Made by a program: the position numbers and the translations under genes
In this document: positions 1-64,000 of the stretch, piece after piece
Numbering within the stretch: position 1 is the stretch's first letter
How the letters are laid out: each line of letters opens with the position of its first letter
Notes under the pieces: model-generated
The model's input: the letters and a program-made list of their open reading frames with translations, nothing else
Databases searched by the model: none
Told to the model about the DNA's origin: nothing
NCBI GenBank assembly: GCA_965216755.1
Contig: CBDCGL010000011.1
Coordinates: forward strand, 2,816,001-2,880,000
Reading direction: 5' to 3'
Source of the DNA: Alphaproteobacteria bacterium
GTDB taxonomy: Bacteria > Pseudomonadota > Alphaproteobacteria > UBA7887
Length of the DNA stretch: 64,000 nt

Positions 1-10
1 AGTTTAGCCG

Positions 11-2245
11 ATGACATCGCAACCCGCCAGCGCGCCCGGCCTGCCGGGGCTGGCAGACGATGATACGGCCACGCGCGATTCGACGCCGCGCACGGTCGCC
101 GTGTTGTTGCCGCTGCCGCTCGATGGGCCCTATGACTACCGTGTCCCAAGCGGCGCATGCCTGACTGTCGGTCAATTTGTGCGCGTGCCCTTCGGACCGC
201 GTCAATTGATCGGCGTTGTCTGGGGCCCGGGCGCCCAGACCGTGGCCACCGCCAAGCTGCGCGACGTTACGGAAATTATCGACGTCGCGCCGATGGCCGA
301 CGACCTGCGCACCTTCATCGACTGGGTGGCGCGCTACACCATGGCCACGCCGGGAGCGGTGGTGCGCATGGCAATGAGCGTCCCGCAAGCTTTTGAAGCC
401 GAAACACCGCAAATGCTTTACAGCGCCGCCGACACGCGGCCGGCGCGGATGACGCCACAACGGCAAAGAATCTTTGACCTGTTGACCGACGGCCCAGCCA
501 TGGCCGCCGGCGATTTGGCGCGCGAAGCCGCTGTCGGCGCCGGTGTCGTGCGGGCCCTCGCCCGCGACGGGCATCTGGTCGCCCGGCCGGCACCGAAAGC
601 GGCACCAATGCCGGTGCCCGACCCAACCCGCCCGGGACTACCCTTGTCCGACGAACAATCGACTGCCGCCCACTATTTGAGCGCCAAAGTCACCGCACAA
701 GCCTTTGCCGTCGATGTTTTGGATGGCGTCACCGGTTCGGGCAAAACGGAAGTGTATTTCGAGGCCATCGCCACCGCCTTGCGCCTGCAACAGCAAGTGC
801 TGGTCTTGCTGCCCGAAATCGCGCTTGGTGCCCAGTGGCTGGGGCGCTTCGAAGCGCGGTTTGGGGCGCGCCCGGCCGAATGGCATTCGGGCTTGGGCCA
901 AGCGCAGCGACGGCGCACCTGGCGCGCGGTCGCCGCGGGCCGCGCATCGGTTGTCGTGGGCGCCCGCTCGGCCCTGTTCCTGCCCTATCGGAAATTGGGC
1001 CTGATCGTGGTCGATGAAGAACATGACCCATCGTTCAAACAGGAAGATGGCGTCATCTACAACGCCCGCGACATGGCGGTCGTGCGCGCCCGCCAAGCCG
1101 GCTTTCCGGTTGTCTTGGTGTCGGCGACGCCTGCCATGGAAAGCCACCAGAACGTACGTCGTCAACGCTACGGCCATGTCGCGCTGAGCCGACGCCATGC
1201 GAACGCCGCCATGCCCGAAATCAGCTTGGTCGACATGCGCGCGACACCGCCCGCGCCCGGCCGGTGGCTGTCGCCGCCCTTGACCGATGCCATCAGCGCG
1301 GCCACCAAGGACGGCGCGCAGGCGATGTTGTTCCTCAACCGCCGCGGCTATGCCCCGCTGACATTGTGCCGTGCCTGTGGGCACCGGTTGCAATGCCCCA
1401 ATTGCAGCGCGTGGCTGGTCGAACATCGCCTGGTCGGCGCGCTTCGGTGCCACCATTGCGATCACGCCGAACGGCTGCCGCAACACTGCCCATCATGCGA
1501 AGCGGGCGATGCGCTGGTCGCCTGCGGGCCCGGTGTCGAGCGCCTGGCAGAAGAGGCCCATGCCCGCTGGCCTGAAATGCGTGTCCGCGTCATGGCCAGC
1601 GATACGGTCAGCAACACAAAGCTTGCCATGGCACTGGTCGACGACATGCTGGCGCACAACATCGACCTTTTGATCGGCACCCAGATGGTCACCAAGGGCC
1701 ATCATTTTCCCAATTTGACCGTGGTTGGCGTGATCGATGCCGATCTTGGCTTAGCCGGCGGCGATCTGCGCGCCGCCGAACGCACGTACACGATACTGGC
1801 ACAAGTCGCCGGCCGCGCCGGCCGTGCCGATCGGCCGGGGCACGTGTTCCTGCAGAGTTATATACCCGAACACCCGGTGATGCAGGCACTGGCCGCCGGC
1901 GACCGCGACCGGTTTGTCGATGCCGAGTTGGACGCCCGCCGGGCCGCCGGCATGCCGCCGTTCAGCCGATTGGTGGCGGTGATTGTCTCGGGGCCGGACG
2001 AGGCCGCGGCCCGCGCCGTCGCCGTCGCATTGGGCCGCGCGGCGCCGCGCACGGACGAAGTTGACGTCGTCGGACCGGCCCCGGCCCCCTTTGCCCTGCT
2101 GCGCGGCCGCTATCGATTCCGGCTGCTTTTGCGCGCCTCGCGGGCAACCGATGTGCAAGCGGTGACCCAACATTGGCTGGCGCAGGTGAGCGCGCCGTCG
2201 GCGGTGCGCGTTGGGGTCGATGTCGATCCCTACAGCTTCCTGTGA
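11..2245 (+). CDS. priA: Primosomal protein N' (replication restart helicase)
   Basis: Walker A GVTGSGKT, DEEH box, two Zn-finger CxxC clusters, QVAGRAGR motif VI, C-terminal DVDP; lies upstream of atpH as usual in Alphaproteobacteria. Confidence 0.97.
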   Translation: MTSQPASAPGLPGLADDDTATRDSTPRTVAVLLPLPLDGPYDYRVPSGACLTVGQFVRVPFGPRQLIGVVWGPGAQTVATAKLRDVTEIIDVAPMADDLRTFIDWVARYTMATPGAVVRMAMSVPQAFEAETPQMLYSAADTRPARMTPQRQRIFDLLTDGPAMAAGDLAREAAVGAGVVRALARDGHLVARPAPKAAPMPVPDPTRPGLPLSDEQSTAAHYLSAKVTAQAFAVDVLDGVTGSGKTEVYFEAIATALRLQQQVLVLLPEIALGAQWLGRFEARFGARPAEWHSGLGQAQRRRTWRAVAAGRASVVVGARSALFLPYRKLGLIVVDEEHDPSFKQEDGVIYNARDMAVVRARQAGFPVVLVSATPAMESHQNVRRQRYGHVALSRRHANAAMPEISLVDMRATPPAPGRWLSPPLTDAISAATKDGAQAMLFLNRRGYAPLTLCRACGHRLQCPNCSAWLVEHRLVGALRCHHCDHAERLPQHCPSCEAGDALVACGPGVERLAEEAHARWPEMRVRVMASDTVSNTKLAMALVDDMLAHNIDLLIGTQMVTKGHHFPNLTVVGVIDADLGLAGGDLRAAERTYTILAQVAGRAGRADRPGHVFLQSYIPEHPVMQALAAGDRDRFVDAELDARRAAGMPPFSRLVAVIVSGPDEAAARAVAVALGRAAPRTDEVDVVGPAPAPFALLRGRYRFRLLLRASRATDVQAVTQHWLAQVSAPSAVRVGVDVDPYSFL

Positions 2246-2409
2246 AAGGCCCTAAAATCGGCGTGGGTGGCAGGTTGCAACGCGAAAAGGAGTGTGTTAC
2301 CTAACGGCGGCCTTTGGCCGGAAGGCTGCCAGCCGTCGTGGTTTGCGGCTGGTTTTCTTTATTGATCAACAGTCTATCTGTTGAGCCGGCTCATCTGAGG
2401 GATTTCAGC

Positions 2410-2970
2410 GTGGCTGAAGAGGCTGCAGGCGTTTCCGGGCTCGCCGGTCGTTACGCGACCGCTTTGTTTGAGTTGGCCGAAGAGCAAGGCCAACTGGACG
2501 ACGTCGCGCGCGACCTGACGACGTTGCGCGCCATGCTCAACGATAGCGACGATTTGCAGCGCTTGGTGAAAAGCCCGGTGATCGCGCGCGACGACCAGGT
2601 CAAGGCTTTGTCCGCGGTGGCGGAACGGGCCGCGTTGAGCGCTCTGGTGCGCAATTTCTTGGGCCTTTTGGCGCGCAACCGGCGCCTGTTCGCCGTCGCG
2701 GACATGATCGCCGCGTTCGGCGCGCTGTTGGCCGCGCATCGCGGCGAGGTGACCGCCCAGGTGAGCAGCGCCCAAGCACTAAGCGACGCGCAAATGGCGT
2801 CTTTGAACGCTAGTTTGAAAAGCGCTATCGGTCGCGACGTGCGGATTGAGGCCGACGTGGACTCGTCCTTATTAGGGGGGCTGGTGGTGCGCATCGGCTC
2901 GCGCATGATCGACAATTCACTCAAAGCCAAGCTGCAAGGGCTTAGGTTGGCGCTGAAGGGCATCGGGTAA
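2410..2970 (+). CDS. atpH: ATP synthase F1 subunit delta
   Basis: [11 protein letters not shown] and [18 protein letters not shown] motifs; GTG start at 2410 after a GAGGG RBS. Confidence 0.95.
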
Positions 2971-4499
2971 TGGAACTCCGCGCGGCAGAAATCTCCGAAA
3001 TTCTCAAGCAACAGATTGCAAACTTCGGTACCGAGGCAGAGGTTGCCGAGGTTGGCCAGGTCCTGTCCGTCGGCGACGGTATCGCCCGCGTTTACGGCCT
3101 GGACAAGGTGCAAGCCGGCGAGATGGTCGAGTTTCCCGGTGGCATTCGCGGCATGGCGCTAAATCTTGAGTCGGACAATGTCGGTGTCGTGATTTTTGGC
3201 AACGACCGGTCGATCAAAGAAGGCGACACCGTCAAACGCACTGGCGCGATCGTCGACGTCCCCGTTGGCAAGGGGTTGCTCGGCCGCGTGGTCGACGCGC
3301 TCGGCAATCCGATTGACGGCAAGGGCCCGATCGAAGCGACCGAACGGCGCCGGGTCGATGTGAAGGCGCCGGGAATCATCCCGCGACAGTCGGTGCATGA
3401 GCCGATGCAAACCGGCCTGAAAGCGATCGACAGCCTGGTGCCGGTCGGTCGCGGCCAGCGCGAATTGATCATCGGCGACCGGCAAACCGGCAAGACGGCC
3501 GTCGCCATCGACACAATCATCAATCAAAAACCGATCAACGCCGGCGGCGACGAATCGAAGAAGCTCTATTGCGTGTATGTCGCGGTCGGTCAGAAACGGT
3601 CTTCGGTGGCGCAGATCGTTAAGACGCTGGAGGACTATGGCGCGATGGACTATTCCATCGTCATCGCCGCCACCGCGTCAGAACCGGCGCCATTGCAGTT
3701 CCTGGCGCCCTATGCCGGCTGTGCCATGGGCGAGTTTTTCCGCGATAACGGCATGCACGCGCTGATCATCTACGATGATCTATCCAAGCAGGCGGTTGCC
3801 TATCGCCAAATGTCGCTGCTGCTGCGCCGGCCGCCGGGCCGCGAAGCCTATCCGGGCGACGTATTTTACCTGCATTCGCGCTTGCTCGAACGGGCGGCGA
3901 AAATGAACAGCGACAATGGCAGTGGCTCGCTGACCGCCCTGCCGGTCATCGAAACCCAAGCCGGTGACGTGTCGGCCTATATCCCGACCAACGTCATCTC
4001 GATTACAGACGGCCAGATCTTTCTGGAAACCGAGCTGTTCTATCAAGGCATTCGACCGGCGATCAATGTTGGCCTGTCGGTGAGCCGGGTGGGTTCGGCG
4101 GCGCAAGTCAAAGCCATGAAGCAAGTGGCCGGCACGATCAAATTGGAGCTCGCGCAATATCGTGAAATGGCGGCATTCGCGCAGTTCGGTTCCGATTTGG
4201 ATGCGGCCACCCAACGCCTGCTCAATCGCGGCGCGCGTCTGACCGAACTTCTGAAACAGTCGCAGTTCTCGCCAATGACGGTCGAGGAAATGGTGGTGTC
4301 GATCTTTGCCGGCGTGCGCGGCTTCCTTGATGGTATCGACGTCAGCGAAGTCAACCGTTTCGAAGAAGGGCTTCTGGGCGAAGTGCGGGCAAAACACGGC
4401 GATATTTTGGAGACGATTCGCAACGAGGCGGCAATCTCCGATGAAACTGACGGCAAACTGACGTCGCTCATGACCGACTTTGCCAAGACGTTTGCTTGA
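2970..4499 (+). CDS. atpA: ATP synthase F1 subunit alpha
   Basis: GDRQTGKT P-loop, [21 protein letters not shown]. Confidence 0.99.
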
Positions 4500-4537
4500 T
4501 CACGCAGTGAATACAGCGTCGACAGCCGGACCGCCCT

Positions 4538-6917
<2,380 letters not shown>

Positions 6918-6922
6918 CTGTT

Positions 6923-7333
6923 ATGGCCGACAAGGTTGAATTCGAACTCGTCTCGCCCGAAGCCCTGGTCGAATCGCGCCAGGTCGACATGGTCGTCGTG
7001 CCTGGAGAGGAAGGCGATTTCGGTGTGCTGCCGGGCCATGCGCCCTTCATCTCCCAAGTACGCCCGGGGTTGATCGAAATCTATGATGGTCAGAACGTCA
7101 CCGATCGCCTGTTCGTCGACGGCGGGTTTGCCGAGGTCACGCCGGAACGCTGCACGGTGCTGGTCCAGGAAGCGGTGCCGCTTGGCAACTTGGATCGCGA
7201 CATGGTCGATGCGCGCATCAAAGCCGCCCGTTTAGCCATAGAGGACGCCCAAAACGACGCCGAACGCGACGCCGCGGCCCACCGCCTCAAAATAGCCGAG
7301 AGCATGCAAGAGGTGCTCGCCGCCGCCCTTTAG
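6923..7333 (+). CDS. atpC: ATP synthase F1 subunit epsilon
   Basis: FELVSPE, GEEGDFGVLPGHAP, GGFAEV; last gene of the F1 operon. Confidence 0.97.
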   Translation: MADKVEFELVSPEALVESRQVDMVVVPGEEGDFGVLPGHAPFISQVRPGLIEIYDGQNVTDRLFVDGGFAEVTPERCTVLVQEAVPLGNLDRDMVDARIKAARLAIEDAQNDAERDAAAHRLKIAESMQEVLAAAL

Positions 7334-7544
7334 CGGCATTTCCGTCAGGGCATTTCGCAACGCATCATCAGATGACCGTCCGTGCTGCGCAAAACAGGCC
7401 GATCGAGCAATGGCCATCACTGTCTAATTCGTTGCGAAATCGTGTCATTTCACGTCTATTACATTCTTAGGCGGCTCAGCGTTTGCCGCCGAGGTCACAT
7501 TGCTTTAGGCTTATCATAACGATGTCATCATCACACGAACGGGC

Positions 7545-8360
7545 ATGAAGGACTGGTCACTCGACGACATTCCCTGGCACGCTTTCCAGGCAGACAAAGT
7601 GGATCCGCAGTTGCTGGGCGCGGTCAAGGCCGCGGCGCTGGTCGAACATAACGGCCGCGACTACGAAACATACCTGCACAATGTCTTCCACAATGAACCC
7701 GACTTTTGCGACACCGTCACGAAATGGGCGGCGGAAGAAGTGCGCCATGGCGAAGCACTGGGTCGCTGGGCGGGGTTGGCCGACCCGGAGTTCGATTTCA
7801 CGGCGTGTTTTGGCCGCTTTCGATCCGGCTATCAATTGCCGCTAAAGGCATCCGATTCCGTGCGCGGTTCGCAGGCGGGCGAACTGGTCGCGCGCTGCGT
7901 CGTCGAATCTGGAACTTCATCCTTTTATTCCGCCATGCGCCACGCTGCCGACGAACCGGTTTTACAAGAGATATGCCGTTTGATCGCGGCGGACGAATTT
8001 CGCCATTACAAATTGTTCTACGATGGGCTAATGCGCTATGTGCGCAGCGGCGAGATCGGTCGTGCTCGGCGAATTATGATTGCATTGAGCCGCGTCATCG
8101 AATCCGAGGATGAAGAACTCGCCTATGCGTATCATTGTGGCAACAAGCTGCCTGAGCCCTTCGACCGGCGCGCCTGCAGCCGCGCCTATGCGCGCCGCGC
8201 CTATCGCCTATATCGATTCGGCCATTTGCGCCAGGGGCTTGGCATGACTCTGAAGGCCGCCGGGCTGAAACCGTATGGCCGGATCGGCACGGCGCTCAGC
8301 CGCCTGTCATGGCGCTTCATGCAGTTTCGGATCCGCATGTTGGACCGGGTGGCGGCCTGA
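7545..8360 (+). CDS. Ferritin-like di-iron carboxylate protein (acyl-ACP desaturase/rubrerythrin-like)
   Basis: Two ExxH motifs (EEVRH, DEFRH), each preceded by a conserved Glu (ALVE, CVVE); N-terminal WSLDDIPW. Confidence 0.8.
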   Translation: MKDWSLDDIPWHAFQADKVDPQLLGAVKAAALVEHNGRDYETYLHNVFHNEPDFCDTVTKWAAEEVRHGEALGRWAGLADPEFDFTACFGRFRSGYQLPLKASDSVRGSQAGELVARCVVESGTSSFYSAMRHAADEPVLQEICRLIAADEFRHYKLFYDGLMRYVRSGEIGRARRIMIALSRVIESEDEELAYAYHCGNKLPEPFDRRACSRAYARRAYRLYRFGHLRQGLGMTLKAAGLKPYGRIGTALSRLSWRFMQFRIRMLDRVAA

Positions 8361-8584
8361 CCCCGGATCGGTCCGTGTTCCGCGGACACCAATATATACA
8401 CACGATTTCAATTACTTAAGAGGATTCTGATGCTCTGCGCCCGGGTATCTGTGGGGCGCACCATTTTTTTTCTGCGCCTCAACCCCCTCTGGCCAAGCGC
8501 TGCGTGTTTAGAAGCAGACCAACATGACACGGTCACCGAAACACAGCTTCCACTCACATCAACGCTTCTTAGGGGACTTGACCA

Positions 8585-9097
8585 ATGAACGCATTTCTGA
8601 AGATCTCGGCCGCCGTCGCTGCTTTGACCGTGGTTTCCGTTTCGGCCGCTTCGGCTGACGATGTCAACTTCGACTTCACCAAGGTTAAGCAAAAAGCCGC
8701 CGTCGTGAACGTTCTGTCGAACAACGACTTCGGCAAGGAAAGCGGCGCCAAGAAGGGTGGCCTGACGGTCAACGGTGTGCTGCAGGATGCGGTCATCGCC
8801 GAGGGCAATGCCACGGTCGCGGTTGGCAACTACGCCGACGCCCGCACCCGGATCGGCACGGTCGAGAACGGTGAGATCAACGGTGTGATGCAGCGTGCCG
8901 TGATCGCCAAGGACAACGCCAACGTCGCCTACGGCAACTACGCCTACAGCCGCCTGCACATCGGCACGGCGCGTGACATCGAGGTCAATGGTGTTGTGCA
9001 GCAGGCCGTGATCGCGAAGCGCAACGCGGCGGTGTCTGTCGGCAACCACACCACCACCTGCATGGAGATTGGCACGCTCGGCACCCCCACTTGCTAA
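8585..9097 (+). CDS. Secreted protein with three 36-aa repeats; putative beta-solenoid/functional amyloid major subunit
   Basis: AGGGGA RBS; Sec signal ending ASA; three repeats at exact 108-nt spacing; C-x10-C at the C-terminus; strongly biased codons. The CDS is solid; the function is inferred. Confidence 0.85.
   Translation: MNAFLKISAAVAALTVVSVSAASADDVNFDFTKVKQKAAVVNVLSNNDFGKESGAKKGGLTVNGVLQDAVIAEGNATVAVGNYADARTRIGTVENGEINGVMQRAVIAKDNANVAYGNYAYSRLHIGTARDIEVNGVVQQAVIAKRNAAVSVGNHTTTCMEIGTLGTPTC
8762..9094 (+). repeat. Three tandem imperfect 108-nt (36-aa) coding repeats
   Basis: AAYGGTGT anchors at 8771, 8879 and 8987; consensus [VI]NGVxQxAVIAxxNAxVxxGNxxxxxxxIGT. Confidence 0.92.
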
Positions 9098-9126
9098 GCG
9101 GAGCCCAATCCCAACGTGACGGCTTA

Positions 9127-9166
9127 GAGGGCGGGACCCGCGGAAACGCATACGGGTTCCGCTCTT
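9127..9166 (+). other. Strong intergenic RNA hairpin (mRNA stabiliser or partial terminator)
   Basis: GAGGGCGGGACCCG pairs with CGGGTTCCGCTCTT (14 bp including G-U); inner cg-GAAA-cg GNRA loop; no long U tract. Confidence 0.7.
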
Positions 9167-9233
9167 CGCTGCGAAACCAAGACATCAGCCCGAACGGCAC
9201 CGTTCGCAACCAATGCCAACAAGGATACCGACC

Positions 9234-9539
9234 ATGACCAAAGCAGCTTTCGTGATCGCGTTCGCCAGCGCCCTGACCATGGCCGCCGCCACCGGCGCCA
9301 GCGCTAAAGAGTTCAATCAGCGGCCCCATTTGGATTCGGGCTCTCAGTCGCGCGTCAACAGCGCGTTTGCCAAGACCTTCCTGAACCGCGGCCAAGCCCG
9401 CCGTTTGGAAGATCGCGCCAGCGACTGCGGCAATGTCAGCATCGGCAACGTCGATCCGGGCAATGGCCAAGCCCCGCGCGAGATTATCGTCGTAGCCAAG
9501 AACGTCATCAACGTTGTCGGCCCCGGCGGCTGTCGCTGA
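9234..9539 (+). CDS. Small secreted two-Cys protein related to the upstream repeat; putative nucleator/cap subunit
   Basis: AAGGA RBS before ATG 9234; Sec signal ending ASA; C-x34-C enclosing a segment similar to the upstream repeat. Confidence 0.8.
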   Translation: MTKAAFVIAFASALTMAAATGASAKEFNQRPHLDSGSQSRVNSAFAKTFLNRGQARRLEDRASDCGNVSIGNVDPGNGQAPREIIVVAKNVINVVGPGGCR

Positions 9540-9578
9540 TACCCCTTTGGCCGCTATCGATTGCACGTCGTCAGCTAC

Positions 9579-9875
9579 TCACCGACCGATCGAAACTGGC
9601 GCGAGCGCCGGAAAGCGCACCACATAGTAGGGGGGCGCCGAGTCATTGACGCCCCCGTTGAGGCGCGCGGACTTGTGGAGACGATTCACAGCCGCGTAAA
9701 TGTAGTTATCCGGACCGGTCGCAAATCCATCCGGCCAGTCGAGAAGATCATCGTCGGACACCAGCAGCTCATACGTGCCATCCGGCCGCGTCACGCCGAT
9801 GCCCTTGGCGTTCATATCCGTGATGTAGACATTGCCGTGATCATCAATGGTGATGCCACCGCAGGGCGGCGCATT
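9579..9875 (-). pseudogene. C-terminal remnant of a major royal jelly protein/yellow-like (SMP-30-related) beta-propeller gene
   Basis: Frame reads GGITIDDHGNVYITDMN...LLDWPDGF...IYAAVNRLH...YYVVRF; in-frame TGA just upstream and no N-terminal part seen. Confidence 0.7.
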
Positions 9876-10036
9876 TCATGCGGCAGTGGGAAAACGGCGC
9901 GACGGCGCCATCACCCAGGTTGGAACGCCGCCGTATTATGTCAATCGGACCTATCGTGCCGATGCGCGCTTGTGGTGTTCAGGGCGCCATGGACGGCGAA
10001 GCATGGTCGAGACCAGATGATTGCCGGAAAAGTGCG

Positions 10037-10348
10037 TTAGTCCTGCGACGAATCGATAATGATCTCGTCACCGTTGCCGTCGTCTTCGGTTTGGTCTGAT
10101 GTCGGCGCGTCATCCGCGCCCTCGTCCGTTTCGGTAGGCACCTGCGGAACGGTGGGCATCGGCAGGGGTTGCGCCTCTTCAAGCCGCTCGGGAGTCCAGA
10201 ATTCTTCGTCCTCAGTGGTCTGTTCGGGCGCGTCTTTTCTTTCAACCTCGGTGTCTTTACGATCATCGTCACCACGTTCGGCGGCGCCCGCACCAGTCAT
10301 GTGCATTGCTATTCCAATCCAAATCAGGGCCACTATTTCACGTTTCAC
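10037..10348 (-). CDS. Small secreted acidic protein; stand-alone protease pro-peptide homolog
   Basis: AAGGAGG RBS 8 nt before GTG; signal peptide; FWTPERLEEAQPLPMP motif matches the pro-region of the adjacent protease. Confidence 0.75.
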   Translation of the reverse strand: MKREIVALIWIGIAMHMTGAGAAERGDDDRKDTEVERKDAPEQTTEDEEFWTPERLEEAQPLPMPTVPQVPTETDEGADDAPTSDQTEDDGNGDEIIIDSSQD

Positions 10349-10374
10349 ACGCACCGCCTCCTTCTAACGGGATC

Positions 10375-10403
10375 GGCGTGCGCCCCGTTCCGGGACGCAC
10401 GCC
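10375..10403 (-). other. Intergenic hairpin between the protease and pro-peptide genes
   Basis: Perfect GGCGTGCG/CGCACGCC arms with an inner CCC/GGG stem. Confidence 0.6.
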
Positions 10404-10415
10404 AAGCGTGTATTA

Positions 10416-11423
10416 TCAATTGCACCGCGCGTCAACGTAGCGGAGCAAGCGCCAGGTGTTGCGATCAAAATACGGGCCCCACATTTCCTTTGGGCTGTTT
10501 ATGTATTTGAATGAGTTCAGGCCGATTGCGTAGTTGTTTGCACCGGACTGCCCCACTTTCAAATCACCGATCCAACTGCCACCGCTGGAACCGCCACCGA
10601 AGGAATTGCGTTTCATTTCGACGACGCCATTGGTCACGCGCCCCCGCCAGCCTTCAATAACTTGCATATACTTGCCACTGTCAAAGTTGCTGGGATAGCC
10701 GATCGAATGAAATCGACGATAAGGGATGCCCGTGCGAAATCCGAGATGTCCTCCCTTTGACGCTTGCGCCATGCAAATAAACGCATAATCCCACTTGTAC
10801 GGCCATTGCGCCGTGTACCAATTCTTGTAGATGGCGATGAATCTCGGCGATGCAAGTTGACCATTGCCATTGGCGTAGGCGCGGTAAAAACGGTGATTGT
10901 TGTACCAGCGTTTGTTCCTTCGATCATAAACGCAATGTGCGGCCGTCATCAGCACACGGCGATCAGCCACATATTGTGCCGAGCAATACGCCGTTCTAGG
11001 CGTTCTAAAATAGAGTTTGCCGCCGGCGGAGAACGGGAAAACCTTTACATTCGCGCGACGTGACGCGCCAAGGGCCGGGTCTTCCAAATCCTCATCGCTG
11101 GCGTCCTCGGCCTGCGCCGACTCGATCACTTCCGGCTCTGAGTCCGCCAGTTCATCAATCATGTCGGCCTCGGTCGGCGCCAGAAACTCCTCGAATTGCT
11201 CTTCCGAGATAACCGGCAGTTCGACAGGCTCGGCAAACTCTAGCTGTTCCTCAACCCAGAAGGCGTCCGCCTCTGCCGCCATGTCCTCTTGAATTTCGAG
11301 GACATCGATAGACTGGTCTGCCGCGCCCCCTTCATCTCCAGTGTCAATATCTTGAGCAAGAGCGGTGCCCGCCAAGATCAAGCAAGCTCCGATCATGCTC
11401 ATAGGTCCACGCACACACATCAT
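10416..11423 (-). CDS. Secreted trypsin-like (S1/V8-like) serine peptidase with acidic pro-domain
   Basis: TAAHC (His), WDYAF (Asp), GGGSSGG (Ser); signal peptide ending ALA; GAGGGAGG RBS before ATG 11423. Confidence 0.88.
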   Translation of the reverse strand: MMCVRGPMSMIGACLILAGTALAQDIDTGDEGGAADQSIDVLEIQEDMAAEADAFWVEEQLEFAEPVELPVISEEQFEEFLAPTEADMIDELADSEPEVIESAQAEDASDEDLEDPALGASRRANVKVFPFSAGGKLYFRTPRTAYCSAQYVADRRVLMTAAHCVYDRRNKRWYNNHRFYRAYANGNGQLASPRFIAIYKNWYTAQWPYKWDYAFICMAQASKGGHLGFRTGIPYRRFHSIGYPSNFDSGKYMQVIEGWRGRVTNGVVEMKRNSFGGGSSGGSWIGDLKVGQSGANNYAIGLNSFKYINSPKEMWGPYFDRNTWRLLRYVDARCN

Positions 11424-12073
11424 GATTAACCTCCCTCTTTCTAAAAACCCAAGTCTCCAATAAACGAGAAACAAACATTGCAACAAACAAACCTAACCGC
11501 GTAATTTACCTGGGATTGTTTCATTCGATACCAAACATGGATTGATCGACTGCTTTCCATACTCTCTCATTGTTCAAAAATACTGTTTATATTGGTAGAC
11601 TTAATTGTCCTTTCCTCAGCATATCGCATTGCAATTACTTGCTTATTTTTTTTCTGAAAGTATTTATTTGTATTTCATTTCCTCGCGAAGGAAGAATGTC
11701 AAACAAACGCCGGCACACATTCAACATGGCGATCTGCAGGTCACCGCAGAAAGAACCCGTATTACGTGTGTTTATGGACCATAACACACGTTAAAGTCGT
11801 TATTCTACTGAAAAGATTTCCTCGGCAACAAAAAGACTGCCACCGATTCTAATTCGGGAATTTGTTATGGCATCACGCGTTTGGGGGATATTCGGTCACT
11901 CTGGTGGCACCATTCCGGCTGCGCGACTTGGACGTCAATGCCACGTAAACGCCAACAGCCGACGTAATAGTTCACGTGCGGCCAGCACGTTCTGTTTTCA
12001 TTCGTCCGACTTAAAAACAATCACAGCGACCGCTGACCTACCAAGTCGAAGCGCTGTATTGCTATCAATCGCG

Positions 12074-13486
12074 TCAGATATGGATGGTATGGCCGAAAGA
12101 GGCGACGGCGGCGGCTTCCATCACCGCTTCGTTGAGCGTCGGATGGGCGTGACAGGTGCGCGCGATATCTTCCGCCGCGCCGCCGAATTCCATTACGATG
12201 GCGGCCTCGGCGATGAGCGCGCCGGCGTCGCTGCCCAGAATGTGCACGCCCAGCACCCGGTCGGTTTGCGCGTCGACGAGTACTTTGCACAGGCCCGCGG
12301 TGTGGCCGACGGTCTTGGCTCGGCTGTTGGCCATGAACGGAAATTTGCCGGCCCGATAGTCGACGCCAGCCGCCTTCAGCTCTTCTTCGGTCTTACCGAC
12401 CGAGGCGACTTCGGGATCGGTGTAAACCACCGCCGGGATCACGTCATAGTTCACCGCACCCGCCTTGCCGGCGATGCGTTCGGCGACCGCGATCCCCTCA
12501 AAGGATGCCTTGTGCGCCAACATCGGCCCGGGTATGACGTCGCCGATCGCATAGATTGACGGCACATTGGTACGAAACGCGGCGTCGACGGTGATAAAGC
12601 CGCGACCATCGGTGGCCACACCCACACCGTCCAATCCCAAGCCATCGGTATGGGGCTTCCGGCCCACCGCAACCAACACCACGTCCGTGTCGATGGTTTC
12701 GCATTTGCCACCGGCCGCCGGCTCGATGGTCAGCTTGACGCGATTGCCTTTGGCTTTGGCGCCGGTGACCTTTGACGATAGTTTGAACGCCAGGCCCTGG
12801 GCCGAAAGCTGACGATGAAATTGCTTGGCGACCTCACCATCCATGGTTGGCACGATGCGATCAAGAAACTCGACCACGGTGACAGTGGTGCCCAGGCGCG
12901 CCCAAACCGACCCCAGCTCCAGCCCGATATAGCCGCCGCCAACCACCACCATCGACTGCGGCACGGCGTCGAGCGCCAGCGCGCCGGTCGAACTGACAAT
13001 GCGTTGTTCGTCGATGTCGAGCCCCGGCAGCGTCGTCGGCACCGACCCCGTGGCGACGACAATATGATCGGCGCCGAGCTGTTGGGTGGCGCCCGAGTCC
13101 GATGTCACGATCACTTCGTTGGTGCCGCTGATACGGCCGGCGCCGGCCACGTGGCTGACCTCGTTCTTTTTGAACAGGCCTTGAATGCCCTTGGTAAAGG
13201 TACCGACCACCTTGTCCTTTTCCGCCATCATGGCCGACAGGTCCAAGGACAGGCCCTTGGTCTTGATGCCATGGGCGGCGAAGTGATGGGCCGCCTCGTA
13301 ATAGCGCTCGGACCAATGCAGCAAAGTTTTCGAAGGAATGCAGCCCACGTTCAGACAAGTGCCGCCCAGAGTCGGGCGGCTTTCGACACAGGCCACCGAA
13401 AGACCCTGTTGGGCGGCGGCAATCGCGGCGACATAGCCGCCGGGTCCACCGCCTATGACAACGACATCATGGTTGGCATCGGCCAT
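12074..13486 (-). CDS. lpdA: Dihydrolipoyl dehydrogenase (E3)
   Basis: GGGPGGY FAD motif, GGTCLNVGCIPSK, HAHPTLNE. Confidence 0.98.
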   Translation of the reverse strand: MADANHDVVVIGGGPGGYVAAIAAAQQGLSVACVESRPTLGGTCLNVGCIPSKTLLHWSERYYEAAHHFAAHGIKTKGLSLDLSAMMAEKDKVVGTFTKGIQGLFKKNEVSHVAGAGRISGTNEVIVTSDSGATQQLGADHIVVATGSVPTTLPGLDIDEQRIVSSTGALALDAVPQSMVVVGGGYIGLELGSVWARLGTTVTVVEFLDRIVPTMDGEVAKQFHRQLSAQGLAFKLSSKVTGAKAKGNRVKLTIEPAAGGKCETIDTDVVLVAVGRKPHTDGLGLDGVGVATDGRGFITVDAAFRTNVPSIYAIGDVIPGPMLAHKASFEGIAVAERIAGKAGAVNYDVIPAVVYTDPEVASVGKTEEELKAAGVDYRAGKFPFMANSRAKTVGHTAGLCKVLVDAQTDRVLGVHILGSDAGALIAEAAIVMEFGGAAEDIARTCHAHPTLNEAVMEAAAVASFGHTIHI

Positions 13487-13507
13487 CCGAGCGCCCTCTT
13501 TAGCTGA

Positions 13508-14791
13508 CTAAATATCCAACATGATGCGGTGCGGGTCTTCGATACATTCTTTGATCCGCACCAGGAAGGTCACGGCCTCGCGCCCATCGATGATGCGATG
13601 GTCATAGGACAAGGCCAGATACATCATCGGCCGCAGTTCGATCTTGTCACCCACCGCCATCGGCCGCTTGTCGATCTTGTGCATGCCGAGAATCGCCGAC
13701 TGCGGCGCGTTCAAGATCGGTGTCGACATCAGGGAACCATAGACACCGCCGTTGGTGATCGTGAAGGTGCCGCCGGTCATATCCGACACTGTTAGTTTGC
13801 CGTCACGCGCTTTTTGGCCGAACTCTTTGATCGTGCGCTCGACATCGGCGAAGCCCATCTGGTCGGCATCGCGCAGGACCGGCACTACCAAGCCCTGGGG
13901 CGCGCCGACCGCGACGCCGACGTTGTAGTAATCCTTGTAGACGATGTCGTCGCCATCGATTTCGGCGTTGACCGCTGCTTGCTCTTTGAGCGCGACGATC
14001 GCCGCCTTGACGAAGAACGACATGAACCCCAAGCGGATGCCATAGCGCTTTTCAAAGCCATCGCGATATTGGGCACGCAACGCCATCACATTGGTCATGT
14101 CCACCTCGTTAAAGGTGGTCAGCATGGCCGCCGTATTTTGCGCTTCCTTGAGCCGGCCAGCAATCGCCCGGCGCAGGCGCGACATCGGTTCGCGGCGTTC
14201 GCGTGCTTCGCCGGCCGCCGGGGCGCGGACGGGGGCCGGCGCGGGTACCGGCGCCTTGGCGACAGGCGGAGCCGGCGCAGGTGATGGCGCCGGCGGCTGT
14301 TGCTGCTGTTCCAGCGCGGCCAAGACATCACCCTTCAGGATCCGCCCATCCTTGCCTGTCGCAGCAATGGATTCGGGCGCGACGTCATGTTCGGCGAGCA
14401 AACGCCGCACGGCCGGCGACATCGGTATGCCGGCGCCCGCGTCGGCATGCGGCACGGATCCGGTTTCCGGGCTCACCGGCTCTGTTTCCGCGGGCGCCCC
14501 CGCGCCATTTCCCGACTTGCTCGTTGGGGCCGTTGGGGCCGCGGCCGGGACCTCACCCTCAGCGATGCGGGCCAAAAGCGCGCCCACTTCAACATTCTCG
14601 CCTTCGCTGACGATCACTTCGGCCAATGTACCGGCGCTTTCGGCGACCACCTCCAGATTGACCTTATCGGTCTCCAACTCGACGATGACTTCGTCACGCT
14701 GAACCGTTTCGCCACTTGACTTGAACCATTTGGCAACCGTGGCCTCGGTCACGGATTCGCCTAGCTCTGGCACCACAACGTCGATCGTCAT
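13508..14791 (-). CDS. sucB: 2-oxoglutarate dehydrogenase E2 succinyltransferase
   Basis: Lipoyl domain ETDKV, E3-binding domain, DHRIIDG. Confidence 0.98.
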
Positions 14792-14837
14792 TGTTCACAC
14801 CACCTTCGACTTATCGCAACTGTGCGCCGCACCCAGA

Positions 14838-17624
14838 TCACCCATGCACCAGCGCCTCGTCGATTAGATTTGCCTGTTCACGCTGATGCACCTTGATGAA
14901 GCCGGTGGCCGGCGAGGCCGCTTCGTCGCGTCCGGCATAGCGCGGCCGCGTGGCCTTCACATCCAGACTGCCCAAAACGTCCTCAATGCGTGGTCCAACA
15001 AATGTCCAGGCGCCCATATTCTTGGGCTCTTCCTGACACCACACGACGTCAGCATTTCCATATTGAGAAAGTTCAGCCGCTAATGACTGGTCTGGAAACG
15101 GCGCCAATTGTTCGATCCGAACAATCGCGACGTCGTCGATGCCGCGATCTTCGCGCGCCTCGAGCAGATCGTAATAGACCTTGCCCGTACATAACACCAC
15201 ACGCCGGACATCGGCCGCTTTAGCGATTTTCTGGCTCTCTGGCAGCACCCGGCGAAACGCGCTGCGCCCGCTAAACTCGGCCAACTTCGACACGCAGCGT
15301 TTGTGGCGCAACAGTGATTTCGGCGTCATCAGTATCAGCGGTTTACGGTACTTGCGATGCAGTTGGCGACGCAGCACATGGAAATGATTGGCCGGTGTCG
15401 TGCAATTGGCGATCTGGATATTGTCGTCGCCAAACAGTTGCAGGTAACGCTCCAAGCGCGCCGAGCTGTGTTCCGGCCCCTGGCCCTCATAGCCGTGCGG
15501 CAGCAGCATCACCAAACCCGACATACGCAGCCATTTGCTTTCCCCAGAGCTGATGAACTGGTCGATGATCACCTGTGCACCATTGGCGAAATCGCCAAAC
15601 TGGGCTTCCCACATGACCAGGCAATTGGGATCGGCCAAGGTGTAGCCATATTCGAAACCCAGTACCGCCGCCTCTGACAGCATCGAATCGATGACCTCAA
15701 ACCGGGCCTGGTCCGGCGCCAAGTTGTTGAGTGGAATATAGCGTTCTTCGGTGAGCTGATCGGACAAAACCGCATGCCGCTGGGAAAACGTACCACGGCC
15801 GCTGTCCTGGCCGCTGAGGCGCACCGGCTTGTGCTCGACCAACAAGGTGCCGAACGCCAAGGCTTCCGCCGTTGCCCAATCGATGGCGCGGCCGGTTTCG
15901 ATCGCGGTGCGCCGGGTCTCCAGGAACCGCGCGATTTTGCGATGCGCATTGAACCCTTCGGGAAAGCGGCACAACGCCGCGCCGATTTGTTTGAGCGCCC
16001 CGGTCGGCACCGCGGTCTTGGCCTTTGGCTCGCCTTCCGGCGGCGCCTCAAACCCGGACCACTTGCCTTCCAGCCAATCCGCCTTGTTGAGTCGGAAGCC
16101 CTTCGACGCCTCGAAGTCTGCATCCAACCTGCTATGGAAATCGCGCAGCCGCTTGTCGGCCTCACCGGCCGTCAACACACCGTCGGTGACCAAACGCTGG
16201 GTATAAATCTGCCGCGTGGTCGCGTGTTCGGCGATCTTTTTATACATCAACGGTTGGGTGAAACTGGGCTCGTCGCCTTCATTGTGGCCATACCGCCGGT
16301 AGCAAAATATGTCGAGCACGACGTCGCGATGAAAGTGACAGCGATATTCGGCGGCGAAGTGGGCCGCGTGGGCAACCGCCTCTGGATCGTCGCCATTCAC
16401 ATGGATGATCGGCGCCTGCACCATTTTGCCAACGTCAGACGGGTAGGGCGAGGAGCGGGAAAACCCAGGGCTGGTGGTAAAGCCGATCTGGTTGTTGACG
16501 ATGATGTGAATCGTGCCGCCGGCGCGATAGCCGCGCAGTTCGGACAAGCCAAACGTTTCGGCCACCAAGCCTTGGCCGGCGAATGCGGCATCGCCATGCA
16601 ACAAAATGCTCATCACCCGCTTGTGCGCCAAGTCGCCAATCATAGTTTGCTTGGCACGTACCTTGCCCAACACCACCGGATTGACCGCCTCTAAATGTGA
16701 CGGATTGGCCGTCAGCGATAGATGCATGGGCTTGCCATTGCTCAGCTCACGATCAGCCGAGGTGCCAAGATGGTACTTGACGTCGCCCGAACCCTGGACA
16801 TCTTCCGGGTTGGCGGCCTCGCCCTGAAATTCGGCAAACAGCTGCTGATAGGATTTGCCCATCACGGTGGCTAGTACATTCAAGCGGCCGCGATGGGGCA
16901 TGCCCAAGACAATCTCGTCGACGCCCAAATCGCTGGAGACGCGAATAATCGATTCCATGGCGGGGACCAACGATTCCGCGCCTTCGATGGAAAACCGCTT
17001 GGCACCCCGATATTTGAGATTCAAATAGCGCTCAAAGCCCTCTGAGCGTTCCAGCTGATCAAGAATCTCCATCCGCTCCTGCGCCGAAAAAGCGGTCCGA
17101 TTGAGCGTGTTTTCGACCCGCTGCTGAATCCACGATTTCTCCACCGGATATTGGATATGCATGAACTCGACACCGATCTTGGTGCAGTAAACCTGCTGCA
17201 AGATCGACAGGATTTGACGCAACGTCGCGGTTTCCTGGCCGAGCACGCCATCGATAAAAAAGCTTCGATCGAAATCAGAGTCGGTGAAGCCATAGGTGGC
17301 CGGATCAAGTTCCGGGTGATGGCGTTCGGACTCAAGCCGCAATGGATCAAGATCGGCAATCAAATGACCGCGCACCCGATAGGCGCGGATCAGCATCAAA
17401 ACGCGCAACGAGTCGCGCGTGACACGGCGCGCCGCGTCGGCGTTCTCCGCGCCCGTCGCCTGCGCCGCACGCAGCCCCAAGCCCTCAGGCGCATCGCTGA
17501 GTTCCTCGAAGAACGTCCGCCAACTGGGGTCGACCGCCGCCGGATCGCTGCGGTAGGCCTCGTAGATCTGCTCCAGGAATGCGCCATTGGCCCCGGACAA
17601 GAACGAAAGATCACTGGTCTGCAT
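14838..17624 (-). CDS. sucA: 2-oxoglutarate dehydrogenase E1
   Basis: GMPHRGRLN, HGDAAFAGQG, GQGPEHSSAR. Confidence 0.99.
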   Translation of the reverse strand: MQTSDLSFLSGANGAFLEQIYEAYRSDPAAVDPSWRTFFEELSDAPEGLGLRAAQATGAENADAARRVTRDSLRVLMLIRAYRVRGHLIADLDPLRLESERHHPELDPATYGFTDSDFDRSFFIDGVLGQETATLRQILSILQQVYCTKIGVEFMHIQYPVEKSWIQQRVENTLNRTAFSAQERMEILDQLERSEGFERYLNLKYRGAKRFSIEGAESLVPAMESIIRVSSDLGVDEIVLGMPHRGRLNVLATVMGKSYQQLFAEFQGEAANPEDVQGSGDVKYHLGTSADRELSNGKPMHLSLTANPSHLEAVNPVVLGKVRAKQTMIGDLAHKRVMSILLHGDAAFAGQGLVAETFGLSELRGYRAGGTIHIIVNNQIGFTTSPGFSRSSPYPSDVGKMVQAPIIHVNGDDPEAVAHAAHFAAEYRCHFHRDVVLDIFCYRRYGHNEGDEPSFTQPLMYKKIAEHATTRQIYTQRLVTDGVLTAGEADKRLRDFHSRLDADFEASKGFRLNKADWLEGKWSGFEAPPEGEPKAKTAVPTGALKQIGAALCRFPEGFNAHRKIARFLETRRTAIETGRAIDWATAEALAFGTLLVEHKPVRLSGQDSGRGTFSQRHAVLSDQLTEERYIPLNNLAPDQARFEVIDSMLSEAAVLGFEYGYTLADPNCLVMWEAQFGDFANGAQVIIDQFISSGESKWLRMSGLVMLLPHGYEGQGPEHSSARLERYLQLFGDDNIQIANCTTPANHFHVLRRQLHRKYRKPLILMTPKSLLRHKRCVSKLAEFSGRSAFRRVLPESQKIAKAADVRRVVLCTGKVYYDLLEAREDRGIDDVAIVRIEQLAPFPDQSLAAELSQYGNADVVWCQEEPKNMGAWTFVGPRIEDVLGSLDVKATRPRYAGRDEAASPATGFIKVHQREQANLIDEALVHG

Positions 17625-17698
17625 AGTTCATCTTCACCCGTCACACAGACACGCCGCGCTGCGCGGGCGGCCCGGCGGGCGCCATGTGCGGGCGGTGC

Positions 17699-18574
17699 CT
17701 AGCTGTTGAGCGCCGCCTGCATGGTTTGACCGATTGTCGCCGGCGAGTCGGCAACAATGACATTGGCTTCCTTCAGGGCCGCGATTTTCTCCTCGGCGCC
17801 GCCCTTGCCACCCGAGATAATCGCCCCGGCATGCCCCATGCGCCGTCCCGGTGGCGCGGTCAAACCGGCGATAAAGCCGACCACCGGCTTGGAATTGCCG
17901 GCTTCGACCAAGAACGCCGCGGCATCTTCTTCGGCCGTGCCGCCGATTTCGCCGATCATGATCATCGCCTCGGTTGCCGGGTCTTCCATAAAACCCTGCA
18001 AGCAGTCGATGAAATTCGTGCCGTTGACCGGATCGCCACCAATCCCAACACATGTGCTTTGGCCCAATCCGACCGCCGTCGTCTGGGCCACAGCCTCATA
18101 GGTCAGGGTACCTGAACGCGAGACGATGCCAACCTTTCCCGGCGTATGGATGTGGCCCGGCATGATGCCGATCTTGCATTGCCCCGGGGTGATCACGCCC
18201 GGGCAATTGGGGCCGACCAAGCGCGTCTTTGACTCGCCCAAAATGCGTTTCACGCGCACCATATCGGCCACCGGTATCCCTTCAGTGATGCACACCACCA
18301 AATCGAGCCCGGCATCAACCGCCTCGAGAATCGCGTCGGCGGCAAATGGTGGCGGTACATAGATCACCGAGGCATTGGCGCCGGTGCCGTCAACAGCTTG
18401 GCGCACAGTGTCGAACACCGGCAAATCGATATGGGTGCTACCGCCTTTGCCCGGCGTGACGCCGCCAACCATGTTGGTGCCATAGGCGATGGCCTGTTCC
18501 GAATGAAAGGTGCCTTGCTGACCGGTAAAACCCTGGCAAATGACCCGCGTATTCGCATCGATAAATATGGCCAT
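17699..18574 (-). CDS. sucD: Succinyl-CoA synthetase alpha subunit
   Basis: QGFTG, GPNCPG, RMGHAGA phospho-His. Confidence 0.99.
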
Positions 18575-19743
18575 CAGGCTGCTTCCCTTACCGCGGCGAC
18601 AACCTTGCTGGCAGCGTCGGCCAAATCCGTGGCCGGCACGATCGCCAATCCCGATTGCGCGAGAATGCGGTTGCCGAGTTCAACGTTGGTGCCTTCCAAC
18701 CGCACCACCAGCGGCACATGGACGCTGACCTCGCGCGCCGCGGAGACAATGCCCTCGGCGATCACGTCACAGCGCATGATGCCACCGAAAATATTGACCA
18801 ACACGCCTTCAACATCGGGGTCGGACAAGATCAGCTTAAAAGCTTCCGTCACCCGCTCGCCGGTCGCGCCGCCACCGACATCCAGGAAATTGGCCGGCGC
18901 GCCACCATTGAGCTTGATGATATCCATGGTCGCCATGGCCAGGCCGGCGCCATTGACCATGCAGCCGATCGTGCCGTCGAGCTTGATGTAGTTCAAATCG
19001 TGGCGCGATGCTTCCAGCTCACGCGGGTCTTCTTCGCTTTCGTCGCGCAATTCGACGATTTCCGGATGGCGAAACAGCGCGTTGTCGTCGAAGTTCATTT
19101 TCGCGTCCAAGGCGATAATGTCGCCGGCGCCGGTCACCACCAGCGGATTGATCTCAACCAGGCTGGCATCGGTGGCGATATAGGCATCGTACACCGCGCG
19201 CATGAACTTGACCGCCGCGTTGACCTGCCGTCCTTCCAATCCCAATCCAAACGCCAGTTGCCGGGCATGAAACGGTTGCATGCCGACCGCCGGGTCCACG
19301 GTCACGCGGTAGATCTTCTCCGGTGTCTTGGCCGCCACCTCTTCGATATCCATGCCGCCTTCGGCCGAAGCCATGACAGTCACGCGACTGGACGCGCGAT
19401 CGAGCAGCACGCCGAGATAGAGCTCGCGCGCGATGTCGCAGCCTTCTTCGATGTACACACGGCTGACGCGTTGGCCGGCCGGTCCGGTCTGATGGGTGAC
19501 CAGGTTCATGCCGATGATTTCCTCGGCGAACTGGCCAACTTCATCGAGCGAACGGGCCAGTTTGACACCGCCCCCCTTGCCGCGCCCGCCGGCGTGGATT
19601 TGGGCTTTGACAACCCAGACCGAACCGCCGAGTTCCGAAGCGGCATCGTGGGCTTCCTTGCGCGTATAGGCAACGCGGCCACGGGGCACCGCGACGCCGA
19701 ACTTCGACAGAAGCGCTTTCGCTTGATATTCGTGAATGTTCAT
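18574..19743 (-). CDS. sucC: Succinyl-CoA synthetase beta subunit
   Basis: [44 protein letters not shown]. Confidence 0.99.
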
Positions 19744-19902
19744 CTTGGCATGCCTGCGGTTATGCGACCGCGAACGGGATCGGAGCCGCGGCTTGGGCTA
19801 TCCCTATGTTTATAGGTTTCAAACGCACGTGGACAACCGCGCAGCGATGGATTTCTGGCGGAATTGCACCAGATCGCGCGCGTTGCGATCACCCCCCACG
19901 GT

Positions 19903-20994
<1,092 letters not shown>

Positions 20995-21112
20995 CTATTG
21001 TGGATACGGTGTTGCGGGATTTCGGATTGTCTTGAAATTGCGGGCACCCAACGCGGCCGCATGACGGTTTCGTAGCTTAGATTACCGGTCTCTGCAAGGC
21101 CCAGGCCACGGT

Positions 21113-22234
21113 TTACGCCGCGCGTTCTTGTCCCAAATATGTGGACGTTTGCATTTCGATGAGCCTGGAAACGGTTCGCTGAAATTCGAATGCGCCCGTG
21201 CCGTGGGGATACAGGGCTTCAGGTGGACCGTCGGCGCTGCACAGCAATTTCACACCTTGCTCATAGAGAACATCGATCAAGGTTGCAAAACGCCGCGCCT
21301 CATTGCGCTGTTCCGGCGCCATGCGCGGGATCTGTTCCAGGAACACCGTATGATAGCGCGCGGCGATGGCAAGATAGTCCGCCGCGCCGAGCGCCGCACC
21401 GCATAGTTCATTAAAGCTGAACCTGGCGATGCCGCCATGGGCCACAGGCACCGTCATTGTCCGCCCTTGGACGGTTAGACTTTCCTCGATCGCCTCGGCA
21501 TGGCCGACCAAGCGTGCGAAACACTGTTCCAAGGCAGCCGCGCTGTCGCCGTTGAGTGGCGTGAAATAAACCGCCATATCGCGCAAACCATCAAGGCGAT
21601 AGTCGTGCCCACCCTCAAGCGCCAAAATGTCTAAGCGTTCCTTGAGTAACGCAATAAATGGCAGAAACCGATCCCGTTGCAGTCCCCCCTGATAAAGTTC
21701 ATCCGGTGCCCGGTTCGACGTCGCCACCACCACCACACCACGGTCAAACAACGCCGCAAACAGCCGCGACATGATCAATGCATCGGCCACATCGCGCACT
21801 TCGAACTCATCAAAACACAGCAACCACGCCTCGGCCGAGAGCGCGTCGGCGAGCGGCGGAATCGGGTCGGCGGCACGTCCATTGCGGCGCGCCCGCATTT
21901 GCTGGCGCCAGGCGTGAATACGGCCATGTACGTCGACCATGAAACGATGGAAATGGGTGCGTCGCACCGACTCGGTTGGTGCGGCATCGTGAAATAGGTC
22001 CATGACCATGGTCTTGCCGCGACCGACACCGCCAAAAATATACAGCCCCAGTGGCGGCGGCGCCGGTTTGGCAAGCCCCAAACGGTGCCGCCAACCGCGA
22101 TCACCGGGCTGGTGATGTCGCAGTCGGCGATGGAGCAATTGCAGCTTTTCCACCGCCAGTTCCTGCGCGGGATCAGGGCGCAACGCGCCCGTCGCCAATA
22201 GTGCCCGATAGGCGGCAATCGGTTCGTCGGTCAT
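21113..22234 (-). CDS. zapE: Cell division ATPase ZapE (AFG1 family)
   Basis: GGVGRGKT, LCFDEF, ATSNRAP, RTVSRLIEMQ. Confidence 0.93.
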   Translation of the reverse strand: MTDEPIAAYRALLATGALRPDPAQELAVEKLQLLHRRLRHHQPGDRGWRHRLGLAKPAPPPLGLYIFGGVGRGKTMVMDLFHDAAPTESVRRTHFHRFMVDVHGRIHAWRQQMRARRNGRAADPIPPLADALSAEAWLLCFDEFEVRDVADALIMSRLFAALFDRGVVVVATSNRAPDELYQGGLQRDRFLPFIALLKERLDILALEGGHDYRLDGLRDMAVYFTPLNGDSAAALEQCFARLVGHAEAIEESLTVQGRTMTVPVAHGGIARFSFNELCGAALGAADYLAIAARYHTVFLEQIPRMAPEQRNEARRFATLIDVLYEQGVKLLCSADGPPEALYPHGTGAFEFQRTVSRLIEMQTSTYLGQERAA

Positions 22235-22295
22235 GACAGTGATATAGGCCGCGACGCCGCCATTCACCGTCGGCGGCGCCGGGCGAGTTTGCGCC

Positions 22296-23792
22296 TTAGC
22301 GCATGGTCGGCATGGTGTAGACGGCGCCTTGGCGAATCCCCGACGGCCAGCGCGCCGTCACCGTCTTGATGCGGGTATAGAAGCGCACCGCATCCATGCC
22401 GTGTGCATTGGAGGACCCGAACAGCGAGCGTTTCCAGCCGCCAAAGCTGTGATAGGCGACCGGCACGGGGATCGGCACATTGACGCCGATCATGCCAATG
22501 TTGGCGCGGTTGGCGAAATCACGCGCCGCGTCGCCATCGCGCGTAAAAATGGCCGCGCCGTTGCCATATTGATTTTCGCGCACCAATTTCAGCGCGCCGT
22601 CATAGTCATCGGCACGGACCACCGACAAGACCGGGCCAAAAATCTCTTGCTGGTAGATATCCATGTCCGGCGTGACCTTGTCGAACAGGCAACCGCCCAT
22701 GAAAAAGCCGTTATCGTAGCCTTGCAGGGTGGTCTCGCGGCCGTCGACCAAAAGCTCGGCGCCTTGAGCAACGCCGGAATCGACCAACCCCTTAATCCGA
22801 TGCAACGCCGCGCCGGTGACCACGGGCCCCATTTCCGCTTCGGGATCGTTATAAGGACCGATCTTAAGGCTCTGCACCCGCGGCACCAGACGGTCGAGCA
22901 ACGGTCCGGCGCTGTCGCCAACCGCAACCGCAACCGACACCGCCATACAGCGCTCGCCGGCGGAACCATAGGCCGCCCCCATCAGCGCATCGGCAGCCTG
23001 ATCCATGTCGGCGTCAGGCATCACCACCATGTGATTCTTCGCGCCACCAAGCGCTTGCACGCGTTTGCCGTGGCCGCTGCCCGTGGCGTAGACATATTCC
23101 GCGATCGGCGTCGAACCGACGAAACTGACCGCCTGAACGCGCGCATCGGTCAGCAGCGTGTCGACCGCTTCTTTGTCGCCGTGAACCACATTCAACACGC
23201 CCTTTGGCGCACCGGCCTCGGTCAGCAACTGCGCGAGCCGTACGGGGCAAGACGGGTCCTTTTCGGATGGCTTCAACACGAACGTATTGCCGCACGCCAC
23301 CGCCAGCGGAAACATCCACAATGGGATCATCGCCGGAAAGTTGAACGGCGTGATACCGGCGACCACCCCCAAAGGTTGGCGCATGGAAAACGAATCGACA
23401 TTGGTACCGACCGCTTCGGTAAATTCGCCCTTCAGCAAATGCGGGATACCGCAGGCGAATTCGACCACTTCAAGACCACGGGTGATCGACCCTTTGGCGT
23501 CGGCGAGCGTCTTGCCATGCTCCTTGCCGACCAGTTCGGCAAGCTCGTCCATGTGGCTTTCGATCAACGATTTGAATCGAAACATCACCCGCGCGCGCTG
23601 GATCGGCGGTGTCGCCGCCCACTCGCCGCTCGCCGCCTCGGCCGCCGCGATTGCCTGGCCAACCGTCGCCGCGCTGGCATAGGCGACATGTCCGGCAACT
23701 TCGCCGGTCGCCGGATTGAAAATCTCACCCTGGCGGTCGCCGACCCCGTCTGCGGCCACACCGTTAATATAGTGGGACACCGTATACGTCAT
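22296..23792 (-). CDS. mmsA: CoA-acylating methylmalonate-semialdehyde dehydrogenase
   Basis: ITPFNFPAMIP, GGAKNH, GSAGERCMA, NVPIPVP; ATG at 23792 after GGAGG. Confidence 0.93.
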   Translation of the reverse strand: MTYTVSHYINGVAADGVGDRQGEIFNPATGEVAGHVAYASAATVGQAIAAAEAASGEWAATPPIQRARVMFRFKSLIESHMDELAELVGKEHGKTLADAKGSITRGLEVVEFACGIPHLLKGEFTEAVGTNVDSFSMRQPLGVVAGITPFNFPAMIPLWMFPLAVACGNTFVLKPSEKDPSCPVRLAQLLTEAGAPKGVLNVVHGDKEAVDTLLTDARVQAVSFVGSTPIAEYVYATGSGHGKRVQALGGAKNHMVVMPDADMDQAADALMGAAYGSAGERCMAVSVAVAVGDSAGPLLDRLVPRVQSLKIGPYNDPEAEMGPVVTGAALHRIKGLVDSGVAQGAELLVDGRETTLQGYDNGFFMGGCLFDKVTPDMDIYQQEIFGPVLSVVRADDYDGALKLVRENQYGNGAAIFTRDGDAARDFANRANIGMIGVNVPIPVPVAYHSFGGWKRSLFGSSNAHGMDAVRFYTRIKTVTARWPSGIRQGAVYTMPTMR

Positions 23793-23868
23793 CTCGTTGC
23801 CTCCTTGGTCGTCCGACGTCCCACGCCGGCCGCGTTCTAACGTGATCACCCAAGCGGTCGTGGCCCGC

Positions 23869-24990
23869 CTACAAGTAGCCGAGTTCGCGCCACTCCGCAT
23901 AGTTGGTGCGGAATTCTTGCAGCGACTCCCAGGCGCGGGCGAAATCCGGATCTTTCTCCGCTTCTTCCGCGGCCACCTCGACCCAGGCGGATTCAAACGC
24001 CGCCAGCATAGTGTCGTCCCATTGGTGCAAGACGACGCCTTTCTCCTTCAAGAATTCTAATGCTGGCACCTGCAAGGCCTCGCCTTCGGCGATGCTCCGT
24101 CGCACACTGTTGCCGCAAGCCGATTCAAACTGCCGCTGCTGTGCCGTCGGCAACGCATTCCACTTGTCCAAATTGACGATCATGTCGGCCCACGTCGACT
24201 GTTGATGCCAACCCGGGAAGTAATAATGCTTGGCGACTTGGTAAAAGCCGAGGTCGCGATCGATCGCCGGGCTGGCATACTCGGTCGCGTCAATCGTCCC
24301 GAGTTCCAGGGCCGGAAAAATGTCGCCACCGGCGAGCAACTGGGTGGAAACACCAAGCTTCTCCATGACCCGCGCACCCAGGGCGAAAAAGCGCATTTTG
24401 AGGCCCTTTAGGTCGTCCGGCGACGTGATTTCTTTGCGGAACCAGCCAGACGCCTCGGGCGGAAACAGGCCACACAAGACGCCCTTGATATTGTGCTTGG
24501 CGTAAATCTCGTCATAGATCTCTTGGCCACCGCCATAGTAGATCCACGCCATGTATTCGGCCGATGCCGGACCGAATGGCACCGACGCGAAAATTTGCAG
24601 TGCCGGCGCCTTGCCGGCCCAGAAACCCGGTGTCGCCCAGCCGACATCGATCGAACCGCTGGATACTGCGTCGAAGATCTCCAGCGCGGGAACCAAGGCG
24701 CCCGGTTCATAGAACTGCAATTTCAGCTGTCCGTCCGACATGGCGTCGAGATTGGTGACGAAATCTTTGGCCAGCGGCCCCAAGATCGGCGTTGTACCGG
24801 CATAGGCACTGGCAAGCTTCCAACGCGTCTTTGATCCGCCGGCAGCGACCTCGGGCGCCGCAGCGTCGGTCTCGGCCGTGGCTGTGGCCGTGTCGGTCGT
24901 TGTCTGTTGGCCGGGGCCGAAGGCATAACGATCCACCAACACACCAGCGACGATGCCGATAATTAGGCCCGCGATGAGTCCTCCGCGCAT
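23869..24990 (-). CDS. TRAP transporter substrate-binding protein (DctP/TakP-like)
   Basis: LKGLKMR, ALELGTIDATE, YYFPGWHQ; N-terminal hydrophobic anchor. Confidence 0.9.
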   Translation of the reverse strand: MRGGLIAGLIIGIVAGVLVDRYAFGPGQQTTTDTATATAETDAAAPEVAAGGSKTRWKLASAYAGTTPILGPLAKDFVTNLDAMSDGQLKLQFYEPGALVPALEIFDAVSSGSIDVGWATPGFWAGKAPALQIFASVPFGPASAEYMAWIYYGGGQEIYDEIYAKHNIKGVLCGLFPPEASGWFRKEITSPDDLKGLKMRFFALGARVMEKLGVSTQLLAGGDIFPALELGTIDATEYASPAIDRDLGFYQVAKHYYFPGWHQQSTWADMIVNLDKWNALPTAQQRQFESACGNSVRRSIAEGEALQVPALEFLKEKGVVLHQWDDTMLAAFESAWVEVAAEEAEKDPDFARAWESLQEFRTNYAEWRELGYL

Positions 24991-25126
24991 GGCTCCCTCC
25001 CGATGGTCATGAGCTGATTGTGGACAAGACGGGGCGTCGCGATACGGACGAAGGCTTCATCTGATTCGTTGACGCCACGTGCCTGGCTACAATAGTGCAA
25101 ATGTCGCGTCAGGTCAGCTCTCGGCG

Positions 25127-26092
25127 TCAGCCCGCGACGGGCAGACCACCATGGCTGACCAAAACCGCCACATAGCCGCAATAAAGTAAAACCATAACCA
25201 CGCCATGACCCCGGTTCAGGCGCTGCGCCCACAAGGCCAATCCGACCAAGGCCGCGGTGACCGCCATCATGATCCACAGATCGAACGCGACCAAGGGCAC
25301 CGGCACCGGCACCGGCTGGACGACCGCGCTGGCGCCGGCAATGCCGTACATGTTGAACATGTTGCTGCCCATGGCGTTGCCGATCGACAAGGCCGCTTGC
25401 CCACGCAGCGCGGCCATGACCGAGGCAGCAAGTTCCGGCAACGACGTGCCCAAGGCGATCAAGGTCAACCCGATCACCGCTTCCGACAGGCCGGCCATCC
25501 GCGCGATCGCGACCGCACCTTCGACCAGGAAGTGGGCGCCGAACACCACACCCACGAGTCCGGCAACGGTCAACAGGGCCGCGACCGGGAAGGATTGGCC
25601 CGTGCCTTCCAATTCCGCGACCGCCTCGATGCCACCACCGGCGGCCGACAAGCGCCTTGCGGCGCGGAACGACCAAGTTGTATAGGTGACGATCGCCAAC
25701 ACCATAATCGCACCGACCAAGCGCGAGATCGTGCCGAACTGGCACAGAACCACAAACGCGACCGTGCCGATGATGAGCGCCCACCCATCCCGGCGCAAGG
25801 TCTGAGGATCCGCGACCACCGGCGACATGGCGGCGGCGACACCGACGATCAGCAACACGTTCGCCGTGTTGGAACCGATCACGTTACCCAGAACAATGTC
25901 GGGATGCCCGGTCAGCGCCGCTTGCACGCACACCACAAGTTCCGGCGCCGATGTGCCAATGGCAACCACGGTCAAACCGATCACCATCGGCGTCACACCA
26001 AGGCGCCGCGCCAACGTCACCGCGCCCCGCACCAACCCCTCGCCGCCGGCGATCAATAGAACGATGCCGGCGCCGACATAAACAAAACTCAT
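25127..26092 (-). CDS. Calcium/sodium antiporter (YrbG-like, CaCA family)
   Basis: Two alpha repeats: GTSAPE...GNVIGSN and GTSLPE...GNAMGSN. Confidence 0.93.
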   Translation of the reverse strand: MSFVYVGAGIVLLIAGGEGLVRGAVTLARRLGVTPMVIGLTVVAIGTSAPELVVCVQAALTGHPDIVLGNVIGSNTANVLLIVGVAAAMSPVVADPQTLRRDGWALIIGTVAFVVLCQFGTISRLVGAIMVLAIVTYTTWSFRAARRLSAAGGGIEAVAELEGTGQSFPVAALLTVAGLVGVVFGAHFLVEGAVAIARMAGLSEAVIGLTLIALGTSLPELAASVMAALRGQAALSIGNAMGSNMFNMYGIAGASAVVQPVPVPVPLVAFDLWIMMAVTAALVGLALWAQRLNRGHGVVMVLLYCGYVAVLVSHGGLPVAG

Positions 26093-26152
26093 GAAAGACC
26101 GTCCACAAAGGCGGACATTACAGCATCAATGTAGCGAGGCGAAACGCGGCGT

Positions 26153-26932
26153 TTAGCGCCGCGCCACCATCATCTTTTTGATTTCGGCGATGGCTTTGCC
26201 GGGATTGAGCCCCTTCGGGCAGGTGTTGGTGCAGTTCATGATCGTGTGGCAACGGTACAGCCGATACGGATCTTCCAAATCATCAAGCCGTTCACCGGCG
26301 GCTTCATCGCGGCTGTCCGCCAACCACCGATAGGCCTGCAATAACACCGCCGGGCCCAAATAGCGATCGCCATTCCACCAATAGCTCGGACAACTTGTCG
26401 AGCAACAGAAACACAGAATGCATTCGTAGAGCCCATCCAGCCGCTTGCGATCATCTGGCGATTGCCGGCGCTCACGGTCAGGCGGCGGCGGCGTTCGCGA
26501 CTGCAACCAGGGCTTGATTGATTCATACTGGGCATAGACGGCGGTTAGATCGGGGACCAAGTCCTTGATCACCGGCAAGTGCGGCAATGGGTAGATTTTA
26601 ATGTCGCCCTTGATGTCGCTGATATACTTGGTGCAGGCGAGCGCATTGGTGCCGTCAATATTCATCGCGCATGAGCCGCAGACCCCTTCGCGACAAGAAC
26701 GGCGGAATGTCAGGGTCGAATCGATCTCGTTTTTGATCTTGATCAGAGCGTCCAGGACCATGGGGCCGCAGCGGTCGAGATCAAGCTCATAGGTGTCGAG
26801 GCGCGGGTTGGCGCCGTCGTCGGGAAACCAACGATAGACCTGAACACGCTTGATTTTTTTTGCACCAGCCGCCGCCTCATATGTGGTGCCCGTGTGCACG
26901 CGGGAATTTGCTGGCAGCGCCATTTCAGCCAT
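26153..26932 (-). CDS. sdhB: Succinate dehydrogenase iron-sulfur subunit
   Basis: [36 protein letters not shown]. Confidence 0.99.
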
Positions 26933-26962
26933 TGTTGTCCGGTCCTCGCTGGTGTGGGAGCG

Positions 26963-28756
26963 CTAGTAGACCCGCGCTTTGGGTGGAAAGGCTTGCACGT
27001 CGTTGCTGAGTGGCGTCATGTGCACCGGTCGATAGTCTATACGCGGCACACCGTCTTCACCGCACCAGGCGATGGTGTGTTTCATCCATTCATCATCATC
27101 GCGTTCCGGGTAGTCCTCGCGGGCATGCGCGCCACGGCTCTCGGTGCGGTTGTGCGCCGACCGCATGGCGACGACGGCCTGGAACATCAGATTGTCCAGC
27201 TCCAAGGTCTCGACCAAATCGGAATTCCAGATCATCGATCGGTCGGCGACCTTCAGCGCCTCACGCTGCGCCCAAAGCGCGGTCATGTTCTCAACGCCTT
27301 CGGTCAGCACATCGCCGGTGCGAAACACCGCGCAGTGACTTTGCATCAACCGCTGCATGTCCAAGCGCAGGGCCGCCGTCGGCGTTTGGCCCTTGGCATG
27401 GCGGAACCGGTCCAACCGCGCCAGCGCCTTATCGCTGGCATCATTCGGCAAATCCTTATGGGCCGTGCCGGGCGTGACCACGTCAGCCGCGCGGTCGGCC
27501 GCGGCACGGCCGAAAACCACCAGATCAAGCAAGGAATTTGAACCCAAACGATTGGCGCCGTGCACCGACACGCACGCGGCTTCACCGATTGCCATCAAGC
27601 CGGGCACGATACTGTCCGGATTACCATTGGCGACAGTCACCACCTCGCCATGATAATTGGTTGGCACACCACCCATATTGTAGTGGCAGGTAGGCAACAC
27701 AGGGATCGCTTCGTGGGTCACGTCCACACCGGCGAAGATACGCGCCGTCTCGGCGATCCCCGGCAGCCGTTCGTTGATCAAATCCGCATCCAAATGTTCG
27801 AGATGCAGATGAATGTGATCCTTTGACTCGCCGATGCCGCGGCCCTCGCGGATTTCGATCGTCATGGCGCGACTTACCACGTCGCGCGAGGCCAAATCCT
27901 TGGCGCTCGGCGCATAGCGCTCCATGAAGCGCTCGCCTTCCGAATTGGTCAAATAGCCGCCTTCGCCGCGCACGCCTTCGGTGATCAGGCAGCCCGCGCC
28001 ATAAATCCCAGTCGGGTGGAACTGGACAAATTCCATGTCCTGACACGGCAAGCCGGCGCGCAGCACCATGGCGTTGCCGTCGCCGGTGCAGGTGTGCGCG
28101 GAGGTACAAGAGAAATACGCGCGACCATAGCCGCCGGTGGCCAGAACCACACTGTGGGCGCGAAACCGGTGAATCGTGCCGTCGTCCAAGTTCCACGCCA
28201 TGACACCGCGGCAGGTGCCATCGTCATCGTCCATGATCAGGTCGAGGGCGACATACTCGATGAAAAACTCAGCATGGTGACGCAAAGATTGCTGATACAA
28301 GGTGTGCAGGATGGCATGGCCCGTGCGGTCGGCCGCGGCACAGGTCCGTTGCGCGGTGCCTTCACCAAAATGGGTGGTCATGCCACCAAAAGCGCGTTGA
28401 TAGATTTTGCCCTCGGGCGTGCGCGAAAACGGCACGCCGTAATGCTCCAGTTCGACAATCGCCGGCACGGCTTCGCGACACATATACTCGATGGCGTCCT
28501 GATCGCCCAGCCAGTCCGACCCCTTGACGGTGTCGTACATATGCCAGCGCCAGTCGTCTTCGCCCATATTGCCAAGCGCGGCGGAAATACCGCCTTGGGC
28601 GGCCACGGTGTGGCTGCGTGTCGGAAACACCTTGGTCAGGCAAGCGGTCTTAAGGCCTTTCTCCGCCATGCCGAACGTCGCCCGCAGACCGGCGCCACCG
28701 GCGCCAATCACCACTACGTCATAGCTATGATCGATAACCGTGTACGCTTTCGTCAT
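26963..28756 (-). CDS. sdhA: Succinate dehydrogenase flavoprotein subunit
   Basis: [10 protein letters not shown] covalent FAD site, [11 protein letters not shown]. Confidence 0.99.
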
Positions 28757-29136
28757 GTCGTTCCCAACGTGATTTTGACCACGGCGAGCACGCAGGCGAC
28801 CGCCAGCAAGAAATTTGCGAACAGGTTGCCCATCAACAACACCAGGCGCAGCGCGCCATAGTTGACATAATCTTCAATCACCACCTGCAAGCCCAGTTTG
28901 GCGTGATAAAACATGGCGATGATCAGGGCGATCATCAGTACCGCGACCAAGGGGTGCGCCAACCAAGCCCGAACCGTGTCATGACCACCGCCGGCCATGA
29001 ATGCCACCGAGACAACAAACCAAAAAGCGAGCGGCACCAGCGCGATGGCGGTTACACGCTGCGCCCACCAATGGCCCGGGCCTTCCTTTGCCGCGCCCAG
29101 GCCCAATGCCCGGCGCAGCGGCGCGTCCATGGTCAT
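28753..29136 (-). CDS. sdhD: Succinate dehydrogenase membrane anchor
   Basis: [30 protein letters not shown]. Confidence 0.95.
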
Positions 29137-29528
29137 GCTGCCCCCATGACGGTCAGACCGATCGCCCATGCAACGATCGTCAATATGGCGGTCACGATCA
29201 ACACCGTCCAGCCCGACCGGTAAACCGACGCGATCTCCAGCCCAAGCCCCGCGTCCCAGAACAAATGCCGGATGCCATTGCATAAATGATAGAACAGCGC
29301 CACCGACCACGCGAATAGAACCAGCATGCCAAGCCACGAACCGACCAAAGCTTGGGCGCTGGCAAACGCATCCGCACCGGATGCTGCCGCGATCAACCAA
29401 TAGGCCAGCAACAAAGTCCCAAGCGCCAGGCCGACCCCCGTGATCCGGTGCAAGATCGAAAGGGTCGACGTGATCTGCGGGCGATAGACCTGCAGATGGG
29501 GCGAGAGCGGCCGATCCGCCTGCGCCAT
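29133..29528 (-). CDS. sdhC: Succinate dehydrogenase cytochrome b556 subunit
   Basis: RPLSPHLQVY, SILHRITG, HLCNGIRHLFWD. Confidence 0.97.
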   Translation of the reverse strand: MAQADRPLSPHLQVYRPQITSTLSILHRITGVGLALGTLLLAYWLIAAASGADAFASAQALVGSWLGMLVLFAWSVALFYHLCNGIRHLFWDAGLGLEIASVYRSGWTVLIVTAILTIVAWAIGLTVMGAA

Positions 29529-29680
29529 GTTCCATCACCTCTCGTTCGAAGTCGCGCGCGGCATCGCGCAGCAAAGATGATTACGAAGTAGACCGCTGAA
29601 CCGTTTAAGTCAACGATCCGCCCCGGCCGTGTGCCATTATCCGCCCCGGTGCAGGCCACACTGTGTGGGACGCGTTGCCC

Positions 29681-30520
29681 ATGAACGTCTTGTCAATCCA
29701 GTCCTCTGTCGTCTATGGCCATGTTGGCAACAGCGCCGCGTGCTTTGCGTTGCAACGCTGTGGTCTGACGGTGTGGCCTTTGCACACGGTGCAATTGAGC
29801 ACGCACACCGGTCACCCCGGCTGGCGTGGACAGCGATTTGATGGGGCACATATTGGCGACTTGGTTGCCGGCCTCGCGGCGCTCGGCTGTTTCCACCGTT
29901 GCGACGCCATGTTGAGCGGATATGCCGGTCAAACCGCCACCGTCGCGGCGATCGCCGACGCCAGCGATCGCATGCGGACCGGCAATGCGCGGGCGCTGTA
30001 CCTCTGCGATCCGGTCATCGGCAATCAGACCAAGGGCCTGTTTGTGGCCGCGCAGACTGCCGGCGCGATCCGCGACCAGTTGGTGTGCCGCGCCGACATC
30101 GTTACGCCGAACGCCTTCGAACTCAGTTGGTTGACCGGCCGACCAGTCGCCACAATCGACGACGCCGTTGCCGCCGCCGATTTGCTGCGTGGCCTCGGCC
30201 CGTCAGTGGTCGCCACCACGTCGCTGTCCACTGACACCGGCATCGCCACCCTGATCGCCAAGGCGGACGCGGCGTGGCTGGTCGAAACACCACGGCTTGA
30301 TGTCGCGGCAAACGGCGCGGGCGACGTTTTCGCCGCACTGCTGCTCGGCCAATTGCTCAAGGGTGCTCCCGCCGACACCGCCCTGGCCCGCTCCGTGTCC
30401 GCGTTGTTCACCATTTTGGAAGCGACGGCGGCGGCCGCCAGCCCCGAGTTGCTGTTGGTCCCAAGCCAAGAGGCGTGGGCATCGGGCGCCGCGCGCTTTC
30501 CGGCGCGCAAGATCCGCTAA
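29681..30520 (+). CDS. pdxY: Pyridoxal kinase
   Basis: SIQSSVVYGHVGNSAA, DPVIG, TPNAFEL, GAGD. Confidence 0.9.
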   Translation: MNVLSIQSSVVYGHVGNSAACFALQRCGLTVWPLHTVQLSTHTGHPGWRGQRFDGAHIGDLVAGLAALGCFHRCDAMLSGYAGQTATVAAIADASDRMRTGNARALYLCDPVIGNQTKGLFVAAQTAGAIRDQLVCRADIVTPNAFELSWLTGRPVATIDDAVAAADLLRGLGPSVVATTSLSTDTGIATLIAKADAAWLVETPRLDVAANGAGDVFAALLLGQLLKGAPADTALARSVSALFTILEATAAAASPELLLVPSQEAWASGAARFPARKIR

Positions 30521-31530
30521 AGATACTCTTCGGCGAGTGCTTCGGCGATTTGGATCGAATTCAAGGCCGCGCCTTTGCGCAGATTGTCGGACACGACCCA
30601 CATGTTCAAACCGAACGGCACGGTTTCGTCCTGGCGAATGCGGCTGACGAACACGTCATATTCGCCGACACACTCAACCGGCGTGACATAGCCGTTGTTT
30701 TCCGGTTCGTCGACCACGGTCAGCCCCGGCGCCTCGTCCAGCTCCATGCGCGCTTCTTCGACCGTGATCGGTTGTTCAAATTCCACATTCACCGCTTCGG
30801 CGTGACCGACAAAAACCGGCACGCGCACGCAAGTGGCGCTGACGGCGACCGTTGGGTCCAGGATCTTTTGGGTTTCACGGACCATCTTGAGCTCTTCTTT
30901 GCTCGATCCGTCGGGTTGGAAGACGTCGATGTGAGGAATCACGTTAAACGCGATCTGGCGCGGAAACTGCTCGGGCTCGCGATCTTCGTTGAAGTAGATC
31001 TTGCGGGTTTGGTCAAACAACTCATCCATCGCCGACTTGCCGGCGCCGGAAACCGACTGATAGGTCGCCACCACGACTCGCTTGATGTGAGCAAAATCAT
31101 GAAGCGGTCGCAGTGCCACCACCATTTGAATGGTCGAGCAATTGGGGTTGGCAATGATGTTGCGATCGCGATAGCCACTAAGGGCATCGCGATTGACTTC
31201 CGGCACGACCAACGGCACATCAGGGTCCATGCGAAACTGCGACGTGTTGTCGATGACCACGCAACCGGCGTCGGCCGCGCGCGGCGCATGGACGGCCGAT
31301 ACCTTGGCGCCCGGCGAAAACAAGCCGATGTCGTAGCCCCTAAAGTCGAAATCGTCCAGGCTCCGGACTTTCAGGACATCGTCGTCGCCGAATGAAACCT
31401 CTCGTCCCACAGATGACGCCGAGGCCACCGCCGCGACTTCGTCGACCGGGAACTGACGCTCGGCAAGGATGTTCAACATCTCGCGGCCGACATTGCCGGT
31501 CGCGCCCACAACCGCCACTCGATAACCCAT
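30517..31530 (-). CDS. asd: Aspartate-semialdehyde dehydrogenase
   Basis: GATGNVG, NPNCST, DNLRKGAALN. Confidence 0.98.
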   Translation of the reverse strand: MGYRVAVVGATGNVGREMLNILAERQFPVDEVAAVASASSVGREVSFGDDDVLKVRSLDDFDFRGYDIGLFSPGAKVSAVHAPRAADAGCVVIDNTSQFRMDPDVPLVVPEVNRDALSGYRDRNIIANPNCSTIQMVVALRPLHDFAHIKRVVVATYQSVSGAGKSAMDELFDQTRKIYFNEDREPEQFPRQIAFNVIPHIDVFQPDGSSKEELKMVRETQKILDPTVAVSATCVRVPVFVGHAEAVNVEFEQPITVEEARMELDEAPGLTVVDEPENNGYVTPVECVGEYDVFVSRIRQDETVPFGLNMWVVSDNLRKGAALNSIQIAEALAEEYL

Positions 31531-31576
31531 GATACTCTTCCCGCTCGCTAACCGTTCTTGCTAATGTTTCCGCATT

Positions 31577-31921
31577 ATGGCGAACAAAATCACGACGTAT
31601 CGCGAATTTTGGCCCTATTATTTGGCCGAACATCGCCGCCCGGCCACGCGCCTGTTGCATTACATCGGTACAGGCGTGGGCATCGCATTCCTGATCGCCT
31701 TCGCGCTAACCGCGAATTTGTGGTTCGTCCCCTGCGCGATCGTGGCAGGCTATGCGTTCGCCTGGGCCGGTCACGCGTTCGTCGAACACAATCGTCCGGC
31801 GACGTTTACTTATCCGACTTGGTCTCTGGTAAGCGATTTCCGCATGTTCTTCCTCGCGCTCAGCGGCGGTCTCGGAAAGGAACTGGACCGCCACGCCATC
31901 GACCAAGTCCGGCCACGTTAG
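31577..31921 (+). CDS. DUF962/Mpo1-like small membrane protein
   Basis: [31 protein letters not shown]. Confidence 0.85.
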
Positions 31922-33030
31922 GCGGCCAACTTATCAAGCTCGCTGGTAATCGCCTCGCCCATCACCGCCGTTGACACCCGCGCCATGCCGGGCTGCATGA
32001 TATCGTCGGTCCGCAAGCCACCATCCAAGACCGTCGCCACCGCCTTTTCAACCAAAGCCGCATCCTCGGGCAGGTCGAACGAATAGCGAAGCATCATGGC
32101 GTACGACATCAGCATCGCGATCGGATTTGCCTTGCCCTGGCCGGCAATATCCGGCGCACTGCCGTGGACCGGCTCATACAAGGCGCGGCGACGGCCGGTC
32201 GCATCCTCGGCGCCCAGCGACGCCGACGGTAACATGCCCAGCGAGCCGGTCAACATCGCCGCCACATCCGACAAGATATCGCCGAACAAATTGCCGGTCA
32301 CCACCACGTCGAACTGTTTCGGCGCGCGCAGAAGCTGCATCGCCGCATTATCTGCATACATATGGTACAGCGGTATGTCAGCAAACTCGCGGTCGTGAAG
32401 CGCCTGCATATCCTCGCGCCACATCAGCCCGCTTTCCATGACATTGGCCTTTTCAACTGAATGGACAAAGCCATTGCGTTTTTGCGCCAGCTCGAACGCG
32501 ACGCGACCGACACGCTCGACTTCCTTGGTCGTATAGACTTCCGTATTGACGCCGCGCCGTGACCCGTCCGACCGGGTTTCGACACCACGCGGTTCGCCGA
32601 AATAAATGCCGCCGGTCAGCTCACGCAAGATTATGATATCGAGGCCGCGGACCAACTCGGTCTTTAGGCTCGAGGCTTCGGCCAAGGCGTCGAAGACGAT
32701 CGCCGGACGCAGATTTGCGAACAGGTCCATATCTTTGCGCAAACGCAACAAGCCCCGTTCCGGCTTGACCGCGAAGTCAAGATCATCCCATTTTGGCCCG
32801 CCAACCGCGCCGAACAAGACAGCGTCGGCCTGCATCGCATCGTCCATGGTTTCGTCGGTGATCGGCGTACCGTATTTGTCATAGGCGATACCGCCGACCA
32901 GGCCCTCCGTGACGTCAAACGTGACAGCCCGGCGCTTGTCGAACCACTCGATGACGCGGCGCACTTCGCCCATAACCTCGGGGCCGATCCCGTCGCCGGG
33001 CAACATCAACAAACGCTTATTACTGGCCAT
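31918..33030 (-). CDS. leuB: 3-isopropylmalate dehydrogenase
   Basis: [28 protein letters not shown]. Confidence 0.98.
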
Positions 33031-33072
33031 CCGTCACCCTCCCTTGTCAATCTGCGGCTGCATCCGACGCGC

Positions 33073-33684
33073 TCATCCGAACAACCACGGTTCCGCGCCG
33101 CGTTGCCTCTGCTCATAGCTGTCGATGTCCGTCGACTGCGCCATGGTGATGCCGATATCGTCCAAACCATTCAAAAGGCAATGTTTCCGAAACGGATCGA
33201 TGTCGAAGTTATAGACATCACCGTCGGGTGTCGTGATTTCTTGCGACTCCAAATCCACCGTAATGCGGGCATTGGCGCCACGGGCCGCCACCGCCATCAA
33301 GGCCTCGACCTGTTCCTCTGGCAAGGCGACCAACAAGATGCCGTTCTTGCCGGCATTGTTATAGAAGATATCGGCGAAACTGGGCGCGATCACGCAACGA
33401 ATGCCGAAGTCCAGCAGCGCCCATGGCGCGTGCTCGCGACTCGACCCGCAGCCGAAATTTCGCCCCGCGATCAGGATTTCGGCGCCGCGATAGGCCGACT
33501 TGTTCAGCACGAAGTCTGGCTTTTCCGCCCCGTCTGGCGTGAATCGTTCGTCATGGAACAAATGCTGGCCCAGGCCCGTGCGTTTGATTGTTTTCAAGAA
33601 CTGCTTGGGGATGATCCGGTCGGTATCGATATTGATCGCGCGCATCGGTGCGGCGATTCCGGTGAGCGTGCGAAACGGTTCCAT
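33073..33684 (-). CDS. leuD: 3-isopropylmalate dehydratase small subunit
   Basis: [24 protein letters not shown]. Confidence 0.98.
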
Positions 33685-33717
33685 TGCAAAGCCCTTTGAC
33701 ACCTGAAGAATGTCGTT

Positions 33718-35127
33718 TTACGAAAGAAGGTCGCGAACGTCGGTCAAATGACCGGCCACCGCGGCGGCGGCCGCCATCGCCGGACTTACCAGGTGCGTGC
33801 GACCGCCACGACCCTGCCGGCCCTCGAAATTCCGATTTGACGTCGATGCACAGCGCTGCCCCGGCTCCAGCCGATCGGCGTTCATGGCCAGGCACATCGA
33901 GCAGCCAGGCTCGCGCCATTCGAAACCGGCTTCGACAAAGATCCGATCAAGCCCTTCTTCTTCGGCCTGGTGCTTGATCAAGCCCGAGCCCGGCACCACC
34001 ATGGCGCCGACGCCGTCGGCAACCTTACGGCCCCTAGCGACCGCGGCGGCCTCGCGCAGGTCTTCGATCCGGCTGTTGGTACACGAGCCGATGAACACGC
34101 GATCAACGTCGACTTCGGCCAAGGGCGTACCCGGCTTCAGGGCCATATAATCCAGCGCGCGTTGCATGGCATCGCGGCGTCCCTCATCACTTTCCGCGCC
34201 AGGGTCCGGCACCTGCCCCGTGATCGGCAATACATCCTGCGGGCTGGTGCCCCAGGTCACGTGCGGCACCAGCGCGGCCGCATCAAGCGTCACCTCACGG
34301 TCATAGCCGGCGCCCTGATCAGACGGCAGCGCCCGCCACGCCGTCACCGCCGCTTCCCACGTCGCCCCCTTGGGCGCCATGGGGCGACCCTTCAGAAACG
34401 CGAAAGTCTTTTCGTCGGGCGCGATCAAGCCGGCACGCGCACCGGCCTCGATCGACATATTGCACACTGTCATGCGCCCTTCCATCGACAGGGATTCGAT
34501 CGCCGGTCCGGCATATTCGATGACATGCCCCGTGGCCCCCGCGGTGCCGATCTTGCCGATAATCGACAGGATCACGTCCTTCGCGGTGACCCCGATCGGC
34601 AGACTGCCGCCAACCGCGACGCGCATCGACAGAGGCCGCTTCTGCAGCAGCGTCTGCGTGGCCAAGACATGCTCGACCTCGCTGGTGCCAATGCCAAACG
34701 CCAGGGCGCCGAAGGCGCCGTGGGTCGAGGTGTGGCTGTCGCCGCAAACAATCGTCGTGCCCGGCAAGGTGAACCCCTGTTCCGGGCCGATGACATGAAC
34801 AATGCCCTGGCGGATGTCGGTCACCGGCAAGTAAGGCACATCGAACAGCCGACAGTTTTCCTCCAATGTCTCGACTTGGATGCGGGCCGTCTCATCTTCG
34901 ATGCCCGCGGCCCTATTCAAGGTCGGGATATTGTGGTCGGCGACAGCGAGCGTCGCATCGGGCCGACGAACCGGGCGACCGGCCAGGCGCAGGCCTTCGA
35001 AGGCTTGCGGGCTGGTGACTTCATGGACCAGATGGCGATCGATATACAGGATGCACACACCATCGTCGCGAACATGCACGACGTGGCTGTCCCAAATCTT
35101 GTCGAATAATGTCCGAGGCTCGGCCAT
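33718..35127 (-). CDS. leuC: 3-isopropylmalate dehydratase large subunit
   Basis: [34 protein letters not shown]. Confidence 0.98.
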
Positions 35128-35255
35128 TACCGTCGTCTCCCTTCGCTACATGGCCTGTCGTCCGCGACCACGTCCCGCGGTGCAGCACCCGGATATCCGA
35201 GGCCGCGATCGACGCCTTGACGCGACACCGCGCGTGCGCCGGTTGGAATCAGTTT

Positions 35256-35648
35256 TTATTTCGATGCGCGGGCAGACTTCGCCCCACGATCCTCACGCTT
35301 TTCACGAATGCGTGCCGCCTTCCCTGTACGGCCCCGCAAATAATAGAGCTTGGCACGCCGCACGACACCACGCCGCACCACCTTGATACTCTCGATCAGC
35401 GGTGAGTAGAGCGGAAATACACGCTCGACACCTTCGCCATAGCTGATCTTGCGCAACGTGAACGTGGAATTGACGCTGCGGTTCGAACGCGCGATGCACA
35501 CCCCCTCGAACGCTTGCAGGCGTTCGCGTGTGCCTTCGACGACGCGCACATTGACCCGCAATGTGTCACCCGGGGCGAAATCCGGCACCGAACGTGCGGC
35601 CGTTAGTTTCTCGATTTGCTCTTTTTCCAGCTGCTCGATGATATTCAT
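35256..35648 (-). CDS. rplS: 50S ribosomal protein L19
   Basis: [23 protein letters not shown]. Confidence 0.97.
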
Positions 35649-35676
35649 GACCACAATCCTCGTTCACGCCTGCCCG

Positions 35677-36441
35677 TCACCGGTCATCGCCTTGGCGCCG
35701 CAATCGGCGCGCCCATAAATCCGGTCGTCGCACACGTGTTGTGCGCGCGGCCTGGTCTCGCCGCCATGCGGCGATCTGGCCATGGTGCCCGGACAACAAT
35801 ATGTCCGGCACGGCTTGGCCCTCCCAAACGCGCGGCCGCGTATAGTGCGGATATTCGAGCAAGTCGCCCTCAAAGCTCTCTTGCGCCAATACCGCCGCAT
35901 CACCAACGACACCGGGAAGCAATCGCACACAGGCATCGACAAGCATCAATGCCGCGATCTCTCCACCCGATAAAACCACGTCGGCAACGCTGACTTCCTC
36001 CAAGCCGCGCGCGTCGATCACACGTTGATCGATGCCCTCGAAATGCCCGCATAGGACCATCACGTCGTCGCACGCCGCCAGGTGGCGTATGCGTGCTTGA
36101 TCCAGTGGCGCGCCCCGTGGCGTCAAACATAGCCGGGCCCACTGCCGACCCGCCGTCTTGACATCGGATTCGCCAAAACCTGGCGCGACTGAATCAATAG
36201 CGCGTGCAACGACGTCCGGCCGCAGCACCATACCTGGCCCGCCGCCGAACGGAGCGTCGTCAACAGACCGGTGTTTATCGCGCGCAAAGTCGCGAATGTC
36301 TACTGTTTCCAAGCACCACAATCCGGTTTTGAGGGCCTGACCGGCAAGGCTGAATGCCAGCGGTCCGGGAAACATCTGCGGATACAGCGTCAAAATGTGC
36401 GCGGTCCAGGGCCGACCAACGGTCGCCGCATCATTGCTCAT
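35677..36441 (-). CDS. trmD: tRNA (guanine37-N1)-methyltransferase
   Basis: [35 protein letters not shown]. Confidence 0.96.
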
Positions 36442-36958
36442 TGCGCAACCCCGGCGGCGGATCGACCACAATCCGTCCAGCCACAAGATCAACCACCGGA
36501 ACCACCTCGCGGGTGAACGGCACCATAAAATCGGCGCCATCGTCGGCCGCGATTTCGATCAGATCGCCGGCGCCAAAATTATGCAATCCGCCGACTTGCC
36601 CGACCCGGGCGCCGTCGGGCAGGGTCACGGCAAGACCGATCAAGTCGGCGTGGTAGAACTCATTGTCGTCGGTGTTCGGCAATGCCGCACGGTCAACGTA
36701 CAGGCGCTGGCCTTTGAGCGCCGATGCCGCATCGCGACTGTCGATCCCGTCGATCGTGGCAATGACCACCGTATTGCGTACAGTCTTGATGTTGAGTCGG
36801 ACCGGCGTACCACCTTGATCGGTGATGTCGCTCATCTGCGCCAAGCTCTCTGCGCTGTCGGCAAATACCTTCAATCGCAGCGCGCCGCGAACACCATGCG
36901 CCCCAGCAACCACGGCGACGCAAAGCCGTCGCGGCGACACGGCCCCAGGCGCCGTCAA
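36431..36958 (-). CDS. rimM: Ribosome maturation factor RimM (start uncertain)
   Basis: [26 protein letters not shown]; between rpsP and trmD. Confidence 0.92.
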
Positions 36959-36977
36959 CGGCGTATCGGGTCTGCAG

Positions 36978-37382
36978 CTAGCCTTCGGCGCTGGCGCTTT
37001 CGGCTTCACCGCTATCGCTCGCTTCAGCGGCTTCGGCCTGGGCCGCCGCAGCCGCCTCGCGCTGGGCGTCGAGCCGTGCCTGCGCCTTGGCCTTTGGCTT
37101 GCCCTTGTTTGGATTGTTGCGCGACTTGCGCGTGTACAGATCGGCCTGGTTTAGAAACCGCGCCACCCGGTCAGAAGGCGTCGCGCCATGGTCAAGCCAA
37201 TGTTTCACCCGCTCTGACTTGAGCGTGACGCGATCCGGATTGTCTTTCGGCAACAGCGGGTCATAGGTGCCAAGACGTTCCAGGAATCGACCGTCGCGAG
37301 GACTCCGCTTGTCGGCGACAACAATCCGATAAAATGGCCGTTTCTTGGCACCGGCGCGCGCCAAGCGAATTCTCAAACCCAT
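36978..37382 (-). CDS. rpsP: 30S ribosomal protein S16
   Basis: [26 protein letters not shown]. Confidence 0.97.
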
Positions 37383-37452
37383 TCACACTCTCCTCAAACC
37401 CAACTTCGCGCACAAAACTCGCATCACGGCCAGGCTGTCCGTGTCCGGTTTC

Positions 37453-38817
37453 CTAGTGCATCGAGAAACCTGGCGGCACGACCCCCGGCAAGCCGTGGCG
37501 CATCATGCCCTTGCGGCCCAGCTTCTTGGCCCGTTTCATCATTAACGCCATGTCTTTATACTGTTTCAGCAAGCGATTGACATCCTGCACGGTGGTCCCC
37601 GAACCTGCCGCGATACGTCGTTTACGCGAACCATTCAACAGTTTCACATTGCGCCGCTCGGCCCGGGTCATCGAACTGATGATCGCCTGCTGTCGCGCCA
37701 GGGCACGATCGTCGACCTTGGTCGCGGCCAGCTGCTTTTTGACCTTGGCGACCCCCGGCAGCATGCTCATCATGCCCTCCATACCGCCCATCTTGCGCAA
37801 TTGAGCAAGTTGCGAGGCCAAATCGTCCAAATCGAAGCTGCCCTTTTCCACCTTGGCGGCAAGCTTCTCCGCCTCTGCGCGATCGATCGTTTCGGCCGCT
37901 TTTTCGACCAGTGAGACAACATCGCCCATACCCAATATGCGCGAAGCGATACGTTCGGGATGGAAATCCTCCAACGCGTCGATTTTTTCGCCGGTGCCGA
38001 TCAACTTGATCGGACGCTGCGTCACCGCACGCATGCTGAGCGCCGCACCGCCGCGGCCGTCCCCGTCCATGCGCGACAACACGATACCGGTGACACCGAT
38101 CCGTTCGTCGAAGGTCTTGGCGATATTGACCGCGTCTTGACCGGTTAGGGCATCGGCAACCAACAGTGTTTCAGCCGGATGGGCGACGTCGCGCACGGCG
38201 ACAAGCTCCGCCATCAGTGCTTCGTCAACATGAAGCCGGCCGGCGGTGTCCAACAAAACCACGTCGTAGCCGGCCAACCGCCCTGCCTGCATCGCCCGTT
38301 CGGCGATCGCCAAAGGTTGCTCGCCGGCGACCACGGGCAAGGTGTCGATATCGGCCTGCTCGCCAAGTACAGCCAGCTGTTCCTGCGCGGCCGGCCGCCT
38401 GACGTCGAGCGATGCCATCAGTACTTTCTTCTTGTCGCGGCGGACCAGCCGGGCCGCGATCTTGGCGGTGGTCGTCGTTTTGCCCGACCCCTGCAGCCCG
38501 ACCATCATCACCGCGACCGGTGGCGCGGCCGCAAGATCCAGCCCGGTGCCTTCACCACCCAACATGTCGACCAAGTGATCGTTGACGACCTTGATCACCA
38601 TTTGCGCCGGCGTCACGCTGCGCAGCACTTCGGTGCCCAAGGCGCGCTCTTTGACACCGCCGACAAAGGTCTTGACCACGGGCAAGGCGACATCGGCTTC
38701 CAGCAAGGCCACGCGTACTTCGCGCAGGGCACTATTGACGTCGGCTTCGCTGAGCGCGCCACGCTTCTTTAGGCGATCGAAAATGTCGCCGAGGCGACCC
38801 GAAAGGGACTCGAACAT
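37453..38817 (-). CDS. ffh: Signal recognition particle protein
   Basis: MFESL start, GLQGSGKTTT, DTAGR, M domain with SRKRRIAAGSG. Confidence 0.98.
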   Translation of the reverse strand: MFESLSGRLGDIFDRLKKRGALSEADVNSALREVRVALLEADVALPVVKTFVGGVKERALGTEVLRSVTPAQMVIKVVNDHLVDMLGGEGTGLDLAAAPPVAVMMVGLQGSGKTTTTAKIAARLVRRDKKKVLMASLDVRRPAAQEQLAVLGEQADIDTLPVVAGEQPLAIAERAMQAGRLAGYDVVLLDTAGRLHVDEALMAELVAVRDVAHPAETLLVADALTGQDAVNIAKTFDERIGVTGIVLSRMDGDGRGGAALSMRAVTQRPIKLIGTGEKIDALEDFHPERIASRILGMGDVVSLVEKAAETIDRAEAEKLAAKVEKGSFDLDDLASQLAQLRKMGGMEGMMSMLPGVAKVKKQLAATKVDDRALARQQAIISSMTRAERRNVKLLNGSRKRRIAAGSGTTVQDVNRLLKQYKDMALMMKRAKKLGRKGMMRHGLPGVVPPGFSMH

Positions 38818-38910
38818 GCGTTTCCGCCAAGTGAAGGTCGATAGCCCAAGCACGGCACGCACGGGCTCTCGCGGCATCAAGCCAACGCGCACGGCTTTGG
38901 GAAGGTGGGC

Positions 38911-38940
38911 ACATAGCGCCAATAGCCGGCCAAAGTCAAG
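38911..38940 (-). promoter_or_regulatory. Candidate sigma70 promoter of ffh
   Basis: CTTGAC-N18-CTATGT on the minus strand, close to the alphaproteobacterial consensus CTTGAC-N17-CTATAT. Confidence 0.4.
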
Positions 38941-39008
38941 GTCGCGGCGGCCGTCGCGATGCCTGATTTCGTTGGACGCAACAGCCGGCACGACCATATA
39001 ACCCGAAT

Positions 39009-39857
39009 ATGAGGCACGCCCCGACCATAACGGTGCCGTTCACGAAGATGCACGGCCTCGGCAATGATTTCGTGATCTTTGACGCGCGCGCAACGCCGAT
39101 GCGCCTGGATGACGGCCAAGCGCGCGGCTTGGCCGACCGGCATACCGGCATCGGTTGCGACCAGATCATCGTGATCGAGCCGGCAGCCACCGACGGCGCC
39201 GACGCCTTTATGCGCATTTACAACGCCGATGGCGGCGAGGTCGAGGCTTGCGGCAATGCGGCACGCTGTGTCGCCGACCTGCTGATGGCGGAAAGCGGCC
39301 GCAGCCAAGTGACTTTGGTCACCAGCAGCGGCACGGTGGTCGGTACGCGCGCCGTCGACGGCCTGGTCGCCATGGATATGGGCGAAGCCCGCTGTGATTG
39401 GGCGGATATTCCACTGGCAGCAGCACAGGACACGGCCCATGTGCAGCTGGCGGTCGATGGCCTCGAAGATCCGGTTGCGGTGAATATCGGCAATCCGCAC
39501 GCGGTGTTTTTCGTCAACGACGCCGACCGCGTGCCGCTGGCGACGGTCGGCCCACGGATCGAACATCACGCGCTTTTTCCGGAGCGCACCAATGTTGAGA
39601 TCGTGGCCGTGGCGGCACGCGATCATCTGCGCATGCGGGTTTGGGAGCGCGGCGTCGGCATTACCAAAGCCTGCGGCACCGGCGCCTGCGCCGCCCTCGT
39701 GGCCGCGCATCGTCGTGGCCTGGCCGAGCGGCGCGCGATCGTGACACTCGACGGCGGTCCGCTCGAGATTTTCTGGCGCGACGACAATCACGTCATCATG
39801 ACCGGACCGGCGGCGACGGCTTTTGTCGGCGCGGTGACCGTGACCCAGCAAGTTTGA
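39009..39857 (+). CDS. dapF: Diaminopimelate epimerase
   Basis: KMHGLGNDF, ACGNAARC, ERGVGITKACGTG. Confidence 0.97.
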   Translation: MRHAPTITVPFTKMHGLGNDFVIFDARATPMRLDDGQARGLADRHTGIGCDQIIVIEPAATDGADAFMRIYNADGGEVEACGNAARCVADLLMAESGRSQVTLVTSSGTVVGTRAVDGLVAMDMGEARCDWADIPLAAAQDTAHVQLAVDGLEDPVAVNIGNPHAVFFVNDADRVPLATVGPRIEHHALFPERTNVEIVAVAARDHLRMRVWERGVGITKACGTGACAALVAAHRRGLAERRAIVTLDGGPLEIFWRDDNHVIMTGPAATAFVGAVTVTQQV

Positions 39858-39860
39858 GCG

Positions 39861-41108
39861 ATGGCCGCGCTTGACGTGATCACCTTCGGCTGTCGGCTCA
39901 ACAGCTATGAGTCGGAGATCATGCGCGATCATGCGCGACACAGGCCATCTCGCGCGCCGACCGTGATCGTCAATACCTGCGCCGTGACCGCGGAGGCCGA
40001 ACGCCAAGCGCGACAAGCCATACGGCGCGCCCGTCGCGCGCGACCTGAAGCCCGCATCGTGGTCACCGGTTGCGCGGCCCAAATCAATCCCGATCGCTTC
40101 GCCGCCATGCCCGAGGTCGACCAAGTGCTCGGCAATCAAGAAAAGTTGGCACCCTTGGCGTTCGCCGAACCCGCGCCGACGCGTGTGCTGGTCAACGACA
40201 TTATGGCCGTCACGGAAACAGCCGCGCATCTTGTGCCGGGCTTCGATGGCCGCGCGCGCGCTTTTGTCCAAGTCCAGAATGGCTGCGACCATCGCTGCAC
40301 ATTTTGTGTGATCCCTTATGGCCGCGGTCCAAGCCGCAGCGTGCCCTTGGGCGCGATTGTCGCGGAGACACGCAAACTGGTCGCTGACGGCTATAAGGAA
40401 ATCGTGCTGACCGGCGTCGACATCACCTCTTACGGGGGTGACTTGCCTGGGAAACCAGGGCTTGGCCAATTGGTGCGGCGGCTGCTGAAGGCGGTGCCAG
40501 ATCTGCCGCAATTGCGGCTCAGCTCTTTAGATCCGGCGGCCATCTCGGCCGACCTGATTGACGCTTTTGCAGCGCAGCCGCGGCTGATGCCACACATTCA
40601 TATGAGCGTTCAATCGGGCGATGATCTGATCCTCAAACGCATGAAGCGGCGTCACAGCCGTGCCGATGTCATCGCGTTGTGCGCGCGCCTACGCGAAGCC
40701 CGACCCGCGATCGTTTTTGGCGCCGATATCATCGCCGGTTTTCCAACCGAGAGCGACGCCATGTTCAGCCAAACGGAAGATTTGCTGGCCCGTTGCGGCT
40801 TCATCCATCTGCATGTCTTCCCCTACTCGCCGCGCCCAGATACAGCGGCCGCGCGCATGCCGCAGGTTGCACGCGCGCTCGCCCGTCGGCGTGCGACATG
40901 CCTGCGCGCGTTCGCTGAAACGGCATTGGCGCGCCATGCCCGGGCCCAGATCGGCCAAACCACGCGTGTCTTGGTGGAGAAGGATCGGCGCGCGCGAACA
41001 CGCGACTACCTGCCCGTGCAGCTTGTCGCCCCCCGGCAGGACGGCAGCTTGGTTGACGCCCATATTGTCGACGCCGTGCCGGACCACCTCATTGCAATCC
41101 CTCTGTAA
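39861..41108 (+). CDS. mtaB: tRNA t6A37 methylthiotransferase (radical SAM)
   Basis: TFGCRLNSYES, NTCAVT, CDHRCTFC; dapF-mtaB-ftsY synteny. Confidence 0.92.
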   Translation: MAALDVITFGCRLNSYESEIMRDHARHRPSRAPTVIVNTCAVTAEAERQARQAIRRARRARPEARIVVTGCAAQINPDRFAAMPEVDQVLGNQEKLAPLAFAEPAPTRVLVNDIMAVTETAAHLVPGFDGRARAFVQVQNGCDHRCTFCVIPYGRGPSRSVPLGAIVAETRKLVADGYKEIVLTGVDITSYGGDLPGKPGLGQLVRRLLKAVPDLPQLRLSSLDPAAISADLIDAFAAQPRLMPHIHMSVQSGDDLILKRMKRRHSRADVIALCARLREARPAIVFGADIIAGFPTESDAMFSQTEDLLARCGFIHLHVFPYSPRPDTAAARMPQVARALARRRATCLRAFAETALARHARAQIGQTTRVLVEKDRRARTRDYLPVQLVAPRQDGSLVDAHIVDAVPDHLIAIPL

Positions 41109-41118
41109 GCGAAATCAC

Positions 41119-42084
41119 GTGAGCGAGACCACCGCACCCCCTGAGAAAACCGGCTGGCTCGGCCGCTTGCGCCGCGGGCTGAGCCGCTCTGCGCAAGCCA
41201 TCACCGGCGGCATCGACAACATCTTCGCCAAACGCCGACTCGACGACGACGCGCTTGAAGCCTTGGAAGAACTTCTGATCACCGCCGATTTGGGCGCGAG
41301 CACCGCCGCGAAATTGACCGACGGCTTGTCAGAGGTAAAATTTGACAAAGATGTTTCGCCTGCCGCCGTTCGTGCGCGCTTGGCCACTGATATTGCCGCC
41401 ATCCTGGAGCCGGTCGCGCAGCCGCTGTCGATTGATCCAGCGCACCGTCCGCACGTGATCTTGGTGGTCGGCGTCAACGGCACCGGCAAGACAACGACCA
41501 TCGGCAAGCTCGCTCATCAATTTCGCAATCAGGGCCGCTCCGTGACGCTCGTCGCCGGCGATACTTTTCGCGCCGCGGCCGTTGAGCAACTGAAAACCTG
41601 GGGCGCGCGTGCCGGCTGCGCGGTTGTTGCCGGTCAACAGGAAGCCGACGCGGCCGGTTTGGCCTATGGCGCCCTAGAGACGGCCCGCGCCGAAGGGACC
41701 GACATCTTATTGATCGACACCGCCGGGCGCCTTCAAAACAAAGCGAACCTGATGGCCGAATTGGAGAAGATCAACCGCGTGTTGGGCAAATTGGACCCCA
41801 ACGCGCCGCACAGTGTTTTGCTGGTGCTCGATTCGACCACCGGCCAGAACGCCCACAGCCAAGTCGAAATATTCCGCAACATGGTCGGCGTGACCGGACT
41901 GGTGGTGACCAAGCTCGACGGATCGGCGCGCGGCGGCGTGGTGGTGGCGCTGGCCGATCGGTTTGGCCTGCCCGTTCATGCGGTCGGCGTTGGCGAAGGC
42001 ATTGACGATTTGCGACCGTTTTCGGCCACGGCGTTTGCCGCCGACTTGGTCGGCTTGGAGACCGCAGACGAGGTGGGCGTCTAG
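41119..42084 (+). CDS. ftsY: SRP receptor FtsY
   Basis: GVNGTGKTTTIGKL, DTFRAAA, DTAGRLQN, TKLDG; GTG start. Confidence 0.96.
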   Translation: MSETTAPPEKTGWLGRLRRGLSRSAQAITGGIDNIFAKRRLDDDALEALEELLITADLGASTAAKLTDGLSEVKFDKDVSPAAVRARLATDIAAILEPVAQPLSIDPAHRPHVILVVGVNGTGKTTTIGKLAHQFRNQGRSVTLVAGDTFRAAAVEQLKTWGARAGCAVVAGQQEADAAGLAYGALETARAEGTDILLIDTAGRLQNKANLMAELEKINRVLGKLDPNAPHSVLLVLDSTTGQNAHSQVEIFRNMVGVTGLVVTKLDGSARGGVVVALADRFGLPVHAVGVGEGIDDLRPFSATAFAADLVGLETADEVGV

Positions 42085-42086
42085 CC

Positions 42087-42635
42087 GTGGCCGCAATCAT
42101 CAAGCTGCTGCTCGAAGTTGGCCCGTTGGTGGTGTTCTTTTTTGCCAATGCGCGCTACGGCATCATGACGGCGACCGCGGCGTTCATGATCGCGACCGCC
42201 ATCGCCGTACCGGCGGCGTGGTTCCTACAGCGTCGCGTGCCGGTGATGCCGCTGGTTTCCGGTGTGTTCGTACTGGGATTTGGCGGCCTGACCCTGGCGC
42301 TTGACGACGAAACGTTCATCAAACTCAAGCCCACCATCGTCAATCTGCTGTTCGCCGCGATCTTGTTCGGCGGCTTGCTGTTTCGCACCCCGTTGCTTAA
42401 ACCATTGTTTGGCCCCGTATTCCAATTGTCCGATGAGGGGTGGCGGACTTTGACCATTCGCTGGGGTTTGTTTTTTGTTGTCTTGGCGGCATTGAACGAG
42501 TTGGTCTGGCGCACCCAGACAACCGAGTTTTGGATCCAATTCAAGCTGTTCGGGATTATCCCGCTGACCTTGCTTTTTTCCATGAGCCAAGTGCCGCTGA
42601 TTAACCGGCATCGCACCGATGAAGACCCGGCTTGA
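42087..42635 (+). CDS. yciB: Inner membrane protein YciB (septation protein A/IspZ)
   Basis: GPLVVFF, TFIKLKPT, ALNELVWR, WIQFKLFG. Confidence 0.92.
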   Translation: MAAIIKLLLEVGPLVVFFFANARYGIMTATAAFMIATAIAVPAAWFLQRRVPVMPLVSGVFVLGFGGLTLALDDETFIKLKPTIVNLLFAAILFGGLLFRTPLLKPLFGPVFQLSDEGWRTLTIRWGLFFVVLAALNELVWRTQTTEFWIQFKLFGIIPLTLLFSMSQVPLINRHRTDEDPA

Positions 42636-43029
42636 CCAGATCGGATTCGGCTGGCCCGTCGGCGCGCGGTTGGCGCAAGCGCTGCTGGCGGCTGTCGCGG
42701 TTATGGGAGCCACCCAAACCCTGGCTGATGAGCCGGCCGAAATCGTCGCTGGCAAGCGGATTTTCTCGGTGCATTGTGCGTCGTGCCATGGTCTCAACGG
42801 CACCGGTGGCGCCGGCCCGAACCTGACCGACGAAGCCAGCATTTTCGGCAATGGCTATTACGATATTTTCGATGTCGTCTTGAACGGCGTCAAAGACAAG
42901 CCGATGGAGTCATGGCGCGATCGGCTGACGGTTGCCGAGATCGAGCAGGTGACCGCCTATATCGTCAGTCTGCACGGGTCGCGGCCGGGCGCCAAACCAG
43001 CGACCAATCCGCTGCGCTATCGCATGTGA
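42619..43029 (+). CDS. Periplasmic monoheme c-type cytochrome (CcoP-domain-like; start uncertain)
   Basis: CASCH heme motif, GPNLTD, distal Met (KPME); signal-like hydrophobic stretch. Confidence 0.82.
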   Translation: MKTRLDQIGFGWPVGARLAQALLAAVAVMGATQTLADEPAEIVAGKRIFSVHCASCHGLNGTGGAGPNLTDEASIFGNGYYDIFDVVLNGVKDKPMESWRDRLTVAEIEQVTAYIVSLHGSRPGAKPATNPLRYRM

Positions 43030-43042
43030 TTACCGCGGTCGG

Positions 43043-43615
43043 CTAAAGACCGCCTTGCGAGAAATTACCGCGCGCCCCGGGCGGATTGCTGTGCGTCGTG
43101 AGATCGCCGGTGGTGCGCGCCTCGCGATCGTGTTCCAACGCCCAGCGCACGGTGGGAAAGGCGAGATCGTCCCACGGCACTTGGTCCCACGTCAGCAAAG
43201 CGACCTCCAAGCTCTCGACGCCCGGCGCCGTGTTTGGCGAGACCAGATCGGCGGCGTAGATGAGCTGCACTTGGCTGATGCGCGGCACACTATAGACCGC
43301 CAACAAATGGTTGATGTCGATTTCGGCGTTGGCTTCTTCGCGAGCCTCGCGCATAGCGGCTTCGGGTGCGGTCTCGCCGAGTTCCATATAGCCGGCGGGG
43401 ATCGTCCAATAGCCGCGCCGTGGCTCGATCGCCCGCCGGCACATCAATATCCGGTCTTGCCATCGGCACACCGAGCCGGCAACCACCAAGGGATTGCGAT
43501 AGTGGACAAAGCCGCATTCGGGGCACACGCGACGCGGCCGATTATCGCCATCGGGCACCATTTCCACGCGCGGACCATGGCCAGGCGGCGTGGGTGGTTT
43601 TTCTGTCGCGGCCAT
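43043..43615 (-). CDS. NUDIX hydrolase with N-terminal zinc ribbon
   Basis: CPECG.VHYRNP; Nudix box GYMELGETAPEAAMREAREE. Confidence 0.92.
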   Translation of the reverse strand: MAATEKPPTPPGHGPRVEMVPDGDNRPRRVCPECGFVHYRNPLVVAGSVCRWQDRILMCRRAIEPRRGYWTIPAGYMELGETAPEAAMREAREEANAEIDINHLLAVYSVPRISQVQLIYAADLVSPNTAPGVESLEVALLTWDQVPWDDLAFPTVRWALEHDREARTTGDLTTHSNPPGARGNFSQGGL

Positions 43616-43622
43616 AGCCCCA

Positions 43623-44495
43623 CTATGGCGCGGAGGGGCGCTCCGGTCCAGCCGCCTCGGCGTTGTCTCGCTCGACGATCGCGGCCGCCATGGGCGGATT
43701 GACGAACGGCATCGCCAGCATATGCCACAACCACTGAAGGCGTGGCTCGCGAATTTCCTTCAAGCCGATGGTCATGCCCAAATGGCCCGCCGCGGGCTGC
43801 GCGCGGTATGTGCCGAACAACCTGTCCCACCAGGGGAAGTTGAAACCGAAATTGCTGTTGGTTTCGGCCACCACGACCGAATGATGAACGCGGTGCATAT
43901 CGGGCGTGACAAGGAACAACCGCAATATTCGATCGACGTTGACCGGAATACGAACATTGCCGTGATTGAACATGGCGGTGGCGTTGAGCACCACTTCGAA
44001 AATCACCACGGCCACGGCGGGTGCGCCGATCACCATGACGGCAGCGATCTTCACCAACATCGACAACACGATCTCAATCGGGTGAAAGCGCGCGCCCGTG
44101 GTCAAGTCAATGTCTTGATCGGCGTGATGCATCATATGCAACCGCCACAAGGCGGGCACCGCGTGGAACATCACATGCTGCAAATAGATCACCATGTCGA
44201 GGGCCAAAACGGCCAGCGGTATCGCAATCCACGCCGGCCAGCCGAGCCAGTGCAGCACACCCCAGCCCTGCTCTTCCGCAACGCGCGCCATACCCACCGC
44301 GGCGATCACGAAGATCAGCCGCACAACGACCGTGTTGAGGACGACGATGGCAATGTTGTTCAGCCAACGCACACCCTTCGACACCGTCAAGGGCCGGCGC
44401 GGGATCACCCATTCGGCGACCGCGACGGCGACGAATATGCCGATGAAAGCGACCAGGCGGATCACCGGTTCGTTGGCGAGAATGAATGTTTCCAT
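43623..44495 (-). CDS. Sterol desaturase/fatty acid hydroxylase family membrane protein
   Basis: His boxes QHVMFH, HMMHH, HRVHH; WDRLFGT. Confidence 0.9.
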   Translation of the reverse strand: METFILANEPVIRLVAFIGIFVAVAVAEWVIPRRPLTVSKGVRWLNNIAIVVLNTVVVRLIFVIAAVGMARVAEEQGWGVLHWLGWPAWIAIPLAVLALDMVIYLQHVMFHAVPALWRLHMMHHADQDIDLTTGARFHPIEIVLSMLVKIAAVMVIGAPAVAVVIFEVVLNATAMFNHGNVRIPVNVDRILRLFLVTPDMHRVHHSVVVAETNSNFGFNFPWWDRLFGTYRAQPAAGHLGMTIGLKEIREPRLQWLWHMLAMPFVNPPMAAAIVERDNAEAAGPERPSAP

Positions 44496-44608
44496 GGCAG
44501 CCGCGATCGTGATGATTGGAGGCGCCTGATATGTAAGCCCTGCGGGCGATAATGAGAAGGTGCGTCACCAGCAATTGATCGAAGACGGCGTTGATCGCGA
44601 GGGGCCAC

Positions 44609-45253
44609 CTATCGTGATTGCGCGACCAGAATTCCCTGTGTGCCGGCTGGGGGTGGCGGCGTAACGACGCATGGCGGCGGCCTCAAATCATCGCGACACA
44701 GGGCGATGGGCCAAGCATCCGTGACACCCGCCGCGGCAAGCTGCCGAGAAAACCATGTTTCGCGACCGCCGATCGGCCCCGCCACCAAACGCACCGGCGA
44801 CGAAGGCCCGTGATCGGTGACGGAAATCGCCGTCGGCAAGCCCAACAATGAACGGCCGATATGGTAGGCATCGGCCGGCGCCTCAAACGTTCCCACAACG
44901 AAATATTCATCAGTGGCGGTTGGGCCACCCGGCGCAGGCAGCGACCGCGCGGATGTCCGATAAATCCCAGATACCGCACTGCCCGAGGGATCGTCGGTGC
45001 GGGCCGCCCATGTCGCACTACTGAGGCCATAGGGATTGTATTGACAGATCGCTTCGTCCTCGAGATAGCGGTGGACTTCGCAATCCTGTCCGGACACCGC
45101 CGACAAAACGTGGTCCGACGGGCCTTTGCCGGTGGTGATGAGGGTGGCCGAGCTGATCGCGGCCTGGGTCACGGGCGCCACGCAGCCGCCCAGAAACAGG
45201 GCAGCCATTACCAATACCGCATGTAAGGTTTTATGCGCAGCGCCACCATCCAT
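44609..45253 (-). CDS. Putative lipoprotein, possible C-terminal SPOR-like domain
   Basis: Lipobox LGGC; TGKGPSDHVLSAVSGQDC segment; function unknown. Confidence 0.6.
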   Translation of the reverse strand: MDGGAAHKTLHAVLVMAALFLGGCVAPVTQAAISSATLITTGKGPSDHVLSAVSGQDCEVHRYLEDEAICQYNPYGLSSATWAARTDDPSGSAVSGIYRTSARSLPAPGGPTATDEYFVVGTFEAPADAYHIGRSLLGLPTAISVTDHGPSSPVRLVAGPIGGRETWFSRQLAAAGVTDAWPIALCRDDLRPPPCVVTPPPPAGTQGILVAQSR

Positions 45254-45355
45254 GGCGATCCATATAGAACGGGTCGCCCGAAATGGCGAGTGACCGGCGC
45301 CACGCCGCGTGGGCGTCGCGCTGTTACAATTTCGAGACTTAGAGCGTCAAAAGAC

Positions 45356-45760
45356 TTAGAGCGTCATATGGCGGGCGCGGGCGCCGCGTTCGATGCCGGC
45401 GGCCGCCAGCCGATCGACGTCCAGCGCATGGCGCAGCAATTCCAGCAAGCGCGCTTCCTCTTGGCCAACATGGCCATCCGCCGCGGCGACGTCACAGGCC
45501 ACGGCATAGGCGGTTTCGGCAAGCTTGGCCGGCAAGCCAGAAACGATGCGATCGAGCACTTGATCGAGCCCGTCGTCGGTCGCCAAAGCTTCCGCGCAGG
45601 CGACGACTTCGTCGCTAAATCGGTCCGAATCATAATCACCGAAAATCGGCAAAAAACGGATCAACTCGGCGATACGGGACATCTCGTTGTCGGTCATGTC
45701 GCCGTCCGCGGCCGACATAATCACCATGGTGTGAATCAAAGCGGAGTGATGATCGAGCAT
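45356..45760 (-). CDS. TerB family (tellurite-resistance-like) protein
   Basis: Two AADGxxxxxE motifs; AAGIERGARAR C-terminus. Confidence 0.85.
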   Translation of the reverse strand: MLDHHSALIHTMVIMSAADGDMTDNEMSRIAELIRFLPIFGDYDSDRFSDEVVACAEALATDDGLDQVLDRIVSGLPAKLAETAYAVACDVAAADGHVGQEEARLLELLRHALDVDRLAAAGIERGARARHMTL

Positions 45761-45850
45761 GTCATTCTCACTGCAAATCGTTGACGGCGGCGGGCGGCAT
45801 TTATGGCAGTTTCGGGCGCGCCGTCAACCGAGCAACTGGAAACGATGGGA

Positions 45851-48616
45851 TCAGGCGCGCGCCGCCATATGGTCGGCGACAAAGGTCCGGGTGATTTCGA
45901 CCGCTTCGGCGAGGCCGACCCGATGCGGGGCAACCCGATCCGGAAAGGCGCCGAACAGGCGTGTCGGGGTTGCCGGATCGAGCATCACAAAAACGCCAAA
46001 ATCATCGGCCCGACGCACAAGTCGGCCGAATGCCTGGCGTAGTTTGAATCGCACCAGCATGTCGTCATAGGCGCGGCCGCCCAAAGCCGCCCGACGGGCG
46101 CGGTGCAAGATATCGGGGCGCGGCCATGGCACGCGATCGAATACGATCAGGCGCAGCGCCTCGCCCGGCACGTCGACGCCGTCGCGCAATGCATCGGTGC
46201 CGAGCAGGCAGGTGCTGGGTTCGGCGCGAAAAACATCAACCAACGTGCCGGGATCCAAACCGTCGACATGTTGCGCCATGACCGTCAGGCCAGCGGCGTC
46301 GAGCGGCACTGCGATTCGCTCATAGGCCGCACGCAGGCGACGAATGGCCGTAAACAGGCCGAGCGCGCCGCCGTTCGCGGCACCGAACAAGACCCGATAC
46401 GCGGCGGCGACCTGGTCCGGATCGTTGCGATTGACATCCGTGACAACCATCACGCGTGTCGCCGCCGCATAGTCGAACGGCGATGGCAGCGCGGCGCGGA
46501 TTGCGGGGCGGGCCAAATGGCGCGTCCCCACGCGGATCTCGGCGGCGCGCCAATCGTGTTCCGGATCGCCGGTGCCGTCGCGCAGGGTCGCCGAGGTAAC
46601 CACCACGCCGTGGGCGTGACTGAGCACCGCTTCGGCAAACGGCACCGTCGGGTCGACCCAATGCCGGTGCAAGCCAACGTCGCGCTGACGACCGACGCGG
46701 TCGATGGAGAACCAGTCGCTGTACGCGTCATCCGGATCAGCATCCAGAGCCTTCAACATGTGCCGCCAGGGCTCGACCAAATGGACACGACGACGCCACA
46801 GTGACCGGGCGACGGCTTCGATGCGCACCCGGGTCGCGCTATCCAGATTGTCGGCTTCGTTGTCGAGCCGCGACAACAGCAGCGACTCAAGCTTGGCCAT
46901 TGGCGTGGCCAAACCGTTTAGACTTGAGGCCAGGCGTTGGGCGGCCGGGATCAGTCCGTCAATTGGCGGCCGGGTCTCTGTTTCGATCGCGTACGCGCCA
47001 TCGTCGTCGGCGCGCGCGCTGGCCTGTTGATGAACCGCGCACAGGAATGCTTCGGCCGTCCCACGCGGCTGGCGTTCGTTGACCCGCGACCACCAACCAT
47101 CTGCCGGCAATGCCCGCGCGGCGGACAGTACTTGCGCCAGCATATCGGCGGCGTCTTGATCGTCCAGCAATCCGTCGAGCCGGCGTTTCAGACCGCGCGC
47201 CCGCCCCCGGCGCCCCCCTTCCATACCCAAAAGCCAGCGCCGCAATTCATGCGCTTCAATACCGGTCAGATGCCCGGAGAACGCCGAATCGGCGGCGGCG
47301 AACACGTGATGGCCTTCATCGAATACATAGCGCGTCGGCTTGAAGGTTTCGTCATGGCCGGTCGCGGCATGAACCATCACCAGAGCATGATTGGCGATGA
47401 CGATATCGGCCTGGCGGGCGCGACGCACCGCCCGTTCGACGAAGCATTTGCGATAGTGCGGGCAGGCCGAATGGATGCATTCGCCGCGCTGATCGGCCAA
47501 ACCAAAGGTGCGCCGCCGACCCAACAGATCGACCAGCCAGGCGGGAAAGTCGCCGCCGACCATATCGCCGTCTTGCGTCGCGCCGACCCAACGGGCCATC
47601 AAGCCCAAGGCGATACCGTCGGGCTGGGCGCTGGTCGCCAGACGGCCAACCGCTTCCTCGAAATTCAGCAGACAGAGATAGTTCTCGCGCCCCTTGCGCA
47701 CCACCACCCGTCGCGCTTTTTCCGCCGGATCGGAAAACAAACGGTCCAATTCGCGATTGATTTGTCGTTGTAGATTCTTGGTATAGGTCGACAGCCACAC
47801 CGCGCCACCGTTTTTCTGCGCCCAAATACTGGCCGGCGCGATGTAGCCCAGGGTTTTGCCAACACCCGTGCCGGCTTCCGCCAACACCACATGCGGTTCC
47901 CCAGCTGCATCGGCGGGCGCAAAAGCGAAACTTACCGCAGACGCGTAGTCGGCCTGTTCCGGCCGCGGCTCGGCGTCGGCGCCCAGCAGGTCGGCCAACC
48001 GCCGGCGCGCCTCATCGGGGGAAACGTCAAAATGGCTGGGCGCGCTTTCCGGCGGTTGGTCAGTCCATTCGTCGAGACGCGCCCAAGGATCCAAACCGCC
48101 CTTATCCGCGGGCACGCCCAACGCCCGCAGGACAAGGCTGGCCCACGGCCAACCATGTTCAGCCAGGCGCGCGGCAACCGCCGCCGTTGCGGCCCGACTC
48201 GGATAGTGCGGCGTGGCCAGTTCACCGATCAGCGCCGCGGCGGCGGCACCCATAGCCTGGACCTGGTCCTCTAGAGTGACAGGCAAATTCAACCCCGTCG
48301 TCGCCGCCAGGCCGCGCACGGTCGGCAAACAAAAGGACGCCGGGCGAACAAACGCAAGTAACTCCAAAACGTCATAGGCGGGAAAGGGGTCGATTCCCAA
48401 GCGCCGTGCCAATGCGCTGCCGTGACATACGATCGGAGTCGCTTGCGCGATCCAGCCACGCGCCGCGCGCGGCGATATCAGTTGCAGCTCGCCATCGGGC
48501 GACAGGGTAGCCACGCCGCGCGGCCCGGCGACCACCAGCGGCGTGGCTGGCAGTGTCACCGAACGGTCAGACGGACAAGAACTCGAATTGGCGTCTTCCG
48601 GGGGGTCGGCATCCAT
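45851..48616 (-). CDS. DinG/YoaA family ATP-dependent DNA helicase
   Basis: EAGTGVGKT, KGRENYLC, Fe-S Cys cluster, DEGH, QAFGRLVR. Confidence 0.92.
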   Translation of the reverse strand: MDADPPEDANSSSCPSDRSVTLPATPLVVAGPRGVATLSPDGELQLISPRAARGWIAQATPIVCHGSALARRLGIDPFPAYDVLELLAFVRPASFCLPTVRGLAATTGLNLPVTLEDQVQAMGAAAAALIGELATPHYPSRAATAAVAARLAEHGWPWASLVLRALGVPADKGGLDPWARLDEWTDQPPESAPSHFDVSPDEARRRLADLLGADAEPRPEQADYASAVSFAFAPADAAGEPHVVLAEAGTGVGKTLGYIAPASIWAQKNGGAVWLSTYTKNLQRQINRELDRLFSDPAEKARRVVVRKGRENYLCLLNFEEAVGRLATSAQPDGIALGLMARWVGATQDGDMVGGDFPAWLVDLLGRRRTFGLADQRGECIHSACPHYRKCFVERAVRRARQADIVIANHALVMVHAATGHDETFKPTRYVFDEGHHVFAAADSAFSGHLTGIEAHELRRWLLGMEGGRRGRARGLKRRLDGLLDDQDAADMLAQVLSAARALPADGWWSRVNERQPRGTAEAFLCAVHQQASARADDDGAYAIETETRPPIDGLIPAAQRLASSLNGLATPMAKLESLLLSRLDNEADNLDSATRVRIEAVARSLWRRRVHLVEPWRHMLKALDADPDDAYSDWFSIDRVGRQRDVGLHRHWVDPTVPFAEAVLSHAHGVVVTSATLRDGTGDPEHDWRAAEIRVGTRHLARPAIRAALPSPFDYAAATRVMVVTDVNRNDPDQVAAAYRVLFGAANGGALGLFTAIRRLRAAYERIAVPLDAAGLTVMAQHVDGLDPGTLVDVFRAEPSTCLLGTDALRDGVDVPGEALRLIVFDRVPWPRPDILHRARRAALGGRAYDDMLVRFKLRQAFGRLVRRADDFGVFVMLDPATPTRLFGAFPDRVAPHRVGLAEAVEITRTFVADHMAARA

Positions 48617-48738
48617 GGCCGGAGTATAAGGGGCGGGCCGGCTCCAGACCACGTTCCATGGATTGACGCCGCCGCCGCCCGCACCTAGGGTCGCGGCGCA
48701 GACGATGTGGCGAGAAACACAGCGAGAGGCAAACCCAT

Positions 48739-50331
48739 ATGGCGGATTTGCGCGGCCTGGGCATGGACAGCAAGGCCTGGCCATTTGTCGAGGCACGGCG
48801 GATTCTGAACCATATCGGCGGCACGACGCCGGCGAAAGGTTATGTACTTTTTGAAACCGGCTATGGACCGTCGGGCCTACCCCACATCGGCACGTTCGGC
48901 GAAGTGGCGCGGACCACCATGGTGCGCCACGCCTTTCATACCTTGAGCGATATTCCGACCCATCTGATCGCGTTCTCCGACGACATGGATGGCCTGCGCA
49001 AGGTGCCAGACAACATACCCAACCAGGACCTTGTCGGCGCCCATTTGGGCAAGCCGCTGACCGCCATACCGGATCCGTTTGGCACCCACGACAGCTTCGG
49101 TGCGCACAACAATGCCCGCTTGCGCGCGTTCCTGGATGCGTTTGGCTTCGATTATGAGTTCAAAAGCGCGACCGACTGTTACAAATCGGGCGACTTCGAC
49201 GATACGCTGCGGGCGGTGTTGCAGCACTATGACGCGGTGACCAACGTCATCCTGCCGACGCTCGGACCCGAACGGCGCACCACCTATTCACCGTTTCTGC
49301 CGGTGAGCCCGGCAACCGGACAAGTGCTGCAAGTCCCGCTCATCGCGCGTGACCCGGACGCAGGCACGATCACCTTTGAGGACGTCGACGGACGCACGGT
49401 CGAAACACCGGTCACGGGCGGCCATTGTAAGCTGCAATGGAAAGCCGATTGGGCGATGCGCTGGGTGGCGTTGAACGTGGACTACGAGATGTCCGGCAAG
49501 GACCTGATCCCGTCCGTCGAATTGTCGAGCAAGATTTGTCGCGTGCTTGGCGGGCGGCCGCCCGAGAACCTGACCTATGAGCTGTTTCTCGACGAAACCG
49601 GTCAGAAGATTTCGAAATCCAAAGGCAATGGCCTGACCATCGACGAATGGCTGCGCTATGGCTCGCGCGAAAGCCTGTCGCTGTACATGTTTATGAGCCC
49701 GCGCAAAGCCAAACGGCTATATTTCGACGTGATCCCGCGCCATGTCGACGACTACCTCACGCATTTGGGCAAATATCCCGACCAGGACCCCGACGCCCAG
49801 TTGGCCAATCCAGTGTGGCATATCCACAGCGGCCAGCCGCCGGTGCAAGCGGTGCCGCTCAGCTTTAGTATCTTGCTGAACCTGGCCAGCGTCTGTAACA
49901 CCGAGGACAAGGCCGTGTTGTGGGGCTTCATCAGCCGCTATGCGCCAGACGCCACGCCGGCGACCAATCCCATGCTCGATGAATTGGTCGGCTATGCAAT
50001 CGCCTACTATCAAGATTTCGTCAAACCGACCAAGCACTATCGACCGCCGGCGGACGATGAACATGCGGCGCTGCGTGATCTGGCAAAGACTTTGACCGGC
50101 CTGCCGAAAGATGCCGACGCTGCAGCGATCCAAACCGAGGTGTACGAAGTCGGCAAACGCCACGGGTTCGCCGAATTGCGGCAATGGTTCAAGGCATTGT
50201 ATGAAATCCTGCTGGGACAAGACCAAGGCCCGCGCATGGGGTCGTTTATCGCCCTGTATGGCCGGGCGGAAACCGTTGCCTTGATCGATCGCGTACTCGC
50301 CGGAGAGGCCATCGGCGCGGAATCGGAATAG
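48739..50331 (+). CDS. lysS: Lysine--tRNA ligase, class I
   Basis: [10 protein letters not shown] (HIGH-like), [15 protein letters not shown]. Confidence 0.96.
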
Positions 50332-50348
50332 CCTCGGGCGGCGCCACA

Positions 50349-51287
50349 ATGGCATATGCCAACATGGACGGCGGCTCGGGCCGCGCCGGCATCGCCAAGA
50401 TATTGCGATGGAAACTGGGTTGGCACGGTGAACGTCGCGCGGTTTCGCCACGCCGCGGCGTGCCCGTGTCGGCCATCGACAATGACGGCGTCGCATTACG
50501 CCCGGCGACCCGTGATGCGTTGACCTGGATCGGCCACGCCACGTTTCTGGTGCAACTTGGCGGCCGCTCGATTTTGATCGATCCGGTGCTGTCGCCGTCG
50601 ATCGCCGGTTTTATCCCGCGCAATGTCGCGCCGGGTCTTGACTGGTCGGCCTTGCCCAAAATCGATGCGGTGTTGATCACCCACAATCATCGCGATCACA
50701 TGGACGCGGCGACCCTGCGCAAGCTTGGGCCAGGGCCAATTTATGTCGTGCCACGCGGGCTCGGTGGCTGGTTTGGCCGCGCCGGCCTGGACCGCGTGGT
50801 CGAGATGGCCTGGTGGCAGCAGGAGGCGATCGCCGGCTTGGAGGTGACCTTTGTGCCCGCCCAACATTGGAGCCGGCGCGGGGTGTTTGACACCAACACC
50901 AGCTGGTGGGGCGGCTATGTCATCGGCCATGACGGCCTTCGTGTTTATCACTCGGGCGATACCGGATGGTTCAGCGGTTTCGCCGAGATCGGCGGCCGGT
51001 GCGGGCCGATTGACGCCGCCATGCTGCCGATCGGTGCCTACGCACCGCGCTGGTTCATGCGCCCGCAACACATCGATCCCGAGGAAGCGGTCGCCGCGTT
51101 CGAAGCGCTGGGCGCGGCTCGCTTTGTCGCCATGCATTGGGGCACGTTCAAGCTCACCGACGAGGATCTTTCCGAGCCACCCCAATGGCTGCGCCACGTG
51201 TGGGCGCGCGAAAATCTGCCCGAAGGACCGCTAGCAATCCCCGCGATCGGCGAAACCATTTGGTTAAACCGGACGACAGGCAGGTAA
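50349..51287 (+). CDS. MBL-fold hydrolase (NAPE-PLD/RomA-like)
   Basis: TWIGHAT, THNHRDHMD, PAQHWSRR, SGDTG, MHWGTF. Confidence 0.9.
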   Translation: MAYANMDGGSGRAGIAKILRWKLGWHGERRAVSPRRGVPVSAIDNDGVALRPATRDALTWIGHATFLVQLGGRSILIDPVLSPSIAGFIPRNVAPGLDWSALPKIDAVLITHNHRDHMDAATLRKLGPGPIYVVPRGLGGWFGRAGLDRVVEMAWWQQEAIAGLEVTFVPAQHWSRRGVFDTNTSWWGGYVIGHDGLRVYHSGDTGWFSGFAEIGGRCGPIDAAMLPIGAYAPRWFMRPQHIDPEEAVAAFEALGAARFVAMHWGTFKLTDEDLSEPPQWLRHVWARENLPEGPLAIPAIGETIWLNRTTGR

Positions 51288-51374
51288 CCGACCACTATTC
51301 GTCCCGCTCGTCAAAAGGGTGCAAACCTTTCAAGATAGTTCCTGGCCATTCGCCACACGTTGAAGAGGGCCGCC

Positions 51375-52649
51375 ATGAATCATGTCGTTGTGCGCCTTGC
51401 GTTGCTGTTGACCCTGGGTTGGGCGACGGATGGTCCGGTCATGGCCCAGGAACCACGGATCGCCTTGGTGATCGGCAATTCGGGTTATGTCGCCATTCCG
51501 GCGCTCGCCAATCCGAAGAACGACGCCGCGTTGATCGGCGGCGCCTTGCGCGATGTCGGTTTTGACGTGGCCCTGATCACCGATGCCGACCGCGCCACCA
51601 TGGCGCGCGAGATCGCGGCGTTCGGCCGACGCTTGGAAAGTGCCGGACGTGGCGCCGTTGGTCTGTTTTATTTCGCCGGCCACGGGGTCGAAGCGGCCGG
51701 TATCAACTATCTTTTGCCGATCGGCGGCGCCATTCAAACCGAAGCCGACCTTTATGGCGAGGCCATCAGCGCCTCGTGGGTGCTCGGGCAGATGGAATAC
51801 GCCGCCAACGACCTGAACATCATCGTGTTGGACGCCTGCCGCAACAATCCGTTCAAGCGCTCATTCCGCGCCGTCAGCAATGGCTTGGCGCGCATGGACG
51901 CGCCGCGCGGCTCGTTGCTCGCCTATGCGGCCGCGCCGGGTCAGCTGGCCGAAGACGGTCTGGGAGCCAATTCAACCTATTCCTTGGCGCTGGCCAATGC
52001 GATCGCCACGCCGGGGTTGAAACTGGAGGATGTGTTCAAGCAGGTGCGGGTCAAGGTGGAAACGGTGACGCAGATCGGCCAGACACCCTGGGAAGAAAGC
52101 TCGTTGCGGGGCGATTTCTATTTCATCGCGCCAGAGGTCAATATCACGATCAACCCGACGCCACCGCCGGCCGGCCCCAGTGACGACGCGCTCTATTGGC
52201 AATCGATCAAGGATAGCGACGACCCGGCGCTTTACGCGCTTTATCTAGAGCAGTTCCCCGATGGCACATTCGCCGATTTGGCGCGCTACAAGCTCGACAA
52301 CCTCCGCCCCACGGCCGACGAAAAGGCCGCGCCGTCGCCACCGCGCGCAGGTCCCGTCACTGTTGCCCAGACCAGCCGCTATCTCGGCCAAGACGACGCA
52401 GGCGACGGCCGCTGGGCGTGGGAAATCCATCTAGAGGACACGGCCGCCAGTCTCGACCAGGTCCGAAACGTCACATATTACTTGCACCCGACCTTTCCCA
52501 ATCCGCGCCGGCAAGTCAGCGACCGCGCAAGCGGATTTCAGCTTGAAACCAGCGGTTGGGGCACGTTTATGGTCGAGTTGGATATTCAGTTTGCCGATGG
52601 GCGGGTTGAACGGCGCCATCACCAATTGGTATTCGACACCGAGCGGTAA
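51375..52649 (+). CDS. Exported caspase-like peptidase (C14) fused to a C-terminal prokaryotic YEATS-like domain
   Basis: Signal peptide; ALVIGN, AGHG and LDACR dyad; QTPW; C-terminal VTYYLHPTFPNP...GWGTF. Confidence 0.85.
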   Translation: MNHVVVRLALLLTLGWATDGPVMAQEPRIALVIGNSGYVAIPALANPKNDAALIGGALRDVGFDVALITDADRATMAREIAAFGRRLESAGRGAVGLFYFAGHGVEAAGINYLLPIGGAIQTEADLYGEAISASWVLGQMEYAANDLNIIVLDACRNNPFKRSFRAVSNGLARMDAPRGSLLAYAAAPGQLAEDGLGANSTYSLALANAIATPGLKLEDVFKQVRVKVETVTQIGQTPWEESSLRGDFYFIAPEVNITINPTPPPAGPSDDALYWQSIKDSDDPALYALYLEQFPDGTFADLARYKLDNLRPTADEKAAPSPPRAGPVTVAQTSRYLGQDDAGDGRWAWEIHLEDTAASLDQVRNVTYYLHPTFPNPRRQVSDRASGFQLETSGWGTFMVELDIQFADGRVERRHHQLVFDTER

Positions 52650-52661
52650 CCACGACCGGCG

Positions 52662-53219
52662 TCAGTAATCGCCTTTTTTGCCAACGCCGATGAAATTGAA
52701 CGTGCCGGTATAGACGATCGGGTCCCACCACGACGCAACGCCGGTCTCTTCATCGGTGTGGCGCATGAAATGTTCGCCCGCCGGCGGCCGGATCTCGAAC
52801 GACACCTCGTAGGTGCCGGGTCCGTCGAGCGCGACATTGACGCCGTAATGTGGCCCGTCGGACGCGACCATGGGATGCAGCATGCCCGATGTGGTCCAAT
52901 CGCTGCCCTCCCTGCGCAAGGCAAAGCCAATGGAAAGATAAGGAATCCAGTCGCCGGCTCCGAACCCGTTGGGGTTACCGTCGAGCGCGTGAATATCGGC
53001 TTCGAGATGAATATCGGTCGCGGTGGCGTCTTGGGCGGCCATCGCCGGTTCCATTTCCACCGGCTGCAAATAAATGCCGGCGATCTCCATGCCAGCGACC
53101 TCGACCGGGTCACCAGCCGGGAATTCGTCGGCGACGGCCGCGCCGCCAAAGGTGACCGCCGCGAGGGCGGCCGCCGGCCACCGGTTAAGCACCATCATCT
53201 TGCGCATTTTTGTTTTCAT
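52662..53219 (-). CDS. Periplasmic Fe/Cu-binding protein, P19/Tp34/FtrA family (start uncertain)
   Basis: YLQPVEMEP, IHLEADIH, PMVASDGPHYG, RHTDEETGV; signal peptide. Confidence 0.9.
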   Translation of the reverse strand: MKTKMRKMMVLNRWPAAALAAVTFGGAAVADEFPAGDPVEVAGMEIAGIYLQPVEMEPAMAAQDATATDIHLEADIHALDGNPNGFGAGDWIPYLSIGFALRREGSDWTTSGMLHPMVASDGPHYGVNVALDGPGTYEVSFEIRPPAGEHFMRHTDEETGVASWWDPIVYTGTFNFIGVGKKGDY

Positions 53220-53269
53220 ACCATTCATAGCCGTGATTGCTAAATCGATAGCCGTGTAACCAAACATGC

Positions 53270-54730
53270 TCAGGTCGCCAGGATCGCCGGATACCAGGCT
53301 AGGCCTACCAAGAGGCTGCCCAGCACACCGGGCAGCAAAGGCATCCAGCGGCGATTCTTGGCCACGTCTTGACGGGCGAGCAGTTGGCTGGCGAGCCGCG
53401 CACTCCAGGCGCCGCTCAGCACCAGCAAGCCGACCTTGAGCGCGCGAATGGCATCATCGCCAAGGCCCAGCGCGGCGAGGCCAGAAAACAGGTCGCCACC
53501 GAGACCGAGCAGCAACGACACCATGGCGATGGGCAGAAACTGATAGCCGAGTTCAACAAAGCGTTGGCGCGCACCACCGCTGCCGCCGGCGCGACCCGAC
53601 AACCACGCGGCCAGTGCCGTGACACCGCCAAGCACGACAACCGCGGCGACCGTCCAGGCAAGCATATAACCGGTGATCAAGAAGAAATCGAACCAGCGAA
53701 ACACCTCGCGCGCCTCGGGATAGACCGCCATCAACCAAATCGGCCCAGCCTCACCGAGCCAGTACCAGCCGCGTTCGATGATCCAATTGCCGAGGGCCAT
53801 GCGCAGGCTTTGGTAGGACTCAAGAACCAGCCACATAAATCCGCCTAGGGCCGTGCCGGTGCCAATGAACAGAAACAGCACTTCCGCCAGATTGGCGTTG
53901 TGGTCGCGGACATTGGCGACCTCGGTGCCGGGCGCACGCAGTTTCAGATACAAACCGCCCTTGGCTTGCGGGCTTACGCAGCGGAAACATTCGATGCAGT
54001 GGCGCGACTCGGTCTTACGATCCAGGTCGATCATGGTCGGGCAGGCGGTGCGTTCAGTCCATGCATCGCCGCCAGACCGTGGCCGCTTCGGATGAAAATC
54101 GACGGCGCCGATGCGCGAGTACACACCGAGCAACAGGCCGATCGGGCACATGTGGCGACACCATGCACGCTTGCTGCGCCCGTAAAGCAAGCCAAGCCCC
54201 ACCGCGGCGACCAACACCGCGCCAAAGACAATGGCCATAGCCGGGGCGTGATCACGGGCCCCGGCGGTCTGTGCCCATATTGTGACGATAACGAAGCTGA
54301 CAATCGGCGTCCCCGGCCATTGCACCCAAGCCGGAATGGCGCGCCGCAAGCCGCGTGCGTTGGCCCACTCGGACGCCGCGCCCATGGGGCATAGCAGCCC
54401 ACACCAGCTGCGGCCGGTGACAATCACCGACAGAAACACCAACGGGAACCACACCGTCCACATGGCGACATTAGCGAACACAGCGATATGGTCCAGTGGG
54501 CCGTCGCCGCTGGCCGGCGTTTCAAACGCCAGCGGGACAAACAGCAGCCCCATAAACAGGGCGAACATGCCGATGTGGACCAGCGTCAGCCAATCCCGGT
54601 AGGCGACAAAGAACCTTTCGATCCGCGCCGCCAAGCCCGGCCACAAGCCATCCCGTCGAAGGGCCGTCGGCAAACGACCCACCTTCGCAACAGGCTGTAC
54701 AGCAATGGTTCTTGCGGCTTCCGCGGCCAC
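53270..54730 (-). CDS. Membrane polyferredoxin (4Fe-4S binding, FtrD-like)
   Basis: GRSWCGLLCPMG, RAWCRHMCPIG, CIECFRC; many TM helices; adjacent to the P19-like gene. Confidence 0.85.
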   Translation of the reverse strand: MAAEAARTIAVQPVAKVGRLPTALRRDGLWPGLAARIERFFVAYRDWLTLVHIGMFALFMGLLFVPLAFETPASGDGPLDHIAVFANVAMWTVWFPLVFLSVIVTGRSWCGLLCPMGAASEWANARGLRRAIPAWVQWPGTPIVSFVIVTIWAQTAGARDHAPAMAIVFGAVLVAAVGLGLLYGRSKRAWCRHMCPIGLLLGVYSRIGAVDFHPKRPRSGGDAWTERTACPTMIDLDRKTESRHCIECFRCVSPQAKGGLYLKLRAPGTEVANVRDHNANLAEVLFLFIGTGTALGGFMWLVLESYQSLRMALGNWIIERGWYWLGEAGPIWLMAVYPEAREVFRWFDFFLITGYMLAWTVAAVVVLGGVTALAAWLSGRAGGSGGARQRFVELGYQFLPIAMVSLLLGLGGDLFSGLAALGLGDDAIRALKVGLLVLSGAWSARLASQLLARQDVAKNRRWMPLLPGVLGSLLVGLAWYPAILAT

Positions 54731-54766
54731 CGACTTCGCTCCTCACCCGCCTTGTCGACGTGCTAC

Positions 54767-54781
54767 TGATAACCATTCGCA
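54767..54781. promoter_or_regulatory. Fur-type iron-responsive box upstream of the FtrD/FtrA-like genes
   Basis: TGATAAC-C-ATTCGCA, a 7-1-7 imperfect palindrome 37-51 nt upstream of the GTG start. Confidence 0.6.
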
Positions 54782-54956
54782 TCTTTTCTACGACTGAGTC
54801 AAGCATCCCTGCCATGACGCAGGTTAAGGCGAACCGGATGAAGTTCGCGTTTGGCGGCTCCGTTGGCGACCCGATTTCACCGCCAGATCATCAAATACAC
54901 ATGATCAAGTGGTCAAGAAACATAGGTGCGCAATATGTAGCGTATTTAGTAAACTG

Positions 54957-55844
54957 TCACCAAAATTCCCGAAATTCAGCGGGCCGAAAGCCGAACGCGT
55001 CGGCGTCACGCACGAAATAACACGGGCTGGGTGATACAAAATGGGCCGGCGCCATCAGCGTGTCGGTATCGGCATAGCGTTCAATCAACCCGCGCCGAGT
55101 CTCAGCCGACAGCGCTTTGTCTTCGCACGCCACGCATGACCAGTCGGGCCGTTTGAGCTGGATCGGATGGTGGATGCTGTCGCCCAACAGCACCGCCGAT
55201 TGGTTTCCGGAACGCAAGTGAACAACCATGTTGCCAGGCGTATGACCCGGCGCCGGTTCCAGCCAGATACCGTCTTCGATCTGATGGTCGCCGTCGACAA
55301 ACACGGCCCGCCCCGCCTCGACCACCGGCAGCACGCTGTCGGCAAACGCGACTTGCCGCGGGCCGGTCGGATCGTCGCGATATCTCTGTTCCCAAAAGGC
55401 GTATTCCTGCCGGCCGATGATGTATTTGGCATTGGCAAAGGTGGGCATCCAGCGTCCGTCAACGCGGCGGGTATTCCAGCCAATGTGATCGGCATGCAGG
55501 TGGGTGCACATGACGAAGTCGATGCGGTCCGGCGCGACGCCCATGGCGGCCAAATCGTCAAGATACGTGCCCTGGCGTCGATGCCAAGCCGGCCTGTTGG
55601 GCCGTTCCTTGTCATTGCCGATGCAGCTGTCGATCATGATCGTGTGCCGGCCGGTGCGCACGATATATGATTGAAAACAAAACATCAGTTTGCCTGTCGC
55701 CGGATCAAGATGGTGCGGTTTAAGCCATCCGGCATGGGCGTCCAGCACATCGGACTCGGCGTCTGGAAAGAACCGGTTGGGATCCATGAACGGCTCTTCC
55801 AATTCGATCAGCGAACTGAGCGTGAAATCGTTGATGCGGTACAT
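54957..55844 (-). CDS. MBL-fold metallo-hydrolase (lactonase/YtnP-like)
   Basis: THLHADHIGWN, PGHTPG, GDSIH, PAHF. Confidence 0.9.
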   Translation of the reverse strand: MYRINDFTLSSLIELEEPFMDPNRFFPDAESDVLDAHAGWLKPHHLDPATGKLMFCFQSYIVRTGRHTIMIDSCIGNDKERPNRPAWHRRQGTYLDDLAAMGVAPDRIDFVMCTHLHADHIGWNTRRVDGRWMPTFANAKYIIGRQEYAFWEQRYRDDPTGPRQVAFADSVLPVVEAGRAVFVDGDHQIEDGIWLEPAPGHTPGNMVVHLRSGNQSAVLLGDSIHHPIQLKRPDWSCVACEDKALSAETRRGLIERYADTDTLMAPAHFVSPSPCYFVRDADAFGFRPAEFREFW

Positions 55845-55900
55845 GCGCCCTGGCCCGCCCCCCTAGTCTGGGACGCTTGTTAACATCTGAGGTTCCAAAT

Positions 55901-56054
55901 GTTCATTGGTTTCCAGTAATGAACATATCCGTTCATTAGCGCCCTGTACGACTTAACGTGCTCGAATTGCGATGATTAGGTTGCGATGGGGAGCGAAACA
56001 TGCTGCCAATTAAAATTTAAGGGCCTATCTTTTCATTAGTATTCGCCAATGAAC
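55901..56054. promoter_or_regulatory. Two palindromic operator-like sites (G/T)TTCATT-N10-AATGAAC plus an extra half-site
   Basis: Copies at 55901-55924 and 56031-56054; extra GTTCATT at 55931. Confidence 0.55.
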
Positions 56055-56065
56055 GGATCCTTACA

Positions 56066-57253
56066 TTGAACGCACCGGGCTCACACAACTTCGACGCACG
56101 CCGGGGACGGTATGAGATTACCGCGATCGGTGGGGAAAAAGTGCGGGCGTTCGTGCCACCGCCATTGCCGCCCAGCCCGCCCATCGACCTTAATCCATTT
56201 GCACAGCTGATCGAGCAGGCAAATCGCGCACTCGGACGGCTAGAGGGGGTCGCCGCCACCCTCCCCGATGCGCAGCTATTCTTGTACATGTACGTCCGCA
56301 AGGAAGCCTTGCTTTCGTCCCAGATTGAGGGCACGCAGTCATCGCTTTCCGATTTATTGCTGTTTGAGACGTTACATGAGCCCGAATCCGCGTCGCACGA
56401 TGTCGTCGATGTTTCAAGATATGTCGCGGCTATGAATTACGGCCTCGCACGGCTGGAGAACAATTTACCACTCTCGCTGCGGCTCCTTCGGGAGGTCCAT
56501 GGCGTCCTTCTCTCCGAAGGCCGAGGCAGCGAAAAAACGCCCGGCGAATTTCGGCGTAGCCAAAATTGGATCGGTGGCAGCCGGCCGAGTGCGGCACTCT
56601 ATGTGCCACCGCCTCATCACCTCGTGATTGAATGCCTCGGCGACTTAGAGCGCTTCATGCACGCAGACACCGCACCGATGCCCTTGTTGGTCAAAGCTGG
56701 ATTGGTCCACGTGCAATTCGAATCGATACATCCTTTCTTGGATGGGAATGGTCGTCTCGGCCGTTTGCTCATCACGTTGATGCTGTGCGCGGAGGGCGTC
56801 CTCTCAGACCCTCTGTTGTATCTGAGTCTTTATTTCAAAACCCACCGCGACCGCTACTATGCGTTGTTGCAAAGGGTCCGTGAGCACGGCGATTGGGAAA
56901 GCTGGGTCGAGTTTTTTCTCACGGGGGTCAGAGACACATCTAATCAGGCCGCCGACACGGCGCGACGCATCCTGGGACTTTTTGCCCATCATCGCGATTT
57001 GATCCAAACGTTGGGACGACCGGCGCCCTCCGCACTCCGCGCGCATGACTACTTGCAGAAAAGCCCGCTGACCACGATTCCGAACATGGTTCGAGACCTC
57101 GGCATCACACATCCGACAGCAACCCGTTCGCTTGAAAACCTCCAAGAACTTGGCATTGTTCGTGAGATTTCGGGTCGCTCGCGGTTTCGCATTTACGCCT
57201 ATACCGAGTATCTCGCCATTCTCAACGAAGGGGCCGAACCACTACCTAGGTAG
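56066..57253 (+). CDS. Fic family protein (class II, C-terminal HTH)
   Basis: HPFLDGNGRLGR catalytic motif; N-terminal SSQIEG inhibitory motif; C-terminal winged-HTH-like region. Confidence 0.93.
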   Translation: MNAPGSHNFDARRGRYEITAIGGEKVRAFVPPPLPPSPPIDLNPFAQLIEQANRALGRLEGVAATLPDAQLFLYMYVRKEALLSSQIEGTQSSLSDLLLFETLHEPESASHDVVDVSRYVAAMNYGLARLENNLPLSLRLLREVHGVLLSEGRGSEKTPGEFRRSQNWIGGSRPSAALYVPPPHHLVIECLGDLERFMHADTAPMPLLVKAGLVHVQFESIHPFLDGNGRLGRLLITLMLCAEGVLSDPLLYLSLYFKTHRDRYYALLQRVREHGDWESWVEFFLTGVRDTSNQAADTARRILGLFAHHRDLIQTLGRPAPSALRAHDYLQKSPLTTIPNMVRDLGITHPTATRSLENLQELGIVREISGRSRFRIYAYTEYLAILNEGAEPLPR

Positions 57254-57265
57254 CATATCGTCAAC

Positions 57266-57886
57266 TCATTGCAGCGCGCGGGCGAAATATTGGCGGATAT
57301 TGGCCTCCATGGCACGGTCGAAGTCCTTGATCAAGGCTTCCACCAACTCGAACATGACCTTCTCGCGCTCGTGCAGATTCAATCCCTCGGGATAGGTTCG
57401 GCCGCGTTTGACCGTGGTTTCGACCGAAGCCCGCCCGATACCGCGGGTGTCGATCAGGGCGATGGTGACCGCCATGGTCGCGTCGAACCGGCCCGCCTGT
57501 TCGGTGGTAAAGGCGCTGCGAAAATCCTCGTTCGTGGCCAAGCGTTCTTCGACGATGGCGGCATCGGTGATGGTCATCCGCACGGCACCGGTATCGCCGA
57601 CCGGCCGAATCCGATCCTCCGCCCATTGCCGGAGCGCCGCCTCAGGCGAAAGTGGCGCCAGATGTTCGACATGCGGATCTCTTAGCGGCGGCTGATATTC
57701 CGTGATGACTTCAAGGCCGCGGCTATCCAGCTCGAACGGCGCCACATGGGTGAAACGCACGTCCGGATAGACCTGATCCGGCGGCAGATCCGCGCAACCG
57801 GCGACAACCGATAGCGCCGCCACCATGGCAGCAACCAGGCCAAGCCGTCCGTCAACTCGATCGCGCGCCGGCAATCGATCCCTCAT
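57266..57886 (-). CDS. Putative lipoprotein (start uncertain)
   Basis: Lipobox VAGC; PHVEH...WAEDRI segment; downstream of hslO. Confidence 0.7.
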   Translation of the reverse strand: MRDRLPARDRVDGRLGLVAAMVAALSVVAGCADLPPDQVYPDVRFTHVAPFELDSRGLEVITEYQPPLRDPHVEHLAPLSPEAALRQWAEDRIRPVGDTGAVRMTITDAAIVEERLATNEDFRSAFTTEQAGRFDATMAVTIALIDTRGIGRASVETTVKRGRTYPEGLNLHEREKVMFELVEALIKDFDRAMEANIRQYFARALQ

Positions 57887-58766
57887 CAAATGCATAAACC
57901 GCATTGCAGAACTCACAGGTGACAGTAATTTGCCCATCAATCGACAGCTCAGCAACCTCGGCGGCGGGCAAGGATTCCAAGATCGTGCGCGCGCGCTGGT
58001 CCGAACACGGACAGGAAAAGCGCACCTCGTCGGGCCGAAATATTGCCAGGTTGCCGGCGCCGAACAGTCGATCCAACAAAGTGACAGGGCTGAGCGACGG
58101 CGACGTCAGTTCGTCGGTCTTGACGGTTTCAACAAAGTGAACGGCGTGCTCCCAGGAATCGTCGTCCCACGCCGGCGGCCGCTCGGCGCCGCCCGTGTCC
58201 GGCTGTTGTTGGATCAACACGCACCCGGCCCGCCAACCCGCTTCGTTACCGTTCGCGGCCCGACTCACGCCGACCCGAAGCGACGCGCGAATCTGCTCGG
58301 ATTGACGAAAATAGGCCGCCATCGCGTCGTCGAGATTGTTGCCTTCCAAGCCAACGATGCCCTGATAGCGCTCTGAATCGGCGCCTTGATCGACGGTCAT
58401 GGCCATGTGCCCGTCGCCAACCAAAGCCCACGGCGTTGTCACCCGGTCGTGGGCCGCGACCTGGGCGGCATCGAAACTGGCGGTCCCGCGCATTCCGCCG
58501 CCGGTACGGTAATCGGCAACCAGCATGCGCACCGGCCCATTGCCCTGCACCTGGGCGATAAAACGCCCGTCGAATTTGAGTGTTGCCGCCAACGCCGCCG
58601 TCACGGTCACCAATTCACCCAGCAACACGGACACCGGATGGGGATAGTCATGTTGACGAAGAATCTGATCGATCGAAGTCCCAAGCCGCACAACGCGTCC
58701 AACCAGATTCAAGCTGTCAACCTTGAACCGGTAAATCAGATCGTCGGCGAGTGCAAAAGACGCCAT
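57852..58766 (-). CDS. hslO: Hsp33 redox-regulated chaperone
   Basis: RYQGIV, YFRQSEQ, C-terminal CPCS and CEFC zinc motif. Confidence 0.95.
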   Translation of the reverse strand: MASFALADDLIYRFKVDSLNLVGRVVRLGTSIDQILRQHDYPHPVSVLLGELVTVTAALAATLKFDGRFIAQVQGNGPVRMLVADYRTGGGMRGTASFDAAQVAAHDRVTTPWALVGDGHMAMTVDQGADSERYQGIVGLEGNNLDDAMAAYFRQSEQIRASLRVGVSRAANGNEAGWRAGCVLIQQQPDTGGAERPPAWDDDSWEHAVHFVETVKTDELTSPSLSPVTLLDRLFGAGNLAIFRPDEVRFSCPCSDQRARTILESLPAAEVAELSIDGQITVTCEFCNAVYAFDEGSIAGARSS

Positions 58767-58825
58767 GATCGAAAGGTCGTCGCTCCGGCGCCTGGCTTCA
58801 AGATCCTTGTTGGTCGGGCGGCGAC

Positions 58826-59758
58826 TCAAGGCACCCACTGTTGGGGCACCCGGTCAAGACACCAGGATAGAATCGACTTCTGCGACGGCAGCCGATTGGC
58901 GGCCTCGTCCCAAACCGCGGATTGGGGGCCGTCGATGACATCGGCCGTGACTTCTTCGCCGCGATGCGCCGGCAAGCAATGCAGAAAAATGGCATCTGAC
59001 TTCGCCCGCGCCATCAAGGCCGCGTCGACCTGAAAAGGCGTCAATTGCCGCCGCGCGTCGTCAGACTCGGGATCGCCCATCGACACCCAGGTGTCGGTCA
59101 CGACGCAATCGGCGCCCAGCACGGCGTTGGCCGGATCGTCCAGGACGGCGATATCGGCGCCCTGAGCACGCGCCCAATCGAGCGCGTCCGCGGCCGGTTG
59201 ACGCTCTGTCGGACACGCCAGACGTAGCGCGAAATCAAGCTGCGCCGCCGCATGGATCCACGAATTGGCGACGTTGTTGCCATCGCCACACCAGGCTACC
59301 GTTTGTCCGGCGATCGGGCCGCGATGTTCCTCGACGGTCATAACGTCGGCCATCAACTGGCAGGGATGGCTGGCATCGGTCAGGCCGTTGATCACCGGCA
59401 CGGTTGCGTATTTTGCAAACTCGATCAATGTCGCGTGACGATTGGCACGCACTAATATGGCGTCGACATAGTTGGACAAGACACGCGCCGTGTCCGGCAC
59501 GGTTTCGCCCCGCCCGAGCTGGGTTTCACTGGGCGTGAGCGTGATCGCATGGCCACCGAGGTGGATCATCGCCACCTCGAACGAGGTGCGGGTCCGTGTC
59601 GATGGTTTCTCGAAGATCATCGCCAACGCCCGCCCGCCCAGCAAAGTTGCGTTGGCGGCGCGACCAGCGGCCTTTATTTGCTTGGCGCGCTCCAAGATCT
59701 CGCGCACGGTGGCGCCGGTCAGCAGATGCAAGTCGAGAAATTGGCGCTCAGTGCTCAT
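58826..59758 (-). CDS. argF: Ornithine carbamoyltransferase
   Basis: FEKPSTRTR, HPCQ, FLHCLP. Confidence 0.97.
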   Translation of the reverse strand: MSTERQFLDLHLLTGATVREILERAKQIKAAGRAANATLLGGRALAMIFEKPSTRTRTSFEVAMIHLGGHAITLTPSETQLGRGETVPDTARVLSNYVDAILVRANRHATLIEFAKYATVPVINGLTDASHPCQLMADVMTVEEHRGPIAGQTVAWCGDGNNVANSWIHAAAQLDFALRLACPTERQPAADALDWARAQGADIAVLDDPANAVLGADCVVTDTWVSMGDPESDDARRQLTPFQVDAALMARAKSDAIFLHCLPAHRGEEVTADVIDGPQSAVWDEAANRLPSQKSILSWCLDRVPQQWVP

Positions 59759-60924
59759 GGCGCGACGGCGCGGCACGCATCGTCCAGCGCCGTTGTCGCT
59801 TCTTCAATATGCTCGGGTCCGATGATCAATGGCGGCAAGAAGCGCATTTGATTGCCGCCCGCCGCCACGGTCAAAACATGGCGGGCGCGCATGGCATCGA
59901 CCAAAGCAGCGTTGGGCACCACGCACTTCATGCCCACCATCATGCCACGACCCTCGACGCTTTCGATGACACTGGGATGCGCGGCGGCGACCGCGCGGGT
60001 GCGTTCATGCAAGATCGCGGCATTGCGTTGCACCGATTCCAAGGCGCCATCCGCGAGCAGGATATCGAGCATGGCGTTGCCGCAGGCCGCGGCCAAGGCG
60101 TTGCCGCCGAAGGTCGAACCATGGGTGCCCGGCACCATGCCGGCCGCGGCCTTTTCGGTGGCCAATACAGCGCCCATCGGAAAGCCGCCGCCCAGGCCCT
60201 TGGCCAAGGCCATGATGTCGGGAGCGACACCATCCCATTGATGGGCAAACAGTTTGCCGGTACGGCCAATACCGCATTGCACTTCGTCGTAAATCAACAT
60301 CAAGCCAAATTCATCGGCGATCGCGCGCAGATCGCGCAGGAAACCGTCCGGTGCCGGCCGCACGCCACCTTCGCCCTGTACCGGCTCGACCAAAATCGCC
60401 GCGGTCTGGTCGCCGATCGCGGCGCGGACCTCGTTGGTATTGCCAAACGCGACATGATCGAAGCCGTCGACCGTCGGCCCAAATCCCTCGCGCGCCTTCG
60501 GATTGTCGCCGGCCGCGATCGTTGCCAAAGTCCGGCCGTGAAAGGCGCCCGAAAACGCGATCACCCGGTAGCGCTCGGGCGCGCCGTTGTGGAAATGATA
60601 GCGGCGCGCAGTTTTGATCGCGCCTTCCATGGCTTCGGCGCCAGAATTGCAGAAAAACACCCGCTCGGCGAAACAGTTGTCGGCCAAACGTTGGGCCAGG
60701 CGTTCCTGACCCGGGATGCGGTACAAGTTGGAAGTGTGCCACAGCTTCGCCGCTTGCTCATTGAGCGCGGCAACCATCTGCGGATGACCGTGACCGACTG
60801 AGGTGACGGCGATACCGCCGACAAAATCCAAATAGCGCTCGCCGTCGGGTGTAAACAGATATGGGCCATCGCCGGAATCGAACGCAATGTCGAGCCGCGC
60901 GTATGTGGGCATGACCGCTGACAT
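59755..60924 (-). CDS. argD: Acetylornithine aminotransferase
   Basis: NSGAEA, FHGRT, DEVQCGIGRTG, AKGLGGG, HGSTFGGN; coupled to argF. Confidence 0.95.
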   Translation of the reverse strand: MSAVMPTYARLDIAFDSGDGPYLFTPDGERYLDFVGGIAVTSVGHGHPQMVAALNEQAAKLWHTSNLYRIPGQERLAQRLADNCFAERVFFCNSGAEAMEGAIKTARRYHFHNGAPERYRVIAFSGAFHGRTLATIAAGDNPKAREGFGPTVDGFDHVAFGNTNEVRAAIGDQTAAILVEPVQGEGGVRPAPDGFLRDLRAIADEFGLMLIYDEVQCGIGRTGKLFAHQWDGVAPDIMALAKGLGGGFPMGAVLATEKAAAGMVPGTHGSTFGGNALAAACGNAMLDILLADGALESVQRNAAILHERTRAVAAAHPSVIESVEGRGMMVGMKCVVPNAALVDAMRARHVLTVAAGGNQMRFLPPLIIGPEHIEEATTALDDACRAVAP

Positions 60925-61099
60925 GAATGCTTCTCCCGCGATCGGGCCGCCACAACGGGGACGGCCCTGGGCGCCGGTTCCCTGTGTCCAACAAAATCCG
61001 GAACCGCCGCCACAGTCAATAAGAAGCGCGCGAGTATCGGGTCCGGGGCAAGCCTTGTCAACGACCGCGGCGTCCACGCCGCGCGGCGCCATTTCCGTG

Positions 61100-61972
61100 T
61101 CAATCCTTGAGCTTATATCCCGTCGCAATCATGCGCTGACAGGCCCCCCACAGCGCGGCGTTCAAGGCCAGCATGACAATGACGCCGACCACGACCGAAC
61201 CGTCACTGCGGCCGATAAAGCCATAGCGAAAGCCATCGATCATGTAAAAAAACGGGTTGAACTGGCTGACCGTGTGCCAGATGCCTGGCAAGCGTTCAAC
61301 CGAATAGAAGGTGCCTGATAGAAACGCCAAGGGGGTAATGACAAAATTGGTGATCGCCGCGGTCTGATCGAACTTCTCCGCCCAAATCCCAGTCATTAGA
61401 CCGATGGTCGACAGCATCACCGACGCAGCCGCCGCGAAAAATACGATCGCGCCGATGTCCGCCAGCCGCATGGGCACAAAGAAAGACACCGCGCCGCCGA
61501 CCGCGAGACCGACCAGAACACCACGCGTGGCGCCGCCCATCACCCACCCGAACATCAGTTCCGCTGGGCTCAGGGGTGGCATCAAGACGTCCACGATACT
61601 GCCCTGAACTTTGCCGATGCTGATGGTCGAGGATGTGTTGGCGAAGCTGTTTTGCACCATCGCCATCATGATCAAACCGGGGGCCAGGAATTGGGTAAAC
61701 GGAACCTCGCCGACCATCCGTGTCGCGCCGCCCAGCGCCAATGAGAAAATCGTCAAAAACAGCAGCGTGGTCACGGTCGGCGCCAATACGGTCTGTGACG
61801 CCACCTTCATGAACCGTTGGACTTCCTTGACATACAGCGTCCACACGCCGCGCCAATTGACGATGCCGAATTGGCGTGGTTGCGGAATGCCGCGCGGCGG
61901 CACGCGCGTCAAGGTTTCGCTGGCGGCCATGAGGCGTTCGCCACCGGCGGAGGTCCGTTCTGGTGCGTTCAT
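61100..61972 (-). CDS. ABC-2 type permease (YadH-like; start uncertain)
   Basis: KEVQRF, FLAPGLIMM, FLSGTFYS, NPFFYMIDGFRYG. Confidence 0.9.
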   Translation of the reverse strand: MNAPERTSAGGERLMAASETLTRVPPRGIPQPRQFGIVNWRGVWTLYVKEVQRFMKVASQTVLAPTVTTLLFLTIFSLALGGATRMVGEVPFTQFLAPGLIMMAMVQNSFANTSSTISIGKVQGSIVDVLMPPLSPAELMFGWVMGGATRGVLVGLAVGGAVSFFVPMRLADIGAIVFFAAAASVMLSTIGLMTGIWAEKFDQTAAITNFVITPLAFLSGTFYSVERLPGIWHTVSQFNPFFYMIDGFRYGFIGRSDGSVVVGVIVMLALNAALWGACQRMIATGYKLKD

Positions 61973-62099
61973 GACCGGCGCAGCCTGCCGCAATCGAACG
62001 ATTGTGTCGAGACGGCAGTTGCCAGCCGCTTTAAAATGTGCCGCCAAACGCCCATAACTGACCGTGAGATAGGATTGAACGGATTAGGAACGACGCCAA

Positions 62100-62444
62100 A
62101 TGGTGACCATTTATCACAATCCGCGCTGCAGCAAATCTCGGCAGACTCTGGCCTTGTTGCAGGATCGCAATATCGACCCGGAAATCATCGAATATCTCAA
62201 GACGCCGCCAAGCAAAGCCGAGCTGAAAAAGATTCTCGCCATGCTCAACCTGAAACCGCGCGATCTGATGCGAATCAAAGAACAGGCCTACAAGGACAAT
62301 AACCTGGCCGACCCGTCGCTGAGCGACGACGCTTTGATCAGCGCCATGGTAGAAAATCCGGTGTTGATCGAACGCCCCGTGGTGGTCACCAACGGCAAAG
62401 CGGCGGTGGGTCGCCCGCCCGAGGCCGTGTTGGAAATCTTATAA
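62100..62444 (+). CDS. arsC: Arsenate reductase, glutaredoxin-type ArsC family
   Basis: IYHNPRCSKSR, LIERPVV, GRPPE. Confidence 0.88.
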   Translation: MVTIYHNPRCSKSRQTLALLQDRNIDPEIIEYLKTPPSKAELKKILAMLNLKPRDLMRIKEQAYKDNNLADPSLSDDALISAMVENPVLIERPVVVTNGKAAVGRPPEAVLEIL

Positions 62445-62449
62445 CCCGC

Positions 62450-63133
62450 ATGCGGCGCCTCTGGGTTCCATTTGCCATTGCCGGGGCTATTGCTGTCGTC
62501 GCGCTTTTCGCCTTCTCGCGTCTGAACCCGGGCGCGCTCAATGACGGCGACAATGTTACCCGGTTGATTTGGGCCGCGGGCGTGTTGGTGTTGATCGGCC
62601 CCTTCGCATTCTCCGGTGGCCTGTCACGAACATTGCGCCAACTTGCGCAATGGGCGGTGGTCTTGGCGGCGCTGACCATCGGCTATCAAATCTGGCAGGA
62701 TGGTGGATTTTCCTGGGCGGGCCTGCGCGCCGCGTTCAGCCCACAGCTGGACAGCGCGGACCAAGCCGGCATTGCCCAGTTTCGCGCCAACAGTTTGGGC
62801 GAGTTTGTCGTCGAAGGAGATATCAACGGCACCCGCGTCATGTTCTTGGTCGATACCGGCGCGAGCGACCTGGTGTTGGCGCCGCGCGATGCCGAGCGCG
62901 TTGGCTTTGATCTGGCCACACTCGACTATCCGCGGGTCTACGACACCGCCAGTGGCACGGTCCGGGCCGCGCCGGTCCGTTTGGACCAGGTCAGTGTGGG
63001 CGGCGTCGCGGTCGACAATGTGCGCGCGGCCGTGTCGAGCTTCAATATGGACACGTCACTACTCGGCATGAGTTTCATCAACCGCTTGTCGGGGTTCGAA
63101 TTGCGCAATGGCGTGCTGACCCTGCACCAATAG
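62450..63133 (+). CDS. Membrane-anchored retropepsin-like (clan AA) aspartic protease
   Basis: FLVDTGAS, LLGMSF; three N-terminal TM segments. Confidence 0.9.
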   Translation: MRRLWVPFAIAGAIAVVALFAFSRLNPGALNDGDNVTRLIWAAGVLVLIGPFAFSGGLSRTLRQLAQWAVVLAALTIGYQIWQDGGFSWAGLRAAFSPQLDSADQAGIAQFRANSLGEFVVEGDINGTRVMFLVDTGASDLVLAPRDAERVGFDLATLDYPRVYDTASGTVRAAPVRLDQVSVGGVAVDNVRAAVSSFNMDTSLLGMSFINRLSGFELRNGVLTLHQ

Positions 63134-63139
63134 CGCCGT

Positions 63140-64000
63140 TTAAAGGCCGCGCGCGCGTTCGCGCAATACGAACTTCTGAATCTTGCCGGTCGACGTCTTC
63201 GGCAATGATCCGAAGACGACGGTTTTTGGCGCTTTGAAATGGGCCATATTGTCGCGACAAAAGGCAATCATCTGCGCCGCGCTGACGTCGCCGGCATCGG
63301 GTTTCAGCTCGACGAATGCGCACGGCGTTTCCCCCCATTTGTCATCGGGCCGCGCGACGACCGCCACCTGCATGACCGCCGGATGGGTGTACAGCACGTC
63401 CTCGACCTCAATCGACGAGATGTTCTCACCGCCTGAGATAATGATGTCCTTGGATCGGTCCTTTAGCTGGATGTAACCGTCCGCGTGCATGACGCCCAAG
63501 TCGCCGGTGTGGAACCAGCCGCCAGCGAATGCCTCGTCGGTCGCCGATGCGTTTTTTAGATAGCCTTTCATAATCACGTTGCCGCGCATCATGACCTCGC
63601 CGATCGTGCTGCCGTCGGCCGGAGTCGGCGTCATCGAGTCCGGATCCATCACGCTTAAGCCTTCCAGCACGGGATAGCGCACGCCTTGCCGCGCCTTGAG
63701 CGCGGCCTGCTGATCGGCGGGCAGATCATTCCAATCCCGGTTCCACGCGCACACCACCGCGGGTCCGTAACACTCGGTCAGGCCATAGGCGTGGGTGACA
63801 TGAAAGCCGCGCTCTTCAATCGCCGCCAAAACTGGCGGTGGCGGCGGCGATGCCGCGGTCATTACCTCGACCTTCTGGGTCACTTTCGCTGCCAAGGAAT
63901 CGTCGGCATTGATCAGCAGGTTGAGCACGATCGGCGCGCCGCAGAAGTGGGTCACCTGATGGTCGGCGATGGCATCGAAGATGGCCTCGGCGCGCACTTG
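63140..64000 (-). CDS. Acyl-CoA synthetase/AMP-binding enzyme (5' end outside the window)
   Basis: YGLTE, WFHTGD, DRSKDIIISGGENIS, LPKTSTGKIQK. Confidence 0.93.
   Translation of the reverse strand, partial: QVRAEAIFDAIADHQVTHFCGAPIVLNLLINADDSLAAKVTQKVEVMTAASPPPPPVLAAIEERGFHVTHAYGLTECYGPAVVCAWNRDWNDLPADQQAALKARQGVRYPVLEGLSVMDPDSMTPTPADGSTIGEVMMRGNVIMKGYLKNASATDEAFAGGWFHTGDLGVMHADGYIQLKDRSKDIIISGGENISSIEVEDVLYTHPAVMQVAVVARPDDKWGETPCAFVELKPDAGDVSAAQMIAFCRDNMAHFKAPKTVVFGSLPKTSTGKIQKFVLRERARGL

Follow-up and report, generated by a model that had tools for sequence, protein, structure and literature searches.

A secreted repeat protein and its small two-cysteine partner: a candidate two-gene module of a curli- or holdfast-anchor-like surface assembly in Alphaproteobacteria

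Known users of CsgG-type channels include curli and the holdfast anchor of Caulobacter. In curli, CsgA is the major subunit, CsgB the nucleator and CsgG the channel, CsgE and CsgF being accessories, to which CsgH is added in Alphaproteobacteria. The rungs of curli are about 22 residues long and made of two strands, the CsgC and CsgH chaperones are small periplasmic beta-sandwich proteins, and, within the holdfast anchor (HfaA, HfaB, HfaD and HfaE), the hfaA gene precedes hfaB. Another point of comparison is provided by Fap, with FapC as major subunit, FapB as minor subunit or nucleator, and FapF as channel. Regarding the holdfast anchor, passages from two studies indicate that HfaB is needed to put HfaA and HfaD, both of which form multimers, on the surface of Caulobacter (PMC6707917; bioRxiv 10.1101/2022.07.20.500906). 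Here, we report the analysis of a 64-kb stretch of alphaproteobacterial DNA (hereafter the window), in which the gene of a secreted repeat protein (BIG) is followed by the gene of a small secreted protein with two cysteines (SMALL). Both proteins probably belong to a fibre-like surface system that has so far escaped description.

All the features of the pair lie on the plus strand. The BIG gene (8585..9097) is an open reading frame for a secreted protein of 170 aa, the proposed beta-solenoid subunit. Its signal peptide, judged from the translation, covers residues 1-24 and ends in A-S-A (8585..8656), and is followed by an N-terminal extension (residues ~25-60, 8657..8764) and by three repeats of 36 residues delimited by comparison with one another: repeat 1 (residues 61-96, 8765..8872), repeat 2 (residues 97-132, 8873..8980) and repeat 3, the latter taken together with two cysteines, C159 and C170, at the extreme C-terminus of the protein (8981..9094). 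Pairwise, the repeats share 18-20 of their 36 residues, repeat 1 being identical to repeat 2 at 20 positions and to repeat 3 at 18. The spacer of 136 bp between the two genes contains a GC-rich hairpin with no U-tail (9127..9166), which may act as an attenuator; a terminator scan of the spacer called none, and the spacer taken in full has a z-score of only -1.64. The SMALL gene (9234..9539) was assigned its start at the ATG in 9234 rather than at an upstream ATG (9213), since the homologs begin at the same methionine and an AAGGA ribosome-binding site (9221..9225) is located 8 nt upstream. The resulting protein has 101 aa, 77 of which form the mature protein, and its only two cysteines are C65 and C100; this secreted open reading frame and its cysteines are as described in the initial annotation. 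Reading of the translation by eye places the signal peptide of SMALL at residues 1-24, again with a terminal A-S-A (9234..9305), and A24 is kept in 86% of the 90 family members. Behind it come a conserved segment forming the mature N-terminus (residues 25-51, 9306..9386) and a loop bracketed by the two cysteines (9426..9533), which spans 36 residues inclusive.

Within the window, the pair stands alone amid housekeeping genes, with atpG, atpD and atpC (4538..7333) and then a ferritin-like gene (7545..8360) before it, and a convergent block ending in lpdA and sucB beyond it. The DNA directly 3' of SMALL contains gene fragments. No second copy of BIG or SMALL was found elsewhere in the 64 kb. A trypsin-like peptidase gene (10416..11486, minus strand) was considered as a further part of the system and discarded, since it is encoded on the other strand and the three related loci described hereafter contain nothing equivalent.

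That the two genes form one system, as first proposed from the window alone, is well supported by other genomes. Genome contigs were scanned with a degenerate DNA motif encoding the P-R-E...I-N stretch of SMALL, a motif that fits only one SMALL subtype (15 of the 92 stored family proteins). Eleven stretches matched, eight by chance and three as true SMALL homologs, 35-45% identical to the window SMALL and found in MAGs of Alphaproteobacteria or Rhodospirillaceae (loci L002, L004 and L009). In all three true loci, a BIG-family gene is located directly upstream of SMALL and on the same strand, with gaps of ~70-320 bp between the two genes; L009 even possesses two BIG genes, one of each repeat subtype. 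As L002 is collinear with L004 from one end of the locus to the other, the two have to be counted as a single lineage, and the pairing has thus been seen in three lineages including that of the window. The genome of the window itself was not among the stretches matched by the motif; further copies (P0001, P0002 and P0005) are assigned by the protein tables to a contig of 4,853,305 bp.

A survey of gene neighbourhoods for a linked secretion channel, also suggested in the initial annotation, proved rewarding in the same loci. In each of them, a gene encoding a lipoprotein of ~500 aa starts ~50 bp downstream of SMALL, and this protein comprises a CsgG/HfaB-like region along with PG_binding_1 and DUF4384 regions. 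The three lipoproteins score 18.2-19.5 bits against Pfam CsgG (E 6.6e-4 to 1.7e-3), under the cut-off of 20.8. Their only secretion-related NCBIfam match is HfaB (NF037935; E 8.9e-8), with 31.6 bits for a cut-off of 300 and over model positions 143-262 only, a match that, on sequence grounds, is a likeness at the superfamily level. In the 64-kb window, tblastn (E<=1) detected no CsgG/HfaB-like gene, and neither did a Pfam sweep that covered 46 of the 58 ORFs reaching 110 aa. This negative result speaks against a simple analogy with curli. In the literature, supplements aside, neither the BIG and SMALL families nor a CsgG-DUF4384 fusion was found described.

Regarding BIG, a first search for relatives returned one true relative, P0005 (89%), together with a chimeric fragment. 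With the proteins of the related loci added, a profile search retrieved 18 BIG-family proteins, and the family alignment now contains 22 sequences. Its members have 2-3 repeats each, and 21 of the 22 possess the terminal pair of cysteines, spaced by 9-13 residues. According to the same alignment, the N-terminal extension is mostly an insertion seen only in the window protein and P0005. Two repeat subtypes can be distinguished in the family, the window BIG having the rarer one, and no Pfam or NCBIfam family was matched by BIG. When supplied with the family alignment, AlphaFold2 returned an all-beta model of residues 61-170 with three strands per repeat (block pLDDT 83-93), residues 1-56 being disordered (pLDDT <50). 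As read from this confident model, the repeat region is predicted to be a beta-solenoid. Searched against the PDB with Foldseek, the model gave no match at E<=1e-3, and the top matches, all non-significant, were two functional amyloids, FapC (E 0.026, TM 0.14-0.15) and the CsgA fibril (E 0.12); ice-binding beta-helices came next. A PDB sequence search with the BIG profile yielded just an unrelated chain (E 0.17). In the Atlas, the look-alikes of BIG and SMALL are unnamed clusters, apart from one HfaD-labelled cluster found for BIG at the low score of 0.80.

The SMALL family is considerably larger. A word-based search retrieved only three relatives, whereas an exhaustive HMMER profile search with a threshold of E<=1e-3 gave 91 cluster representatives, of which 19 had E<=1e-10; nearly all are ~100 aa long. 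One of these, P0090, taken as a possible multi-repeat relative, was rejected as repetitive junk, which leaves 90 members. The family signature consists of a length of ~100 aa, a signal peptide, the succession N-x-R...L-D-P-G...K-V-N, and two cysteines around G-x4-G ... P-R-E ... D-[VI]-I-N, while the loop also carries C-G and a G-N-V-like motif. Exactly two cysteines are present in 86 of the 90 members. The initial annotation had stressed that the two cysteines of SMALL, in a C-x34-C arrangement, enclose one repeat length. This is true of the window protein but is not a family trait, since, in the 84 of 90 members with such a pair, the cysteines enclose anything between 27 and 42 residues, the commonest values being 33 and 37 (14 members each) and 36 occurring in 11. 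No Pfam family is matched by more than two of the 90 members, and no NCBIfam family is matched by SMALL. A PDB sequence search with the SMALL profile returned nothing credible, and tblastn searches of plasmids with five queries found nothing. Identity with HfaE was considered and rejected: the motifs differ, and HfaE has 10 cysteines.

The initial annotation went further and proposed that SMALL contains a single copy of the repeat of BIG. The alignment from which this idea arose is correct: residues 70-94 of SMALL (9441..9515) align with residues 90-114 of BIG without gaps and with 9 of 25 positions identical, across the border between repeats 1 and 2, and this is the best 25-residue window to be found between the two mature proteins. 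Of 200 shuffles of mature SMALL, 8 reached 9 identities and 3 the BLOSUM score; when the Cys-Cys segment alone was shuffled, the figures were 6 and 0 of 200, respectively. The 25-residue match is hence only marginally better than chance. BLASTP of SMALL against BIG reported only the signal peptides (E 0.065) and a match of 11 residues (E 0.45). Comparison of the whole families with hhalign gave the same register, placed at the junction of repeats 2 and 3 (P 0.013, probability 3.3%), and the C-terminal domain of SMALL against mature BIG gave P 0.0021 and a probability of 13%. The observed score was reached in 14 of 300 column shuffles, a rough figure because this null has a heavy tail (sd 26.6, maximum 141). 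A single-repeat profile gave P 0.01 over 11 columns; with the repeat subtypes taken separately, P was 0.021 (commoner subtype) and 0.26 (subtype of the window BIG). By the standards of homology, the profile-profile alignment of the two families (P 0.013 to 0.002) is thus not significant, contrary to what the single-copy proposal had led to expect.

A further comparison used an HMM of the repeat unit, built from 63 single repeats and run against 1264 sequences (90 SMALL members, the same 90 in reverse and 1084 decoy ORFs). Five BIG ORFs ranked first and were followed by 10 SMALL members in a row, the top two of these at E 4.3e-4 and 6.2e-3; among the controls, the best decoy ORF had an E of 1.0 and the best reversed sequence an E of 5.6. 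In all, 40 of the 90 SMALL members scored above all 20 of their own shuffles, versus 4 of 90 reversed sequences, and 16 of the 90 exceeded the 99th percentile of the shuffles, versus none of the reversed ones. Since the SMALL members are related to one another, these counts reflect about one conserved motif and not 40 independent tests. The window SMALL itself obtained only 4.2 bits. The reciprocal test was weaker, with 7 of 22 BIG members above all 20 of their own shuffles versus 1 of 22 reversed; the top score of a decoy is expected there, as this decoy came from a motif-selected locus. The match is confined throughout to one stretch of 11-19 residues, in which the first strand and turn of the rung are set against residues ~83-97 of SMALL (9480..9524), the sole part matched by the repeat-unit HMM, and the near-invariant N93 of SMALL lines up with an Asn that is conserved in the repeat consensus. 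As far as sequences can tell, the order-specific resemblance of this motif to the repeat is real, whereas the shared motif is too short to prove common descent. Of the single-copy proposal, an order-dependent motif of 11-19 residues is what survives; with no whole rung recovered, no support from BLASTP and hhalign probabilities of 3-13%, these comparisons argue only weakly for SMALL being a copy of the BIG repeat.

Our preferred reading, to which we tentatively assign a probability of roughly 45%, is that BIG and SMALL form a conserved two-gene module of an undescribed alphaproteobacterial surface assembly, similar to curli or to the holdfast anchor, and that the loop of SMALL mimics part of a rung. 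Once secreted, BIG would fold into two or three stacked rungs of ~36 residues shut by its C-terminal disulfide loop, and SMALL would be an accessory subunit with two functional halves. The conserved and helix-bearing N-terminus of mature SMALL might dock to the export machinery or to the envelope. Its C-terminal loop of ~35 residues, presumably closed by a C65-C100 disulfide, would present a strand-turn motif that mimics the strand and turn with which a BIG rung begins; ahead of it, an I-G-x-V motif resembles the last strand of the rung. This loop could then bind BIG, either by pairing edge-on with the open end of the solenoid or by stacking on it, and its docking would start, anchor or terminate the stacking of BIG into a fibre, presumably at the cell surface. 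SMALL might accordingly be either a nucleator or a cap, and the picture of SMALL as "one disulfide-locked rung" is put forward as a hypothesis. A bolder version is that SMALL merges the jobs of CsgF and CsgB, its N-terminus docking to the channel and its disulfide-stapled one-rung mimic templating the first BIG, which would define a minimal, hitherto unrecognised class of nucleator-anchors and, for Alphaproteobacteria, a third family of CsgG-dependent fibres; we regard this extension as unlikely.

The position of SMALL, immediately upstream of the channel gene in the three related loci, is also what one would expect from a CsgF-like adaptor whose N-terminus binds or plugs the CsgG/HfaB-like channel, the likeness to a rung then being a coincidental beta-strand composition of SMALL's own small domain. 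The conservation of the protein is in line with such a role, the segment following the signal peptide being conserved about as well as the loop: among the 90 members, N28 is kept in 89%, A46 in 83%, a Lys at position 40 in 82%, L33 in 70% and E26 in 67%, and, in the loop, C100 in 98%, G71 in 92%, C65 in 90%, N93 in 87%, I92 in 86% and G66 in 82%. The non-significant profile similarity between SMALL and BIG would be accounted for too. Moreover, no separate CsgE or CsgF homolog was found by Pfam, either among the SMALL and BIG proteins (E<=1), in 46 of the 58 window ORFs of at least 110 aa (E<=1e-5) or among the proteins of the related loci (E<=0.1). However, the window SMALL matches no Pfam family at E<=1, CsgF included, and its likeness to the repeat HMM depends on residue order and exceeds the shuffled and reversed controls. 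Furthermore, SMALL has been kept beside BIG in the window, with no channel gene within 64 kb, which suggests that it is tied to BIG rather than to the channel. We hold the adaptor role to be improbable. One locus speaks for some caution: the two BIG paralogs of L009 may already represent a CsgA/CsgB-like pair, which would leave another role to SMALL, and these paralogs, along with the tight spacing between SMALL and the channel gene, keep in play both the adaptor role and that of a chaperone.

As a chaperone, SMALL would be a periplasmic anti-polymerisation factor, similar to CsgC, CsgH or CsgE, that caps BIG monomers before their export. There is a precedent in the alphaproteobacterial curli operons, which are reported to contain a small extra gene, csgH, always adjoining csgA/B (Dueholm 2012, PMC3521004). 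A mimic of one strand that cannot be extended would make a plausible cap, and a pair of cysteines would suit a periplasmic protein oxidised by DsbA. The AlphaFold2 monomer of SMALL (mean pLDDT 75.9) offers a different picture, since it contains the signal helix and a helix at residues 35-51 but no strands in residues 61-101, the Cys loop lacking regular structure (pLDDT 61-76). In this model, SMALL is helix plus coil and not a beta-sandwich of the kind known for CsgC and CsgH; Foldseek against the PDB found nothing better than E 8 for it, and SMALL has no Pfam match. The data are compatible with both a periplasmic and a surface location. We judge this role quite unlikely.

BIG might also not build fibres at all and be instead a monomeric or oligomeric beta-solenoid protein of the cell surface, such as an adhesin or a protein with an ice- or surface-binding face, while SMALL would be another envelope protein encoded in the operon, with an unrelated function of its own. 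With no more than 2-3 rungs and a disulfide loop that closes its C-terminus, BIG could be such a protein, and the ice-binding beta-helices among its fold matches point in the same direction, as does the adhesin repeat YadA_head of Pfam, matched by 2 of the 22 BIG members (best E 4.2e-5). The related loci suggest an anchoring to the envelope as well, through the PG-binding domain of the lipoprotein and through an OmpA-like protein, encoded in L002 and L004 after a protein of 122-129 aa that follows the lipoprotein (L009 ends too early). Against this reading stands the linkage to a CsgG/HfaB-like channel, whose known clients multimerise, as stated in studies of the holdfast anchor (PMC6707917; bioRxiv 10.1101/2022.07.20.500906), and FapC and CsgA rank above the ice-binding proteins in the fold search, though non-significantly. 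We consider this reading very unlikely. Finally, that BIG and SMALL are unrelated, their adjacency and resemblance both being due to chance, would agree with a pairwise similarity at noise level and with the patch of gene fragments just 3' of SMALL in the window, but is hardly credible given the same gene order and strand in the window and in 3/3 homologous loci whose SMALL proteins are 35-45% identical to that of the window.

In the two-gene module favored here, a CsgG/HfaB-like channel is linked to two families that lie outside all Pfam and NCBIfam models. Should BIG indeed form fibres by stacking, under the control of SMALL, the pair would offer a compact and tractable model for the study of templated beta-solenoid assembly, in which a protein of 2-3 rungs meets a one-motif partner. 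It would also open a new way of tracing surface fibres among environmental Alphaproteobacteria. Should this reading not be true, two unannotated families will still have gained a genomic context.

Among the known systems with which BIG and SMALL can be compared are the trimeric autotransporter adhesins, with whose YadA-head repeats BIG shares an N-x-A-x-G turn motif; repeat length and context differ, however, there is no autotransporter anchor, and the Pfam model is matched by the two BIG members mentioned above only. Fap has in common with our pair the notion of a major repeat subunit accompanied by a smaller related partner, and FapC is the top, non-significant, PDB match of the predicted BIG fold; L002, L004 and L009 showed neither a barrel of the FapF type nor a FapD peptidase. 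The holdfast anchor is alphaproteobacterial, it relies on a CsgG-like lipoprotein, HfaB, that serves small surface proteins, and it likewise has a small gene immediately upstream of the channel gene, the place taken by SMALL in the related loci. It differs in that the lipoprotein of these loci scores far under the HfaB cut-off and in that BIG and SMALL match no NCBIfam or Pfam model.

BIG recalls curli in being secreted and in its predicted stack of strand-turn rungs, where Asn, Gln and Gly positions are conserved. The relatives also encode a linked lipoprotein whose sequence is CsgG-like, and a small accessory gene adjoins the subunit gene, as csgH does in curli operons (PMC3521004). Curlin repeats as such were not recovered, Pfam Curlin_rpt (PF07012) matching none of the 22 BIG members at E<=1 and the minimal curlin motif X6-Q-X-G-X2-N-X10 being present in 0 of 22 BIG and 5 of 90 SMALL members. 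The rungs of BIG, with ~36 residues and three strands, set it apart from curli; SMALL, a mature protein of 77 residues corresponding at most to part of one rung, is not a full-length paralog as CsgB is; and the channel protein of the loci has the extra PG_binding_1 and DUF4384 domains. The BIG-SMALL system would operate in the manner of curli or of the holdfast anchor while belonging to neither.

Two repeat subtypes are distinguished within the family of the secreted repeat protein BIG, as seen in an alignment of 22 members. The rarer one is the sole subtype in the window, and the commoner one the sole subtype in the related loci L002 and L004, while a third related locus, L009, carries one gene per subtype (4870..5220 and 5504..5914). 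Regarding known domains, Pfam YadA_head is matched by 2 of the 22 members, with a best E-value of 4.2e-5. BIG itself bears an N-terminal extension of about 35 residues (window 8657..8764), which is predicted to be disordered and is also found in its database relative P0005; most of this extension is an insertion absent from the other 20 aligned members.

P0005 (89%) is a relative of BIG, and SMALL, the two-cysteine protein encoded 3′ of BIG in the window, has relatives as well, P0001 (87%) and P0002 (75%). The longest contig recorded for each of these three proteins measures 4,853,305 bp, as does that for the window's own BIG, which suggests that the window's chromosome may hold additional copies of the BIG–SMALL pair.

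Between the two genes of the pair lies a strong, GC-rich hairpin devoid of a U-tail (9127..9166), which could make read-through into SMALL less frequent; taken as a whole, the spacer has a z-score of only -1.64. Just 3′ of SMALL, two gene fragments are present on the reverse strand (9579..9875 and 10037..10363). One is a stop-to-stop frame coding for only about 98 C-terminal residues, which, judged by eye, look like the C-terminus of a beta-propeller protein. The other encodes a signal peptide followed by an acidic region, with no peptidase domain, and is similar to the N-terminus of the adjoining trypsin-like peptidase (10416..11486, reverse strand).

Elsewhere in the window, on the forward strand, the gene at 51360..52646 encodes a protein that unites caspase (Peptidase_C14, E 1.4e-31) and prokaryotic YEATS (E 8.6e-19) domains in one chain. 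A Fic/DOC protein (56066..57250) and a retropepsin-like aspartyl protease (62450..63130) are encoded amid housekeeping genes, also on the forward strand.

Finally, in the related loci, a SMALL homologue is followed by the gene of a lipoprotein (L002, 765..2276; L004, 5279..6784, reverse strand; L009, about 6577..7998). In our literature search, no mention was found of CsgG named together with DUF4384. In L002 and L004, the lipoprotein gene is followed by one for a conserved two-cysteine protein of 122-129 residues belonging to no family, and then by one for an OmpA-like protein. In all three loci, the lipoprotein fuses a region resembling the secretion channels CsgG and HfaB with PG_binding_1 and DUF4384 domains.
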